A DNA stretch of 63,990 nucleotides, the filler included, from Malassezia furfur (lineage: Eukaryota), in assembly GCA_052055015.1 (NCBI GenBank). It is 4 parts of 4 records of this genome, joined end to end, with 100 filler letters (N's around TTAATTAATTAA, not from the genome) between each part and the next. Parts side by side here need not be neighbours in the genome. Positions count along the whole stretch, not along the records: positions 50,644 to 63,990 come from JBQJIT010000320.1; 3 more parts are not named here. One strand, 5' to 3'. A program made the position numbers and the translations under genes. The notes below the pieces were generated by a model. That model saw only the letters and a list, made by a program, of their open reading frames with translations, ran no database searches and was not told the origin of the DNA. The number at the start of each line of letters is the position of its first letter. Positions within the stretch are counted from its first letter, which is position 1. Shown piece by piece: positions 1-63,990 of the stretch.

Positions 1-135
1 TAGAAGCGAAGCACGTGGAAGTCGGCACGTGAGCGAACCCGATGGGGCGTGGCCACCGGCGCTGCCCCGCGCGGACGCACCGCGCACGGCACGCCCAAGA
101 CGCGCGATCGCTCACCGGTGCGCCGCCCACGGACC

Positions 136-1962
136 ATGGCCACAGTCGTGCCGCGCACCAAGAAACGGCGCGTCTCGCCGCATGGCGCGATTGGCGCCGA
201 TCCAAGCTACGGCTTGGCGTCCACTTCGCGCCCCCCCGCAGCGCCGCTGCCCCCGGCCGGCCTGACTAGTGTCCAGGAGGTCATCGACGGCCAGGAGCGC
301 CAGGTGTTTGTGATCAGCGACGACGAGAACGATACTCCGCCCGCAGAGCCGCTGCACAGCGCGGCGGGCACAACGCTCGCCGCCGCCGCACCGCCTGCGG
401 GCGGCAAACGCAAGGCGTCGCTCACGCATGCCGAGGAGGAACACAGCGCACAGAAGCGCCAGCGGCACGAAGCCAATGTCGCGATGCTCGACCAGCTCGC
501 TGCGACGCTGCATGCGCAGGGCGTGCGCGGCGCTGCGCCGCCCGCACCCGCGCAGGACGCCGAGTACGGGTACGTCGGTGTGCCACCGACGCCGCACTAT
601 GGGGTCCCCACGCCGTACTCGCCGCTGTACACCGGGAATGCCTCGGCTGCACACGCCAACAACCTTGCGAGCAGCGTGCTGCACCACGCTGCGCCACCCG
701 TGGCCTCGACGGCGCCCACGACGGCGCCCGCGACGCCCGGCGCACCGCCGTCGCTGGACAATGCGATGCTGATGACACGCGCTTCCAAGAAGCAAGACTA
801 CCTGCCGCCGTACGGGGCGCCGAGTGCGAGCCGCCCGCGGCCCTACTACGAGAAGCAGGGCGCGCCGTGGTACGCCGCGGAGCCCCCGCCGACCGAGGCC
901 GTGGACGACAAGGACGGCCACTTCCTCGTACGCGAGGGCGACCAAATCACGCCGCGCTACCAGATCCGCGGGCTGCTTGGACAGGGCACGTTCGGCAAGG
1001 TGGTCAACTGCTACGACCGCAAGCTGCAGCGCTTTGTCGCGATCAAGGTGATCCGCGCCGTGCAAAAGTACCGCGACGCGAGCCAAATCGAGATCCGTGT
1101 GCTGCAGTGCCTGCGGCAAAACGATCCCACGAACGAGTTCCAATGCGTGCAGCTGCTTGAGACGTTCGACTTCCGCAACCACGTGTGCATCGTGTCGGAC
1201 TTGCTGGACCGCAGCGTGTTCGACTTCCTCAAAGACAACCACTTTGAGCCGTTCCCGTGCCGCAACATTTGGCACTTTGCCAAGCAGCTGTTCAAGAGCG
1301 TGGCATTTTTGCACTCGCTTACGCTGATCCACACAGACCTCAAGCCCGAGAATGTGCTGCTCGTCGACGCCTCGTTCGACGTTGTGCCGACATCGCGCAG
1401 TGCGCACGCGCGCAAGAAGCGCGTGCTCCGCAACGACGATATCCGCCTGATCGACTTTGGCAGCGCGACGTTCAACGACGAGTATCACTCGGGCGTCGTC
1501 TCGACGCGGCACTACCGCGCGCCGGAAATTATCCTAGGGATGGGCTGGTCGTATCCCTGCGACGCGTGGTCGCTGGGGTGTATCCTCGTCGAGTTCTTCA
1601 CCGGCGACGCCCTGTTCCAGACGCACGACAACCTTGAGCACCTCGCCATGATGGAGCGCGTGCTCGGCACGCTCCCGGACGACTACCGCCGCAAGGCCGA
1701 GACGTACAAGCCCGAATACTTCCGCAACGGGCACCTTGACTACCCCAAGCCGGACACGAGCAAGCAGAGTCGGCGGTACGTGCAAAACATGAAGGCGCTG
1801 CAAGACATTGTGGTGCCGCATGCGTCGTACGCCAAGCACAACCAGCGCTTCGTCTCGCTGCTCCGCCGGTTACTCGAGTTCGATCCCAACAAGCGGATCA
1901 CCATGCAAGAGGCACTGCACCATCCCTATTTCGATTTGCTGCCCCACGAAATCCCGCCCTGA
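136..1962 (+). CDS. LKH1: LAMMER/CLK family dual-specificity protein kinase (Lkh1/Kns1-like)
   Basis: GQGTFG, HTDLKPEN, DFGSA and the EHLAMMERVLG signature; first in-frame ATG at 136. Confidence 0.93.
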   Translation: MATVVPRTKKRRVSPHGAIGADPSYGLASTSRPPAAPLPPAGLTSVQEVIDGQERQVFVISDDENDTPPAEPLHSAAGTTLAAAAPPAGGKRKASLTHAEEEHSAQKRQRHEANVAMLDQLAATLHAQGVRGAAPPAPAQDAEYGYVGVPPTPHYGVPTPYSPLYTGNASAAHANNLASSVLHHAAPPVASTAPTTAPATPGAPPSLDNAMLMTRASKKQDYLPPYGAPSASRPRPYYEKQGAPWYAAEPPPTEAVDDKDGHFLVREGDQITPRYQIRGLLGQGTFGKVVNCYDRKLQRFVAIKVIRAVQKYRDASQIEIRVLQCLRQNDPTNEFQCVQLLETFDFRNHVCIVSDLLDRSVFDFLKDNHFEPFPCRNIWHFAKQLFKSVAFLHSLTLIHTDLKPENVLLVDASFDVVPTSRSAHARKKRVLRNDDIRLIDFGSATFNDEYHSGVVSTRHYRAPEIILGMGWSYPCDAWSLGCILVEFFTGDALFQTHDNLEHLAMMERVLGTLPDDYRRKAETYKPEYFRNGHLDYPKPDTSKQSRRYVQNMKALQDIVVPHASYAKHNQRFVSLLRRLLEFDPNKRITMQEALHHPYFDLLPHEIPP

Positions 1963-2114
1963 TTCGGCCGCACCACGCGCCACGTCGCGGGCGAGGGGGG
2001 CGGGAGCATAGATACCATGTACTCTACCAGTGCTTTTTTTGTTGGCCTCGCTCTACAAGACGCGCACAAGGATGGACCGCACAATCGACCAGCTATCGAG
2101 CTACGACGAGACGC

Positions 2115-2651
<537 letters not shown>

Positions 2652-2764
2652 CTACGCACTGCTGGGCCAAGCAAGTAAAGAAGCAAGCCGTGGCGCCCCT
2701 CGCCCACTTAATATGGGCCGCCGTGGGAAAAAAAGAAAAAAGTCACGTGCATTATAGATCGGGC

Positions 2765-3331
2765 CTATGACCGCATCGGGCTGCGGCTGCGGGCGCGCTC
2801 GACGCGACGGCGCGCGTGCGGCGCGGCGCCACGCGGCGGCTGCACAAAGGCATAATCCGCACTCAGCGGCTGCTCCAGCAGCGTGAGGCCCGCCTTGCAC
2901 GCCTCAATCGCCTTGTGCGCCTCGCTTTGTGTCTCGTATTGTAGCAGCGCATAGCCTTTAACGTAGCCAGTGCGCCGGTCGAGGTTCAGATGCAGGTCCT
3001 TCACCTTGCCGTATTCCAGAAACAGGTCCAGCACGTCATCCTCGGTCGCCTCTTCGTGCACATTCGTCACCATGACGATCCAGCCCTCGACGGCTGTGTC
3101 AGCTAAGACACGTACATCGCGCCGCGCGCTCCTCGGTATCGTCCACTGACGTGTCGAGCCGCTCAAACGCGCCCGATTTCACCCCATCGAGGTCCTCGGA
3201 GGCGCCAGGGACAAAGCCGCGCCCGCGCCGCCGCACACTAGGGTCTGGAGGGTGAGTTGTGCGTGCATACCGTCGTCGAGATCCATCTCTGCGTCGCCAT
3301 CGCCCGCATACCGCTCGGCCCGCTCGCTCAT
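2765..3331 (-). CDS. RBM8A: RNA-binding protein 8A / Y14 (exon junction complex), 2 short introns
   Basis: RRGRGF and [19 protein letters not shown]...[14 protein letters not shown]; spliced from ATG 3331 through GTATGC..CAG and GTACGT..CAG introns. Confidence 0.92.
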
Positions 3332-3382
3332 CGTCGCCCAGAAGCGTCACGGTGCAAGTCACGTGGTCCGCGTCGTTCCAGC

Positions 3383-5839
3383 ATGACGGACGCACCGAGC
3401 GCGGCCGTCGAGCCCGTGCCGCAAGCGCTCGACACGCACCTACCGCAGCTACTGGCGGTGGCCCACGCACACCCTGACGATGCAATTGCGAGTGTCGCGC
3501 GCGAAGCGCAACCGCTCTGCGACGCTGTCCAGTCCGCACGCGACGCACTCCGCGCCGCCAAGGAACGCGACGGCGGCGCTGCGAGCCTGTACGAGGAGGT
3601 GTTGGCCCAGACCGTGCACGCCAAGGTGCTCACCTTTGCGCTCCAAGGCACGATGCAGGACGTCGCGGGGCGCCTCGACGTCGCGTTTGCGCTACAGCGC
3701 CTCGGCATCACTGACGCATCGCTGCCGGCCGCGGCGCTGGAGGAGTGGATGGAGCGCTCGACCATCCCCGCCTGCACCCAACTGTTTGCTTACATGCAGT
3801 CGCGCGCGGGGCCGCTGACGGAGGGCATGGTCGCAAATGCGGGCAAGGGCCTCGTGGTGCTGCGCCTGTGCAACGAGCTGCTCCGCCGCCTGTCCAAATC
3901 GCACAGTCCCCACACGGTGCTCGCCGGCCAGATCCTCACCTTCCTCTCCACGCACTTCCCCATCAATGAGCGCAGCGGCGTCAACCTAAAAGGTGAATTC
4001 CACGTTGAGAACGAGACGCCCATTGAGACCATCGACGCGCCCGATGCCGCGTCGGACGACGCGCCGCGCTCGGCGGAGGCCCACGCTGCGGACCCGCACT
4101 TTTATACCCTATTTTGGAGCCTGCAGTCCTTCTTTTCCAACCCAGCCCGCCTGTTTGAAGAGGGTGAGCATGTTGTGGTGCCTGGCGCGGAGTCGGCCGT
4201 TGCGATGCACCTCTGTGAGGCTACCGATGCGCCGATGCGTATCTTCCAAGCGGTGGCCGACTGCGTTTTGCCCGTGCTGCAAAAGTACAACCGCGCGGAT
4301 CCGCACCCTGCGAAGCGTGCGCGCATCGATGCAGATGCCGCGACCTTCTTCCCGAAATACCTCACCGGCAAGACCATGCTGGACTACGAGCTGAGCGACG
4401 CACAGTTCCGGCGGCACATCCTCACCCAGTTCCTCATCCTTTTCCAGTTCTTGCTGGGCTGCTCCCAGACGAGCCGCGAACGCACTACATCGTGGACGAA
4501 TAAGCTGCTCATCCCCCCGTTCACGCTCGCCGAGGCGGACGAAAAGTGGACGCGGCGCGCGTGGCGGCATGTACAGACGCAGCTGCGCGACACCGGCAGT
4601 GATGGGCGCGAGTACCTGTCGCTGCTGCTCCCCGTGCTGCGCCGCGAGAGCACCTGGATCCAGTGGAAGGCGGCAAGTGCGCCGACGCTCGAAAAGACGC
4701 CAAGCGACTGTCTCGATGCGCGCGCGGCGGCCGAGAAGGAACACGCCGCATTTCAAGCGCGCCTGGCGCAGTACCCGTACGCGCTTGGGACGCCTGCGCT
4801 CAGCATGCTATGGGAGGACGGCTTCCAACCCACGGCGCCTTCGGAGGTGCAAGTGCACGACGAGGAAGGCAACGTCAAGACGCTTGCGACCGACGGACTC
4901 GAGGACCTCGAGATGCCGCCCGTCCCGCCGTCGCTTGTGTCGCTCAGTCGGTCGATGCACATGGAGGAGCAGCGCGCCAAGCAACGCCGCGCCGCGGTCG
5001 GCGACGACGCGCAGGACGAGACGCTGATGCGCATCCAAAACACGCAGCAGAGTTTGGTATGGCGTGCGCTACGGAGCATCGATGCGTCTCAGCTGCGCTT
5101 GCTGGCGTGCATGGAGGGCATTGACGATATCCCTGGCCTGCTCAAGGCGATCCAGGCCGAGAAGCAGGGCGATGCCTACGAGGCGCCGATGCTGCGCGAG
5201 GCCGACGAGGAGCAGGATAAGACGCAGCGTGATGCCGAGGCCAAGGAGCAGGAGCGGCTCGAGGAAGAGAAGCGTGCACAGGAGGAGCGCGAAGCCAAGG
5301 CGCGCGCCGAGAAGCGCGCCGAGGAGAAACGCGCCGAGGAGAAGCGCGCCGAGGAGAAGCGCGCCGAGGAGAAGCGCGCCGAGGAGAAGCGCGCCGAGAA
5401 GAAGCGCGCTGAAGAAAAGCGCGCCGAGGAACAGGTCAACGCCGAGCGCGCCGAGAAGGAGCGGCAGCAGGCTGAGCAGGCCGAGATGCAAGTCGACGCG
5501 GCCACCGAGCAGCCAGCCTCGCAAGACGAAGCGCCTGACGAGCATGCAGAGCCGGAGCAGGACGAATCCGGTGCAGACGCCGTGCCGTCGCACACCGCCT
5601 CGCCTGGCATCAATGGCGAGCACGACACAGACGACGAGGCTGGGTACCCGTCGCAGATGCAGGTCGATGTGCCCGACTCCTCGTCGGTGCACACCGCAGA
5701 CGAGTTTGATCAGCGCTCGGCAGGCGCGACGCCCGACGTCGATGCAGACGCAACATTCATGACGGCGCCGCGCGCGGGGCCGTCGAGCGGTGAATCGTCG
5801 CGTGAGTCGACACCGGTGCCGCTGCGGTCGGACGACTAG
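3383..5839 (+). CDS. THOC1: THO complex subunit 1 (Thoc1/Hpr1)
   Basis: GKGLVVLRLCNELLRRLSK, FPINERSGVNLKGEF, FFPKYLT, FRRHILTQFLI and WIQWK motifs. Confidence 0.9.
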   Translation: MTDAPSAAVEPVPQALDTHLPQLLAVAHAHPDDAIASVAREAQPLCDAVQSARDALRAAKERDGGAASLYEEVLAQTVHAKVLTFALQGTMQDVAGRLDVAFALQRLGITDASLPAAALEEWMERSTIPACTQLFAYMQSRAGPLTEGMVANAGKGLVVLRLCNELLRRLSKSHSPHTVLAGQILTFLSTHFPINERSGVNLKGEFHVENETPIETIDAPDAASDDAPRSAEAHAADPHFYTLFWSLQSFFSNPARLFEEGEHVVVPGAESAVAMHLCEATDAPMRIFQAVADCVLPVLQKYNRADPHPAKRARIDADAATFFPKYLTGKTMLDYELSDAQFRRHILTQFLILFQFLLGCSQTSRERTTSWTNKLLIPPFTLAEADEKWTRRAWRHVQTQLRDTGSDGREYLSLLLPVLRRESTWIQWKAASAPTLEKTPSDCLDARAAAEKEHAAFQARLAQYPYALGTPALSMLWEDGFQPTAPSEVQVHDEEGNVKTLATDGLEDLEMPPVPPSLVSLSRSMHMEEQRAKQRRAAVGDDAQDETLMRIQNTQQSLVWRALRSIDASQLRLLACMEGIDDIPGLLKAIQAEKQGDAYEAPMLREADEEQDKTQRDAEAKEQERLEEEKRAQEEREAKARAEKRAEEKRAEEKRAEEKRAEEKRAEEKRAEKKRAEEKRAEEQVNAERAEKERQQAEQAEMQVDAATEQPASQDEAPDEHAEPEQDESGADAVPSHTASPGINGEHDTDDEAGYPSQMQVDVPDSSSVHTADEFDQRSAGATPDVDADATFMTAPRAGPSSGESSRESTPVPLRSDD
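5303..5430 (+). repeat. Coding 15-bp tandem repeat (GAGGAGAAGCGCGCC) encoding (EEKRA)n, about 8 copies
   Basis: Directly visible tandem array inside THOC1. Confidence 0.95.
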
Positions 5840-5844
5840 GTAGG

Positions 5845-7368
5845 CTAGGTACGTGAACGCTTGCGGGGCGTGTCCTCCAAGACGCCTCGTAAGGTTTGTA
5901 GTAGTGCGTCTGCATCGGGCACACGGTCGTGGGGCACAGCGTCGCGCGCGCGCTTCGCCTTGGCGGTCAGCTGTCCCTCGGCGTCGCACTCGTGCATCGT
6001 GTCGAGTTCGCGTTCGAGCCGCTTGACGAGCTGGGAAATCCCTTGCCGAATGCGCGGCGCGATGGCCTCGGTATGCAGCCGCGTCTCCCAGCCTGCTGCA
6101 ACGTACCATGCGAGCCGCATTAGGTGCGGAAACCGAAACTTGCGCGGCACCCGCGTCGCGATCTCCATCTCCTCCAAGCGCCAGTGCATCTGCACGTTAA
6201 AGTCCGACAAGAAATTCCCACCAATGACCAGCGTATCCTGCGGCGTGTGCACAGCATGAATCCACCCCGCGGGGATGAGCATCGTCTCGCCTGTCTTGAT
6301 TTCAACGCGCGAGAGCTGCTGCAGCGCATCGCCGAGCCACTCCGACGCTTGCCGCGCCGACGACGTCCACGCGCGGTAGGCGGCCAGGTTGGCAGGCGTA
6401 GGTGGCGCAAACAAAAATACCTTGCGGCCCCAAACCACATGGTAGTACACGTAGCTTGCCGCAAAATCGATATGGAAATCGGTAAAGGCTCCCTGCACGC
6501 CCATCAGCACGTAGCGCTGCACCTTGGGCCATTTGCTCGCGTCGTCGGCCGCCGGACGCTTGTCACGCGGCCAGTCGCGCTCGACCCAGTCGCTCTCGAC
6601 AACCATCGCCGGGGCAGCCACCATGGACTCCATGGGCGTGCCCGTGACCTCGAGACTGATGACGTTAAGCACCTTTTCACGCTCGGCAGCAGGCGTCTCA
6701 AAATAGGTCGCCCAGTCGTCCAGCGTCCAGGCAGACGACGACATTTGCGTCTGCACGTCAATAACTTCCACGTTCGTTTCGGGGCCTACAAGCCGCGCAA
6801 CGTCGCGGATCGTGGTTGTCTTTGGCGGCACACGCATGCCTTCGATCCGCATTTCTCCGTCGTCCGACGCAGGCACCAGCGTCGGTGCATCTAGCGCATG
6901 CTCGTCCGAGACAAGCCAATCCCTCGTCCAGGTCGCAGAGGGTACATGCCTTGCAACGCTGGGGAGCGTTTGGCAGTGCGCCATGTACTGCGCCCAGCGC
7001 CCTAGGGGATCGGGCGGACGTCCTTCCTGGATAGCCGCATAGTTCGTCGAGGGCCGCTCGCGTGCCGACCGCCGCCGCGGCGCGCGCATGGTGTGCGTAA
7101 ATCCCTCCGCCTGGCAAGCTTCACAGCACCACTTGGCATAGTTCTCGACATCGTCTAGACCCAGGCACGCGGTATGAAACCACGACCCGCATCGGAAGCA
7201 CGCGACCCACAAGCTCTTGTCGAGGTCGTCATGGGCCGTGCATTTTGGGCACCGTTCTTCGTCTTCGTGCGCGGGTTCCGGACTCGACTCCTTCTTGGAC
7301 ACAAAGGGCGTAGTAGGTGAAGTGACCCCCTCTTTCGCGTCTTGTTGCCCCACACAGGGCGCGTGCAT
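5845..7368 (-). CDS. JHD1: PHD + JmjC histone demethylase (Jhd1/KDM2-like)
   Basis: PHD finger (CPKC...WVACFRCGSWFHTAC), FTDFHIDF and IPAGWIHAVHTP; start codon uncertain. Confidence 0.88.
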   Translation of the reverse strand: MHAPCVGQQDAKEGVTSPTTPFVSKKESSPEPAHEDEERCPKCTAHDDLDKSLWVACFRCGSWFHTACLGLDDVENYAKWCCEACQAEGFTHTMRAPRRRSARERPSTNYAAIQEGRPPDPLGRWAQYMAHCQTLPSVARHVPSATWTRDWLVSDEHALDAPTLVPASDDGEMRIEGMRVPPKTTTIRDVARLVGPETNVEVIDVQTQMSSSAWTLDDWATYFETPAAEREKVLNVISLEVTGTPMESMVAAPAMVVESDWVERDWPRDKRPAADDASKWPKVQRYVLMGVQGAFTDFHIDFAASYVYYHVVWGRKVFLFAPPTPANLAAYRAWTSSARQASEWLGDALQQLSRVEIKTGETMLIPAGWIHAVHTPQDTLVIGGNFLSDFNVQMHWRLEEMEIATRVPRKFRFPHLMRLAWYVAAGWETRLHTEAIAPRIRQGISQLVKRLERELDTMHECDAEGQLTAKAKRARDAVPHDRVPDADALLQTLRGVLEDTPRKRSRT

Positions 7369-7404
7369 GAATGGACCGTTCGCAGATCGATTTCCTCCAC
7401 ACCG

Positions 7405-8704
7405 ATGTCGTCCAAGAAATGGGACGAAGAGCTCGGCGCGTTGCTCGGGCTGGGTACGTTATCCACTAATGCCAGATGCGCAGAGCATTAGTGAACAAGT
7501 GCTGCCGTACCTCTCCACGCACACAACGCCTACAGCGCTCCGTCTGTACCTGCAGGATCTGATCGGAACGTCGCCCAAGGCCAAAACCCTCACGGAGCAG
7601 TTTGTCGCCGACCGATTTCCGTCGCAGGGCTCCGCGTCGGCTCCACCTGCACCCAAGCAGCCTCAGACACAGAAGCCAGCTGCTGTATCTTCGCAAGCGG
7701 CGAATGTCGAGTCGCCACGCAAAGTGGCGGCCAAACCGGTTCGCCTGACCCCCAGCAATGTGACTGCTGCACTCGCCGCAACCGAGACAACGGCACCGCG
7801 CACCTTGCCGCCGACGCAGGAGATGAAGGAGCTAGATACCGCATTTTCAATGCTTTCAATGGAGCCGTCGTCCTCGGAAGCAAGCGCGTTTGCACCTCCG
7901 ATCCGACGGCTGTGTCTGTGCCAGGGCGCTAAGCACCCGCTGGCCGAACACATGCCACTGTGCATGGCATGCGGCCTAATTCTATGTTCTGCACTTCGAC
8001 CGGTGCCTGTATCGCCCTACTCGGCATGCCCATCGTGCAATGCCCAGCCCATTGTCCCACCCCATACCCGCACGCAGCTGCTCAACCAGCTGCTCGAAAA
8101 GCGCGAGCAGCTCGTACAGGAACAGCAAGAACAAGAGGCCGAACGCAAAGCCGAACTCGCGCGCAATCGATACGCCGAGACGCCGTTCCCAACATTGCAA
8201 GGAACGCCTGCACCTACTGAGCCCGCGACGACGGCGAAACGCAACCGCGTGCTGCACCTCGACATGAAGACGCACAAAGTCACTGTGACGCGCCGCAAAG
8301 AGAAGCCCACGGCGGCGCCGAAAAAGACCCCCGAGCCGTCCATCTCGAGGGAAATGGCGACGACTGCTGAGGACGGTTCAGCGCTGGTCCACAACTATGA
8401 AGACATTGGATTCCGCCAACGTCATCCTGAAAAGGGGGCTCTGTATGAGCGCGCCGCTGAGCAGCATCGTGCCATGTCGACTTTGCCCCCTATGTCCTAT
8501 GTACCGGTCGAGAAGCGCGCCGCGCCGCTGGAGCCCGTGTGTTCCGAGGTGGACACCGAGGTGCCGGACCTGGACCTGCTCATTCAGGCCCGGCCGCCTG
8601 GCAGCTCTGCCGACGTCCAGCGGCGCAATAAGAACGCGGCCATTTCGGCCGGTGTCGCGCGTGCGCAGGGCCGCAAGACCGGCAAGCCTTCCAAGAAGCG
8701 GTAG
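7405..8704 (+). CDS. zf-C2HC5 protein (Rqt4/TRIP4/ASC-1-like), 22-nt intron 7454-7475
   Basis: CLCQGAKHPL...CMACGLILC...CPSC zinc finger; exon 1 MSSKKWDEELGALLGL joins in frame. Confidence 0.75.
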
Positions 8705-8797
8705 CCCATAGTCACGTGCACACCCGCACGGAGCAGGGCGAGACGGTCCGCGGCTCGTCGGCACCGACTTGTCGCGTCGGACTACGTGGATACCAGA

Positions 8798-9374
8798 ATG
8801 GGCGCAACTTCCTCGAAGCACGAAAGTACGTCGCTTGCGACGGAGCCCGTGGATAAGATGGAGGTACGTACATACTTCGCGCTGACCTACAGCTGGGCAA
8901 CGCCCTGGCCCGGAAACTCAAGGTGACTCCCGACGCATCGGCACCTGCCCCGGACGCGAAGCGCCAGGAGGTGATCGACTCGTCCATCCAGGAAAAGATC
9001 CATGCCGAGCTGAGCAAGCTCCGCAAGCAGGAGCAGGACATGCAGAAGAAAATTGAGCTTGCCCTCGAGAAGGAGAACATCGAGCGCCAGGGCAAGCCGT
9101 GGTTCGGCAAGGACAAGGGGCAGAGCAGCGAGCTTCTGCAGCAGGAGCTCAACCGTGTCAAGGAGCAAATCGAAAAGTTCAACAAGCGCAGCATCGACTC
9201 GTTCCCTGCGCTGAAGAAGGCGCGCGAGGATATCATTCAGTGCTACCGGTACGTTGACGTTATTCTGACCCTAGCAACGACACGAAGCGGACGCTGGACT
9301 GCTGGCGCGAGGTTGATGCCTTTAAAAAGGCCATCGCCGATGCGGAAAAGGAGCTCTTTGCCGCGTGGAAGTAA
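8798..9374 (+). CDS. MIC19: MICOS subunit Mic19 (DUF1690), 2 introns
   Basis: MGATSSK myristoylation-type start, coiled coil, C-terminal IIQCYR-NDTKRTLDCWREVDAFK after splicing. Confidence 0.85.
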
Positions 9375-9375
9375 T

Positions 9376-9871
9376 GGCGGTAGTAGGACCTTCGTTTTTG
9401 CCAATTGCATGCACGCAGCGATGCCAGGAGCGATCTGTCTGTCCAGAGGAGTAAGAATGGTACGGCGTGTGTGTACGTGTCTGCGCAAGGGACGGCTGCA
9501 TCGCGCAAGCGTCCGCAGCGTTTCGCGTGAAGAGGGTATCCAGTCTGTTGTTGATGACGACAGACTGGACGAACGGGGTCGTGGGCATGGTACATACCGT
9601 ATGCTCCCCTCATTTCCCCGGCTCCACTCCATTCTCTGGGCATTCTGGTCGTGTATAGGTGCCGTTTAGCAAAGCCATCATTGTCGTTCTTGTGTGCGAT
9701 AGAGAAGTGCATGTACTTGAGCTGCCATCGGAGGGCGGACGTAGTGTGAGTCCATGGCTTATACGTGTCCTTGTTCTAGAAAATCTATGGCGATGGAGTG
9801 CACGAGGAGTAGCGAGAGACTAAAATGAAGGACTGTTGAGAACATAGGGATTGCGATTTCATGCTACCGCC
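9376..9871 (+). ncRNA. Candidate structured non-coding RNA of unknown class (~500 nt)
   Basis: Nested long-range helices 9376-85/9862-71 and 9389-98/9822-31; rod 9443-85/9580-9639; 13-bp hairpin 9539-9569; GCAA tetraloop at 9505-08; many G-U pairs that work only on the + strand; no credible ORF. Confidence 0.55.
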
Positions 9872-10260
9872 GTCGGCACGGCCGTCGGAGTGATGGAGGA
9901 CGCCCAGCGTCACTTTGTCCTACCGCCTCTTTTTCGGCCATATCTTAGAAATGTCGTACGAGGCAGCTGCGCACGACGACCTCGTTCAGGGCCATGCTCC
10001 TCCTGCCTTCCTCTGTCCCCGCAACGACGCACCTCCACGAACGACACGGCGCGCGCGGCGCGCGGCCGGTCCTAAGTGGAGCTCCGGCTGACTCCGGAAG
10101 CAGCTGCAAGCGATAGGCTAATGCATTCACGTTGATTGGCCGGCGTAAACCGGAGCGAAATTCCCAAACCCCCATAGCCCACGCGCGGCCGCCAGGTTTT
10201 TACCCTTGGAACGACACGTCCAGGTCAGGTTCCACGGCTTCTTTCCGGTCGCTACCTACC

Positions 10261-12231
10261 ATGATTGCTGGCAGTGCGCTTCTGCGCAACGTGTCCCGCA
10301 CGTCGGCACGCCGCGTGCCTTCTACGCCTCTCTCGTTCCGCGCGCAGTTCCATGCGACGACCAAGGCCAGCCGTGTGGTCAACACACAGCCGCTGAGTGC
10401 CAAGGCCGCTGAGCGCCCCGGCGGTGTGCCCGACCTGTCGAAGGGCTACCCGATCGTGGAGCATGAGTACGATGCGATCGTTGTGGGTGCTGGTGGTGCC
10501 GGTCTGCGCGCCGCGTTCGGTCTGGCTGAGGGCGGTCTGAAGACGGCGTGTATCACGAAGCTGTTCCCTACGCGTTCGCACACGGTCGCTGCGCAGGGCG
10601 GTATCAACGCCGCGCTCGGAAACATGACTGTGGATGACTGGCGCTGGCACATGTACGACACCGTCAAAGGTTCGGACTGGCTCGGTGACCAGGATGCGAT
10701 CCACTACATGTGCCGTGAGGCGCCGCACACGGTGCTGGAGCTGGAGCACTACGGTCTGCCCTTCTCGCGCACGAGCGAGGGCAAGATTTACCAGCGCGCC
10801 TTTGGTGGTCAGTCGCTCGACTTTGGCAAGGGCGGTCAGGCGTACCGCTGCGCCGCCGCGGCCGACCGTACCGGCCATGCGATGCTTCACACGCTCTACG
10901 GCCAGTCGCTGCGTCACAATACCAACTACTTCATTGAGTTCTTTGCGCTGGACCTGATCATGGAGGACGGCGCGTGTGTCGGTGTGATGGCGCTCAACCT
11001 CGAGGACGGTACGCTGCACCGCTTCCGCGCACACAACACGGTGCTGGCGACCGGTGGGTACGGCAAGGCATACTTTAGTGCGACCAGTGCGCACACCTGC
11101 ACGGGCGATGGTCTCGCGATGGTCTCGCGTGCCGGCCTGCCGTTGCAGGACCTCGAGTTTGTGCAGTTCCACCCGACCGGCATCTACGGTGCCGGCTGTC
11201 TGATCACGGAGGGCTCGCGTGGTGAGGGTGGCTACCTGCTCAACTCGGAGGGTGAGCGTTTCATGGAGCGCTACGCGCCCACGGCCAAGGACCTGGCCTC
11301 GCGTGACGTCGTGTCGCGTTCGATGACCATGGAGATCCGCGACGGCCGCGGTGTGGGTCCCGAGAAGGACCACATCTACCTGCAGCTCTCGCACCTGCCC
11401 GCCTCGGTGCTCCACGAGCGCCTGCCGGGTATCTCGGAGACGGCGAGCATCTTTGCGGGTGTGGACGTGACCAAGGAGCCGATCCCTGTGCTGCCGACGG
11501 TGCACTACACCATGGGTGGTATCCCTACGCGCTACACCGGCGAGGTGCTGACGGTCGACGAGCAGGGCAACGACAAGGTGGTCCCCGGCCTGTACGCCGC
11601 CGGTGAGACGGCGTGTGTGTCGGTGCACGGTGCGAACCGTCTGGGTGCCAACTCGCTGCTGGACATTGTCGTGTTCGGCCGCGCGTGCGCCAACCACATC
11701 CGCGAGAACTACGAGCCCGGCAAGCCGCACAAGGAGCTGCAGGGCGACAACGGTCAGCAGGCCATCAACGACCTCGAGGCGATCCGCACCGCGGACGGCT
11801 CGCGCACCACCGCCGACATCCGTCTGGACATGCAGCGTGTGATGCAGAGCGACGCTGCCGTGTTCCGCACGCAGTCGACGCTCGAGGAGGGTGTCGAGAA
11901 GATCGACAAGGTCGTCGCCGAGTTCCCCAAGGTCTCGGTCAAGGACCGCGGCATGATCTGGAACACGGATCTCACCGAGACGCTCGAGCTCCGCAACCTG
12001 CTCAGCAGTGCCGCCCAGACGATGCACTCGGCGGAGGCGCGCAAGGAGTCGCGTGGTGCGCACGCCCGCGAGGACTACCCCGAGCGTGACGACGAGCACT
12101 GGATGAAGCACACCCTCTCGTGGTTCGACGAGACGAACGGCGAGGTGAAGCTCAAGTACCGCCACGTCATTGACACCACGCTCGACGAAAACGAGTGCAA
12201 GCCCGTTCCGCCATTCAAGCGTAGCTACTAA
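10261..12231 (+). CDS. SDH1: Succinate dehydrogenase flavoprotein subunit, mitochondrial
   Basis: [38 protein letters not shown]; transit-peptide-like N-terminus. Confidence 0.99.
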
Positions 12232-12357
12232 GTATCTCTACATAGCGGGACAGCGACCACGGCAACGACCCTCGGACCCACCCCAACGTGGAGGCCAGCG
12301 CCACGTGATTGCAGCACGGCGTGCGCGGTGGCGCTTTGCGAACGCACGATCGGCGTC

Positions 12358-12996
12358 ATGTCGGGCATCTGCCGCACCAGGTACGCCCACGCGCACCGCT
12401 CACACGCAGGCTCCAAGAAGAACGCAAGCAGTGGCGCCGCGACCATCCTTTTGTACGTGCCCGCGCCGCCAAACGCTAACGACAGGGGTTTTATGCACGT
12501 CCAGAAAAGGAGGCCGATGGCTCCCTAAACTTGCTCGTGTGGGAAGTAGGGATCCCGGGCAAGGCCAACGTACGTATCTCTTTACGCTCATCGCAGACGC
12601 CATGGGAGGGTGGCACGTACAAGCTTAAAATGTATTTCCCCGAAGAGTACCCCTCGAAGCCGCCGAAATGTACGCAGCAGCACCACCGCGACTGACCGAC
12701 AGGCAAATTCACCCCGCCCCTGTTCCACCCCAACGTGTTCCCCTCGGGCACCGTGTGCCTGTCCATCCTGGGTACGTCATGCTTCCGCGTCTTACGCAGA
12801 CGAGGAAAAAAGCTGGAAGCCGGCTATCACCATCAAGCAGATCCTGCTGGGTGTGCAGGACCTGCTCAATGACCCCAACCCGGGCGACCCCGCGCAGGCG
12901 GACGCCTTCCATCTATTTAAGCAGGACCGCGCAGCATACGAGCGCCGTGTGCGGCAAATTGCGCGCGAGATGCAGGCGCAGGGGCAGCTCGCGTAG
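12358..12996 (+). CDS. UBC9: SUMO-conjugating enzyme E2, 5 short introns
   Basis: Spliced product [21 protein letters not shown]...[37 protein letters not shown]. Confidence 0.96.
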
Positions 12997-13190
12997 CGAT
13001 CCATTTGTAGCATAGCAAGCGAGCCAACCCCGATGCCGCAGCACAACGCACCCAAGCAGCACCTTGGGCGCGCGTCGCCATCGTTTCCGCACACGCACAT
13101 TTCCGGGAATACACGAGCGACAACTAGCAAAAACACGTTGCAGTCCATGAGTGCATGGACGCAATCTGGCGTGGACAGGCACGACCGCGC

Positions 13191-13749
13191 TTACAAGCTC
13201 TCCATCTGCTGCACGACCTCGTCGAGCTCCCGCTTCGAGGCCTGGTACCTCTCCTGCGCCTCCTCGTACTTTTGTTCCCATTGGTCGCGCTCCTGCTCGA
13301 TGCCCTGGATCTGGCGCTCGAGCTGCTCCGCACGCACGTCCGTCTGGCGCAACCTGGTGTGAGCTTGGTAGAAACGTACTGCTCGACAGTTTCCTTGAGG
13401 TTCTTCTCCGAGGCGTCGAGCTGCTCCTCGAGCATGTCGATGCGGCGCTGGAGGATATCGACGTTCGACTTGTGGCTCTCGCCCTCCTCCTTGCCGACCT
13501 TGGCCTCACTGAGCTTCGACTCAGCCGTCTCGAGATCCGACTCCAGCACGGACAGCTTGTGCTGCAGGCTGGTGATCTCCTGCTCCTTCGACAGGTTGTC
13601 CTGCTCGAGCTCCTTGTTCTTCTGCTCGGCAGCCTCAGCGCGCTCAAGCGCCATATCGGCCTCCTGGCGCAGCGAGTTCAGTTTTTCCTTAATGCGGTCC
13701 TAATGCGGTGTTAGCATCGCTCTTAACATCGCATGCGCGCACATACCAT
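13191..13749 (-). CDS. TPM1: Tropomyosin; exon 1 is only the ATG
   Basis: MDRIKEKLNSLRQEAD... continuous coiled coil ending ELDEVVQQMESL. Confidence 0.92.
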
Positions 13750-14873
13750 ACTGCCGAGGTGTTGCTTGCCAGCGACACGAACGCCTCGCGCCCGGCGCCC
13801 GCGGCTCGTGTCACTCACGTGACATCGGGCTGTGACGTAGGCCACGCGTGTCCCCAAGGGACGAAACAAAGACACGCGTGGCTACGCGCGCTACACGGCA
13901 AACTATGGGGCGACGCGTCACGGCCGGTTTGGCACTCGCAGGAATCCATACTCATGCGACGTAGACACGAAGTAGCTCTCATCATTCCACGTGGTGCTGA
14001 GACCCCGCGTACCCCGCGACACAGGGCCAATCCCCTTCGGTTCCGGAGGAACCGCCCAGTGCCACGTAATGCCCCCTAGGCGGTGCGGGGCGTACCGCCT
14101 TGGCAACCACAGGCATACGCGACGGAACGAACGCTGCGCATGCATTCGCGTGGCCTCTGCTACCTCGATCACAGACTACGTTATCCCCGAGCAACCGCAG
14201 TCGTCGATGCGCCTTTTTTAACGTCTTTGGCCCGCGCGCTAGGCCGGTTGCCGGCCGACTTTTCCTTTTTCCGCTCGCCAAGCGAGGACGAGGGCCACGC
14301 GCCGCACAATTTGAGGGTCCCCCCTGGCGCTCCACACGCTCAACGCATGGCCACGCGGCAATGCGGACGCCACGTTGTCGGCTGGAAGAAGCGATAGGGA
14401 GTCTCGGCCGACGATTCATAGGAGCAAAACGATTTTTCGCTAGCATCGTTTACTAAATTCAGGAACGGGTAGCAAGTATGACATCACAGATATAAGGTTT
14501 CATTGGCTTAGAAGAGACGAGGAATACACCGAGTTCTACCTGCGCTCCTTTTTTTTTGAGTTTTATCCCGTGCGCGGTACGCGGTGCTTTCTCCGGCGTA
14601 ACAGCGCCTTGATTACACAGCGTCGGAAATTCTATCCCCCGGAACTACGTGTGGCAAGGCGTCAGAATTTGCAGTGCACTCTACAAACGTGTCTTATCCC
14701 CACAATCCCCTTCACGGCGTCTGCTCGTACTGTGGTGCGCCCACAGTCCATGTTTGGAAGACTTGTACACCTCGTTTGGACTTTGTAAGTGAGCCGCGTT
14801 CGTGCACCCTCTCCGCACCGCGCTTTATTTTTTCGACCCACCCACACCACTTCCCATCCTTTTGCGCGCCTAA

Positions 14874-16772
14874 ATGTTGCTAGGAGCGCAACAGATTGCC
14901 AACTTTTTCCAGTCACAGCCCGCATCGCCAGCGTCGCAGCAACAGCAGCAGCCCGCGGGTGCGCCGCGTCCCAAGGAGCGGCGTGCGAGCAACGACGATA
15001 TCGTCGGTCCCCGTGCACTATGGCAGCGCCATGCGACACGTTCGCGGACTCGCACGCGCTCGCGTGTGCACTTGCGTGGCGCGTACGAGCGCAGCTCGCA
15101 TGCCACATCGAGCCGGTCGCGTCCGCTACCCGACGACCACCCGCTTACGGCGCAGAACCTCGCCAAGCGTGGCTACCACACTTTCCAGTGCCTACGCGTG
15201 CCATTCCACGTCAAGAAGCGGTACACGTTCAAACGTGAATTGGGCATTGGCGCGTATGGCTGTGTGGCCCTGGCGTACGACGCCGAGACACACCAGGATG
15301 TCGCTATCAAGAAGGTGGCCAATGTGTTTGGCCGCGAGCTGCTGACGCGGCGCGCGCTGCGGGAGGTGACGAGTTTGCACTATCTGCGCGGTTGCCACAA
15401 TGTGTCGGAGCTGCTCGAGTTTGATACGAGCTTTATCGAGTTTTCGGAAATCTACCTCGTGCTCAAGGCGAGCGACGCGGATCTCTCGCAGATCATCCGC
15501 TCGAACCAGACGCTCACCGAGGCCCACATCAAGTACTTTATGGTGCAGCTGTTGCGTGCGATTCACTATATGCACAGTGTCCACCTTTTGCACCGCGACT
15601 TGAAACCGGGCAACCTCCTCGTGAACGCCGATTGCTCGCTGCGCGTGTGCGACTTTGGCATGGCGCGTGCCTTTGCGTGCCCGGCCAGTGCCCACAACGA
15701 GCTGCGCAAGGAGAAGGCCCCCATGGAGCGCACCGGCTCAGACGAGAGCGATCTGGGCGTCGCACACCCCAGCGGCGAGCTGCTGGACGCCGTGCCCGAG
15801 AGCGGCCGCGGCTCCTCGCCCGAGACGCTCGACATTGGCGGTAGCCGCGCGCCGTCGCCGTGTGGTGCCTCGTCGCGCCCGCACTCGTCGCACTTCCAGC
15901 TGCACGCGAGTGGCGAGGACGAGGGACTCAAGCGGATCGATACGTCGGGCCCTATCCAGTTCCCCGGCGGGCCGCTCACCGAGTACGTCTCGACGCGGTG
16001 GTATCGCGCACCCGAGGTGATGCTGTGCTTCCAGAACGGCTACGGCCCGCCCATGGACATGTGGAGCGTCGGGTGCATTTTTGCGGAGCTTTTGAACGGC
16101 AAGCCGCTGTTCCCCGGCAAGGACTACATCGACCAGCTGGCGCTCATCCGGCAGGTGCTGGGTGCGCCGAGCGAGCAGGTGATTGAGCGCATCGGGTCAC
16201 CCAAGGCCAAGGAGCACATGCAGTCGCTCCCGCTGTGCAGCAAAGTCCCGTGGAAGACCGTGCTGCCCAATGCGCCGGAACCGGCGCTGGACCTGCTCGC
16301 CCGTCTGCTCCACTGGGACCCAAGCAAGCGGATCAGCGCCGGCGAGGCGCTGGCGCACCCGTGGCTCGCGCGATACCGCGACGCGTCGTTTGCGATCAAG
16401 ATGCCCGAGCCGTTCAACCGCTTTGACGAGGTGGAGATGATCCGCACGCCGAGCGAGTTCAAAGACGCGCTCGAGCGCGAGAGCGCCATCATCGACCACG
16501 AGCGTGGCCCGCGTGCCATCTCGTCGTGGGACGACGGCCAGACGGACTCGTCCCAGGTCATGGTGTCCCCCGCGTCCAAGCAAGAGTGGACCAGCCACAC
16601 ACGATCAGGCAGCCCCCGGAGCGAAAGCACGATGGACACACACAAAGGCCTCGGGATGCATACGTACGACTGGACGCCTCCGTCGTCGTTTGACTCGGAG
16701 CCTGGCACCCCCGTCCACACCGGCAAGTTGGAGATGACGTCCGACCGTCACGACGATCCGTTTGAGGCGTGA
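14874..16772 (+). CDS. TEY-type MAP kinase (Slt2/Mpk1-related paralogue) with a long activation-segment insert
   Basis: GIGAYG, HRDLKPGN, DFGMAR, TEYVSTRWYRAPE, GKDYIDQL. Confidence 0.9.
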   Translation: MLLGAQQIANFFQSQPASPASQQQQQPAGAPRPKERRASNDDIVGPRALWQRHATRSRTRTRSRVHLRGAYERSSHATSSRSRPLPDDHPLTAQNLAKRGYHTFQCLRVPFHVKKRYTFKRELGIGAYGCVALAYDAETHQDVAIKKVANVFGRELLTRRALREVTSLHYLRGCHNVSELLEFDTSFIEFSEIYLVLKASDADLSQIIRSNQTLTEAHIKYFMVQLLRAIHYMHSVHLLHRDLKPGNLLVNADCSLRVCDFGMARAFACPASAHNELRKEKAPMERTGSDESDLGVAHPSGELLDAVPESGRGSSPETLDIGGSRAPSPCGASSRPHSSHFQLHASGEDEGLKRIDTSGPIQFPGGPLTEYVSTRWYRAPEVMLCFQNGYGPPMDMWSVGCIFAELLNGKPLFPGKDYIDQLALIRQVLGAPSEQVIERIGSPKAKEHMQSLPLCSKVPWKTVLPNAPEPALDLLARLLHWDPSKRISAGEALAHPWLARYRDASFAIKMPEPFNRFDEVEMIRTPSEFKDALERESAIIDHERGPRAISSWDDGQTDSSQVMVSPASKQEWTSHTRSGSPRSESTMDTHKGLGMHTYDWTPPSSFDSEPGTPVHTGKLEMTSDRHDDPFEA

Positions 16773-16808
16773 CGGCTGTCACCTGCCCCTCCCACCCACA
16801 CACCCTTA

Positions 16809-16908
16809 NNNNNNNNNNNNNNNNNNNNNNNNNNNNNNNNNNNNNNNNNNNNTTAATTAATTAANNNNNNNNNNNNNNNNNNNNNNNNNNNNNNNNNNNN
16901 NNNNNNNN
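16809..16908. other. Artificial contig linker (N44-TTAATTAATTAA-N44)
   Basis: Ns flanking a 12-mer that puts stops in all six frames. Confidence 0.98.
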
Positions 16909-18998
16909 GGCGGACGCCGCGCTCGGAGCGTGCAGAGCGCACGCCGCGGTCGGAGCGCACGGAGCGCACGGCCCGCGCCGAGCGCACGCCGCGCACCGAT
17001 GACGTGGGCGCCTCGCCAACCGCTGCGCGCTCGCCCCCCACGCGGCCCTCGCCGCGGGTCGAGCGGGCGCCGGCGGCGCCGGAGCACTCCTCCGCGGAAA
17101 TGTACCAGGCGAGCCAGTTTGCGCCGCTTCCGCGCGAGCCGTCCCCGCCGCCGCCCGAGGGCGAGATCGAGGCGCGCGCCGCGTGGGAGCAGCGCCAGCT
17201 GCAGGCGCAGCAGCGCGCGACCCAGGTCGACCTCGACCAGCCGCTCGAGATGGTGCAGCTGCCGGAGGAGGGTGCGCTCGACTACCTGCGCGAGACGGCG
17301 GGCGCCACGAGCATCCCGACGTCGCCTGCGGACATTGCCGCGCCGCGCAAGGCGTCTGGCAGCGATGCGTCACGCGTGCTGAGCACGCAGCAGCTGCAGC
17401 AGCTGCAGGCCGAGGAGCAACTGCACAGTGTCAAGGCGGTGCGTTCGTCGATGGCCGCGCACGTCGACTCGCTCGCGGGCGGCGCCAACGGGCCGTACCC
17501 CGTCGTGTCGCGCCCGGCGCCGACGCGGCGCGGCGAGCGCGTCTACGCCGGGATGCAGCCGCAGCGCAGCTTGGTGCCGCCGTTCGAGCTGCAGAACCGC
17601 TCGCTGGTGTTGCCGCCGGGCGGCGACCCCAACCGGCCTGGGCAGCCGCCGTGTCTTGAGTGCATGATGCGCGACGAGGACATGGTCGATGTCTACGTCA
17701 CCGACCCCGCCGTGTGGGAGCGTGAGAGCGATGCCGACTTTTACGACGCGATCCGCGCCGATCACGAGGAGCGCCTCGGCGGCGATGGGCGGCGCAGCCC
17801 ATGGTCGATGCGCCTGACGCGCGTGCACGTCGCCAAGGTCGCGGTCGGCGACCAGCTGAGCGCCGCGAACCTCAAGGGGCACACCCAGCAGCTGCGCATG
17901 TCGAGCGCCCAGCGCGCGCGCGTCATTCAGGCTTTTGTCACCGAACAGCGCATCCTGCTCGGCCTCGAGGCACCCGCCCCGACGCCGCGCGTCCCGCCGG
18001 CGGCCAGCACCGCGACCCCGCCGACGTCTGCCAAGCCCGCGTCCGCTGCATCGCCGGTGGCCCCCGTGCCCGAAAGTCCCGCGCCGCCGATCGCCGCGAC
18101 GCTGCCCATGACCGGCGCTGCAGCGCCGAGCGTGCCGTCGCCCGCGTCTACCAAGCGCGTGGCGGCGCCCGCTGCGACGGCCAGCGTACCGATGCCACTC
18201 GTTCCAGGTGCGCCGGGGCTGCCGAAGCACTCCACGCCACAGCTCACGAGCACACCGCCGCGCCCTGCGGCATACGAGGTGCACCAAGACCTGCGTCCGC
18301 CCGAGCGTCCGTTTGCGCGCACGCAGGGCGGCCTGTTGCCCGCGCGCAGCATGGCCGGGTTCGGGTCACAGGCGTCGCTGGTGCCGAGTGGCGACACGTC
18401 GATGATCGACATGCACGTCGGCCTCGACCCCACGCGCAGCCGTTCGGGCGTGGACGTGGGCGAGACGTCGAGTGTGCGTGTGGCCCCGACCGAGGCCGCG
18501 CCCGACACGCCCGACGCTGCACGTCTCGCGGACACGACCGACACCGCGCCGCAGGGGGCTGCGTTCGACTCCGAGTCGGACCACGACACGAGCTCTGTGG
18601 GCAAGCCCAAACGCCAGTCGTTCAAGGGCTTCTTCCGCAAGATGGTCACCGGCAAGCCGCCGCCCCTGCCCACCTCGCCGGGACAGGATCGCTCGCGCGC
18701 ACGCAAGGCACGCACCTCCGCTGCCGAGTCGGGCGGCTCGCCGGAGCTCTCGTGGGGCGACCCACACGAAGACGCCTCGCGCGCACCGTTCTGGTCCAAG
18801 CTCGGCAAGAAGCCGATCGGCACACGCTTTGCGTCTGGTGGCACACGAGCGCCCCAGCCCGCCCACGAGTCGCGCGCACGCACGAGCTCGGGTATGTCGC
18901 GTGGCGTGCGCTCAGGCGGAACCCCTGCGCCGCCGCCGCCGCCCGACGCCAACTGGCTCCTGGATAGTCCGCGCGACGCATCGGTGCGCGCACCCTAG
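16909..18998 (+). CDS. 5'-truncated Pro/Ala-rich hypothetical protein with a CLECMMRDEDM motif
   Basis: Frame is open from the contig edge; low-complexity ERTPRS repeats at the break; no recognised function. Confidence 0.7.
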
Positions 18999-19149
18999 GC
19001 TTGGTTACGATCCCCACAGATACATAGATGGCTCTTGCCCAATCCCGAGGCGGCGTCCTCGGCCCCGGTCTTCGGCCTCCGCCCGCGCCTTGTGTGCCGC
19101 GCTCGGACCTCCACTGCCCGCGCTGCCGCACTGCTCCACCTCTGCGTCG

Positions 19150-20445
19150 ATGCCCGCCGCGAACGTGACGCGCGCGGCTGCCGACGCGCAGCTCGCGACG
19201 CTCCTGCGCGAGCCAGACAGCAGTGAGAAACACACCGAACGTGCCACACAGTACGTGACGCACTTACGCAGCGCACAGCAATTCCTCAGCACCGAATGTC
19301 GTGTGTTGGTGATCGGTGCGGGGGGGCTGGGATGCGAGATCCTGGCCAACCTCGCACTGATGGGGTTCCGGCACCTCGATGTGATTGACATGGACACAAT
19401 CGACGTCTCGAACCTCAACCGACAGTTTCTCTTCCGCGATGCCGACGTAGGGCAGCCCAAAGCGACTACCGCAGCGCGGTTCGTCGAGCGCCGCGTGCCG
19501 GGCGTGCACATCACGCCATATGTTGGACGTATCCAGGACAAAGATGCCGCGTATTATATGCAGTTCCACTTGATCATTTGCGGGCTCGACTCGGTGGAAG
19601 CGCGGCGGTGGATCAATGCAATGCTCGTCAACATGGTCGACGAGTCGCATCCTGAGTCGCTCAAGCCACTCATTGATGGCGGCACTGAGGGGCTCAAGGG
19701 ACAGGCACGCGTCATCCTCCCGACCATTACGAGCTGCTACGAATGCAGCCTGGACATGCTGCCGAAACGCACCACGTTCCCTATCTGCACGATCGCCAAT
19801 ACGCCGCGCCTCCCGGAGCATTGCATCGAGTGGGCGAGCGTGCTCGAGTGGCCGCGCGTGCATGGCGACAAGAAACTCGATACAGACAACCCCGACGACA
19901 TCCAGTGGGTGCTCCAGACTGCGCTCGAGCGCGCAGAGCAGTTTCACATCACCGGCATTACCTGGTCGCTCACGCAGGGCGTGATCAAAAACATTATCCC
20001 CGCGATCGCCAGCACCAATGCTGTAATTGCAGCGGCATGCACGCAAGAGGCCTTCAAGATTGCCACATCCACGGCCGCGTACCTAAACAACTACATGATG
20101 TATGCGGGGAACGAGGGCGCTTACACCTACACATTTGATTACGAAAAACGCCCAGACTGCCCTGTGTGTGGCGGCGAGAGCCGTACCATCAGCATCGAGA
20201 AGACGGCGCCCCTCGCGCGCCTGCTCGAGATGCTCGAAGAGATGCCCGACATCCAGTGCAAGAGCCCCTCGGTAGCAACCGAGAGTGGGCCGCTCTACTT
20301 CCGCCAGCCAGAGGCGCTCGAGAAAGCGACGAGTGCCAATCTTGTCCGCACGCTCCCAGAGCTGGGCATCCAGAACGGCGATGTGCTCAACGTCACCGAC
20401 CCGCGCCTGCCCTTTGTACTGGCGGTGGCCATAGCGTACCTGTAA
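19150..20445 (+). CDS. UBA3: NEDD8-activating enzyme E1 catalytic subunit
   Basis: VIGAGGLGCE, SNLNRQFLFR, CTIANTPRLPEHCIEW. Confidence 0.96.
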   Translation: MPAANVTRAAADAQLATLLREPDSSEKHTERATQYVTHLRSAQQFLSTECRVLVIGAGGLGCEILANLALMGFRHLDVIDMDTIDVSNLNRQFLFRDADVGQPKATTAARFVERRVPGVHITPYVGRIQDKDAAYYMQFHLIICGLDSVEARRWINAMLVNMVDESHPESLKPLIDGGTEGLKGQARVILPTITSCYECSLDMLPKRTTFPICTIANTPRLPEHCIEWASVLEWPRVHGDKKLDTDNPDDIQWVLQTALERAEQFHITGITWSLTQGVIKNIIPAIASTNAVIAAACTQEAFKIATSTAAYLNNYMMYAGNEGAYTYTFDYEKRPDCPVCGGESRTISIEKTAPLARLLEMLEEMPDIQCKSPSVATESGPLYFRQPEALEKATSANLVRTLPELGIQNGDVLNVTDPRLPFVLAVAIAYL

Positions 20446-20505
20446 ACGTAGCTCGACTCCACATAAAGTAAATCGGGCACTTTTTTGAGTTTCTTCCTCA
20501 GCGCG

Positions 20506-21674
20506 ATGGATACGCACGCCGATGCCACGGCGCCAGCCACGGCCCAGGCCGCGGTGTTGATGCGCTCCGAGCCGCTCCCTGAGGGTACGCAGCAGGTACA
20601 TGGTCCCGACTTCGACAAGCTCGACCCCAACAACCTCTCGACACTCATGGACAGCATGGCATCGATCGGGTTCCAAGGCACGTCCGTGAGCGAAGCCGTT
20701 CGCATTATTGAGCGCATGGTGCGTCGTACACACTCACGCAGCGTACGTGGAGACTCTCAGAGGACCCGTCGTACAACCCCAAGGATGACGAGAATGCGTC
20801 GCTCCCGCCGGCGGACTCCCAGCATCCGAGCAACACAAAATGCACCATCTTCCTGGGTTACACGTCCAACCTGATTTCATCGGGGCTACGTGAGGTGATC
20901 CACTTTCTCGTGAAACACAAGTACGTCTCGGCCATCGTTACGACGGCGGGCGGTGTCGAAGAAGACTTCATTAAGTGCCTCGGGTCGACCTACCTTGGTG
21001 CTTTCCACCTCGATGGCGCGACCCTGCGCAAGCAGGGCCTGAACCGGATCGGCAACCTGCTTGTACCGAACGACAACTATTGCAAATTTGAGGACTGGGT
21101 CATGCCCATCCTCGATGCAATGCGCAGCGAGCAGGATACGGCGCCGCGGGAGGAAAACGGCGAGGCGTTCGCATGGACGCCGAGTCGGATCATCGCGCGC
21201 CTTGGACACGAGATCAATGATGAGCGCAGTGTGTACTACTGGGCCGCTAAGAACGATATACCCGTTTTCTGCCCTGCCTTGACCGATGGGTCGCTTGGCG
21301 ACATGATCTACTTCCACTCGTACAAAAACCCGGGGCTGACGGTCGACCTTGTGCGGGACATTCGCCGCCTCAATGACATGAGTGTCAAAGCCAAAAAAGC
21401 TGGTATCATCATTCTTGGTGGTGGCGTATGCAAGCACCAAATTGCCAATGCCATGCTGTTCCGCAATGGTGCAGATTATGCCGTGTACATCAACACCGGG
21501 CAAGAATTTGATGGTTCCGACAGTGGCGCACGCCCTGATGAGGCCGTGAGCTGGGGCAAGATCAAGAGTCAGGCCAATGGAGGCGAATCGGTCAAAGTAT
21601 ACTGCGACGCGACGATCATTTTCCCCCTGATCGTCGCCGCGACGTTTGCCAAGGCCCACCACGCGCGTTCGTAG
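20506..21674 (+). CDS. DYS1: Deoxyhypusine synthase, 23-nt intron 20719-20741
   Basis: [45 protein letters not shown]. Confidence 0.97.
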
Positions 21675-21695
21675 TCCACGCCTCCGTACTCCACC

Positions 21696-22826
21696 ATGAC
21701 CTCCACTCCGCGGCGCGTCGTGCGCGCCGTGACGCTTCTAGTGGCGCTGGTCGCCATTGCCCTTGGCGTGATGGTACGTGATGTGCTGATCCAGCCCTAT
21801 GCCGCTCCTGAACTGTTCATTTCACGCGAGCAGCGCGAAGCGGTCGCGCAATTTTTCGGTCACGCGCCGGCGTCGTCGCCGAACACGTCGCGCATTGCGT
21901 CACCCGACATGCCGCACACTAACAACTGGGCCGTGCTCGTCTGCACGAGTAAATTTTGGTTCAATTATCGCGTACGTGCTATCCTAACGCAGCACATGGC
22001 GAATACATTGGGCATGTACCGCACCGTCAAGCGGCTGGGTGTGCCCGACAGCCACATTATTCTCATGCTCGCCGACGATGCGGCATGCAACGCACGCAAC
22101 CCCTTCCCGGGCGCAGTGTGGCCGTCGATGAACAAAGACTTGGATCTGTACGGTAACGATGTCGAAGTCGACTACCGCGGCTACGAGGTGACGGTGCCCA
22201 ACTTTTTGCGCCTGCTCACCGGGCGCGTTCCAGCGCACACGCCGCGGTCAAAGCGGCTCGAGTCCGACGAGCACTCCAACGTGTTCTTGTACATGACGGG
22301 TCATGGTGGCAAGGACTTTTTAAAGTTTCAGGACTCGGAGGAGATCAGCGCCTACGATTTGGGTACGTTGCACAACTGACGCAGCCGACGCCATCGAACA
22401 GATGTGGGAAAAGCGCCGCTACCACGAGCTCTTCTTCATGATCGATACCTGCCAGGCGAGCACGATGACCGAGCACATCTACAGCCCGAACGTGCTGGCG
22501 GTCGGTAGCAGCGTCGTCGGCCAGAACTCCTACTCGGTACGTCGGGTGTCTAACCCAGTACAACATCGACAGTGACGTTGGTGTGCCCTTGATCGACCGC
22601 TTTACGCGCGCGGTGCTGCTGTACATGGAAAAGGTGGACCGTACGAGCAATAAGACGCTCCAAGACTTGGTAGGTCACGATGCTGACCCAGTTTGACAGC
22701 TTCGATGTGGCGTCCATTCACTCCGACCCATACATCCGGACAGATTTGTTTGGGCGGTCCACGGACCAGGCGCGCATCACCGACTTCTTTGGCGCGGTGG
22801 CCCAGGTCCAGCTGACGCACGTGTAA
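21696..22826 (+). CDS. GPI8: GPI-anchor transamidase, four 21-22 nt introns
   Basis: [33 protein letters not shown]. Confidence 0.95.
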
Positions 22827-22871
22827 GTATAGGTACAATCCCTACGGAGCGCGGCGCACGGGCACACCGAT

Positions 22872-23612
22872 CTACTTGAACTCCTCGGCGGAGCCGGTCT
22901 GGGTCAGTGTGTACACCACATACCATAATCAAGCCCACTGTCGTTAGCCTATGTAGGTGACGTACCAATCAGGCCAAACAGACCGAGAATACTGCTGAAG
23001 ACCTCGACCACGAGAATCTTGACAAAGAGCTGCGGGTCGGCCGCATCGGCAACCGCCGCGTTTGCGCCGGTAATGCCCACTGACACACCGCAGACCAAGT
23101 TGCACATCCCGACCGTGATGCCTGCCCAGAACAGCGCAAAGCCTGCCGCGTTAGCCTCATACACATACCAGTCAGGTAGTTTTGCGGCGTCCAAAGGCCG
23201 TCCGGGCCCGCCTCGAGGCGGCCCGAGATCTTGGCCGAGAACACAATGGCCATAATCACACCGTAGATCGCGACGACTTCACAGAAAATGATACTAATCA
23301 AATTCTTGGTCGTGATACGCGCGGCACGCACACCAGCGCCGAGGATGGATGCTCCCGTAATAAAGATGCCCCTGGTGTCAGCGTACATAGCCACGTACCA
23401 TCCTGCGCCGATGACGCTCATACCGATACAGCATGCAATGCCGAGGTTCGCCCAGACGTACGGCGACGTGTTCTCCAAGAAGCCACCCACGTCAAACTGA
23501 TTGCCGGAGCCTGTGTGAGCACGCGATGCGCACCTGTGAGCACGAGGTACCCTGCTCCATACGCGAGGACGGCCGCCAGCGCGCCAAGCGTGGTATACGT
23601 CACTGCACCCAT
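22872..23612 (-). CDS. VMA16: V-ATPase V0 proteolipid subunit c'' (21 kDa), 5 introns
   Basis: [40 protein letters not shown]. Confidence 0.95.
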
Positions 23613-23706
23613 CCTGTCTGTTCGCGCGACGCAAGTGGTCCTGCGCCGACCTCCGGTGGCCCGTGTGCTGACTCAGCAAGTTTCGCTCATTTGGATTCCG
23701 ATACAG

Positions 23707-26234
23707 CTACGAAGGGGTAGGCGGCTCACCGTCGCTTGTCAATCCAAACAAGATGGAGAGACATACGTTGGTGAATTCATCGTGCTGGTGCAAGTACGAT
23801 TCAAGCCAAAACTGCATTTCCGAACGGGGTTGCGTCACCTTGGAGGGACGGTTAAAGTGAAAGAGGGATAGGGTGGGACGTGCGTTGTTAATCGGCTGGT
23901 GGTTGTCCCAGTACGACCGCCACGTACTTGCGCTGTCAGCCTCGAACGTGTCCGCAACTGCAGGGAGTTCAGTGTCCATGATATGCTGCCAGTCACTCAT
24001 CGACCACTCCAATGGGGCGCTGATGCTGGCTGGATAGGGCAGCGAGCCGGATGCGACCGACTCCAGCAAAGGCGCAGGGCCACCCTGTGTTGCGTGTAGA
24101 CAGTACTGCAGCAGGACCAGTAACGCATGCGATGCAAGGACCGTACGCCGCAACGACTCGCCCACACTCCACCACAGAAACTCCCGGTTATCGTCATTAA
24201 ACGGCGTCGCACGCATGGCCTCCGACGCCGGTACCTTTTCGACGTCGGCCACCATGCGCGCGACCAGTGCCGTAAGAGAACGCAGTGCATCCCAGGCGCG
24301 GCTAAGCAACGAAGGGTCCCAAAATCGATGAATAAGAGTGAACCCCTGTGACTCTGGTCGATCGAAGCTGTCGCCAAACGCCGCGACCACGATGTAAAAC
24401 CAGAGTGTCTGGCATAGCGCCATCACCTTGATGGTCTCCTCTGCATTGAGCGAGGAGACGATCGTGTCTGACCCAGGGCGTTTCGTATTGATACTCAATC
24501 TGGCAGCTGTTTCATGAGCATGCCGAATCTGGGCGTCGAGCTCGCGCGCCGCTAATCCCCATGCATAGGACTCGCTGGACGGCAGTCGCAACGTCAGCGC
24601 GGCCAATACACATCGTGCTACTGCAAGCGAATCCGGTAAATGATTACGCCATGCCACGAGTAACTGGCGATGTAAAAAGGGTGGCTGCGGTGCGTTGGGC
24701 TCGACGAGGCACAGGAAAGTGCAATACGTCAAGAATCGTGAAATGGCCGACGTTGCGAGCGTTGTCTGGGGATGATTGGGATGCAGAAGTGACTTAACGG
24801 GCAGCGTCGAATACATGTAGCGATGATAGCGCCATTGCGCATCTTTGTCGCGTGCCCACCAGTCCTCCGAGCTGATCAGAACGGGCGAGATGGGCGTGCT
24901 GCCATCTGACCCCGACGAGCCCTTGCTTTGTGGCGTCAAATCGTGCGTCATGGAAATCGCTTGGTTATTAGAGGGACGCGGACCCTTTAGCGAATACCGA
25001 TCATTGGCACGGGACGAGTGGGCCGTAGGTGTCTTGCCGACGTCGAACCCCGGCATGAAGCCATTCCATCCCGTACAGGCTCCGAGCTCGTACAGGGGTG
25101 AGGGAAGAACGGGGTCATCAAGCCAGGAGGAAAGGTCCATGTTACCAAGCATGAGCGCTGAGTGTGCCGGCGAAAAGGCCGCAAAATTGCCAAATCGACT
25201 GGGCGTTTGGGGAATAGAAAGTTTCAGGTTGCTCGCAGGTAGGCCCTTGGTGCTTATCCGGGACAGAAGAGATCCACGTCGGGAAGAGGCTGTCTCCTCG
25301 TGACTCAGTGATGGTGCTGGCGGGGCCATGTCGATCTGAGATGTCGTTGGAGCATGCGCCATGCTTGCACCTGGATCGAACTGGCTGTCTTCCGCATTCA
25401 TCGTCAACTGAGAGGCATTGGTCTGGCAGAACATTCCAGACATTGTATAGTTGGAGGGGAGCAACTCGGTTGAGCTCTGCTGGATGGGCATCGGCGCCGT
25501 TGCGACCTCAGGCGCGCGCCAGTCGCCTACATGCGTTTCCTGCTGCACCCCCAAAAGGTACGCATTGTCGTCGCTCGATGAAATGGACCCAAAAGAGCGG
25601 GGTGCACTGGATGATTCCCATTGCATGCCGTGGAAGTGCGAATCGAGTGAATCGATGGTATTGCCGTCACTATCCGGCTCGTCGCCAGACGTGTCCGTTG
25701 AGGTGAGCGCCGTTTCAACCACGGAAGAGTGCTGTGGCTCTGGCAGATTAGGAAGGAATGCGTTCCAGTACGCGTTCCCATACTCGCGCCGGGGCAAAGA
25801 TGTCGGCTGCCCTTCCGCATACGGCGTGACGCGCACAGACGGTGCGGTAGCGCCCATTTGCTGGTTATGCAAGGCGCGTTCACGCGCCTTGCGTACATTT
25901 GGGTTGCCTGTATGAGGAGCATATACCTGGGTAAGTGCAAGCGACGTACACAAGGAATGTTGCGCTTCCTGCACCGTTCACAAGAGGGGACGCCTAAATC
26001 ACAACGAGCTTTGGAACGCGCACACGCGTAGCAACTTTTCTGCCGATCAATAGTTGGGTTCGCGAGCGCACGCGCCTCGCGCGTTTGGTGCCGACGAAGC
26101 AAGTCTTCGCGCGAAAACGACTTTCCGCAGCGCTGACAAGCAAAATTTCGCGCACGGGACTGGGGCGATGACGGAGATTCATGCGCACTGCCTTGTGCAA
26201 TGTGCGGAAAATGGGAGGACGGATGATCGCCCAT
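23707..26234 (-). CDS. Transcription factor with a C2H2-type finger plus Zn2Cys6 cluster, 1 intron
   Basis: FACQRCGKSFSREDLLRRH and SCYACARSKARCDLGVPSCERCRKRNIPC spliced to the 755-aa ORF. Confidence 0.85.
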
Positions 26235-26402
26235 GCGTATGGAATTCCGACCTTTAACTTGAGCACAAGAAGGAAGAGAGCAAAACGCGCATCTATGCAA
26301 CCCCTCCGGCGATCTTGTGAGACTGGTAGATCATGCACGTTTCCACTGTCGCCGCAACTCCATCGCCTCGGCCGAATCCTGGTGTTGGCTGTAGCGAGCA
26401 CG

Positions 26403-26819
26403 ATGGCGGCGTGGGTGACACTAGTGAGCGATGTACGTGTATTGCTCATACAGGACGGTTACCGCTTCGTCATTGACCGGTCATGGGCCGAGCTGAGTGG
26501 CACCATCAAGACAATGCTCTCGATGGATGCTGGCGGTAGGTGTGCAAACTCACGCAGGTTTCTCGGAGGCCGAGAGCGGCGTGTGCCGGCTCCAGATTCG
26601 GTAGGTGATGGTCGCTGATCCAGCGGTCAAGTGCTCGAAAAGGTGGTTGAATACTTGCAGTGGCATGCCCGTAATACGCACCGCACCGAATTCTCCATCA
26701 AGGATTTCGAGCGGAAAATTCCGCCCGAGCTGGCATTGGAACTGTACGTGCAGGACTGACCCAGCTTGATGGCCGCCGACTTCTTGGAGGGTATGCCGGA
26801 TGACTGACAAACAGTATAG
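26403..26819 (+). CDS. ELC1: Elongin C, five 21-24 nt introns
   Basis: Spliced WVTLVSDDGYRFVI..SGTIKTML..VLEKVVEYL..IPPELALELLMAADFLEV. Confidence 0.92.
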
Positions 26820-26823
26820 AGTT

Positions 26824-28257
26824 CTATTGTACAATTTGGTTTACGTGCGGACTTTGTGTGCGAGCATCATTCACCACGCCAAAAGGACGACGCTTGGGCG
26901 TAAACTGAGCACGCTCCGGACTCGCCGCAGGGGTGCACGGCTTGCTCCCCTCCTCAACTCCGGCCGCAGGCGAGGCCGGCGGGCGGTTCCCATGCATAAA
27001 CGTTGCCGTAGTCCGCAGAGTGGCTGGTTCGACTGGTGCCGTCCTCACGGGTGCCCCGTGCGTTGCGCTGCCCTCGGGTTTCGCGATTTGGACGCGCCGA
27101 GCGCCTCCACATGTCGCGCTAGGGAGCAGTGCTCGCGAGCGTATGCGGGGTTCACCGTTTTGAGTGCGTGCACGTGCGTGCTCCTTCGCCAAGGCAAGAC
27201 GGTACGCGACACCCTCGCTTGGCGCTGCAAAACGGCGTGGCGGGGTCGGGAGCATGTCAGCCACTGGTGGAGATGCGGAGCGAGTCGAAGACGCCAAAGT
27301 CGACGGGGAGGTAAACACGTCGACGTCCGGTTCAGAACGCGTAGACGGTGTAGACTGCGTGGAAGTAGGTTGCGAAGGAGTTCGTTGTACGCGGGTGACC
27401 GTGCGCATTGTTTGTTTCGGTGCCGATCGCGACACGACCGGGTACGGATCACGGGTGACGCTCCGCGTTGGATACACCGAGGCCGTGCGACTTGGTCCGG
27501 GCCCCGCTGCGGAGCGCAGTCTTGTTGGTTCAGGCGTGGGGGTACGTCTGGGAGCCTGGTTCCCCAAGTAACGCTGCGACGTGGGTGAGAGCTGCGCGGA
27601 AAACAGCTCCATTCGCTCAGGCCAATGCGACGAGAACTGCACATACAATGTGCGGCACATCGCGCGCACCTCGCTGTTCGCATCGCGTGCGTACTTGCGT
27701 ACAACCTGTTCAATGTCGCCCACGCGTTTTTGGAGACGCTCTGCGCCGCTGGCGTCGACCAACTCGACCAGCGCGCCGAGAGCCACGACGCGCAGGGCTG
27801 GTGCCTTGTCATGAAGCGCATGCACGAGGTATGGCACCGTTTGAACAAGTTGGCAGTGGCGACAAATTAGGTGAATGCTCTTTTCCGCGCGTTTCAGGGC
27901 CACCTTATTGGTACGTGAGCACAGTTGGAGCAACGGCGGCATAAACACGGGCAAGAGTGAAGCGAACTGCTCACCAAGCCGTGGAGCCATCGAGTTCAGC
28001 ACATCAGAGGCCGTTCCCGAAAGTTTGGTACGCTCTGAAAGCAGCGATTGTGTGATGCACGGCGCAACCTCGCGGATGATGTCGACATACGACGGAACGC
28101 GCGCACCACCCGACTTGGTAATCACGCGCAGTTGAACCAGTGCTGCATCTATTTTCGCCCATGAGTTCTCAGTCTCTGCGAGCGCAAGCTTAGGGCGCAG
28201 AGGCGCGACATAAGCCTCGAGCTCTGCATCGCTCGAGATGCACACGTCGGGGTGCAT
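26824..28257 (-). CDS. CLASP-N/TOG-like HEAT-repeat protein
   Basis: ETENSWAKID, SLLSERTKLSGTA, LCSRTNKV, DANSEVR; Ser/Pro-rich tail. Confidence 0.8.
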   Translation of the reverse strand: MHPDVCISSDAELEAYVAPLRPKLALAETENSWAKIDAALVQLRVITKSGGARVPSYVDIIREVAPCITQSLLSERTKLSGTASDVLNSMAPRLGEQFASLLPVFMPPLLQLCSRTNKVALKRAEKSIHLICRHCQLVQTVPYLVHALHDKAPALRVVALGALVELVDASGAERLQKRVGDIEQVVRKYARDANSEVRAMCRTLYVQFSSHWPERMELFSAQLSPTSQRYLGNQAPRRTPTPEPTRLRSAAGPGPSRTASVYPTRSVTRDPYPVVSRSAPKQTMRTVTRVQRTPSQPTSTQSTPSTRSEPDVDVFTSPSTLASSTRSASPPVADMLPTPPRRFAAPSEGVAYRLALAKEHARARTQNGEPRIRSRALLPSATCGGARRVQIAKPEGSATHGAPVRTAPVEPATLRTTATFMHGNRPPASPAAGVEEGSKPCTPAASPERAQFTPKRRPFGVVNDARTQSPHVNQIVQ

Positions 28258-28291
28258 GGAGGAACGCGTCGCAACAACACACGTCACGTGC

Positions 28292-29271
28292 CTAAAAGAC
28301 GAAGGGGTACATAATCTTGCGACCCTTGGGGTACTGGTTGCCAAACTCGCGACGGTACGCCTTGTGCTTCTTGATGGCCCAGATAGTCATCTGCGCCGCC
28401 GAAACAATCGTGAAAAGCAGCGCGGCAGCCGAAGTAGTCATGACAGTGATCGCAGCCCATGCGAGCACCTCGAAGAAGTAGTTCGGGCAGCTGACCAAAC
28501 CAAAGAGACCGCCGTACGGGATCTTGCGCACGCGCGTGCCCGCAGGACGAAGCCAGCGCAAGATCAGATGCGAGTGCAAGTTGCCGAGCTCCGCCAACGT
28601 CCACAGCGCAACCATAAACGTAAGGAACTTGGGGTCGTCGCTGTACGTGCGACGCACGGCCTTGGCGCCGTGGTACGGCGAGTAAACACCAACGGCCAAA
28701 AGCACGCCCGAAAGCAGCCAGTAGTGAGCCGAGTTCTTAAAGATGTTGAACAGAGGCATGGTTGCGTTGGAGAAACGGTGCACAAAGATCGTCTCGAGCT
28801 CGCGCTTGATAAAGTGGATCAGCACCAGGATGAGCGTGATTCTGCATTAGCAATTCGATACGCACTCTTGCAAGCTCGACATCTGGAAGGGGCGGCCAAA
28901 GTAACCCCACACCTCGGGGGCCAGCAGGTAGATGACCGGGTGGATGAACAGCGGCCCAAACTGCGTGAGGAGTTTTCACGTACGTATTCCACGAGGAAGA
29001 CAGTCCGCCAAGAGATTTGCGGGCCAAGATCTTTCACCTGGAGCGCATCACCCGACTTGACGTTAAGGTCCGTCAGGCGCTTGTCGTCGCCCACGAGCGG
29101 CTTCTTCTCTGCGTCGGTGATACGCTGGCGGTCGAGCGTAAGCTGAGGAACAAGATGAGCGACCCCGTTCTTCAGCATAGACAGCGTAGCATCATCGGGT
29201 AAGTTCACTTGCAAGGGGAAGTTGGCGCCTTTGATGTAGCCGCGGCTGTTCACCGTGAGTTGCAACGGCAT
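28292..29271 (-). CDS. TSC13: Very-long-chain enoyl-CoA reductase
   Basis: VKDLGPQISWRTVFLVEY, HFIKRELETIFVHRFSNATMP, VSCPNYFFE. Confidence 0.95.
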
Positions 29272-29378
29272 GGTGGTAACGGGGAAGTGGAGGTGCCCGA
29301 TCGGGACGCAGAAATGCACAGGCCGCCGGCGATCGGTGCGCACGAATTTTTCCTGCAGCTTGCCACGCGTGATCGACG

Positions 29379-31104
29379 ATGCCGGCACACGACCCTGAGG
29401 CGACGGCGTTTGTTGCATGGTTTACCGCCAATGGTGGATGGATTGATGCGGGGTGCGAGCTGCAGCAGGTACCCGGTATGGGCCGGGGTCTCGTGGCGAC
29501 ACGCACGTTTGCGGAGAACGAGCGAGTGTTTAGCATTCCGCGCCGCATCCTAGTGAACCTAGGGACATCGAGACTCGAGTCGGCATGCGAGGCGGCTGAG
29601 GCAGCTAAGCCACCCAAAGGTGTTGCGTGGTCTGAGCTGGTCGAGCGCGGATGGTGCCCGCTGATCCTCATGCTGCTGTACGAGCACTGGCGCGCGAAGC
29701 ACGGCGCGGAGCCGTCGTGGGGCCCGTACTTTGGTACGTCGCTAAACTAATGCAGATGTGATGCCGAGCACGTTTGACACGCCTATGTTCTGGACGCCGC
29801 AAGAGGTCGAAGAGCTTGCGGGCACGGACGTGATGGACAAAATTGGTCACGAGGATGCCGAGCGCGACTACCACGAATGTGTATTGCCCTATGTGCAGCA
29901 GTACCCCGAGGTATTCGTGGGTGCGACGGGCGAGGAAGCCACAGCGAAGATCGCGCAGTTTTACAGCCTACCCATGTACCACCGCATGGGCTCCTCGATT
30001 TTGAGTCGCAGTTTCCATGTGAAGCGCGACCTGAAGCACGCCGAGGCAGACGACGCCGACATCCACTCGATGCCCGCCGAGGTGAGTGTCCAGCGCGACA
30101 TTCCCGGCGAGGTAGAAGGCGACGACGAGGTGGACGAGTCGCTGGGTACTGTGGCCGAGGACGAGGACGAGGACGAGGAGGGCGAAGAAGAGGAGGAAGA
30201 CGACGAGGACGTGCGTGACATTTCCATGGTGCCAATGGCCGATATGCTTAACGCGCGCTTTGGTTCGGAAAATACACGCCTCTTTTACAAGCGTGAGGTG
30301 CTCGAGATGCGGTGCACCAAGGTCGTGGAGGCTGGGGAGCAGATGCTCAACACGTACGGCAATCCGCCGAACAGCGACCTGCTGCGGCGCTACGGCTTTG
30401 TGGACGAGCCAAACCGCGGTGATCTGGTTGAGCTGCCCGCGGAGCTCGTGGTGGATGCGGCGGTGTCACAGATTGTCGAGGCAACGGGCGCGCCGCAGGC
30501 GGACGTCGAGGCGCTTGCCGCCGCACGCTTTGAGTGGGCGTGTACGGAGCTGGGCATGGACGAGGCGTTTTTGCTGCCACGCCTGAGCAAGCCCGAGGAC
30601 GCGGCGCCATACGGCTCGACGCTTGCGCTCGACCCGACCCAGCCTGCAGCACCGCAAAAGAAGGCGCTGAGCCGTGCGGCGGCACATATCCCTGAGGACC
30701 TGGTGAGCTTTGCGCGGCTGCTATGTGTGCCTGCAGCAGGCTATGCCAAGGCGCAAAAACGGAGTGCGTTGCCCAACGCCCGCCTTGATGCGGTGGAAAC
30801 GCCCGATGTGCCGGGCCACCGCGTCCAGGCGGATGCGCCGGTGCACCTGCGTGTCGCTTCGGTGCTGCTGGCGGCCGTCGAAAAGCGGCTCGCCGCCTAC
30901 CCCAGTGACTGGGCGCACACGGCCGAGGCGCTGCGGGCGTGCACGCTACCCGGTGCTGCGCCGCAGCGCATGGCGCTCGTCGTGCGGGCCGGGGATGAGA
31001 CGATTTTGACCGAGCACGCGGCCGTCCTGCGTCTTGTCTTGGCACACGAGGCGACGGAGCGCGCGCCACGCAGCGAGGCAGGCAAGAAGGCGCGCACAGC
31101 GTGA
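29379..31104 (+). CDS. SET-domain N-lysine methyltransferase (Rkm4/SETD6-like), 1 intron
   Basis: GRGLVA, ILSRSFHV, MVPMADMLNA, NTYGNPPNSDLLRRYGFV. Confidence 0.85.
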
Positions 31105-31144
31105 TCTCTATAGTACACGGTCTAGCGAATTAAAACCAGGGTAT

Positions 31145-33046
31145 TCAGCGCGCGACGCGGATCGCCGAGGTCGGCGCCGTCTCCGGCGCGGATTGCGCAT
31201 CATGCGCCTTAGCGTCCGCGCCGGTCATGAGCTGGAAGGCGATGGGGTGCGGTGCGTCGCCGTCGCGCCCGAACGCCGGGCGCGGGCTTGTGGGCGAGGT
31301 CTGTGCGCTCGTGTCGCTCGTGTCGCGATCGCAATGGTGTCGGCGCAGAGCGTCGCGGCGCACAAACGCGCGCGCACACTTTTCGCAGCGGAACTTTTTG
31401 CCGGGCGTGCCGAGGCCGAGCGAGGCAAGGCCGCCGCTCGCGCGGCCCTCGATGACCTCGCCCGTGCTCTCGTTCAAGCCCGGCTCGGGCTCCCACTCGT
31501 GCACGCTCGCAACGTGGCGCTGCAAATCGTGCTTGCGCGAGAACGAGCGGCCGCCCTCCGACTTGCACGAGGTGTACGGGCAAGAAAACGGCTTGGCGCG
31601 CGACGGGTCGGGGTCGTGCGTCGAAAGGTGGGTATTGAGGTTGTACGCCCGTGCAAATGCCCGCGCACACTTGGGACACTGGAAGCGCTTGTGTGTCGGC
31701 AGCTCCGACGCCGACGCCGAGCGCTGTAGCTCCACTACGCCCGACTTGCCCAGCAACTGCGCCTTGAGCTCGGCGGCGGTCGGTGTGTGCGACCGCGCAC
31801 GCTTAGCGTCGCCCTCAGGCGCGGGTGCCGCACGCTTCTTGTCGTCCGTGATGTTGTGCGTGCGCTGATGGTGCTGCACTGCCGCCGTCTGTGCGAGGTG
31901 GTGGTGCGTGCTCAGGTTGCGCACGGCCTCTTCGATCGCGCGGCGCTGCGCATCGTCGTCGCGCACGGTGGCATCGGACAGCGCCGAGCGGCCCTCAGCC
32001 TTGCCGCTGCCAGGCCGCGCACCGTTCATGTCAGCCGTTGGCAGAGCAAAGGCGCCCATCGTCTCGTCGAGCGACGATGTGCGCGTCACCGGCATGGACC
32101 GCGGCGTGCCAGCAGGCGTCGGTAGCAGCGCGGCGCTCGAAGTGGCAACGGGGCTTGTGCTCGCGGCGCGCGGCATGTCCGAACGTGGTGCCTGCATCCC
32201 CAGCGACGCCTGCCGCATCATCGACAGGTAGTGGGCAGGTGACGCTTGCGATGCGACGAGGTACGACGGCAATGGGGGGGTAGAGGATGACCCGCCGGTG
32301 TTGCCATAGAGCGACGCATCGGCAAACTCGCTTGCCGCCGTCTCGCTCGCGGCCGACGCCAGCGAGTCGAGCGCGGGGAGCGCCGCCGGCAGGCACGACG
32401 TGGCCGGAGGCTCGGCGGTGCCGGTGTACGGCGCGAGCTGCAGCGGCGTAGCAGGTGCGTTGGCGACGTGTCGCACATCGTCGGGTGACAGGCCGGGCGC
32501 GAAACCGCCTGGGGCCAGCGGCGCGGAAGGCACCGCCGGGGGGGTCGGCCCGCCGAGGCCCGCGCCGAGCAGCTCGGGGCCAGACGACACACCCGGCGCA
32601 GCGGGCGCCGAGGGTGCGACTGACAGGCCGGCGGGTGCGCTGCTCGAGGGCAGCAGTGACGGTGTATGCGGAAAGTCGAACGCGTTGCCAAGCTCGCCCG
32701 TCTTGTCGTTCGGCACGAGCCGCAGAGTGAGAGAGAGCAGCAGGTTCATGCTGGGGTTCGTGCCCGCATCCTGGACGCGGGCATCACTGTAGTCCATGCC
32801 CGGCAGCGCAGCGGGCGGCACCATCCCGTCCAGGAACGCATCTTGGACGGGCGCAAACAAATCGCGCGCGACGGGTCGGTCGGGCGCGCCGTCGGGCGCC
32901 GCCATGGGTGCCGCGGGTATGGGCGGCATCGACGCATCAGGTGATACAGTCGTGCCGACGACGCTCGATACGGGCGCGGGCCATGGCGCGATGTTCTGCA
33001 CCGGGGGGCCTGGATGCGGAGCCGGCATCGCGTCCTCCCGCGCCAT
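31145..33046 (-). CDS. C2H2 zinc-finger transcription factor (three fingers, Crz1-like pattern)
   Basis: CPKCARAFARAYNLNTH, SFSRKHDLQRH, CEKCARAFVRRDALRRH. Confidence 0.85.
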   Translation of the reverse strand: MAREDAMPAPHPGPPVQNIAPWPAPVSSVVGTTVSPDASMPPIPAAPMAAPDGAPDRPVARDLFAPVQDAFLDGMVPPAALPGMDYSDARVQDAGTNPSMNLLLSLTLRLVPNDKTGELGNAFDFPHTPSLLPSSSAPAGLSVAPSAPAAPGVSSGPELLGAGLGGPTPPAVPSAPLAPGGFAPGLSPDDVRHVANAPATPLQLAPYTGTAEPPATSCLPAALPALDSLASAASETAASEFADASLYGNTGGSSSTPPLPSYLVASQASPAHYLSMMRQASLGMQAPRSDMPRAASTSPVATSSAALLPTPAGTPRSMPVTRTSSLDETMGAFALPTADMNGARPGSGKAEGRSALSDATVRDDDAQRRAIEEAVRNLSTHHHLAQTAAVQHHQRTHNITDDKKRAAPAPEGDAKRARSHTPTAAELKAQLLGKSGVVELQRSASASELPTHKRFQCPKCARAFARAYNLNTHLSTHDPDPSRAKPFSCPYTSCKSEGGRSFSRKHDLQRHVASVHEWEPEPGLNESTGEVIEGRASGGLASLGLGTPGKKFRCEKCARAFVRRDALRRHHCDRDTSDTSAQTSPTSPRPAFGRDGDAPHPIAFQLMTGADAKAHDAQSAPETAPTSAIRVAR

Positions 33047-33325
33047 CGTTCGAAGTCTGCGGCTCACAGGCGCAGCAGGGGCTCACACGCGTGCGTCAGC
33101 CGTGGATGGCGAAAATGACAATGGAAAGGGGTACACTGTACGCGCCCCAAAGTGCTTCGTCCCACACACGCGCGGTCAACAACAAAGCACGGCACACAAT
33201 CACGCGCCGCAAGACCGTCCAGACAGCGCCACCCATGGCGCCGCCGCGAATTTTTTTGCGCAGAATCACGTGATGCATCTTCGGGGCTCGCGGGGAAGGG
33301 GATGGGAAAAGACTATGGGACACGC

Positions 33326-33687
33326 TCACGGCGTCGGCGTCGGCACCGCACGCACCATGGACCGCTTGGCGTTCTGCGTCGCGTGCAACGTGCTCCGCGC
33401 GCCGGGCTCGCCGGGGATTGGCGTTTGCTTCGTGATGACCTGCTGGCCACCATCACCGTTTTTGCTCGCCGACCAGCTGTACACGCCGAGCGTCACCGAG
33501 CGCGATGCAATCACCGGCGCCAGCACCTCGGGCTGGTCGGGGTCGCCGGGGCGCGAGCGGTCCGCGGTGGTGTCGCAGCCTTTCGAGTAGAGCTTGTTCT
33601 TGGGCCACTGCGCGGGGTAGCCGCCCTCTTCACGCGTGTAGCCCCAGATGGTCAGGTTGGGGTTCGTGTACGCCTCCAGGTGCCGCT
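33326..33687 (-). CDS. 3' fragment of a Kre6/Skn1-like beta-glucan synthesis-associated protein
   Basis: HLEAYTNPNLTIWG...WPKNKL..C resembles the Kre6/Skn1 C-terminus; truncated by the contig end. Confidence 0.65.
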
Positions 33688-33787
33688 NNNNNNNNNNNNN
33701 NNNNNNNNNNNNNNNNNNNNNNNNNNNNNNNTTAATTAATTAANNNNNNNNNNNNNNNNNNNNNNNNNNNNNNNNNNNNNNNNNNNN
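33688..33787. other. Artificial contig linker
   Basis: N44-TTAATTAATTAA-N44. Confidence 0.98.
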
Positions 33788-33814
33788 CCGCCTTTCCACC
33801 CACCGCACGCCGGC

Positions 33815-35744
33815 ATGTCGGGCGCTGCGCGAGGACATGTGCCCGCGCGCCTGCGCGCGCTGCCGCGCGATCAGCAGGGGTGTGCGCACCTCGCAGATAC
33901 TCCCAAAGACAAGATGGATACCTTGCTTGAGCGGTACGCAGCCGCTCTGCGCTACGGCCGCCGCATTCTCGAAGGCGATCTGCGGCCCCACGACGCGACA
34001 GACGCCGACGAGCCGCGGAGCAAGCGCACGCGGCTCGCATACCCGACTTGTGCGGTGTGTGGTATGGACCTGCGCCGCCCGTACGTGTGCCTGACGTGCG
34101 CCTACACGGCATGCTTCTTCCGCGACCCCGTCACGGATGCCGCCGCCGCCGCCGCCGCCGCACCGGAGTCAGGCACCGCGAACGGCACGACCCACGCGCA
34201 CGACGGCACCGAGGTTGGCACGTCGCACATTGGCCTGCACCTCGCCGAGGAGGCGCACCCGTTCGGTACGCTGCACGCCCCCTGACCCAGCCTGCGACCT
34301 GGTGCACGGCACGCTGTTCTGCTCGGCGTGCGACGACGTGGTGTACGACCCGCGCTTTGAGTATGTGCGCCGCGTTGAGCAGCACCGTTCGCATGTATAC
34401 CGCGCGGACGAGGCCGCGCTCGACGCCATGGCGGCCCAGGACGCACTGTGTACGTGGAAGACGCTGACGCAGCGCCGCAGGGCGAGCGCCTTGCATCGGT
34501 GTGCCGCACACCGCGGGGCCTGCGCAACATGGGCGCGACGTGCTTTCTAAACGTGATTTTGCAGTCGTTCCTGCACAACCCCCTGCTGCGCAACTACTTC
34601 CTGAGTGACCGGCACAATGCGGCGTTGTGTGCGGTGGGCAAAGAGTGCCTCGCGTGCGAGATGGACAAGCTGTATGCCGAGGTACGTCGCCGAGTGCCTC
34701 ACGCAGTTTTACGCAAACCCAGACCGCCGCGGCCCGTACGGGCCGACGTCGTTCCTGTACGCCATCTGGGTCGACAGCTCCTCGTCCGAGCTGTCGCAGA
34801 CCGGGCAGCACGACGCGCAGGAGATGTTTATTAGCGCGCTGAACGGCATCCACGGCGCGCTCATGCAGCATGCGCACGAGCGCTCGCAGCTGCCCGCGTT
34901 CCCGTTGGACACGCCTGACGCGAACAAGCAGCTGTACGAGCGCGCGGACCACCGCGTCAACGGGCAGTCGCACCTCGACCACGGCGCGGGATGTCCCTGC
35001 GTGGTGCACCGCACGTTCTGCGGTGTGCTGCAGAGCAGTGTGACGTGCCTGCGGTGCGGCAAGGTGACGCACACGCGCGAGCCGTTTCTCGACCTGAGCC
35101 TCGACGTGCGCAGCGACGACGCCGGCGCCGGCAGCGTCGAGGACGCGGCGCTGTCGGCGCTCGCCAAGAAAAAGAAGCCCGGCAAACGGGACGACAAGGG
35201 CGCCAAGCCGCGCGCGGGCACCGCCACGGCGACACCTGAGCCGCGCGCGCAGAGCCTGCACGCGTGCCTCGCTCGCTACTGCTCGCCCGAGCATCTTGGC
35301 GACGCGACGTACCGGTGCAGCGAGTGCCAGAACAGCGCGCGCGCCGTCAAGCAGCTTGCGCTGCTCACGCTGCCGCCCGTGTTGTGCATCCAGCTGAAGC
35401 GCTACGAACACAGCGCTGCCGCGACCAAGGTCGACAGCCGCGTGCAGTTCCCGCTCGCGATCGACGTGCGCGACTGCTGCGTGGAGGAAGACGAGGAGCG
35501 CGAGCCGGTGCGCGACCCGACCGCGTACGTGTACGACCTGTTCACCGTCGTCGTCCACGAGGGCTCACTCACCTCGGGACACTACACCAACTACTCGCGC
35601 TGGAAGCAGCAGTGGTACCGCTTTGATGACGACAAGGTCACCCCGGCGTCCGTCGCGCAGGTGCTCAACGCCAAGGCGTACCAGCTGTTCTACCTGCGGC
35701 GCAGCCTGTACAACCAGGCAAGCCATGGATTGCATGCATCATAG
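33815..35744 (+). CDS. UBP8: Ubiquitin-specific protease Ubp8/USP22 (SAGA DUB), 3 introns
   Basis: zf-UBP region, GLRNMGATCFLN Cys box, QHDAQE, VHEGSLTSGHY His box. Confidence 0.92.
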
Positions 35745-35804
35745 TGTCTCGTTGTAGGGGGGGCTACCTAGCTAGAAGGGAGTAGGCACGGCGCCAGGCG
35801 CCGC

Positions 35805-37571
35805 CTATGTCAGCCGCACGGGCTCCTGCGGGATCGGCTCGTGCGCAATCCACCGCGCAATGCGATCAATCGTCTCAGTCCGCTCCGGCTCAAACCAGGA
35901 AAACATGGGGAAGACGTGGACGGCGTCCTTGACCTCGTCCAGCACCACCTCACGCTCCTCCAGTGGGTATGCGTCACGCGCTGCAAAGTAGTCCGCGCTT
36001 TGGTGCAGGTGCGCCGCGCGGTGCGAGCGGGGGTAGCAGTCGCGCCATACGAACTGCTCCGGAGGCTGGCCGGCACTAATCCGGTCGCCGACGTACTCGG
36101 GGATGCCGTGCACCGTGCCCTGCGCAAGGCGGTGGGCCAACGTGAGGTGCTGCTCGGTGTTGAGTTCCGCACTGCCCGTCACAATGTAGGTGCGTTTCGG
36201 GAAGCCAGAGAAGCCCCAGTGCGGCGGCCACCCGCCGCGCTCGCAGTCGAGATGCAGCGACACGGGCGAGATGTACGGGTTCAGGTAGGTCTCGCTCGCG
36301 GGGAGCCGTCCCAAAAACGCACACACGGACGTGTTGCGGTACATGATGGACGAATCGATAATGTCGCTGTCACGGTTCAGCACGGTCGACGAAAACGCAT
36401 TGGGCGCCTGAATCGGGCCGCTGTGCGAGCGCGACACGTCGCTCCATGGAGAGATGAGCAGCAGCGAGCCGGGCATCCCCTCGACCCGCTCGTCACGCAG
36501 GTAGCGGCACAGCGCCAGCGCGAGATTCCCACCGGAACTGTCGCCAGACAGCAAAATTTTTTCCGGCGCAAAGCCAAACTTGCGCGTGAGGTACAGGTAG
36601 CCCACCAGTGCATCCACCAGCGCAGCAGGGTAGCTACGCGACGGGTGCTGGTGGTCCGCAAGGCGGTATTCGAGCGCAAACAGGCGCCGCGGCACATCGC
36701 CCTTGCATTCCGTCAACCGCGCCAGCAGCTGCTGATCCATGCCCGCATTTGGGCTGCTCTCGTGCGCACTGCCCATCCAGTACGCCCCGCCATGCAGGTA
36801 GTAGATCACCTGTTCGCCGGGCTGTACCGGTGTCGTAATGTGCAGGTCGCTCTTGGGCGCAAAATACCAATACCCACAGATGCGCTCCAGCGACACTTGC
36901 TGCACTGCCATCGCACGCAGCAGCTCGCCGCGGAAGTCGGGGCTCTGTACCAGATTGTCTGACGCCGGCGGCGGGCGGAGGTAATCGACCGGCTCGATCC
37001 ATGTAAACTCGCTGCGTTTCAGCTTGGGCTCCCGCTTCGGAGCCTTTTTGGTGAGGATGACATGCGTCTTACATGCATAACTAATGCACCGGCGCAGGAA
37101 TATGATTGTGATGCTCCGCATCCACGACCACGACGGGCGGCCACGCTGGCTGCGCGGGATGGTTTTGATCGCTTGCCACGGTAGGTAGATGAACGCGGTG
37201 GCAAGGATAAAAAACACGGTATAAAGCGCCTTCAGCGGCTGGTGCACCCACACCGGGGGTTCTTGATTAAACTCCGAGGAACGGCCGTGGCCCTGGTTGG
37301 GGAAGTTGATGGAGGGGAGGAAGCGAGGGAGATTGTGCGGGAGAAGATTCGTGCTGACGCGCGGAAGGACGGTGGATGTGTGGAACAGGGTATGGTACAT
37401 AGATGTCGGCGACTTTTCGTCCGACTCGGACGACCGATGTTCGCCAAAGCCATCGGTCAGGTCCGCGCCATCCGCGCCCTTATCGTGGGGACGATCGCTA
37501 CAGCCGTCATCCGATACGGGCAGCGAAGGTTCATTCGAGTCTAAAAAGTTAGACAAGAGCCCTTTCTGCAT
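35805..37571 (-). CDS. Membrane-anchored alpha/beta hydrolase (HSL/Say1-like lipase-esterase)
   Basis: YLHGGAY, LSGDSSGGNL, N-terminal hydrophobic segment. Confidence 0.85.
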   Translation of the reverse strand: MQKGLLSNFLDSNEPSLPVSDDGCSDRPHDKGADGADLTDGFGEHRSSESDEKSPTSMYHTLFHTSTVLPRVSTNLLPHNLPRFLPSINFPNQGHGRSSEFNQEPPVWVHQPLKALYTVFFILATAFIYLPWQAIKTIPRSQRGRPSWSWMRSITIIFLRRCISYACKTHVILTKKAPKREPKLKRSEFTWIEPVDYLRPPPASDNLVQSPDFRGELLRAMAVQQVSLERICGYWYFAPKSDLHITTPVQPGEQVIYYLHGGAYWMGSAHESSPNAGMDQQLLARLTECKGDVPRRLFALEYRLADHQHPSRSYPAALVDALVGYLYLTRKFGFAPEKILLSGDSSGGNLALALCRYLRDERVEGMPGSLLLISPWSDVSRSHSGPIQAPNAFSSTVLNRDSDIIDSSIMYRNTSVCAFLGRLPASETYLNPYISPVSLHLDCERGGWPPHWGFSGFPKRTYIVTGSAELNTEQHLTLAHRLAQGTVHGIPEYVGDRISAGQPPEQFVWRDCYPRSHRAAHLHQSADYFAARDAYPLEEREVVLDEVKDAVHVFPMFSWFEPERTETIDRIARWIAHEPIPQEPVRLT

Positions 37572-37764
37572 GCTGTGCACATTCACACCACAGTTTTTTT
37601 GGCCAAACAATCGACAAAGAATTGAGAGCCGTTAAGCGTGGACGGGCTTGGCAAATGGGCCGACTTGTGCACAGGTTGTTAATCTACTTAGGGCACGCCT
37701 TGGCAACGCTGTCATTCGGCCGGCAACCCCTAAAAAGTCCATGTGGCGTGTTACGAAGCCCAGG

Positions 37765-38749
37765 CTACAGGTCCGCCACCAGAGGTGGAGGTCCAAGCAC
37801 TGCCTCGTCCCAGGGGCCACGCAGCTCATGCTTCCAGCGTTGCGCGTAGCGCAGCCATCCAGGACACAGCACACTCACAAATACGACCCCGCCCGGGACC
37901 ACCACATAGGCCAGCAGGATATGCAGGGGGTATAGAGCATACAGGCAGGCACCCGCCAGTACCACCGTCAGCGGCACCGCCGCGCTTGGCACACCAGGCG
38001 CCTTGGCCGCCGCATCGCTCACCCCATACGCAAGGTAGATGCGTTGGCGTAGCAGAGGAAAGATGGCAAAGAGTTGCAGTGCCGTAAGCAGCAGCGCAAA
38101 CACATCAACGTCCCACGTCAGCCGACTCGATAGCACCACACTCGCACACATCGCCAGGTTCAAGCTCACCGTCGAGGACAGTAGCGTATGCGACGGCGTC
38201 ACCATTGCGTAATCTGCCAGTGCCAGGTGCGCACCGAACAAAATCGCGGAAAATGCCCAAATGCTATCGCTCGTCGTAGCCTCACTGAGCGTGCGCAGGA
38301 CCGGCGAGAGCGCATGTAGAATTAATGCCAGCACACCAAAGCTCGGCAAACTCAGTCGTAGCAACGGCTGCTGCACCGATGCACGACCAGGAATACCGCA
38401 ACACGCGAGCAACAGCGTGCACACCAAGCTTCCGGCGACCAGCGTCGGCGCCGAGAGCGTGCCTTGGTATATGTGCACGAACAAGGCCACAAACAGCAGG
38501 ACCATTAGGAACTGTTGCGTGATCCCCAGCGATGACAGCACAATTGTGCCAAAGTCGGGGAACGCGGCCGTCGCTGTGGGTCAGTGCGCGCGCGCACGTA
38601 CCATTCGTGCGAAGTTCGCTCAAAAACGATGCGTCCACGTGATTGTCGGAATACGGTTGCGTCTTCCAGAGTATTTTTTGCCACGGCGGTCCATCTTGGA
38701 CAGCATCAGAGAGTGCGGGCTGCGGAGAGACGCCCGCCGCGAGGCTCAT
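37765..38749 (-). CDS. GPI2: GPI-GlcNAc transferase subunit C (PIG-C), 1 intron
   Basis: WQKILWKTQPYSDNHVD..FL, LSPVLRTLSEATTSDSIW, VVLSSRL, KHELRGPWD. Confidence 0.92.
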
Positions 38750-39186
38750 AGGCGCATACCGTTGGCGCTACGGACAAATCGAAGGGGAAAGCGACCAATT
38801 CTCCGGTGCCCTGCGTTGAGGCAACCCCTTAGTGGAGGAAACAAGATTTGAAATCGGGGGTACGAGAGGTACTCCACGCTCCACCGCGCGTAACAAGCGC
38901 CGCGCAGCGCATCGCCTCGTGGGTGAGTGCACGGTGGGGATACGGCAGCGTCTATCCATTGGGACTGGTCATTCGGGCTAATCTCCGTAGTGATTATGTA
39001 ATAATATCGGCAGGGGGGCGTCCCCGCATGTCCCTTTCCGCATTCCGTGCCGGTCGCGGACCGCGTCGGTTGCATACGCAACACGGGTCCCATCGGACTC
39101 GGCAATTAGCGAATTTGCCACCTACTCCACCGCACGCCAACATTTTGGCCGCCTCGGATCGGAACCCACTGGATTCGGGATCGACA

Positions 39187-41072
39187 ATGACCAGCGCGAC
39201 TCAGGGTCCAATACCCATTGCCAGGGGTGGCGATGGCATCCAGAATGGGAACAATGAGTCGCCCGCGCCAACAAGGTTCGGTGCGAGCGCCGGAGCAGGC
39301 AGTTATCTCGGGATGAGCGGTAGCCTCGGCGGCAGCAGCAGCTTCAAGGAGTCGATGGCACTCTCGTTCGGCAAGGACGTGGCCGAGTACGTACTGCGTC
39401 ACCATACATGCGCATACTAACACCCCGAAGTCTGCTCGAATACTCGATTGGGCGATTCTCGTCGTCGACCGATTCGGATGCCACAGTGGCGGCCCCGTCG
39501 TCTGTGCGACTAGAATCGACCTTTTGCCGCAACTTTACATGCTGCGGGCGTGGCCTGGATGATCTCCACGATTTATTGCAACATTACGAAGAGTGTCATG
39601 TGCGGTTCGAAGACGAGGACGAGGACGAGATGCAGTCGATCATCACAGACGAGGAGCTTGAAACCACGAGCATGACCTCAGATACGCCAGCAGCAGCCAC
39701 GGCGTCTGCCGCATCGCCCCTTGCAAGCCCGGCGAGCAACAAGGCGCACACGGGTGCCGATCGCGTCTCGGAACTCAAGCGCGGACGCCCGGTGAACGAC
39801 TCTACCACTCCCATGATGGTCACCGCTGCGGAAGACCTCGACTCCCCGAGTGCGTTTGACACTGCGGTGATGCGCTCTCCGTCGACGAGCCGGGGCAAAA
39901 AGCGCGCGTTTGGCCAGCCGGGTATAGCGTCCGGCAGCACAGCCAACCCACTCTACCGCGCGCTTGTGGACGGCGGCGTGACGCGCCATCCGTTCGGAGT
40001 GAACAATATCTATTCGCCCTCTTCGCCGTTCTCGACCCCGGGAAGCTCGCGTGCAGGAACGCCGTCTCTGGACTCGGATAGCGAGACGTTTTTCGGGTCA
40101 AGCACGCAGCCTAGCGTCTTTTCGAATTTGTCGATCCGCGGCAGCAATGCCGACGATCACCAGCTTCCGTCGTGTGCGCCGCCGAACCTTTTCTTCCCCT
40201 CGGCGGCGGCCAACACTTCGAGTCGACCGGCCAAGCGCGAGCGCTTCAACTCGAGCACAGGCAGTGCCGCGCCGAACACCACCAATTCTGCATCCAACGC
40301 ATCCAGCAACGCGTCGCCTTTACCAACCGACGCGAACGCTGGCGAGCACCGACCCTACAAGTGCCCTGCGCCCGGTTGCGATAAGACGTACAAGCAGATG
40401 AACGGCTTGAAATACCACCGCTTGCACGGCCATTGTAATCAAAACCTCCGCAACACCAACAACAATCTGGTTATGCAATCCAACGACGCAACCTCCACCA
40501 TTTCACGACCCAGCACACCGGTCAAGGACAGCGATGGCAATGCATCCACGGCGACCGACACACAAGCCTCGGCGCCGAATGCACCCGACCTGGCCGCCTT
40601 CGGCATTCACAGCACCGCGGCGCCAACCACCGGTGATGCACAGCAGCCTCGTGACGGCCCGGCGACACCCACAAAAGCCAACAACGGCACGGGCCAACTG
40701 GAAAAAACGTACGTGTGTCAGGTGGGCAACTGCGACAAGCGCTACAAGAACTTGAACGGTTTGCGCTACCACTACCTGCACTCGGGCTCGCATGGCCTGC
40801 TGGGCCTGCAATTGCTGCATGCCAACGGCGGCGGTGCCAGCGCCAAGGCCGACAGCATCAGCGGACGTCCACCCGTCTCTACCGAGACTCTTTCGCGTGA
40901 GCAGATTGTGCAGGCCGCCGCGGCCGCACAGGCGCTGCTCAACCAGCAAGCGCAAGCGCAATGTGCCAAAAACGCTTCATCTACGCCAAGCACGCAGCCC
41001 AACTCGGCGGCGTTCTTGGCAGCGCTGAGCAACGGCAATCTCTCCCTCACCAGCGGCGGGCAGCCGCGGTAA
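39187..41072 (+). CDS. SFP1: Split zinc-finger transcription factor Sfp1, 1 intron
   Basis: FTCCG..LHDLLQHYEECH, YKQMNGLKYHRLHGH, KRYKNLNGLRYH. Confidence 0.9.
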
Positions 41073-41256
41073 GGTTCTTGGTTTTGTTTCGCATGCATCG
41101 ACGAGACTCCCAACGGGACGACCAGTTGTAATTTGGTGCGCGGTTGCTTCGATGCACGATGATATTCGCGCCTCTTGTACTTTCTAGATGATGTAGGTTT
41201 GTTTTGTAAGTCTCGTAATGTGGTGACAAACGGTGCTATTTCCCTCTATCACACAC

Positions 41257-41838
41257 TTAAAACTTGATCGGCAAGATCTCGACCCAGTAGTTGTCTGCGT
41301 GTCAGCGGCGCAAGGGGCATACCAGGGTCCAACAGGAAGGCTGTCGCGTGAGTCGCCTGCGATGAGTCCACGTACCGATCGAGCGCATTTTGCCGTCTGC
41401 GGTGAGCCAACATCACACGTACCCGTCAGGCGCTTCTGGAAGCGCACACCCAGGCGCTCAAAGCGTGCACACGCCTCTTCCACATTGTCGACCGAGATAC
41501 CAATGTGACCATAGCCCTGCGGCTTGTCATTCCCGTTGTGGTAATGGAAGTCGGGGTCGTTCTCGGTGCCGTGGTTGTGCGTCAGCTCCAGTAGGCCCTC
41601 GCGCTCACCACGCTTGCCCTTCTGGTGCTCGTAGCCCAAGAAGTACAGCGTGAAGCTGTCGTTCTTCATCGTGTCAATCAGCGTCATGCCGAGAACGTTT
41701 TGGTAGAAGTCCAACGACTTCTGCGGATCCTTAACACGGACCATCGTGCTGCGTAAACACATTGCACGTACTGGTTCAGGCGGAAACTAGCGGTCTCTAA
41801 CAGTAAGTTAGGTTTCACATACCTGGAGTCGTAGGCAT
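41257..41838 (-). CDS. GLO1: Glyoxalase I (single-domain), 5 introns
   Basis: FRLNHTMVRVKDP.KSLDFY, LELTHNHGTE, GYGHIGISVD, AFLLDPDNYWVE. Confidence 0.93.
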
Positions 41839-42105
41839 TGTGGTGCTGTGAAACAAGGGACTGAGCTCGGGCCACACCCGCCACCCACGAACGGCTGCCC
41901 TGGCTGCCAAATTCGCGCACGTGGCTCACGTGCGGGCTATGTTCGAGCGCCACTAAGAATGCCGATGCGCTTAGGTAGGTACGCAACGAGGGCAGGCACC
42001 ATACTACGAGAAAACATACACTCCGGGATTCCGGACATGAGAAAAATCGGACTAGGAATCATGAGGGCGCTCGTGCACCCATAGCACTCGATTCTTTTCG
42101 ATGAT

Positions 42106-43558
42106 CTACCGCCCGGCCTCTGGCTCCACCGCCGCGTTGGTCACGGGGTTGCCCGAGCCCTGCTCCGTGGTGAGCGTCATGTTCTTCATGTCGTTCACAG
42201 GGGGAGCCGGAGCAGCTTGCTTCTTCGACTTCCGCGAGGGCTTGTAGGGCACACCCGCTGCCGCCGCGTTCGCAGCCGCCTCTTCCTCCGTCTCAGCAAG
42301 ACCGCCCTCGGATTTGAGAATAAAGGGGGCCATGCGGGGGTTCACTGCGTCAGTCTCCAGGCAGTACATACCCTTCTTCTCCTTTTTCTTGGTCTCCTTC
42401 GGCTCATCCTCAGGATAGGCAAGCGCCTTCACTTTGCGGAACTCTTCGTTGGATGCGTGCATCTCCTGAACAGGCTCCAACAGCGAAATGAGCGCCTGCG
42501 TCACCGCCGTCTTCAGGTCCTGCGGGTGCACCTTTTGCGCCTTGAAATCTTCCACAAGTGACGCGTAGTTGCTGTAGTGCACCGGGCCTCCATACTTGTC
42601 TGGACGGACGATGCTAAACAGCGTATCGGCAGGCGCATCGCTCGGAACGAGCGGCCGCGCCCAGTGTGGATCGAGCGTAACACCCATGCCCTTGGCATCG
42701 TTACGCAGGCGCATGATCGGCATCAGCACGGAGCCCACAAAAGCGATCACACCGTTGTTCTCGATCTCACCCGGCATACAATAGGCACCTTTGATCTTGC
42801 GCTTGATGTCCGCAGGAGAGTCCAAGAAGTCGATCTTGGAGTCTAGATCAGATGAGGACATCTTGGCACCGTTCATGCCTGGCACCATCGGGTTCATCAA
42901 GTGTGCACGCTTCATGTAGCCGAGCTTCGGCAAGTATTGCTCGGCGAACGTGAAAATCTTGCGCTGGTCCACACCACCAAATTGGAAATCCACGTCCAGA
43001 TACTGCTCGTCCAGAGCCTGCAGGCCAGGATAGAGCAGTCCACTCAGCAGCGGACTCTCCACCTGCTTCACGACTTCGGCGCCGGCTTTCTTCGCGTCGC
43101 GCTCCGTCACCATCGCAGCAAGACGATAAGTATCAAAGTTATACTTCTCAGAAAGCTGGTAGGAGGATCCCAAAACAAAATTGAGGCGGTCAGTCGGCAC
43201 GCCGATGGCTTTCATCACCGCGACCAGAATGTGCTGGTAATAATCAGCGCGGTGCTTGACCAGCTCGATCGGGGCCTTCATATTGTCAAGGAATGCATGT
43301 ACATCTGCATCAGCAGAATCACCTACCAGCCAGAAGTACCTTGACGTTGACGCCCGCACGCAAGAAGTCGGCGAGCTTGGTAAGCGGTACAAGATAGCCG
43401 ACGTGCGGCCGGCCCGTAGGAGCAGTACCCCAGTAGCACTTGACAGGACGCTCATTCTCCTGCAAAATTTTCAGGATTGCCTCTCCTCCAAGAACCTCGT
43501 CGAGATCACGCGTAATGAGGTGGTAGCGGCTGTCCGCCGTCAGCTCCTCAGAAGACAT
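42106..43558 (-). CDS. TYS1: Tyrosyl-tRNA synthetase, cytosolic type
   Basis: [41 protein letters not shown]. Confidence 0.97.
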
Positions 43559-43739
43559 CGTGACAAAATGTGTGGGAGTCAGAATTGTACGTCGGGATTA
43601 TGTCAGCGCTTGCGAACGATGTGGTGCCTGACGCGCGCGCGCCAGGCCGTGGCGAAGCAGGCGTGTTGAATGGAACGCTTCAATCTTTACCGGTAGGGAC
43701 TACGTATCGTGGAAGGCGGGTATACAGATCAAACGCAAT

Positions 43740-44408
43740 TTATACGCGGTTGCGTGCGGAGGCGCCCTTGTCGAAGAGCAAGCGGACAATGAACACCTGG
43801 CCCACCGAAATCGCGATGATCAACAGCGTCTGAATCACACTGTAGTGCACGATGCGGTTGCGCGTCTTTTCCACAATCGAGAATCCGTGGTTCTCGCGGG
43901 TACGGAAATAGCGCAGCGTGCGCTCCACCGCAATGAAGTCGGCGTCGAGCTTTTGCATCGAGTCTTCGACCGGCGTTGACTGCTCCGCGAGTAAGGCGGC
44001 CTTGGCGATCGGCAGGTCTAGTCGTGGTTCAGACTCGACGGTGATATCAAAGTCAACGAGTTTGTCTTCCACCGAGCTAAGGTAATTCTCGAAGCAGAAC
44101 GAATACTCTCCAAACTCGTTGGCGGTAAACACATAGTCCTCTTGCGATGACCGCTGGCCTTCCACAATGACCTTGTCGGTGGGGCTATGCACACTGTAGT
44201 CGATGTCAAAGTTGCCGCCCTCTTGTACCGCAAAGTAGAAGCCGACCTTCTCGTACTGTTGGTCGACCCACGTATAGAAACAGGTCTTCTCGTACGCGGG
44301 TACCTTGACAGACAGCGATGCCGCATTTGCCTTTCCGGGTAGAAGCGCAATCAGCGAAATGCATAGCAATGCAATCACGGCACACGACTGCCTCCCGTAC
44401 CCCGCCAT
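43740..44408 (-). CDS. p24/emp24/GOLD family cargo receptor
   Basis: Signal peptide, KVGFYFAVQEGGNFDID, GEYSFCF, C-terminal TM helix. Confidence 0.92.
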   Translation of the reverse strand: MAGYGRQSCAVIALLCISLIALLPGKANAASLSVKVPAYEKTCFYTWVDQQYEKVGFYFAVQEGGNFDIDYSVHSPTDKVIVEGQRSSQEDYVFTANEFGEYSFCFENYLSSVEDKLVDFDITVESEPRLDLPIAKAALLAEQSTPVEDSMQKLDADFIAVERTLRYFRTRENHGFSIVEKTRNRIVHYSVIQTLLIIAISVGQVFIVRLLFDKGASARNRV

Positions 44409-44464
44409 GGTGTTGGAACGAGGAACGGCACGACGTGATCATCACGTGATTCCCGAGCACTATT

Positions 44465-46352
44465 CTACATCGGGGCCTGCGCCACACGCTCCAACGCATG
44501 GACCAGCTGCTCCATCTGGGTGAGTAAATCGGGCACGTACCCCTTGTGTCGTGGACACGCTCCATACTTCAAAATCGGACTGCGGCTCATCAAGTGTGCC
44601 GACCAATTCCTGTGCATTCGGTCCTGCAGCATCGGCCATCGCCTTTTCATAGCAGGCAAGCTCCTTGCTGAGCTGGTGCGCACACGCGCGTCCAGGTCCG
44701 ACGCAGATGAATCGTTGGACCCCTTGCTCGACCAGCGTGTGTATAGTCTTCACCCAATATACCGGCTTATCCAGCGCATCTGCAAGGTCGCTGCGGACCT
44801 CGTCCACGTTCTCAAAGATGCGGCCGTCGCACGACGACACAACCGGAAGCGCCGGGCACAGTTCGCCAATCGGCATCACGTCCACCAGCGAGCGGTACTT
44901 TTTCGCGGCTTCCGAAACCATAGTGGTGTGAAAGGGACCGGCCACAGGCAAATTTACGGCACGCGCCCCGTACATTTTGAAACGCAAACGGTCGCAAGCA
45001 TACATAACGCCCACGCGGGTTCCCGAGAGCACAATCTGGAGCCGCGAGTTGATGTTGGCCACCGCGACGAACTCGTCGGAAGCGATGCCCTGCACTTCAC
45101 CGTTCCGGATCTTGCGCTGTACCTCTTCGACTTCGCGGAGCGCGTCCTCGAGGCGCCCAGGGCGCACAACGACAGCGCTCACCTGTGTCCCCTTCCATGT
45201 GCGGGAGCTGCCGTCGTGCTGCGCAATGTCGGCGAGGTCATCGGACGGCTCGGAGACCAACAGCTCGCTGCCCTTCCCTGCGCCGGCATTGGCGAAGCCC
45301 CATGTCTCGTAGATGTTGACCGGAGGTGTGCTTCCTTCCGGGAACAGTACAGGATGATTGACCAGGCAATGCATCGCCTCCAGCCCGCGGTAGCGAAGCG
45401 CACGTAGCGCGTCTTCTTGCTGCAAGCAGCCGGCTGCGACCAGAGATGCGTACGTGCCTGAGCCGTGGCCTGCCGCCCACGATACCTGTTGCTCCACAAA
45501 ATCCACCCCAAACTCTTCGCGCAATACCGCCAACATCGCCAGGGTGCACGCAAGAATTGCTGGGGTGGCATTTTCAGAGCGCGTGAGTTCGAGCTGGTTG
45601 CCGGAGAAGACCAGGTCGAGCAGCCACCCGGGCTTGAGCGACTTGTTGGGCTCAAGCTTGGAAAGCTCCTGGAGCTTGCTTTCGAATGCATTGCGCAACG
45701 GATTAGGCGGGAGAGTCGCATCCAGACGGCGGCCCTCCATAAACGCGGTGAGCGCCGCTTCAGCCTCTTCCCACACGCGGCGTGCAGCAGGGTACGTTTC
45801 GTATAGGTCGCGCGACATGGTCACGTACTGGGACCCTTGTCCTGGGAGTATCAGAGCTGTCTTCTTGCGCTCCAACGGTCGTCCGTGGTATCCTTCCCCG
45901 ATACCTGCCGCACTGCGCCCTGCCAAAGGCGGCACGACACCTGAAGAGACCCATGACGATGCATTGAATGATGTGGAAGGGTCCGAAAAGGTGTGCAGCT
46001 CGGGCAGCGGATGCTTGGGCGCCGCGTAGTCCGCACGCATCGACGCCTGCCCTTCCGGGGAAATGCCCGACGCCGCTCGCAATGCCTTGCTTGCGCCTTC
46101 ACGCGAGCGACGACGGTTGTCGGTGACGGCCGACTTTCCTGCATGCGCACGCACAAACTGGATGGGTTTGGCTGCCCCCGACACCACCGATTCGGCCATG
46201 TCATTGTGCGACCGCGGACGGTGTGTTGAGGTTTCGCCAGTAGCCTGCGCCGTTTCGTCCTTACCCTTGTCACTCTTATGCCATAGATGTCTTATATTGG
46301 GTTTAGCGGGTGTGGACCTCGCCAACACTCGCGGTACCCAGGGGCGTAGCAT
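44465..46352 (-). CDS. Malonyl-CoA:ACP transacylase-like protein (Mct1/FabD fold), 1 intron near the 3' end
   Basis: LPGQGSQY, VANINS..QIVLSG, LPVAGPFHT, KPVYW, GPG; catalytic motif is atypical (GHGSG). Confidence 0.8.
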
Positions 46353-46497
46353 GGCCAACACCCGGTCGTCCACAAGAGGTGGTCCACAGACAGATCGCGT
46401 CTGCGGGGAACACGCCCGGCACGTGGGAACCATGGGACCGGGCGTGTGGAGGTCCCCATAGCACCACCGTGCGCCGTGGCTGGGCAAGCGAGCCACG

Positions 46498-47913
46498 ATG
46501 CGACACGCGCCGCCGGGCCGCGTTGTGGTCGTGAAATGCCTAGCAACACTGCTAGGCATGAGCATGCTTGCACCTTTGTACGTGTGTGCCTGACACAGCA
46601 ACACGTTGGTCACATCCTTGGCCTACTTCCACGATGCCTTTGCCAACGCGCCACGCCTAGGCGCGACGATGAGCAGCAGCATCATGACCGTGTTCAACCT
46701 GGCGTCCGTCCTCTTTACCATCCTCGCCACGGTTCGTGGAAGCAAGAAGAAGTCGAACCCGATGCGCCGCGTGGTGTGGTCGCTCTATCTCTCGATCACG
46801 GCTTTTGTGGTGCTGGTCGTGTCGGTGGGTCTGCGTGGCATTGGGCCGCTGACCACTGCAATGCCCTACTATCTGTTTTTACTGCTTGTTTCGGCTGTAC
46901 TAGCAGTATCTCAGGCATTTATGCAAAGCGGAGCCATGGTCATTTGCACGCAACTGTCGGTCGACGGCACCCTCATGGGTTACCTCCAGATGGGCCAAGC
47001 GCTGCAGGGCGTGTTTGGCAGCATTGTCAACTTCGTGAGCACGGTTATGGCCATGCAGGTAAAGCAGCGAGAGCAGGGCGCGGCAGAGATGCGCGCCTGG
47101 GAGAACGCAAATGCTGCATCGGTTGTCTTTGTGGTGACGATCCTCCTGCAGGTCGGCACGCGCCTGTGTCTGTCGCGCGCAGCGCAGGTGCCCGCGGTGG
47201 AAAAGCACATCCAGACATGGGAGATGAACATGCTGAGCGGCGACGATGCCGACATCTCCGAGCCGAACGCATGGGAGCATCTGCTCGACGTTCAAAAACG
47301 CATCCTGCCGTGGATCGCCAGTATCTTTTGCATCTTTTTGGTCACGTTGGGTGTTTACCCTACACTGACCGCACAGGTGCGCACCGCCAATTCCCATGCG
47401 AGCGCCTGGCTCGAGGACCCGAGCGTGTTTGTTGCGCTGCACATTGTGCTGCTCAATGTGGGTGATTTGATTGGCCGACGCCTGCCCACGCTCTCGTCCT
47501 ACTTTTTGATCCGGCGCGGCTGGGTCGCAATGCTCGCGACGACCGCACGCTTGGCATTCCTTCCGCTGTTCCTTGCGTGTAACATTGTGAAGGAGAATGG
47601 CGCACGCCGGACCTGGGCGCTTCCCGACGTGGCCTTTTTTGGGCTGGTCCTGCTGCTGGGCATCACGACGGGCTGCAATGCCACGTCGGTGTTTCTTTCG
47701 GGTCCCAAGTCGGTGGATGGGTCTATGGCACGCAGTGTCCCCCCGCCCGAGACGCCAGTGGGGGCCGACGTCGAATACGATCCCCTGCTGGACGACTACG
47801 ATCCGCACGAGAACCGTGACGCAGCGATCGCCTCGATGTTGCTCGCATTCTGGCTCGTGATGGGCCTAATGGCAGGCAGCTGTTTCAGCTTTGTGGTGCT
47901 TGCGCTGACCTGA
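46498..47913 (+). CDS. Equilibrative nucleoside transporter (Fun26-like), 21-nt intron 46578-46598
   Basis: LLGMSMLAPFN, GQALQG, VTLGVYP, NVGDLIGR; about 11 hydrophobic segments. Confidence 0.88.
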
Positions 47914-47965
47914 GGGGCCAGAAATGTGTCTCCACAGAGGATACCCTATGAGCATGTAGTGTAAA

Positions 47966-48273
47966 TTACTCGTCGTCGTAGCCCGACACCGGTTTCCGCG
48001 GACCCTCGGGGACTGTGTGTGAGCGCATTTGTGCAAACGTACGAGGGTAAGTGATCGGGATCTTCTCTGCAGGCTTCCAGCCGTACGACGCGCGCACGCG
48101 CGGCACAGCGACCACGGCGACAGGACCCATGAACCCGACGAGCAGCGAAAAGAAGACGACGGGACGCTCGTGCGCCGAAGCACGCTGTTTGTTAGTCTTT
48201 GTGCTGCACGAGTACATACGAGGTATTTGAAGGTGTTGTTGAACGGCCGCACGGCAGCAGAGAGGAACGACAT
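47966..48273 (-). CDS. Complex I 9.5-kDa accessory subunit (NI9M/NDUFA3-like), 2 introns
   Basis: AHERPVVFFSLLVGFMGP..IPITYP.P..PRKPVSGYDDE. Confidence 0.85.
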
Positions 48274-48588
48274 GTCCAGCAAGAAGCACAATCACCGTCG
48301 TCGACCGGAAGCGACAGGGTCGGTGCCACGTGGGTCCATGTGGCGTGCCGCGGATCGGACCTAACGCCCGTGTAACATCCAAGCAGGCGGCCTGGAGTCC
48401 CTTAGCTTGACATCTGTTGCTCCTACACGGTTGAACGCGCCACGACTGTCGGGCAGAAAGGCGTTTTCAACCGAACCTTTGCGGATCGCAGCCAGGCCAC
48501 TCCCTGTGATTGTGACTCCGTCTGCGCCGAAGCGCCGGTGTCGTCGACCGCAGGCCGCACGGCCCAAATTTTTTGGGATCTCGACGCG

Positions 48589-50340
48589 ATGACGAGCCCG
48601 TTTAGCGAGGTGATGGATCCCTTTTCTCTCTCGCTCACGGAGCTCGATGACCCTTTTATGGATCTGAGCGGGAACGGCCCACTGCCGCTGGACGAGGCCC
48701 TCGATACCGTCGACAGCACGCCGCGAGCGATACAGGGCGAGTTTGTCGTGCGTCGTCCGGCCGGGGCCGATGTGGCCGCCACACTGGGCAAGTCGCCGCG
48801 GATGGGCATACTTGATCCCCTCAGTGAGCCAAGCACGTGGTTGTCGCAGAGTACATGGACTGCGACGCTACATCCTGACGAGACCAGCGGTGGCCTTGAG
48901 AGCAGCTCGAGTACCACGAGCACCAGCAGTATGCACAGCCTCGCACGCACTTCACACGCACCCGCAGATACCACCATGCGCGGGACGTTTGGAGGTGGCA
49001 GTAGCGCTGAAAGCGAGCACGAGTTTGGTGACGTCTGGCACGCCACGATGCATGCGTCCCCCGACGTTCCCTCAGCGATGTCGTCGGCGTCGTCCGACTC
49101 GTTGCTCCGCGCATCGCCTATGCCAATGCGCACCCCGAACCAATCGCCTGCGAGTGCCAGTGCGGTCACATCCGTGCCGGTGCCCGCGCGGAAGGAGCGT
49201 GGGTCGTTCGATCTACACACGTCGACACCACCCTCACTTCCCTCCTCTCACGATGCGGCGCTTGCGCACGGCGTGCTGCGCACACCAGGCACTCCGGGCG
49301 ACGGTGGCGCAGGCAAAGTCGCCCCGACGCCGCCTGCGTCGCTCGCGAACCACGCGCTGCGATCCAGTCCTCTTCAAACACGCACCGCGCCCGTGGTGAT
49401 GCGCGGATGGGGTGAGCCGTACACGATGCAGCAGGTGCAGGCGCTGTCCGCGATGGGATACGCGCCACATGCGGACCCTAGCACGTTGAACCGTTTCGCA
49501 GGCACATTTGCGCCGCTCGGCATGCATGCCATGACTTCAGCGGCGCCCCAGGCACTGTTTGTCGACCCGCAGTCGACCCAGGCCGAGACGACGTCGCCGC
49601 ACGGCAGCTGGGACCCCTCTGGGGTGCCCGCGTCGTGGACTACGCACACACCTACCCTGTCCACGGTGTCGCTGCAGCAAGCGCTGCCCATCTCACCGAC
49701 GCGGCGCGGGCGTCCGTCGGTGGCCAAGACACCACGTAAGGCACAGAGTACGCCGCTCTTCCAGATCACCACCATGTCCGGCGTCGAGCCCGCGGGTGTG
49801 CCGGCCATGCCGGGCACCAGCACCCCAGGTCGCGCGCGCGGGCCGCAAAAGGGACTCCGGAAACACACGAGTCACCGGCGCATGAACGCAGGCGCGGGCA
49901 CCAATACCGTGTCGCCTGTGCCCGAAGCCAGAGTCGCGCACGGCTCTCGGCTGCGCGCGCGGGGCTCGATGATGGCGCTTCGACAGGCGAATGCGATGCA
50001 GGCGGCCACCAAGCCGCCGCCTGCCGCGCGGAAGCCCATGACGCTCAGTTTTGTGAACTATGGAATTGACGACGCCGAAGAGTTGTGTTCGGCTGTGGCG
50101 CCAAGCGGCAGTTACAAGGTGCCGCTGCGCGGCTACGCACGCGACTCGGACGGCGAAGAGGAGGCAGATGATGCGATGCACGACGAACCCACACCGACGC
50201 CCACACACAAGCCGCTGCGCCATGCGGCGTCCGCAGATACGGGCGCCGCAGGTAGGGCACCGCCCGCTGCCACCCCCGAAATCAAACGGCGGCAGACGAC
50301 GGCGGTACTGCGCGAGCAGGCGACCCGGCAGGGTGGGTGA
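48589..50340 (+). CDS. Ser/Pro-rich putative regulator with a C-terminal WetA/Esc1-like motif
   Basis: Long ORF containing SFVNYGIDDAEELCSAVAPSGSYK. Confidence 0.7.
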   Translation: MTSPFSEVMDPFSLSLTELDDPFMDLSGNGPLPLDEALDTVDSTPRAIQGEFVVRRPAGADVAATLGKSPRMGILDPLSEPSTWLSQSTWTATLHPDETSGGLESSSSTTSTSSMHSLARTSHAPADTTMRGTFGGGSSAESEHEFGDVWHATMHASPDVPSAMSSASSDSLLRASPMPMRTPNQSPASASAVTSVPVPARKERGSFDLHTSTPPSLPSSHDAALAHGVLRTPGTPGDGGAGKVAPTPPASLANHALRSSPLQTRTAPVVMRGWGEPYTMQQVQALSAMGYAPHADPSTLNRFAGTFAPLGMHAMTSAAPQALFVDPQSTQAETTSPHGSWDPSGVPASWTTHTPTLSTVSLQQALPISPTRRGRPSVAKTPRKAQSTPLFQITTMSGVEPAGVPAMPGTSTPGRARGPQKGLRKHTSHRRMNAGAGTNTVSPVPEARVAHGSRLRARGSMMALRQANAMQAATKPPPAARKPMTLSFVNYGIDDAEELCSAVAPSGSYKVPLRGYARDSDGEEEADDAMHDEPTPTPTHKPLRHAASADTGAAGRAPPAATPEIKRRQTTAVLREQATRQGG

Positions 50341-50442
50341 GCCGCGCACGCTTGTGTAATTTTTTTGTAGATGATAGATTCGTGCGTTGGGCTAAGAACA
50401 CGTATTCATTCGGGGAATCATGGTGTGGCGTGGCGCGGCGCA

Positions 50443-50543
50443 TCAAGCCGCGGGCGCCGAGGGCACATCGAGGCCGACAGTGCGTGCTGTCGCCTTGATG
50501 CGCTCCTGCTCAGACATGCCGTACAGCGGGTTGTACTGCTCCA
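50443..50543 (-). CDS. 3' end of an unidentified gene, truncated by the contig end
   Basis: Open frame EQYNPLYGMSEQERIKATARTVGLDVPSAPAA* with typical codon usage. Confidence 0.4.
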
Positions 50544-50643
50544 NNNNNNNNNNNNNNNNNNNNNNNNNNNNNNNNNNNNNNNNNNNNTTAATTAATTAAN
50601 NNNNNNNNNNNNNNNNNNNNNNNNNNNNNNNNNNNNNNNNNNN
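50544..50643. other. Artificial contig linker
   Basis: N44-TTAATTAATTAA-N44. Confidence 0.98.
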
Positions 50644-53600
50644 GTCCGAGCACGGCGCTCGTCATGTTCTGCGGCGTGATCAGCACGTACTGCACGCCCT
50701 GCGATGCCTTCGCCGCGTCGATCTGGGTGAGTCGGCCCCACGTACAATCATCTTCATCGACACCTTGCGGTTGACCGCGTCCATGAACACGTCAAACTCG
50801 TCGAGGCACCGAATCGGGCACCCGATCGCCTCCCACAGCGCGAGCAGCAGGCAGATGGTCGCGAAGCTCTTTTCGCCGCCGGACAGCGCCTTGGGGTCCT
50901 TGTCGTGTCCGCGGGACGCGTCGTTCGTCTGCACGCGCAGCTTGAGCGTCTGTGCGTTGTGGTCAAAGTGCAGCGAGCCCGCAAACCCGCGGTTCTGCAG
51001 GTGCAGCGCAAAGTTGGTGCGTGCACGGATCGCCACGTGCCGGCGGAAGTAGTGCCACTTGTCGAGGCGGACGTGGATCGCGCGGTCGAGCACGGCGATC
51101 GTCGCGCGCGTACTGTCGAGGTACTGCTTCGCCTCTTGGAACGCCTTGTTCTTCGCACGCAGCTCGCGCACCACCGTCTCGAGCTGCAGGCCGGCGTGGC
51201 GGTCGGCCTCGGCGAGCTGCGCCTCGATCGTGTTGATCTGCCGCTCGAGCCACGCAGGCGTGCGCCGCGTCTCGACGCGCGGGCAGTACTCGGTGGCCTG
51301 CGCGGTCCATTCGTCGACCTGCTGCGAGAGCGCCGCCTCGTTGCGCTCAGTCGACGCGATCAGCTCCGTCTGCGCGGCGATCTGCGCCGTCCAGTACTCT
51401 TCGTTCTTGCGCAGCCGCACGCGCTCCGAAAAGATGGACTGCAGCTCGTCCTGGATCGTGCGGCGCTCCGACGCGAGGATCTCGACCTGCTCGCGCAGCT
51501 GCTCGGCGCGCTCCGCGTGCGGAGCGAGCGCCTCCTGCTGCGTCTCCTTGCGGTTCTCGAGCGACTTGAACTGCTCGACGATGCGCGCCATCTCTTCCTC
51601 GGCGTCGTTGCGTGCCTCTTCGAGCGCCGCAACGTTCGCTGGCTCGTCCTCGCGCATCTCGTCCTCGACACGCGCGATCTGCTGCCGCAGCGCGCGGTGC
51701 GCCTGCTTCAGCTCGGCGAGCGACTGCTCGGCGCGGCGCAGCTCGCGCTGCGTGCGCTCCTGGCGCTCGCCGTGTGCACGCAGCGTGTCCTGCACACGCG
51801 CGAGGTCCGCGCGGTACGTGCGCATCGTGTCCTGCGCCTCGGCGACCTGCGCACGCGTGTCGGTGGCGAAGCGCGGCACGCCCGGCGCCGCGTTGAGCGT
51901 CTGCGTCGAGCTGCCCGTCGGCCCGCCCGTGATGCGGAACAGGTCCATCGAGAAGCAGCGCAGCACGTTGGCGGGCGCCGCGCGCATCAGCCGGTCGCCC
52001 TGCGCACGCTCGCGCACCAGCGCGCTCTTCTCTATGTCCGCGCCGGTGATCAGCGCACGCGTAATGTAGGGGTCATCGATCTCGAGCGCACGGAGCACCG
52101 TGAGGATCTCGGCGCTCGGCTCGCCGTGCGCATAGTCAAAGAGGTCGGGCGCCGCCGTAAAGATCTGCACACGCACCTGGTGCTGCTGCAGGATGCGCGT
52201 CAGTAGCGCACGGTCCGCGTGGTTCGTGACGCAGAAGGCATTCAGCGCGTCGTTCAGCACCGCCTCGACCACGGGCGCCCACCGCGCGTCGCGCAGGCGC
52301 ATGTGCATGCCGAGCGGCCCGACGGGCGGCTGCCGCCAGCGCGTCTCGCGCGCAATGTCCGCGAGCACCTGCGGCATGCCACGCCCGCCGAATGCCGTGA
52401 CGCGGTTCGCCGCGGCGTCCTCGCAGCGGCGCACAAACTGCTCGAGGTGCGCGAGCTTCTCCTCGAGCGTGTTGCGCTCCGCGGCGTGCTGCGCGCGCTC
52501 ATCGCGCTCCGCGTCCTGCTGCGTACGCAGCGAGTCGATCTGCTCGGTCGCAGCGACCTGCGCCATCTCGTTGTCGAGCCGCTCCTGGTTGAGCGCGTCG
52601 CGCCGCGCCGCCTGCTCGTCGCGCACCGCGCGGTGGTCGCGTTCCAGCTTGCGCGCCTCGGCGTCGATCTGCGCTTGGAAGTGGCGGATGGTGTGCTGCA
52701 CGCGGTCGGCCTGCTGGCTCACGTCGCGCTCCTGCGCCTTGATCGACGCGAGCTCCGCGCGGAAGGTCTTCATCGCTTGTACTTCAGTCGCGCGCTGCTC
52801 GCCGAGCGTGCGCTCACGCTCGTTGCACTCGCCGTTGCGCTGCTCGAGCGCGGCGATCTGGGCGTCGAGCGCCGCGCCGCGCTCGCGGTCCGCCTCGCAC
52901 TTGCGCTGTAGTGCCTCGTGCTTTGCGCGCGCACGCACGAGCGCCTCGACGGCGTCGGCCAGCTCGGTCTCCTTGGCGATCACTTGGCTCCACACCAGCT
53001 CGTCCTTGAGGCTGTTCAGCTTCTCCTGCTCGGCGCGCGCCTGCTCGACGAGCTGCCACTTGGCGTTCGCCTCGCGCGCCTCGCGCTCAAGGTCGGGCAG
53101 CAGCTCCTCGGTGGTGACCATGGCGCGCTTCATGCGCTGGATGTTGGTCTGGATCAGCTCGTACTCCTGCGCGAGCTGCGTCAGCTGCGTGCCGCGCAGA
53201 AAGAAGCTGTACTTGTCCTCGGGCTGCGCGCTGCCGAGAAACTGGCGCGCAGCGTCCTGCGTCAAAATGTTCATCGGGTTGTCGACCTGGATGTTGGCGT
53301 GGTCGCAGATCGCATCGAGTTCCTCGCGCTTCGTCGACACCGTCTTGCCGTGCGCGCCGCGAATCTTCCACGCACCGTTGCCGTCCGCGTGGATGCGCCG
53401 CTCCACCGTGATGGTGTCGCCGTACGTGTCCGGGCGGAATGCGTCGCGCCCGCGATTGCTCAGGTGCACACGCACCTCGGCGGCACTGGCTCCTTCACGC
53501 ACAAAGTCCTTGATGCTGCTCCCGCGGCTCGTCGTGCTCGCCTTGCCGCCGAGCGCAATGGTGATGGCCGTGAGGATCGCACTCTTGCCGCTCCCGTTGT

Positions 53601-54018
53601 GCCCAATGATAAAGTTGATGCGGGGGCCCAGCGCAATGCTCAGGTTCCGGTGGCACATGAAGTTGATCATGTCCACACGCTCAATGACGCCCATCGACTC
53701 GGACGCCGGTGCGTCGCGCACGATGGGCGGCGTCGGCGCCACGGGCGACGCACTGCGCTCCGTCACACTATTCGCTGCATCTGCCGCTGCGTCCTCCTCC
53801 TCCTCTGTAGGCGTCGCGTCGCGCTCTGCCGAAGCATCACGCGTGTCCAATACCGGCTCATTGCCCGACGCGTCCTGCTCGTCGTCCGACGGTGTGGCGA
53901 TACGCGCGCGTTTTGACTGCGTCAGTGTGCCACGTACAAATAGCTCCAAGTCCTCGCGCGCCGCGTCCTGCGCGTCGCCGTCGTCCTCGCGCGCGGACGC
54001 CGCGCGCCGCTTCGCCAT
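50644..54018 (-). CDS. SMC6: Structural maintenance of chromosomes protein 6 (3'-truncated)
   Basis: NFMCH, GHNGSGKS Walker A, coiled coils, LSGGEKSF, CLDEFDVFMD. Confidence 0.95.
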
Positions 54019-54341
54019 GAACGTTGGGACCTCCACCGACGCGTGGCGCACACGCGCGAGGTGCCGGGGCATAATTCCCCGCGCGGCCGATGCGTCGCCA
54101 GTGGTTTTCCCTCCACGCCACGAAGAGAAGATGTTTGCGGGTGCGTCGGCCGCACTGACCCCAGGAGCTCCGACCCCTTCGCCGCTTGAGCAGGCCATCA
54201 CGCGCCTGCGTGCGCGCCGTACGCTGCAGTCCTTTGCCGCCCTCGTCGGCGTGCTGCACTTTGGTGCGTAGGCCACACGACTCACCCAGCGCCCTACATC
54301 CTGCACTTTCTGAGCACTTCGCTGCGTCGCGCCTAAGTAGC

Positions 54342-55423
54342 CTACAAACTAGCTTTGCGCTCGTCGTCCCATTCCTCGTCGGGGTCGCGCGTGAACGCAA
54401 GCTTCTCCGTCTTGCGCTCGTCGTCCTCCTCGGCGACTTGCTCGACGTCTTCGGGGTCGATCACGTACTTGAGCAGGAACGCCGCAATCACGTCAAAGTA
54501 CTTGGGCTGCAGGCACGTGTCGTCTGGGGTCAGTTTATGCTACGCACTGTGCATGCCGCCGCGGAAGGAGTGAAACTCTTTGTTCTTGCTCGAGCACGCC
54601 TCGTACAGCCGGCGCATGTGCGACACGGGCACCAGCTCGTCCTTGTCGCCGCTCAAAAAGAGGATCGGCATGGTCTTGGGCATACGGCGGATCGTCTCGC
54701 CGGACGGCCAGCACTCGCCTGGGTCAGTCGTGCGGCACGTACGGCACAAGAACCGGAAAGGACCTAGCAGCGGCATCAGTGTGGGAATGAGCTCCGGCAG
54801 GCTCAGGAAACTGCGTCAGCACCCACGCGCACCACGTACGTGTTCTCTAGAATCGCTCCGTACACGCTCTTGGGGTTGCGCTCGGCCAGGTCGATCGAGA
54901 CGGCGCCGCCGATGCTCTGGCCGTACACGATGACCTTGGTCTTGGACAGCGTCGGGTGCGCACGCACCCAGTCCAACATAGTCTGCGCATCGATGCGCAG
55001 CCCCGCCTCGGATGGCTCACCACTCGACAGACCGTAGCCACGGTAGGAAAGCATCACGACGTTGCACCCGAGCCGGCGGTAGAACACGACGGCGAGCGGC
55101 AGGCGGTGGCCCATGTTGCCCGCGTTTGCGTGGAACATGAGGATGGTTGGCCGCTGCTTCGCGACCTCCTCGTCGTCACCGCCGCTGCCCTTTTGCAGCA
55201 TCAGGTAGACGTGGAGCTTCTCGCGGTCCGGCGTATTCAGGCGGAACTCTTGGAAGGGCAGATCATAGCGATCAGGAGTGTCGACCTCGGTACGTGACCC
55301 CTCGGGGAATGACGAGGGGTAGATCAGTGCGCGCTGGTACACAAACAGCAGGCCGGCCGCCGACGCAACGCCGACGGCGACCGTGCCCAGCGCAACTCGC
55401 GTCACCCAGTGCCAGGTGGACAT
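54342..55423 (-). CDS. BEM46: Bem46/ABHD13 alpha/beta hydrolase
   Basis: YQRALIYPS, FHANAGNMGHR, YRGYGLS, GQSIGG, LENTF. Confidence 0.9.
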
Positions 55424-55482
55424 GCAGGACGTGTGCACAAGCCATGCGCTCGGCCGAAGGAGGCGCGTTCCCCCACACGACG

Positions 55483-57104
55483 ATGGCGGCGCCGCTGTAC
55501 AGTGCGTAGCGAAGTGACTCACCCAGCGACGCAGTCGGGCCGGCTCTGGCATGCGTACGTCGCCGCCCACCACTGACCCAGGGGACAAATCCTCGTCGTG
55601 ACCGTCGGACTGCCGGGCCGCGGCAAAACGCACCTGGCGCACGCCATCCAGCGGTACCTGCTGTGGCTCGGTGTGAAGTGCAAGGTGTTCAACCTGGCCA
55701 ACGTGCGCCGCGACGTGCTGGGCCCGCTGAACGAGCTGCCGAAAGACTACTTTGGTCCTGCGCCGCGCCACGAGAAGACGTTCGCGATGAAGGAAAAGGT
55801 GCGCGAGCGTCTCCAGAAGGAGATTGGGCGCTTCTTTGAAGAGGGCGGGCAGGTCGCCGTGTACGATGCCAACAACAGCACACAGAAGCAGCGTAGCGAG
55901 ATCCGGCGCCAGTTCTCGAGCGGTAAGATCCAGATCATGTTCATCGAGTGCGTGTGCGACGACGAGGAGTTGATCGCCCAAAACATTCGCTCCGTGTATC
56001 AGTCGAACCCGGACGTACGTGGTGGTGCTCACACAGTATCTCGGCTGGGATTTGGGTGACGTGATGTCCAGCTTCATGCAGCGCATTGAGCGGCACAAGC
56101 AGTTCTACGAGCCGATCACCGACCCGTCGTTCCCGTACCTGCAGCTCATCAACCTGGGCCAGCGCATCGTGATGAACAACGTGCGGGGCTACCTGCAGAA
56201 CCGCATTGTGTTCTTCCTAATGAACATTCACAACCGCGATCGCACCATCTACTTTGCCCGCGCCGGCGAGGCGCTCGTCGAGCACTCGTACAAGGCGGAC
56301 GCCGAGCTGTCGTCGCTCGGCAAAGAGTATGCCGAGCGCCTGTGCGAGTTTGTCATCTCGCTGCGCGAGTGCCACCAGCCGCACTTTACCACGGCGCCGG
56401 CGCCCTCGCAGAAGCACAGCGTGTCGTGGTTCTCGCAGCAGTCCAAGCCCGTGTCGCCGCTCCCCGGCCCGCCGAGCCGCAGCTTGGAGGTGTGGTGCTC
56501 GACGCGGAAACGCTCGGTGCTCACTGCGGCCCCCTTCCTGCGCATGGGGTGCAAGGTCCGGGAGCACTCGCGCCTGTGCGAGATGAACCCCGGCGTGGTC
56601 GATGGCATGAGCAGCGAGGAGATTGCGCAGCGCTTCCCGGACAGCATCGAGAGCAAGGAGCGCGATCCGTACCGCTTCCGCTTCCCGCGCGCCGAGAGCT
56701 ACCACGACTTGGCGATCCGTCTGGAGCCCATCATCTTTGAGCTCGAGCGCACGCGCGAGGACGTGCTGATCATCGGGCAGTCGTCCGTGCTGCGCTGCCT
56801 GATTGCGTACCTGCAGGGCAACAAGCCCGCCGAGATCCCCTTTATCCAGGTGCGCGAGGGCGACCTTGTCGAGATCTTGCCGCAGGCGTTCGGCGTGTCG
56901 TCGCACGTGTACTCCTTCTGGGATCCCGAAAAGAAGCGCCAGGAACGCGACATCGAGTTTGCGATCCGCGCCGCTGCTGCGCTCGCCGAGGAGTCGTGCG
57001 AGAGCGACACGGCCGGCAACGATGCCGCGGCGGCCGACAGCGCTTCCGACGCCGATGCGACGCCCAGCGCTCCGGCACAGTCGGAGCCGGTCGCGCAGCC
57101 GTAA
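55483..57104 (+). CDS. 6-phosphofructo-2-kinase/fructose-2,6-bisphosphatase-like protein (YLR345W-type), 3 introns
   Basis: LYTTQSGRLWHAG, VGLPGRGKT, DANNST, RFPRAESYHDL. Confidence 0.88.
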
Positions 57105-57137
57105 TCCATCGCATACACTACGTAGGCAAGCGCATCC

Positions 57138-58154
57138 TCACTGTGTCAGTCGTCACACGCACCCAGGCATATTTGTCGCTCTTGAGCCGCTGGCGCCGGT
57201 CGAGCATGGCCTCGCTCAGCCGGCCCTCGCGCTGGGCACGCTCCAGTGCCGCACGGTCGCCCGACGCAAGCCGCACGCGCGACCCGGCGTTCCAGCCTTG
57301 GCGCGAGCGGCTGATGCGCTCCTCGTCCAGCACGTTGCCCCGGTCGAGCTTCGCCGTCTTGCGCGCCGCACGGTGCGCATGCCGCACCGCGTGCCGAAAC
57401 TTCCACTGTACGCTCGCGTCCCACACACAGCGCTCGTCGAGCTCGTCGGCGTCCGCGCGCACACTCTGCTTCTTGTCGCCCGACGCACTCGGTTCGTACG
57501 CGAGCCACTTGCCGTGCGCCGACTGGAACGCGATCCCACGCCGGGGCCCCAGCACTACGTTGCTTGGCAGTGGCGCATCCGCGGGGCGCGCATACGCCAC
57601 GTCCACCACCTTGACGACCCATTCTTCGTGCGGGCCGCGCGCCTCGTTCGTCGCAGTGACGCTGCCAAATTTGTCGCTCGCAAGAAATGTGCCAGGTGCG
57701 CTCTTCAGGGTCCACTGCTCGAGACCGGGCAGCTTGTTTGCGACCCACACCTGGTTCACGTTCACCGGCGCGAGGTCCGCACCGACCACCATCGCACCGT
57801 CTTCTAGCACGCTGCCAGACAGCTCGGGCGCATCGACATTCGACGTCTCGACCTGGCTGAGCGGCACATTGAAACTCAGTGCCACGCCGCTGCCCCCGTC
57901 GGTCTTCTTGTAGATAAACGTAGGTCCATTCAGCTCGTCACACGCCTCGACGGGCACCCACGCTGCGTCAGAACGCACGCACCACCTACCCTGCTCGTCG
58001 CCGCCGTACATTTCCGCGTCCGACTCGTCATCCTGGTGAAAGGCGCGCACCGGCGCATCCGTCTCGCGCTTAACACGCTTGCGTTTCGGCTGCGTTCAGC
58101 ACACACACGTACCTTGTCGCCCTTGAAGGTCAGCCGCAGCGATTTGCCTGACAT
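57138..58154 (-). CDS. FRG1: FRG1-like protein, 3 introns (last exon supplies only the stop)
   Basis: LTFKGDK-PKRK, FLASDKFG, ARGPHEEW, AQREGRLSEAMLDRRQRLKSDKY. Confidence 0.85.
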
Positions 58155-58192
58155 GGAGGAATTCGCACAAATTTGCGCAAACGACTCCACAC

Positions 58193-59075
58193 TTGGAAGC
58201 GGCCGCCCTGGTCCAATCCGTGCGGGGTCAGCTTGCGCGCGCTGTGCGCCCAGTTCGTTTGCCCGCTGCGAGCCTCACAGCTCTCGCCTTAGACATATGC
58301 CTCGTTGGGACGGGCGTGCGCACCGCAACGCTGATCGACCAATTTGCGCCGTCCTTGCGCGCCTGTGAGGCCATGGCCGATGCACTCTCCAACGTACCAG
58401 GCATGGACCCTATCCTCTTGGTCTTGTTTGTGCCGGCAAAACAGGTATTTGTCGTGCACCGTACACGCATGCAGGCGCAGTATGAGCAGCCTGGAGCGCA
58501 CACCTACGTCAATATCGCACCCAACCATGCACCCACCGTACGCTAACTGCCTCATACAGCTCACTATCCTGCCACAAGGCACTTCGCACCTGCTTCATCA
58601 CATCTACAATGCCTGCAAAACATCACACGCCCTCGTCTTTCTCACCTCAGATGCACCTTACGAGGCGCGACAGGCAATGATACCCGCAGCTGGCTGGCTG
58701 CTAGGATACCCCGTTGTGTATGCCTTGGATGATGCACGGCCTCCCATCACCCCAGCATGGAACTACGATTGGGACGATACCCACGACGACGATTGGGTCG
58801 CCGTGCCAACATGCCTCGTCGATGTGTCGCTCTACCTGGTCACGGCACAACTCCGTCTCCCTGCATCCTTCGCGGATGCTCTTAACCTACACACGCATAC
58901 CCTTCTAGCATTCACGGTGCCTGGCAACCTACCCAACGCGTCGCAACTCGTTCAGAATGCGCGTGGGTCCGTGCATACAAATCTTCTTGAGGGCCTGCGG
59001 CGTACCAACCGGTGGAACGATGCAGAATTGACCGTACACATCGACCAAGCCGCCATGGATCGTGTCGCTCTATAG
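58193..59075 (+). CDS. DUF4504/C1orf74-like hypothetical protein; start codon unresolved
   Basis: LALDICLV..GVR.ATLID and AGWLLGYPVVY; short intron near 58538-58559. Confidence 0.55.
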
Positions 59076-59305
59076 CTAGGAAGCTCCTTGGCCCCCTGCC
59101 TTTTTTGCGGCGGCCGCCTGCGTTAGGTCGTGACCTACCTCCTGCTTGGCACGCAGCGCCGCAGCGTCATGCTCGCGCCGCTGGGCCAACGACATGCCGC
59201 TGGTGTTCTTGCCCTTGTTTTGCTGGGCCTGCTTCTTCTGGTTCTTTGCACGAGCGAGCTCCCGAGCGTTACCGCCTGCGTCAGTCACAGCAACTCACGC
59301 GTCAT
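59076..59305 (-). CDS. SERF/4F5-family small protein, 2 introns
   Basis: MTRGNARELARAKNQKK...QRREHDAAALRAKQ. Confidence 0.9.
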
Positions 59306-59434
59306 GCTTAAAGACAGAAGCACGTGGTTAGATGGTGTTCGATGGTGTTTTGACGCCTAGTAGGTCGCGTGCGTAAATTGATAAGCGGTATGTGGGGGGA
59401 CCTTCGCAATCTGACTCGTTTAACCGTCTTGACC

Positions 59435-60526
59435 ATGCGTCTGGTTTCGAGTGCTGCACTCCGGTATGCCGCTCCTCTTGCGCCCAAATATGTAGCAGGA
59501 CGTCATCTGAGCACTTCGGCCGTGCGCCCGCGCAATCTGCTCACACTCGCCGACATGACCATCCCGGAGCTGGATGCTCTGCTCCAGCGCGCCGCCGATT
59601 TCAAAAAGACCTACAAGACACATATCCAAAAGAGCGCGGCTTTCGAGCACACTCTTCAAGATAAAACCATTGCACTCATTTTCAGCAAAAGGAGCACGCG
59701 CACGCGCGTTGCGAGCGAGTCTAGCACTGCGCTGCTCGGCGGTCACCCCATGTTCCTTGCGCCTTCTGATATTCAGCTGGGTGTGAACGAGAGTCTTCTT
59801 GACTCTGCGTGTGTGATCAGCTCTATGGTGGACGGTATCATGGCGCGTGTGGGTGGCCATGATGAAATCGAGACGCTCGCGAAATACTCGCAGGTGCCTG
59901 TCATCAATGCGCTCTCGAGCCGCTTCCACCCAACGCAGATCCTTGCCGACCTGCTGACCATGTTGGAGACCATGTCAGAGCCAGGAGCGCCATTGAAGCC
60001 GCTTTCGGCCCTTTCTGGGCTCAAGGTGTCTTGGGTCGGTGACTCTAACAACATTCTCAACGATATGCTCGTCACCTATCCTCGTCTGGGTATGGATCTC
60101 AGTGTCGCTGCCCCGAAGGGCGATGCCTATGCGCCTGACCAAGTCGTTTTTGACCTGATGAACAAAGGCCTGGCGGCGGAGAAGTCGGACAAGCCTCAAG
60201 GCGCCGTGGAATGGATCCACGACCCGTACCAGGCTGTTCGCGATGCTGACTACATCGTCACTGATACTTGGATCTCGATGGGTGACGAGGCATCCAAGGA
60301 ACAGCGTCTTATTGACTTCAACGGATTCCAGGTCACCGAGTCTCTGGCCAAGCAGGGTGGCGCCAAACCCGACTGGAAATTCCTGCACTGTCTTCCGCGG
60401 AAGTCGCAAGAAGTGGACGATGACGTTTTCTACGGCGCGCGTTCTTTGGTCTTCCCCGAGGCAGAAAACCGCAAATGGACGATTATGGCGTGCTTTGATT
60501 GGCTTTTCGGCCTCAGGCCACTTTAG
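59435..60526 (+). CDS. ARG3: Ornithine carbamoyltransferase, mitochondrial
   Basis: FSKRSTRTR, HPTQILAD, DTWISMG, FLHCLPR, FPEAENR. Confidence 0.98.
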   Translation: MRLVSSAALRYAAPLAPKYVAGRHLSTSAVRPRNLLTLADMTIPELDALLQRAADFKKTYKTHIQKSAAFEHTLQDKTIALIFSKRSTRTRVASESSTALLGGHPMFLAPSDIQLGVNESLLDSACVISSMVDGIMARVGGHDEIETLAKYSQVPVINALSSRFHPTQILADLLTMLETMSEPGAPLKPLSALSGLKVSWVGDSNNILNDMLVTYPRLGMDLSVAAPKGDAYAPDQVVFDLMNKGLAAEKSDKPQGAVEWIHDPYQAVRDADYIVTDTWISMGDEASKEQRLIDFNGFQVTESLAKQGGAKPDWKFLHCLPRKSQEVDDDVFYGARSLVFPEAENRKWTIMACFDWLFGLRPL

Positions 60527-60630
60527 TCACGCACGGACATTCATTGCCTACCACCGGGTCAAATTAGCAATTTTAGTACTTAGGTGACAGAACGATTGAC
60601 ACCCTCGTCTTTGCCACACGCACAGTAGCA

Positions 60631-61138
60631 ATGGTGAAGTTTTACGATTTGAAGGCGGCGCTGCCGAAGGGCCAGACCTATGATTTCAGCCAGCTGCACA
60701 ACAAAGTTGTGCTGATTGTGAACACGGCTAGCAAGTAAGTTTGAAACTACTAATCGCAGGTGTGGTTTCACCCCGCAATTCGAGGGTCTGGAGAAGCTGT
60801 ACAAGGATTACAAGGACCAGGGCTTCACGATTCTTGGCTTCCCTTGCAACCAGTTTGCTCACCAGGACCCCGAGAACGATGACGGAATCTCCAACTTCTG
60901 CATGGTGAACTATGGCGTGAGCTTCCCGATTATGGCCAAGTCGGATGTGAACGGTGCGAATGCGAACGAGGTATTCAAGTTCCTGAAGCACGAGAAGCCG
61001 GGCATGCTGGGCCTCGAGGCAATCAAGTGGAACTTCACCAAGTTCTTGGTGGACAAGGAGGGCAACGTCGTCTCGCGCTACTCGCCGACGACGAAGCCCG
61101 AGTCGATCGCAGCCGACATTGAAAAGCTACTGAAGTAA
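60631..61138 (+). CDS. Cys-type glutathione peroxidase (Hyr1/Gpx3-like), 1 intron
   Basis: VNTASK|CGFTPQ, LGFPCNQF, KWNFTKFLV. Confidence 0.95.
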
Positions 61139-61147
61139 TTAAGTACA

Positions 61148-61455
61148 TCAAGACTTCTTGTCCCATTGTCGAGATAGGTTTTGAAGTAAAGACTCGATTG
61201 GGGATACAGAGTTGGAGGGCGTTGTGTTCAGGCTCTGTAGCCGTGGTTTGCCTGCGTGAGTGGTTCACGTACCTCCTTCTTCCTGGATCTTGGAAGCGAT
61301 ATATTCACGTTTCCGTGTCCGGTTGTACGACTTGATCAGAAATACACTCGAGAACATAGAGATCGTCATGAACGTCCACCTTATGTTAGGCAAGAAGAAA
61401 CATACAAGGCATACATTCGCCCTGGCGACCATTTGGTAGTCTTGGCCTGCTGCAT
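61148..61455 (-). CDS. 86-aa single-TM small protein (possibly DUF4748-like); introns 61380-61405 and 61252-61272
   Basis: Two canonical micro-introns give an intact frame, MQQAKTTKWSPGRMYALWTFMTISMFSSVFLIKSYNRTRKRE...WDKKS*. Confidence 0.65.
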
Positions 61456-61523
61456 TTCGCGTGGAGGCAGACGCAAAACTACGTCTCCGCGTACGGTGCC
61501 ATTTTTTTGCGCACGGGGCAAAT

Positions 61524-62478
61524 ATGGAGTCCCAAGGTTACGAGGAGCTAGTGCTTCTCCAAGCAAGTCTAACAGACGCCGAATTCCAATGGCGTGGTAC
61601 TGCGGATGAGATAGATGCATGGAAGTCAAAACTGGCTGCCTTTGAGCGTGGAGAATGCCTCACTCCGGACACCATGCATTTCTCGCTGCAGGTAAGCGAG
61701 ACCTTGGGAATCTGGATGAACGTTTCTTTGGAGACTGGGAGTCATGAAGACGCTTTTCCCGGGATTACCATGGTCAGCTCAAGTGATGTCGTGCCGCTTG
61801 ACAAACTCAACGAGCTCGTCGACCAGCGGCGCTCTGAGTTGAGCAGCGAGAGTACGTGTATATAATGACCCAGATCTCCCCAACCCGGTCTTCGACATAT
61901 ACACAGCTCTTCGGGAGTATGTGTTTCCATTTGAAGAGGGATACCAGTCACATTCATCTGAAACATTAATCTCTGAGAAGAAACCGCCGAAACATCTTAT
62001 TATGAAACGAGTCATTTTCTGGTCTCATCATCTTGTTGCGCCATCGAAGCGGAAACAATTTGCGGCGTGGTGCCCAGAACTCCAAGTATGGGGCCTTTTG
62101 AAGTTGGGATACCCAGGCTTTCTTCTTTTCGAAGGTGAGGCAGAGGATATCGATGATATGGTCCGCCGCGTAAAGGTACGCTGCTCTCTTGACACAGAAC
62201 ATGCAATGGCATGCCATCTCTATGCGAGTCGAAGTCACCTGGTCTTTTGAGAGCCAAAATAAACCTGAAGATATTCACACACAGGCGCTTCGTTCATGTG
62301 CACTGGCTGCAGGGCGCTCGGTGGTCGAGGGGCCCAAGCTTCGCACAGATTGCCAAGAAGTGCAAGACATGGGCCAGTTTGTTGCTACGTACGTTGCATC
62401 GGCTTATACAGACTGCGCCGGCTTTCATTACCTGAGGAGGAGATTGTCGATGCTTGCCATTTACGCAAGACGCAGTAG
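61524..62478 (+). CDS. RWD/DUF1115 domain protein, 3 introns
   Basis: RVIFWSHHLVAPSKRK..WGLLKLGYPGFLLFEGE..VRRVK|NMQWHA. Confidence 0.8.
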
Positions 62479-63045
62479 CAAAAAATTGGGCGCGTATGCA
62501 CCTGCACGGACCCTGCGTGCGCGCGAGGCGGGCCAAGACCCTTGTATAGCGAAGCAAAAACTTCATTGGGCTATACCGCACGACGCATGACCGGCATGTG
62601 CCCGAGGGCACAAAACAAGCCCCCATATGGCCTTTGCTCTTCACTTTCATTGAATAAGCTCCGGACGGTACCAAGGAAGGAAGAGCACAGGAAACAGAAT
62701 ACCATTTACACCCGGAGCTGCTCTCGAAAGAGACTTCACGCAAGAGTCTTCGGCACAAATTGTCCCTCAACTTGCGGACAGAAACACACAGTGAGAATGC
62801 AAGTCATACTTGCCTGTTTGACGACAACGCCGTTTCTGCTTGAATTGTCATGTTAGGATTACCAAGTGACTACATCGCTGGGATCCGAGTCGCTAGCGCA
62901 GCGCTAGATATACCAGCGCATCAATAGATCAATCTACCATCTCAGGTGACGAATATGCCACCGAGAACGAGTAGGACGTGCGACTGCGTCTCCAGGAGAC
63001 CAACGTGCAGGGTGTCCAAAGGCCAATGTGGGGGCTTGTCGTGAA
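62475..63045 (-). ncRNA. TER: Candidate telomerase RNA (ends approximate)
   Basis: In order 5'->3': enclosing helix 63017-39/62615-36, template UAAUCCUAA 62853-61, pseudoknot 62635-62719, P5/P6/P6.1-like junction 62514-62587, Sm site AAUUUUUUG 62479-87. Confidence 0.75.
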
Positions 63046-63065
63046 ACTACGATTCCGCTTAGTCA

Positions 63066-63856
63066 TCAGCACAACGCCTCGAGTGCTTGGTGCGTGCGCG
63101 CTTGCGACTCGCGCTGGGTGAGTGAGCCACGTACAATCAAGCGCGAGATGTTCTTAAACTGCGGATGATCGGCGCTTCCTGGCATTAGATGGAGGCATAC
63201 CTAGCAGCTGAAATAGAATGGATTCCGAGGTTGCAATGTCGGCGCCTGCCTCGCGCATGGCCTGCATGAGCGGACGGCGTACCTGCACTGCAATGTTCAC
63301 CTCCTTCCCATTGCACGAGCTAATTCCGTCACGGACAACGTGGATGCGCGCTCCCTTCTGGGAAAGGTCCTGTACGGTCTGTAAGACGCAGAAGTGGGCT
63401 TCAATCCCGCAAAGAATAAACTCGACGTCTTGGTAGGAATGACCCTTCCCCGTTGCGTTCCTCAGCATATCGAGCAATCGGCTTCCATGTGCCATACTAA
63501 ACTCACGTTTCGGCTCGATGGCATGCTGCGAAACTGACTTGATCTCGGAGGCCAATTGGGGTACTGTGGATCCCAGACCTGGGTTAACGAGCGGCGTACC
63601 TTGCGGGTACTGTTCGGTAGCAAGCACTGGCATTCCTAGGTACCCTGCCGCTTTGGTGAGTTTGACAGTTGTTGCGACCACATCGTCAAACTTGTGGATC
63701 GCATGACTTGGTCAGTGGGATTGCATACGCGAACTAGGTGAGCAGTGTCACCTACGCGTTCCTGTATATCGCTGCATCAGCGGCTCAAACCTACCATACC
63801 AGCAGCACAGCCGGCTTCGAGAACGGCAGCGCACGGTGCACTGCGGAGGCTGTCAT
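63066..63856 (-). CDS. Isochorismatase-domain protein (ISOC-like), seven 21-23 nt introns
   Basis: VCDIQERF, TEQYPQGLGSTV, K.EFSM, GIEAHFCVLQT, TSESILFQL. Confidence 0.9.
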
Positions 63857-63919
63857 GGTTTGGGGAAGTTGCACGTGGTACGTGACTACCGATTAATTAC
63901 GTCTACGAAACGGTCACGT

Positions 63920-63990
63920 TTACTCGTAGATCCACTCGTCCGCCGAGCGCTTGTAGTCGATCGTAGCGCTCTGCTCGCCGAACCACAGGG
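63920..63990 (-). CDS. 3' end of an unidentified gene at the window edge
   Basis: Open frame LWFGEQSATIDYKRSADEWIYE*. Confidence 0.4.
   Translation of the reverse strand, partial: LWFGEQSATIDYKRSADEWIYE

Follow-up and report, generated by a model that had tools for sequence, protein, structure and literature searches.

What occupies the long gap between MIC19 and SDH1 in the skin yeast Malassezia furfur? A sequence-only reading had taken positions 9376-9871 of the window (the whole stretch of DNA analysed, 63,990 nt) for a discrete, highly structured non-coding RNA beginning directly behind the MIC19 stop codon. We compared the two copies of the locus in this genome, and searched for known RNA families and for related loci in metagenomes. 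From its sequence and fold, the element is predicted to be a long 3′ UTR of the MIC19 mRNA, folded and lineage-restricted, a reading to which we give an even chance. A literature search, with subscription journals largely outside it, found no RNA between MIC19 and SDH1 in Malassezia; as far as searched, the element is undescribed, and structured fungal 3′ UTRs are already known as a kind.

The MIC19-SDH1 interval in M. furfur and its relatives

The window consists of four pieces with N runs between them, and contig C239, which carries the locus, accounts for positions 1-16808 only. The genes and motifs that bound the element are the following.

8798..9374, + strand: MIC19 gene (DUF1690), the host transcription unit; exons 8798-8863, 8893-9248 and 9275-9374, from the spliced translation
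10063..10139, + strand: SDH1 promoter motifs CGGCCG, CCGG-N6-YCGG and CCAAT box, identified by eye; the 3′ bound of the element, outside it
10261..12231, + strand: SDH1 gene, the downstream neighbour (Pfam PF00890/PF02910)

The upstream gene matches Pfam PF07956 (DUF1690), and its protein is 99% identical to a Malassezia furfur protein; the proteins of relatives carry the name MICOS subunit mic19. Because the MIC19 stop codon is the TAA at 9372-9374, the element starts 2 nt past the stop, directly behind the gene as originally proposed. The accession numbers of MIC19 and SDH1 are consecutive in two M. furfur annotations and in M. cuniculi, and the two M. furfur annotations therefore place no annotated protein gene in between. 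By eye, the SDH1 promoter footprint, in the order CGGCCG, CCGG-N6-YCGG, CCAAT box, is common to six Malassezia lineages (in relatives at L006 3295-3517, L007 3121-3345, L011 3116-3388, L015 3260-3347 and L016 3087-3312); we take its motifs to resemble zinc-cluster and Hap-complex sites. At the end of MIC19, M. furfur (window 9340-9374) is without the last intron, which all five other lineages have and which in them precedes the final ELMAAWK-type codons.

In the 13.7-Mb assembly, the locus is present twice, on C239 (the window) and on C118, with 88% identity between the copies across 16 kb. Two copies so diverged fit M. furfur hybrids, for which PMC9040865 gives ~10% divergence between the parents. 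The second copy (L002) served as a built-in comparison for the window copy.

Region 9376-9871 is non-coding, as the sequence-only reading had held. Specifically, 4/4 ungapped blocks are without codon periodicity, substitutions between the two copies are spread evenly over the three codon positions in these blocks, and the copies differ by single-base indels. In addition, 6/6 overlapping ORFs of the region are without a Pfam match below E 0.06. A protein-coding or pseudogene reading was rejected on the missing periodicity and on frames broken differently in each copy. A stop-codon read-through signal was rejected because another stop follows two codons further on in both copies, and an intron because splice signals common to both copies were not seen by eye. 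Malassezia centromeres are A+T-rich; a centromere was rejected at a G+C content of 51-57%, with an A+T-rich core absent in every lineage. Methylation-driven decay was likewise rejected, the CpG observed/expected ratios of 1.05 and 1.02 against 1.22 being a weak drop only.

A metagenome scan yielded 18 MIC19 loci, 14 of them Malassezia-like and falling into five lineages, and seven representatives were examined; no MIC19 locus was found in genome_contigs or viral_contigs. The MIC19 proteins of the five lineages are 59-68% identical to the M. furfur query, and those of M. obtusa, M. yamatoensis and M. japonica, at 79-91%, are nearer than the five compared lineages. Gene order is kept, with SDH1 after MIC19 in all 12 Malassezia-like loci that are long enough. 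The distance from the stop codon to the SDH1 CCAAT box is 757-760 nt in M. furfur versus 292-517 nt in the five lineages, so that the gap is 240-470 nt longer and, as had been remarked, unusually long. Similarity to the element was found neither by blastn of the MIC19-SDH1 gaps of the 18 metagenome loci, nor with a sequence profile of its 5′ 350 nt against 9 foreign loci, nor with a structure model against the gaps of the other lineages. The whole gaps of the other lineages fold unremarkably on the + strand (z 0.8 to -1.0 in 6/6).

In L006, the 232 nt right after the MIC19 stop (2995-3226) have a 15-bp closing stem and a z of -2.1, with ends chosen post hoc; in sequence they do not resemble the M. 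furfur element. A stem closing right after the stop is also found in L006, L007 and L014, and similar end pairing after other stop codons; since the whole-gap folds are unremarkable and such end pairing occurs elsewhere, these stems are given no weight.

The fold and its conservation between the two copies

The + strand of the window copy folds with an energy of -188.6 kcal/mol (z -2.32; 2/100 shuffles as stable), and the - strand reaches a z of only -0.47. The second copy behaves similarly on the + strand (z -2.21; 1/100 shuffles as stable). Both copies thus fold moderately better than shuffles, on the + strand only, the strand named by the sequence-only reading; "highly structured" is an overstatement at a z of -2.3.

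All six complementarities listed in the sequence-only reading exist as described, and the ensemble treats them very differently. In the window copy, two elements dominate the ensemble and are near certain: the closing stem 9376-85/9862-71, of 12 bp at a mean pairing probability of 0.96, and the 14-bp hairpin 9539-9569, at 0.95. The helix 9389-98/9822-31 forms in the window copy (0.96) and is absent from the second (10.3 vs 0.0 pairs). The proposed inner rods drop out, at 0.3 expected pairs for 9443-60/9629-39 and 0.0 for 9461-85/9580-9601; the GCUGC/GCAGC hairpin has a probability of ~0.25, and 3/5 of its outer pairs do not form in the second copy. Of the features offered as signs of selection, G-U richness is a weak argument, and so is the single GNRA loop, whose hairpin the second copy does not keep. 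The features of the element are listed below.

9375..9385, + strand: closing stem, 5′ arm; pairs with 9862-9872 in both copies
9381-9386, + strand: first TAG motif after the stop, in the 5′ arm of the closing stem, with TAG at 9381 and 9384; probable 3′-end signal
9407..9480, + strand: domain A, a long irregular hairpin; lower stem 9407-9419/9467-9480
9539..9569, + strand: 14-bp hairpin, with the strongest support of all elements; 13-14 pairs in each copy, 10/10 boundary choices
9574..9621, + strand: the looser of the two core-module hairpins; 8-13 pairs in each copy, 7/10 boundary choices
9627-9640, 9651-9662 (with TGTATAG) and 9670-9681, + strand: three blocks identical in both copies
9691..9861, + strand: divergent 3′ half; copies differ at 39% of sites; each copy folds, with different partners
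9862..9872, + strand: closing stem, 3′ arm; an island 9/10 identical inside a stretch 61% identical

All structural comparison rests on two sequences. As the null, run in both directions, the observed substitutions were placed at random inside 100-nt windows. No simulated copy folds as stably as its real counterpart (0/45 each way), and at a register tolerance of ±3 the shared pairing is 52/51 versus 24/17 in simulation (0/40 each way). The elements standing out, all selected after the folds were seen, are the closing stem (1/40, 0/40), domain A (9405-9480; 0/40 in each direction, with 13.7 expected pairs in one copy and 17.2 in the other) and the hairpin 9538-9570 (0/40 in each direction); the hairpin 9574-9621 is not clearly over the null (8/40 and 3/40). 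Under a stricter null, with positions fixed and letters permuted, shared pairing is weaker and still present (5/50 and 0/50), with values as high in 1/50 and 0/50 for the closing stem, 2/50 and 0/50 for hairpin 9539-9569, and 3/50 and 4/50 for domain A. Across the closing stem, 8/10 pairs are unchanged between the copies, one is changed one-sidedly and one is broken. In the distal half of hairpin 9539-9569 the sequence differs between the copies and the pairing is kept, with changes that G-U pairing tolerates on the + strand.

At a tolerance of ±1, with nulls of 7-14 replicates only, 41/40 pairs are shared in the region, 15/14 on its - strand and 62/63 in TER; 13 control stretches (some coding), with nulls of the same size, share ≤19. 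Shared pairing depends on the ends: across 9 boundary choices it is 38.6 at the ends chosen from the window alone and 17-26 at the 8 others, and 45 control folds give at most 20. Windows of 110 nt, again with 7-14 replicates only, are less telling. The best of them, 9526-9635, shares 26/24 pairs, and 0/17 on the + strand stand at z 2 both ways (controls 4/148); furthermore, 8/148 control windows share ≥15 pairs, and a coding control also contains hairpins with 15-18 shared pairs.

The strict consensus is negative. RNAalifold gives the region an SCI of 0.50, which is not significant (9/40 and 4/20 nulls as low), with values of 0.87 for MRP and 0.95 for TER, both of which beat all their nulls. 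A hand-picked 69-pair structure, chosen from the same two sequences on which it was tested, has 18 one-sided and 4 double changes, and 34/500 shuffles score as high. Only the hairpin 9538-9570 is present at 10/10 boundary choices, and the two-hairpin module 9538-9621 is the sole part to persist when the ends of the fold are moved. For both copies to form the closing stem and domain A, the fold must run from ~9370 to 9880; domain A is lost under several other boundaries, extension to the CCAAT box displaces the closing stem, and mutually exclusive helices look equally "conserved". With two sequences, then, tolerant pairwise tests are positive and the strict consensus is negative. The earlier claim of selection looks right for part of the fold, as judged by the tolerant tests against simulated divergence, and we hold with moderate confidence that the folded element is real, moderately supported and narrower than first described.

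The sequence itself has drifted further than that of known RNAs in the same genome. Identity between the copies is 70% in the region, versus 88% for MRP and 90% for TER (the part of TER held in both copies). The sites that differ make up 25% of 9376-9690 and 39% of 9691-9871, and at fourfold sites of seven neighbouring coding stretches 14-36% differ. The 5′ 315 nt are 75% identical and contain identical blocks of 12-14 bases. Of the 57.9 kb aligned between the copies, the region diverges most (59% over 300 nt), together with one intergenic island (C88/C109). This island served as an equally divergent control: transitions make up 61% of changes in the region, with 13 gap events in 487 sites, and 47% in the island, with 16 in 405. 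The region's transition share is nearer to that of MRP and TER (64-71%) than to that of the island, in which neither an Rfam match nor a fold common to both copies was found. The island (L052 515-950, C88:10515-10950) lies between convergent genes and contains an A+T-rich block identical in the copies, at about C88:10800-10845. Another divergent island, at 58500-58800, is a coding gene; window 58380-59075 holds a gene that evolves fast and weakly matches DUF4504, and the end of a small gene overlaps it on the opposite strand.

Searches for known RNA families

The diagnostic motifs searched for were consensus forms, those of snR30 being taken from Table 1 of PMC7601244. At the Rfam gathering thresholds the whole window has 0 matches; the search of the region gave 2 weak matches, both outside it, and that of the second copy none. 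At E ≤10, RF00009, RF01502, RF00017, RF00169 and the U3 and snR30 models are without a match in either copy. The Rfam check proposed earlier (RNase P, MRP, SRP, U3, snR30) thus agrees with the original failure to match any of these families by eye, and the motifs are absent or unshared as well.

In nuclear RNase P RNA, CR-I and CR-V form P4 with a bulged U, and CR-IV precedes the P2 3′ strand; none of these motifs is common to both copies. RNase MRP RNA carries the motifs GAAAGUCCC (CR-I), an AUAGUUA-type CR-IV and GGGGCUUA (CR-V), which are absent from the region in both copies. SRP RNA has a helix 8 symmetric loop with a conserved apical adenosine, a UGUNR Alu motif and a poly-U end; the helix 8 pattern is absent here, and no UGUNR stands at a position common to both copies. 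The boxes of U3 snoRNA follow the order A′, A, C′, B, C, D; neither copy has box A or box C, only one has box D, and Rfam gives no match. For snR30/U17, the m1/m2 motifs are absent from the region, and H/ACA boxes are not common to both copies; the 18S of this genome has canonical rm1/rm2 sites. Among guide snoRNAs, no H box at a shared position and no C/D or H/ACA boxes common to both copies were found. Complementarity to rRNA is ≤8 nt in 11 identical blocks, and the best bipartite match, 11-12 nt, lies outside any pocket. An antisense guide to rRNA, TER, MRP or neighbouring mRNAs was rejected, since matches are not above chance. The U1 5′ end, the U2 branch-site box, U6 ACAGAGA and an Sm site are absent from both strands of both copies, and a telomerase RNA template and Sm motif are absent from the region. 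Two of these RNAs were located elsewhere in the genome.

L003 1501-2092 (C507) and L004 1501-2091 (C146), - strand: RNase MRP RNA, ~590 nt
~62400-63050 of the window, - strand: TER locus behind NDK1 and a cysteine hydrolase gene; template-like TAATCCTAA at 62853-62861; second copy L029

The MRP RNA here is more than twice the length of the Rfam model, with large G+U-rich insertions. The TER position is that published for Malassezia, where TER has a template, a pseudoknot, CR4/5 and an Sm site and lies at the NDK1 locus in 19 species (PMC12506658). Genes for RNase P, SRP and U3 RNA were not found elsewhere in the assembly among the best candidates scored with Rfam models and motif patterns: for RNase P, none of the best 15 of 313 RF00009 candidates qualified, and 0 of 8 matches to a CR-V pattern were confirmed. 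Because these searches score best candidates only, the blanks do not show absence; the genes are probably divergent or missed. Since they were not located elsewhere, RNase P, SRP and U3 are ruled out for the region by motif and divergence, and not by position.

Readings of the element and its relation to known systems

The region adjoins the coding region, lies on the same strand, is non-coding and folds on the + strand, as a structured mRNA 3′ UTR would. Transcription would come from the MIC19 unit, because there is no room for a promoter of its own, which would lie inside a MIC19 exon. The two diverged copies keep the module 9538-9621, and also the closing stem and the 5′ hairpin if the RNA ends near 9872. 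A folded tail on MIC19 is therefore the most likely reading, on moderate evidence, and more likely than a classical RNA gene. Against it, the TAG motif alone could account for conservation of the 5′ arm.

Alternatively, the region could be a neutral G+U-skewed intergenic expansion with one strong hairpin and a chance inverted match of opposite-strand TAG-type 3′-end signals, which we consider rather unlikely. The region and one other island are the most divergent in the aligned copies, and its differences of 25-39% are close to those at fourfold sites, as expected of a neutral spacer; a z of only about -2.3, a consensus fold that is not significant, mutually exclusive helices equally "conserved", a coding control with shared hairpins of 15-18 pairs, and the loss of the closing stem on extending the fold to the CCAAT box all point the same way. 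Neutrality fits less well with the matched divergent island, which has more gaps, fewer transitions and no shared fold, with letter-level compensation that persists at fixed positions, and with the identical blocks in the 5′ 315 nt. The sharp boundary optimum, with shared pairing peaking exactly at the stem-defined ends, is best explained by a discrete new ncRNA, a flexible scaffold of ~497 nt (9375-9872), cut from MIC19 read-through and protected at its ends by the terminal stem. Release from an mRNA 3′ region has been proposed for TER in Ustilago and Malassezia (PMC12506658) and is a precedent; in addition, the closing stem is kept in the second copy under both nulls, substitutions and indels follow a pattern like that of MRP and TER, and a UUGCAU..GCAGC motif, noticed post hoc, lies at a distance from the 5′ end similar to that in this genome's MRP RNA. 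This last likeness was dropped, since it is not significant (2-4/100 shuffles for the window, 24-29/100 for the second copy) and falls on the P3 stem, not on the loop motif. Such an RNA would also need its 5′ end cut at a stop codon and has no Sm site, C/D or H/ACA boxes common to both copies; its narrow distribution, with nothing homologous in the MIC19-SDH1 interval of five other Malassezia lineages, fits poorly. Given these points, the identity of 70% against 88-90% for MRP and TER, the non-significant SCI and a global fold that depends on the ends, the discrete ncRNA first claimed is not established, and we regard it as unlikely.

A housekeeping RNA (RNase P, SRP, U3 or snR30) that has diverged strongly draws some support from the failure to find RNase P, SRP and U3 among the best candidates elsewhere in the assembly, from a size and paired ends like those of P/MRP, and from basidiomycete SRP RNAs that escape standard models (PMC4605306). 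Its probability is nonetheless minimal, given the blank Rfam searches at E ≤10 in either copy, the absent diagnostic motifs, and m1/m2 motifs missing although 18S rm1/rm2 are canonical; an essential RNA, moreover, would not drop to 70% identity or quit the locus in five lineages. Scarcely more probable is a small non-autonomous mobile element, or another insertion, that has decayed and whose terminal inverted repeats pose as the closing stem. The extra length is lineage-specific, the inverted ends measure 10-12 bp, and there is one site, directly behind a stop codon. Within the reach of blastn, which distant paralogs could escape, the 2 genome matches are the two subgenome copies; no target-site duplication is visible at the flanks, and no pattern match was found in GTDB (genome_contigs), phage records giving only chance matches of 22-32 nt. 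Furthermore, on one strand the hairpin changes can be accommodated by G-U pairs, a sign of pairing in RNA, not DNA.

For the folded MIC19 tail, a mechanism can be proposed by analogy. TAG occurs ≤30 nt past the stop in 10/21 well-scoring genes (window and own-genome loci) versus 12% of random windows; because of this enrichment, TAG probably marks 3′ ends in Malassezia. MIC19 transcription may read through the first TAG signal to a later one, and the later 3′ end could lie at TGTATAG (9652-9658), which is conserved in both copies and after which identity falls past 9690, or at the TAG near 9845-9850, ~20 nt 5′ of the 3′ arm in both copies. The identical blocks within 9627-9681 are accordingly candidates for a second 3′-end signal or for protein-binding sites. 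In the long isoform, the closing stem would join the first post-stop bases to the end of the UTR, and this fold-back would place the poly(A) tail beside the terminating ribosome and mask the first 3′-end signal. Fold-back protects from nonsense-mediated decay in other organisms. The inner hairpins and identical single-stranded blocks would be putative protein-binding sites, and the bound proteins may set the stability or localisation of a message for a mitochondrial protein. Selection would then act on foldedness and a few helices, not on sequence.

Since most Malassezia genes end no more than tens of bases past the stop, a 500-nt folded tail would be a rare regulatory addition, here confined to one lineage and made to a mitochondrial architecture gene in a shrinking genome. 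If true, it would offer a clean test of whether long-3′-UTR fold-back is selected in nature. A released RNA, if that were true, would extend TER-type ncRNA birth from mRNA tails to a second case in these fungi, with helices kept while sequence drifts at a nearly neutral rate; it would point to mRNA tails as a breeding ground for new RNA genes in the compact Malassezia genome. For ncRNA discovery, a hybrid yeast brings its own comparison in its two subgenomes; MRP and TER pass it clearly, the element in part.

Among known systems, the element resembles RNase MRP and RNase P RNA (RF00030, RF00009) in its paired 5′/3′ ends, G+U-rich stems and a length near the 500-600 nt seen here, and MRP in a short similar motif near the 5′ end. 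It is without CR-I, CR-IV, CR-V and P4, however, and MRP itself lies elsewhere, is 88% identical between copies and has an SCI of 0.87. Non-canonical basidiomycete SRP RNAs, published for M. globosa and M. sympodialis among others, are missed by standard Rfam models as the element is, and the AGG...AGC at 9657-9676 loosely recalls their helix 8 loop; they measure ~280-300 nt, are Pol III transcripts with a poly-U end, and carry the UGUNR Alu motif and a conserved apical adenosine (PMC4605306), whereas in the element the would-be helix 8 loop differs between copies, with no GNRA and no shared UGUNR. The TER of Malassezia and Ustilago is likewise ~500 nt long, fast evolving and located in the 3′ region of a protein-coding unit. 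The analogy drawn by the sequence-only reading is looser than claimed, in that TER follows a cysteine hydrolase gene behind NDK1, genus-wide (PMC12506658), and the element has neither template nor Sm motif, lies at another locus and is 70% identical between copies, against 90%. The structured 3′ UTR elements of GLY1, MET13 and thioredoxin genes in Ascomycota (bioRxiv 10.1101/2021.02.01.429235) are, like the element, folded, non-coding, placed behind the stop of a metabolic gene and without a family match; they span 50-160 nt and rest on many genomes and RNA-seq, whereas the M. furfur element spans ~500 nt and is known from the sequence of its two copies.

Follow-up and report, generated by a model that had tools for sequence, protein, structure and literature searches.

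A putative telomerase RNA gene of a Malassezia furfur complex yeast at the DUF1115-NDK1 locus

Background

Telomerase RNAs diverge fast and each fungal group usually requires a separate search. A template-pseudoknot core closed by a helix and a three-way junction with the P6.1 hairpin are found in human TR, Neurospora TER, S. pombe TER1 and S. cerevisiae TLC1, and yeast telomerase RNAs have an Sm site near the 3' end. The CR4/5 junction is the TERT-binding element in other TERs.

Four telomere motifs, largely clade-specific, were described across Malassezia by Coelho et al. 2023 (PMC10410736); the available part of that paper gives 'GGATTA' for M. yamatoensis and calls for the identification of the Malassezia telomerase RNA. 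The available text of the TelFinder paper (PMC10100673) lists TTAGGA for M. furfur and TTAGTG for M. restricta and M. globosa. A putative compact (~500 nt) TER, MgTER with its orthologs, was then presented for 19 Malassezia species by Sanpedro-Luna & Sanchez-Alonso (G3 2025; PMC12506658). In that work the TER locus has DUF1115 at the 3' end and NDK1 at the 5' end, with a cysteine hydrolase gene between in at least five species. The RNA comprises a template, a TBE-like stem, a pseudoknot with covariation in P3 and a U-rich loop, CR4/5 with P6.1, and the sequence AAUUUUU, which is invariant in all species examined there. Where the template is substituted, the change agrees with the telomere repeat, and this holds for all 18 strains. 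RNA-seq, used in M. globosa only, revealed a 1,756-nt NDK1-TER transcript, and the gene is called 'putative' by its authors. The main text of PMC12506658 makes no mention of M. furfur. No experimental validation later than that paper was found in the Malassezia telomerase-RNA literature, the one 2026 paper found merely citing it.

A related system outside the genus is UmTER of Ustilago maydis, which belongs to the same subphylum (Logeswaran et al., PNAS 2022, PMC9564094). As described in the available part of that paper, UmTER has a template/pseudoknot domain (T/PK) and CR4/5 with P6.1, and it matures by processing of the 3' UTR of an mRNA that encodes a protein. The hallmarks of such an mRNA-derived TER are excision from a coding transcript that is capped and polyadenylated, and a 5' monophosphate on the mature RNA.

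Results

The window, by which the whole stretch of 63,990 nucleotides analysed here is meant, carries on its minus strand, from approximately 63039 to 62479, an element that is, with high confidence, the putative telomerase RNA gene of a M. furfur complex yeast (Table 1). The extent of ~561 nt was taken from the 5' strand of the enclosing helix through the end of the Sm-like site, both of which are candidate ends.

Table 1. Features of the putative telomerase RNA locus (positions along the window)
Feature	Position	Strand	Basis or detail
Putative telomerase RNA	62479..63039	-	Fold z -5.34; orthologs at 6/6 related loci; published Malassezia TER locus
Core-enclosing helix, 5' strand ACAAGCCCCCACAUUGGCCUUUG	63017..63039	-	21 bp, -34.5 kcal/mol
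Core-enclosing helix, 3' strand	62615..62636	-	String check and duplex test
Conserved block CCUGGAG...GCACG	62977..62996	-	CCTGGAG and GCAC columns invariant in alignment A2
Hairpin GCGCUGG-UAUAU-CUAGCGC, upstream of template	62901..62919	-	62919-62913 with 62907-62901; string check
Template UAAUCCUAA, 1.5 repeats, specifying TTAGGA	62853..62861	-	String check; TTAGGA reported for M. furfur
Hairpin GCAAGU-AUG-ACUUGC, conserved, possibly published P2.1	62799..62813	-	6 pairs
Pseudoknot stem 1, 8 bp	62719-62712 with 62664-62657	-	String check
Pseudoknot stem 2 (P3), 3' strand AAGUGAAGAGCA	62635..62646	-	11 pairs
CR4/5-like three-way junction P5/P6/P6.1	62514..62587	-	String check; P6 compensatory pairs
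P5	62587-62577 with 62525-62514	-	String check
P6 hairpin	62575-62545	-	String check
P6.1 GGGUCUUGGCCC	62541-62530	-	String check
Sm-like site AAUUUUUUG	62479..62487	-	AAUUUUU (window 62487-62481) in 6/6 relatives
Isochorismatase-family (cysteine hydrolase) gene	63066..63856	-	Pfam PF00857
NDK1 (nucleoside diphosphate kinase), 3' end, cut by window end	63920..63990	-	Last 22 codons, ending in LWFGEQSATIDYKRSADEWIYE and stop
Convergent DUF1115/RWD-type gene	61524..62478	+	Last exon, ending in EEEIVDACHLRKTQ and stop, matches annotated M. furfur P0001

Two stop codons delimit a gap of 587 nt, all of which is taken up by the element. On its 3' side the DUF1115 gene ends in TAG (62476-62478), directly adjoining the final nucleotide of the Sm-like site. 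Among named matches the DUF1115 exon is closest to a Malassezia furfur CBS14141 protein annotated as hypothetical (96 % identity), followed by those of M. yamatoensis and M. psittaci at 70 %. On the 5' side lies the isochorismatase gene, which has a 22-nt intron (63200-63179) and ends with TGA at 63068-63066, 26 nt before the TER helix; its last exon (63173-63069) was recovered by tblastn of P0022 (M. japonica), P0023 and P0024. The NDK1 stop codon (63922-63920) is located 63 nt before the isochorismatase ATG, and the NDK1 3' end is 75.7-80 % identical at the DNA level to that of NDK in five of the related loci described below (L001 and L003-L006), with no match listed for the truncated L002. 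The GC content of the window is 52-68 %. The assignment of the window to the M. furfur complex rests on the DUF1115 identity and this GC content.

A convergent DUF1115 gene on the 3' side and the NDK1 and cysteine hydrolase genes on the 5' side, on the strand of the RNA, make up the locus described in PMC12506658. The window reproduces that arrangement exactly, so the earlier reading of this DNA (the original prediction) had rediscovered a published gene. The gene is not new: the element is an ortholog of the putative TER of Sanpedro-Luna & Sanchez-Alonso (PMC12506658), with which it shares the flanking genes, the compact size, the order of domains and the logic of a template that differs by a single substitution.

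All ten motif strings named in the original prediction were located by script, each in the place assigned to it. The minimum free energy (MFE) of the minus strand, calculated for a 571-nt stretch, was -221.8 kcal/mol against a shuffle mean of -187.3 (z -5.34), and none of 100 shuffles folded as well; the MFE structure includes the enclosing helix and the three-way junction. The plus strand gave -194.0 kcal/mol (z -3.44), i.e. 28 kcal/mol weaker than the minus strand, which bears out the preference for the minus strand expressed at the outset. An Rfam search of the region 60000-63990 with E values up to 10 returned four junk matches, with no telomerase family and no snRNA or snoRNA of note.

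For comparison, six metagenome loci representing two other Malassezia lineages were collected in one contig scan with a DUF1115 protein alignment. L001-L004 form one lineage and are 93.5-97.8 % identical to each other over the element, whereas L005 and L006, which are identical, form the second lineage and are ~68 % identical to the first. Covariation described below therefore rests on three lineages in all. In each of the six loci the element lies downstream of DUF1115 on the opposite strand and contains AAUUUUU, with UAACACUAA ~325 nt upstream of it. In the two loci examined for this feature, L003 and L006, TER is preceded on its own strand by NDK. The isochorismatase gene is not intact in either of these lineages, and the element is kept there with the same helices. 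The elements of the relatives measure ~506 and ~494 nt, with folding z scores of -2.67 and -3.50, respectively; both MFE structures hold the enclosing helix and the P5/P6/P6.1 junction.

The template proposed in the original prediction, UAAUCCUAA, would specify TTAGGA, and this is the very repeat listed for M. furfur in the available text of the TelFinder paper (PMC10100673). Within the window no arrays of TTAGGA or TTAGGG were found. When any permutation of the 9-mer was allowed, it occurred once in the window, compared with ~1.1 occurrences expected from the base composition. The 9-mer alone is thus not rare and its weight derives from its place in a conserved scaffold. At the homologous place all six related loci carry UAACACUAA, of the TTAGTG type, the repeat reported for M. 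restricta and M. globosa, so that the template tracks the repeat among relatives, a check proposed in the original prediction. The template used for M. globosa in PMC12506658 is CACTAA. UAAUCCUAA and UAACACUAA each differ from the canonical UAACCCUAA by one substitution, in agreement with the description given in that paper. The template region was misaligned by MAFFT, and the homology of the two templates was read by eye from their position relative to conserved flanks.

Hairpins had been predicted upstream of the template. The GCGCUGG/CUAGCGC hairpin is present in the window but is not visibly conserved in the relatives, and no hairpin upstream of the template is kept in place or shape across the three lineages. 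Clear covariation near the template boundary was likewise not found by the authors of PMC12506658. Downstream of the template a GCAAGY...RCUUGY hairpin is conserved, and one of its pairs shows a compensatory change from C-G to U-A.

The pseudoknot was described in the original prediction as H-type and both of its stems are present. Stem 1 (62657..62719) encloses the U-rich tract (62699-62688), which is conserved in the relatives, and the 5' strand of stem 2, or P3 (62687-62677). The latter pairs with 62646-62635 in 8 + 3 bp with a bulged U. In alignment A4 all 55 cells examined over the 11 pairs of P3 were paired. Among the 11 pairs, both partners are exchanged in two (G-C to A-U and C-G to U-A) and one partner in a further three, whereas controls in which the partner was slid by 1-3 columns were paired in 59-67 % of cells. 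In alignment A7, made of the relatives only, the 3' strands of P3 were out of register. Stem 1 can be formed in each lineage, but its duplex energy was reached by 70 (window), 90, 322 and 102 of 1000 shuffles; covariation thus speaks for P3, whereas stem 1 does not stand out beyond shuffled sequences.

The core-enclosing helix comprises two Watson-Crick stretches, of 11 bp and 9 bp, separated by a 3x2 internal loop. It was assessed as the best duplex between the 30 nt preceding the conserved GGAC and the 24 nt following P3. In the window this duplex (21 bp) was matched by none of 1000 shuffles and by none of 209 other 30-nt windows. The corresponding duplexes had 20 bp in L001 (matched by 8 of 1000 shuffles and 0 of 203 other windows), 20 bp in L003 (4 of 1000 and 4 of 202) and 17 bp in L005 (0 of 1000 and 0 of 203). 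When longer segments of 70 nt and 40 nt were used, other windows scored equally, since the 3' segment then took in a P5 strand. In each lineage the helix is flush with the end of P3 and with the conserved GGAC; its sequences are unrelated between lineages, and the MFE folds of all three include it. The ~21-bp helix that had been predicted is therefore present and exceeds the shuffles, but its last two pairs compete with stem 2: bases 62636 and 62635 are claimed both by the enclosing helix and by the last two pairs of stem 2, so the two cannot both form fully.

The 5' boundary of the RNA given in PMC12506658 was first placed at the element called CE1 (483 nt) and later moved to +33, and an enclosing helix was judged there to be poorly supported and poorly conserved. 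The block CCUGGAG...GCACG in the window is probably the published CE1, as judged from the ~112 nt published as the distance of CE1 upstream of the template; the complete block GGAC...CCUGGAG...GCAC sits 119-135 nt upstream of the template, in keeping with CE1. In all three lineages this CE1-like block is immediately preceded by the 5' strand of the enclosing helix. On this reading, the 5' end of the RNA would extend 20-45 nt beyond the published one, by comparison with the text of PMC12506658. An enclosing helix that draws on sequence upstream of the published 5' boundary appears to be new.

Downstream of the core, P5, P6 and P6.1 occupy the positions predicted for a three-way junction. Compensatory changes were found in 4 of the 8 pairs of P6. 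The GGG/CCC pairs of P6.1 are invariant, the fourth pair being C-G or U-G, and the loop has 4 nt. P5 is present in each lineage and was matched by 14, 23, 24 and 4 of 1000 shuffles. A covariance model built from the CR4/5-Sm region of the relatives only was searched against both strands of the whole window, and its top match, scoring only 17.1 bits (E 0.1), fell on the minus strand at 62577-62527. Conservation and covariation among relatives had been put forward in the original prediction as a check on the reading, and both were found, in the form of compensatory changes in P3 and P6 across the three lineages. The predicted Sm-like site was likewise recovered, with its AAUUUUU present in all six relatives.

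Discussion

The identification of the element as a TER is supported by the neighbours known from the published locus, by the order of its domains, by the match between the template and the telomere repeat and by the compensatory changes in its helices. With vertebrate and ascomycete TERs it has in common the closed core and the P6.1 junction, and with yeast RNAs the Sm site, although it shows no sequence similarity to vertebrate and ascomycete TERs and no Rfam match. Its P6.1 differs from theirs: besides three G-C pairs it has a fourth that is U-G or C-G, and its loop is of 4 nt. In size the element is vertebrate-like, in contrast to the >1 kb typical of fungal TERs; the original prediction had stressed how much shorter it is, and this is also the main message of PMC12506658. 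UmTER, according to the available text of PMC9564094, has 1,291 nt and Emi1 as the host gene, compared with ~560 nt and an isochorismatase-family gene upstream in the window. No 3' splice-site signal is reported in Malassezia (PMC12506658).

Other explanations of the same DNA were considered. The region begins 26 nt past the stop codon of the isochorismatase gene, with which it shares the strand, and extends to that of DUF1115, as would be expected of a structured isochorismatase 3' UTR or of a terminator zone between convergent genes with no role in telomerase; chance alone would yield about one such 9-mer in the window, and its presence could then be coincidental. However, the element and its helices are kept in two lineages that lack an intact isochorismatase gene, and the 9-mer changes there to fit the TTAGTG of M. 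restricta and M. globosa. Such an explanation, which also leaves the pseudoknot with its compensatory changes and the P6.1-like hairpin unaccounted for, is considered very improbable. The Sm-like AAUUUUUUG, the strong folding and the lack of a telomerase match in Rfam could also be those of another Sm-class or structured non-coding RNA unrelated to telomerase, but no snRNA or snoRNA family of Rfam was matched above the E 1 level, the template tracks the telomere repeat across lineages and the order of domains is that of TERs, all of which makes this option extremely improbable.

The chance that the region is protein-coding appears practically negligible. A 158-codon frame is open at 62294-62770 on the minus strand, and its tblastn matches among the related loci were weak (E 0.015-0.085 against a very small database). 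Nevertheless, the frame runs antisense through the conserved last DUF1115 exons, the weak matches fall where the DNA is conserved for other reasons, and the pattern of conservation is one that preserves helices. With no Pfam family and only these weak matches, the frame was rejected as a gene.

As a telomerase RNA, the minus-strand transcript predicted here would be held together by the long-range helix of 20-21 bp, which would close a core containing the 9-nt template and the H-type pseudoknot; a triple helix of the usual kind would form from the U-rich tract beside P3. TERT would bind this template/pseudoknot core plus the CR4/5 junction and, in an active enzyme, would copy UAAUCCUAA repeatedly, adding TTAGGA repeats at chromosome ends. 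The Sm-like site, presumably bound by Sm proteins, would set the 3' end of the RNA and keep it stable.

The spacing of the genes bears on the origin of the RNA. Only 26 nt separate the helix from the isochorismatase stop codon, and 63 nt separate NDK1 from the isochorismatase gene, which leaves little room for a separate promoter. This tight spacing, together with the NDK1-TER transcript of M. globosa and the mRNA-derived UmTER, makes maturation from a coding transcript plausible. From the gene arrangement, TER could be cut from the isochorismatase mRNA or from an NDK1 read-through transcript rather than be transcribed from its own promoter, a proposal to which we give slightly less than an even chance. 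The start of TER 26 nt after the isochorismatase stop codon, suggesting maturation from that mRNA, appears to be a new observation.

A broader reading joins several of these points and is offered tentatively, the balance leaning somewhat against it. It holds that in the M. furfur lineage TER has no promoter of its own, that mRNA-derived TER is general in Ustilaginomycotina with differing host genes, that the RNA starts before CE1 so that the 17-21 bp enclosing helix can form, and that the isochorismatase relic serves as a spacer. In the TTAGTG lineage the retention of this relic between NDK1 and TER is consistent with a role as a precursor leader. If this broader reading were true, Ustilaginomycotina in general would derive TER from mRNA.

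A fungal TER that is by nature as small as ~0.5 kb is of use as a minimal model for this enzyme, a point already published in 2025. The main value of the present analysis is that it confirms the reasoning of the original prediction, made from sequence only, as sound. What it adds is support from three lineages for the pseudoknot, for CR4/5 and, above all, for an enclosing helix that seemingly lies outside the published 5' boundary. Since the RNA fills the whole gap between the two stop codons, the existence of an mRNA-derived precursor is directly testable.

Organization of the TER locus

The putative telomerase RNA (TER) gene and the DUF1115 coding sequence converge, and in each of the three lineages, namely the window (M. 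furfur complex), L001-L004 and the identical metagenome loci L005 and L006, their 3' ends touch or overlap, so the two predicted transcripts must overlap in antisense. In the window the DUF1115 stop codon directly adjoins the Sm-like site and in L005 the two are separated by 3 nt, while in L003 the DUF1115 open frame continues across the Sm-like site (...GGGKNS*).

On the other side of TER in the window, the NDK1 stop codon lies only 63 nt from the start codon of the isochorismatase gene on the same strand, and NDK1, the isochorismatase gene and TER could form a single transcription unit. In the second metagenome lineage (L005 and L006) the spacer between NDK and TER contains a decayed isochorismatase relic, found by tblastn (E 0.013-0.015, 27-33% identity across 78-85 residues), which reads ...TLKLVKAASCLKMPMLATKH... 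and then runs into stop codons. The relic suggests, on weak evidence, that NDK1-isochorismatase-TER-DUF1115 was the ancestral gene order and that the hydrolase was lost afterwards.

Coordinates of features at the TER locus
Feature	Position	Remarks
TER/DUF1115 3'-end contact	window 62476-62487; L005:4885-4897; L003:4895-4908
NDK1-isochorismatase spacer	window 63857-63919
Isochorismatase relic	L006:5783-6043; same in L005	minus strand
CCUGGAG(N)GCAC block	window 62977-62996; L003:5336-5355; L005:5324-5342
Lengthened CR4/5 part	window 62488-62530
Very short introns	window 63179-63200, 62177-62198, about 62394-62416	isochorismatase and DUF1115 genes

Conserved and variable parts of TER

A block with the consensus CCUGGAG(N)GCAC, its core invariant in all three lineages, is located within the enclosed TER core and has no obvious pairing partner. 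It is probably CE1, the conserved element upstream of the template in the published Malassezia TER model (PMC12506658). Compared with the two other lineages, the window has a CR4/5 region enlarged by about 25-45 nt, with an extended P5, an extra small hairpin 5' of the Sm-like site and a span of 42 nt from P6.1 to the Sm-like site, versus 16 and 23 nt.

Very short introns in the flanking genes

Frame changes and alignments with homologs point to introns of 22-23 nt, bounded by GTAYG...YAG, in the isochorismatase and DUF1115 genes of the window. The last DUF1115 intron appears to be read through in several database proteins of relatives (...FVA.YV...).

Follow-up and report, generated by a model that had tools for sequence, protein, structure and literature searches.

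In the window analysed here, i.e., the whole stretch of 63,990 nucleotides of Malassezia furfur DNA (GenBank assembly GCA_052055015.1), the part from record JBQJIT010000320.1 ends in a tightly packed group of genes, which are given with their coordinates and strands:

63920 to 63990, minus strand: 3' end of NDK1 (nucleoside diphosphate kinase), with a TAA stop at 63922-63920; the gene runs off the window
63066 to 63856, minus strand: isochorismatase-family (cysteine hydrolase) gene, here called ISOC, defined by a splice model, an open frame and a Pfam match
63044 to 63065, minus strand: linker of 22 nt that separates the first conserved nucleotides of the candidate telomerase RNA (TER) from the ISOC stop, holding a second TGA and a UAG-UUU stretch
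61524 to 62478, plus strand: convergent RWD/DUF1115-type gene with at least three exons and a TAG stop at 62476-62478, defined by ORFs and by a C-terminal frame plus intron

NDK1 owes its name to the synteny described in PMC12506658, and the same C-terminal reading is found in the related loci L002 and L003/L004 (see below); the 23 C-terminal residues within the window gave no Pfam match, the fragment being too short. The stop of NDK1 is separated by 63 nt from the ATG of ISOC (63856-63854), and a CACGTG element lies between the two genes at 63877-63872, where the preliminary description had located it. ISOC consists of eight exons and seven putative introns of only 21 to 23 nt, all of which have the form GTA/GTAGG...YAG with a branch-like CTRAY. 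Splicing yields an open frame of 639 nt (212 aa) that terminates with TGA at 63068-63066 and has another TGA directly behind it (63065-63063); the minus-strand double stop at 63068-63063 had thus been read exactly at the outset. The main exon, i.e., the largest piece of the ORF, matches the Pfam family Isochorismatase (PF00857, E 1.9e-18), and 35 of 225 candidate homologues reached E<=1e-10. The closest named homologue is a protein of Malassezia japonica with 58% identity, and three others share 87 to 89%.

The convergent gene has a weak match to PF06544 (21.9 bits, below the cut-off of 27.6), and its DUF1115 label is adopted from PMC12506658. The stops of ISOC and DUF1115 are 587 nt apart, and since this interval consists almost wholly of TER, any ISOC 3' UTR longer than about 25 nt includes TER sequence. 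With respect to the UAG-UUU stretch of the linker, TAG-containing 4-mers were found to be commoner in 27 other 3' flanks of the window, which is a weak observation, as the background is mostly coding.

Identity of the candidate telomerase RNA

A putative telomerase RNA (MgTER) was described in 18 Malassezia strains by Sanpedro-Luna and Sanchez-Alonso (2025; PMC12506658), and a full-text search for literature on Malassezia TER found nothing further beyond this publication. There, the gene is flanked by NDK1 on its 5' side and by a DUF1115 gene on its 3' side, and at least five of the species have an additional cysteine hydrolase ORF separating NDK1 from TER. It comprises a conserved upstream element (CE1), followed by the template, a region for the pseudoknot, the P6.1-like hairpin and, as Sm-like site, AAUUUUU. 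The same synteny of NDK1, cysteine hydrolase, TER and DUF1115 is present in the window, and positions 62479 to 63043 on the minus strand are, judging from homology and predicted fold, a TER locus of this published Malassezia type, compact with a length of about 560 nt. Its predicted elements, from 5' to 3', are:

63017 to 63043, minus strand: CACGA motif (63043-63039) and 5' strand of the core-enclosing helix (P1a 63039-63029; P1b 63025-63017)
62977 to 63017, minus strand: conserved element with GGAC, GCA, CCUGGAG and GCAC blocks, visible as invariant alignment columns
62853 to 62861, minus strand: template-like UAAUCCUAA, the complement of 1.5 telomere repeats of the type GGATTA/TTAGGA
62631 to 62695, minus strand: U/C-rich tract (62695-62671) and purine tract (62650-62631), a conserved, putative pseudoknot-type pairing region
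62615 to 62636, minus strand: 3' strands of the core-enclosing helix (P1b 62636-62628; P1a 62625-62615)
62530 to 62541, minus strand: P6.1-like hairpin GGGU-CUUG-GCCC of a CR4/5-type domain, within the profile match described below
62479 to 62487, minus strand: Sm-like site AAUUUUUUG, approximate 3' end of TER

One exon of the convergent gene was used to scan metagenomes for related loci; of 90 matching stretches, six were confirmed (L001 to L006). Their flanking gene is 81 to 86% identical to the convergent gene of the window, and they align with the window along the whole RNA. They represent three lineages, i.e., L001 (equal to L002), L003, and L004/L005, with L006 mixing the last two. A profile HMM (nhmmer) built from L002 to L006, and hence excluding the window, matched the window once, on the minus strand from 62922 to 62527 (E 1.5e-11, the next best match having E 1.9); this match leaves out about the first 120 nt of TER. 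Covariation was assessed in an alignment of six sequences (A1; the window and L002 to L006, L001 being omitted as a duplicate of L002), for which RNAalifold predicted 147 pairs. Of these positions, 90.2% are paired compared to 84.6% in shuffles (reached by 0 of 500), and 33 of the 147 pairs are changed on both sides compared to 9.6 in shuffles (0 of 500) and 9 to 17 with slid partners, values that have to be read in view of a structure derived from the same alignment and of only about four independent lineages. The interval 62479-63043 of the window has a minimum free energy (MFE) of -229.1 kcal/mol, a stability reached by none of 100 shuffles (z -5.04).

The individual elements are consistent with this assignment. 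The conserved element at 62977-63017 probably corresponds to CE1 of the published model (PMC12506658). The template-like UAAUCCUAA occurs a single time in the 64-kb window (0.03 expected) at the site where the template variants of L001 to L006 align, the template differing between lineages, and it fits the GGATTA repeat reported for another species, M. yamatoensis, in PMC10410736; telomere motifs were searched for and not found in four supplementary files of that source. Pairing between the U/C-rich and the purine tract (helix 18 of the alignment) comprises 12 pairs, 95.8% of which are paired, and the P6.1-like hairpin (helix 22) has four pairs that are 100% paired, with one change from C-G to U-G. 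It is highly improbable that the locus lacks telomerase RNA function and represents a structured, conserved stretch of non-coding sequence or of a 3' UTR with a chance telomere-like 9-mer. Such a view could be based on the term putative in PMC12506658 and on Rfam, which has no matching family (0 matches at gathering for the whole window, and only three unrelated sub-threshold matches, none from a telomerase family, for 61500-63990 at E up to 10), but it is difficult to reconcile with three template variants at the same position across the lineages, with published template variants that match the telomere repeat of each species in all 18 strains (PMC12506658) and with the order of template, U-rich/purine pairing, P6.1-like hairpin and Sm site, which is accompanied by covariation.

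At the 3' end, the Sm-like AATTTTTTG at 62487-62479 is one of two matches in the window (0.17 expected). The AAUUUUU core is found in six of six related loci, each of which has one Sm-like site beside the same gene. The site directly touches the TAG of the convergent gene (62476-62478), which bears out the earlier statement that it abuts this stop. In L002 the convergent gene stops 4 nt from the Sm-like site, and in L003/L004 its coding sequence extends, in antisense, over the site itself. That the 3' end of TER overlaps convergent coding sequence is new here. No 5' splice site was seen directly past the Sm-like site when the sequence was read, and PMC12506658 reports none for Malassezia.

The 5' boundary of TER and its upstream gene

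The 5' part of the RNA is defined by the core-enclosing helix, in which 63039-63029 is perfectly complementary to 62625-62615 (P1a, 11 bp) and 63025-63017 pairs with 62636-62628 (P1b, 9 bp), both within the MFE fold. The preliminary description had placed this helix at 63039, 26 nt past the ISOC stop and on the same strand, and both the fold and the distance, counted from 63066 as the final base of the first stop, agree with it; the CACGA motif lies 22 nt past this stop. A perfect helix of 11 bp involving the first 60 nt arose in 5 of 300 dinucleotide shuffles; by itself, the helix is thus modestly unusual, and the comparison with relatives adds weight. The equivalent outermost helix of the alignment (helix 1) has 13 pairs, of which five are changed on both sides, with 92.3% paired. 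When the window, L002, L003 and L004 were folded independently, the enclosing helix was the outermost element of the MFE fold in each case, linking the extreme 5' part with the stretch right after the purine tract. CACGA is located directly 5' of the helix core in the compared sequences of all lineages, and within the L003-L006 clade, the sequence is conserved without a break from a point about 26 nt 5' of this core onwards. In the structural model, the 5' boundary of TER is thereby placed within 22 to 26 nt of the ISOC stop, a placement that is new here. Since the envelope of the profile match ends at 62945, short of the helix, the boundary rests on structure, short motifs and position and not on long homology. 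A terminal stem between 63051-63046 and the tail past the Sm-like site (6 bp, in the MFE fold) was discarded, having no equivalent in the other lineages, and no tRNA-like processing signal was found near the ISOC/TER junction.

The gene upstream of TER differs among the related loci. ISOC is intact in the window, a pseudogene in L001/L002 and undetectable in L003 to L006, where NDK1 is the nearest upstream gene. The NDK1-TER interval of L001/L002 (931 nt) harbours a decayed ISOC at the right place and on the right strand (30% identity over 87 aa; 29.3 bits in a protein-level search, with 0 of 150 shuffles as high). The reading frame of the relic is interrupted by stops and, within the catalytic-region motif, by a frameshift, and an intron-like remnant is found at the position of the fourth ISOC intron of the window. 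A corresponding relic was not detected in the spacer of about 760 nt in L003 and L004, for which 31 and 69 of 150 shuffles, respectively, scored as high. To judge from these sequences, ISOC was probably ancestral at this site and decayed elsewhere while TER stayed, and the comparative data would fit a scenario in which the upstream host can change. The apparent persistence of TER beside an ISOC pseudogene in one related lineage and beside an undetectable ISOC in another is new here, and so is ISOC as the immediate upstream unit of TER. The co-orientation of TER with its upstream gene or genes is found in all six sequences of sufficient length (the window, L001 to L004 and L006), and NDK1 is the constant upstream neighbour in the same set, L005 being too short to show either.

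A search for similarity across lineages in the 200 nt upstream of the helix remained negative (five pairs from three lineages, z -0.68 to 0.84), and no shared promoter motif was therefore found; neither was a TATA-like element seen on reading the flanks of the window and the related loci. The idea that the stretch upstream of the helix is a conserved relic of the last exon and intron of ISOC in all lineages was rejected on the basis of local alignments compared with shuffles (z <=0.84). Within the L003-L006 clade, a block about 60 to 160 nt upstream of the helix is conserved at about 87 to 91% versus 48 to 86% in the rest of the spacer (TER, 94 to 96%; NDK1, 95 to 97%), which could represent a promoter or a precursor element.

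Precursor processing and independent transcription

An origin of TER from protein-coding mRNA has been experimentally shown for Ustilago maydis, as correctly cited in the preliminary description. Its mature TER carries a 5' monophosphate and is derived from an m7G-capped, alternatively spliced and polyadenylated precursor, which encodes the twin Cx9C protein Emi1 and is correctly processed even from a foreign promoter (Logeswaran et al. 2022; PMC9564094). For Malassezia, PMC12506658 proposed that TER originates from the transcript of a coding gene other than Emi1, i.e., from that of NDK1 in M. globosa, the Emi1 homologue of which is located on another chromosome. An assembled M. globosa transcript of 1,756 nt extends from a position 25 nt before the NDK1 ATG through TER, and reads cover the whole NDK1-TER spacer continuously, with a rise in coverage over TER; the authors concede that this transcript may merge two overlapping transcript populations (PMC12506658). 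The general idea of a Malassezia TER from the transcript of an upstream coding gene is hence already in print and largely anticipated.

For the window, we see an even chance that TER is processed from an upstream-initiated transcript of a coding gene, ISOC being the nearest upstream coding unit. By analogy, RNA polymerase II transcription would start upstream, at the promoter of ISOC and/or NDK1, and transcripts would read through the linker of 22 to 26 nt into TER. The 5' end would result from cleavage and/or 5'-3' trimming halted at CACGA and the core-enclosing helix, and Sm binding would define the 3' end, a few nucleotides beyond 62479 and antisense to the convergent gene. The pathway would be the same as that of Emi1-TER in U. 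maydis, which is shown, and of NDK1-TER in M. globosa, which is proposed. Counted in favour of read-through were the co-orientation of TER and upstream gene, the lack of a shared promoter motif and the 587-nt interval between stops that is nearly all TER, together with the assembly of NDK1 plus TER in M. globosa (PMC12506658) and the U. maydis pathway (PMC9564094). Counted against it were the routine short spacing, the upstream block of L003-L006, the possibly merged M. globosa transcript and the ascomycete precedent of a TMG cap.

The preliminary description had also maintained that the junction leaves no room for a separate terminator and promoter, an interpretation that proved weak in the context of the window. 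Among the 17 long ORFs checked (12 of them with Pfam support), the stop of the acyltransferase gene is followed by the ATG of EMP24 in tandem after 51 nt, and the convergent pairs THO1/JmjC and UCH/abhydrolase have stop-to-stop gaps of 5 and 60 nt. Including the 63 nt between NDK1 and ISOC, gaps of this size are normal in the window, and a lack of room is by itself therefore no argument for co-transcription. With gaps so short, promoters and 3' ends must routinely overlap the neighbouring genes, or read-through is common, and spacing alone favours an mRNA precursor weakly.

The same routine spacing makes an independent start site with a promoter inside the last exons of ISOC quite possible, and this is the main rival to a precursor. 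TER would then be an independent, snRNA-like polymerase II gene with a start in the 22-26 nt linker or the last ISOC exon, a promoter located in the coding sequence of ISOC and a 5' end capped with TMG, while the adjacency of ISOC would reflect genome compaction only. We regard such a gene as a tentative, somewhat doubtful alternative. It is in line with the tandem gaps of 51 to 63 nt and convergent gaps of 5 to 60 nt, across which promoters and terminators routinely overlap neighbours, with the semi-conserved block of the L003-L006 clade, if this is a promoter, and with a TER that persists unchanged where ISOC decayed; furthermore, the pathway of Sm site and TMG cap is the fungal norm outside Ustilago (PMC9564094), and the rise in M. 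globosa coverage over TER can be read as separate transcription (PMC12506658). However, a motif common to the three lineages and a TATA-like element were both missing from the sequences upstream of the helix and the flanks inspected, respectively, the M. globosa reads span the whole spacer continuously (PMC12506658), and U. maydis, as the nearest experimentally studied relative, uses the mRNA route (PMC9564094).

A precursor could also start at the NDK1 promoter and extend through ISOC into TER, resulting in a three-part transcript with ISOC as a passenger and not as the host. The M. globosa transcript that begins 25 nt upstream of the NDK1 ATG and includes TER (PMC12506658) speaks for such a molecule, and both the constancy of NDK1 as upstream neighbour in the six loci of sufficient length and its gap of only 63 nt to ISOC are compatible with it. 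An intact, intron-bearing ISOC of 212 aa would, however, need its own translation start on this transcript, and the CACGTG element and a possible ISOC promoter are situated between the two genes. We consider this variant distinctly unlikely.

With regard to a precursor that involves ISOC, the preliminary description had envisaged a dual-output transcript with a host other than that of U. maydis. This reading finds partial support, in that the geometry was read correctly and the comparative data fit a change of host, whereas the short spacing turned out to be routine and the general claim had already been published (PMC12506658). In a specific version of this proposal, one transcription event would give rise to two products, i.e., an ISOC mRNA that is cleaved and polyadenylated in the 22-nt linker at UAG-UUU, and a downstream fragment that becomes TER with a 5' monophosphate and is spared from the 5'-3' torpedo exonuclease since CACGA, the 20-bp enclosing helix and bound proteins block trimming. 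We rate this version as unlikely. If true, TER would be made without cost to the host mRNA, unlike in U. maydis, and its survival after the decay of the host ORF in L001/L002 would be explained as long as upstream transcription continues.

The added value of the current locus is modest, since locus and general hypothesis have both been published before. If TER is indeed cut from an ISOC or NDK1-ISOC transcript, mRNA-derived biogenesis of telomerase RNA would reach beyond Ustilago, and the host gene would prove exchangeable and, as far as coding is concerned, even expendable. The locus represents a natural test case, in which an intact, intron-bearing gene ends 22 to 26 nt before the first TER helix. 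Because ISOC has introns and ends so close to TER, spliced ISOC-TER reads would be unambiguous.

Comparison with known systems

The locus of the window resembles MgTER (PMC12506658) in its NDK1 and DUF1115 flanks, its compact size, the same order of domains and the sequence homology documented by the profile match (E 1.5e-11). It differs from MgTER in its template variant, UAAUCCUAA, and in that the nearest upstream unit is an intact ISOC 22 to 26 nt before TER, instead of NDK1 and an intervening spacer of about 760 nt. The enclosing helix described here starts upstream of the refined 5' limit given in PMC12506658, with an uncertain degree of overlap between the two models. Within the set of related loci, the window stands apart by a distance of 552 nt from helix to Sm-like site, compared to 482 to 485 nt in the other six.

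Ascomycete telomerase RNAs of the Sm class are transcribed from their own promoter and carry a TMG cap, and the 3' ends of TER in Schizosaccharomyces pombe and Neurospora crassa are cleaved by the spliceosome (PMC9564094), whereas the sequence past the Sm-like site of the window lacks a visible 5' splice site. The presence of an Sm-type site near the 3' end is shared with TLC1 of Saccharomyces cerevisiae and TER1 of S. pombe. By analogy, this site suggests an snRNA-like 3' maturation.

Ustilago maydis and Malassezia belong to the same fungal subphylum. The TER of U. maydis is longer (1,291 nt, compared to about 560 nt here), its upstream ORF is Emi1 and not ISOC or NDK1, and its 3' end lies 186 nt before the poly(A) site (PMC9564094), whereas the predicted 3' end in the window enters convergent coding sequence. 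Both have an AUUUUU Sm-like site near the 3' end, and in both, TER is located downstream of, and co-oriented with, a coding ORF that contains introns (PMC9564094).

Spacer upstream of the telomerase RNA gene

Among the related metagenomic loci of the telomerase RNA (TER), L001 and L002 carry an isochorismatase pseudogene in the position between TER and the upstream gene NDK:

L002, TER-oriented segment, approximately 1184-2115: decayed isochorismatase pseudogene between the NDK stop codon and TER

The pseudogene contains stop codons and a frameshift, and a relic resembling an intron is retained where the intron position is conserved; its sequence is identical in L001 and L002, which are two separate contigs. 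In L003 to L006, the spacer evolves rapidly except for a semi-conserved block located 60 to 160 nt 5' of the enclosing helix of TER. In that clade, this block is a candidate for a TER promoter or for an element involved in precursor processing. In the spacer preceding TER, the sequence of L006 is identical to that of L003, and from approximately 50 nt into TER onwards, it is identical to that of L004/L005. L006 is either recombinant or a chimera produced by the assembly.

Overlapping and closely spaced 3' ends

The coding sequence of the convergent DUF1115-type gene, which is approximately six codons longer in L003 and L004 than in the window, spans the Sm-like site of TER in antisense orientation in both loci (L003, 4464-4500; L004, 4454-4490), and TER and the convergent gene therefore overlap. 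Elsewhere in the window, the stop codons of convergent ORF pairs are separated by only 5 nt (5839-5845; THO1 and JmjC-cupin, both with Pfam support) and 7 nt (8704-8712; Pfam support for the plus-strand ORF only), so that the 3' UTRs must overlap the coding region of the respective partner.

Within 60 nt after the stop codons of 27 ORFs, TAG-containing 4-mers (CTAG, 7.8-fold; ATAG, 5.6-fold; TAGA, 5.2-fold) and the 5-mer TCACG (3.6-fold) were enriched relative to the whole window, but these values are only suggestive, because this background is mostly coding. Strings resembling TAGTCACGT are repeated 3' of NDK1 and of the ORF ending at 8704, and together with the k-mers they may represent a 3'-end signal or a Cbf1-type signal. 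Runs of N at approximately 16809 and 50640, each immediately 3' of a long ORF, were read as masked or unresolved sequence; both positions fall on the fillers between the joined records.

Putative mini-introns

The gene model of the isochorismatase gene upstream of TER requires seven putative introns of 21 to 23 nt each (63114-63794, minus strand). In every one, the 5' site is of the GTA type, the branch site resembles CTRAY, and a YAG is present. A putative 23-nt intron is also present in the convergent gene, near 62388-62410. Malassezia introns are short, and 21 to 23 nt is close to the minimum length known among spliceosomal introns.
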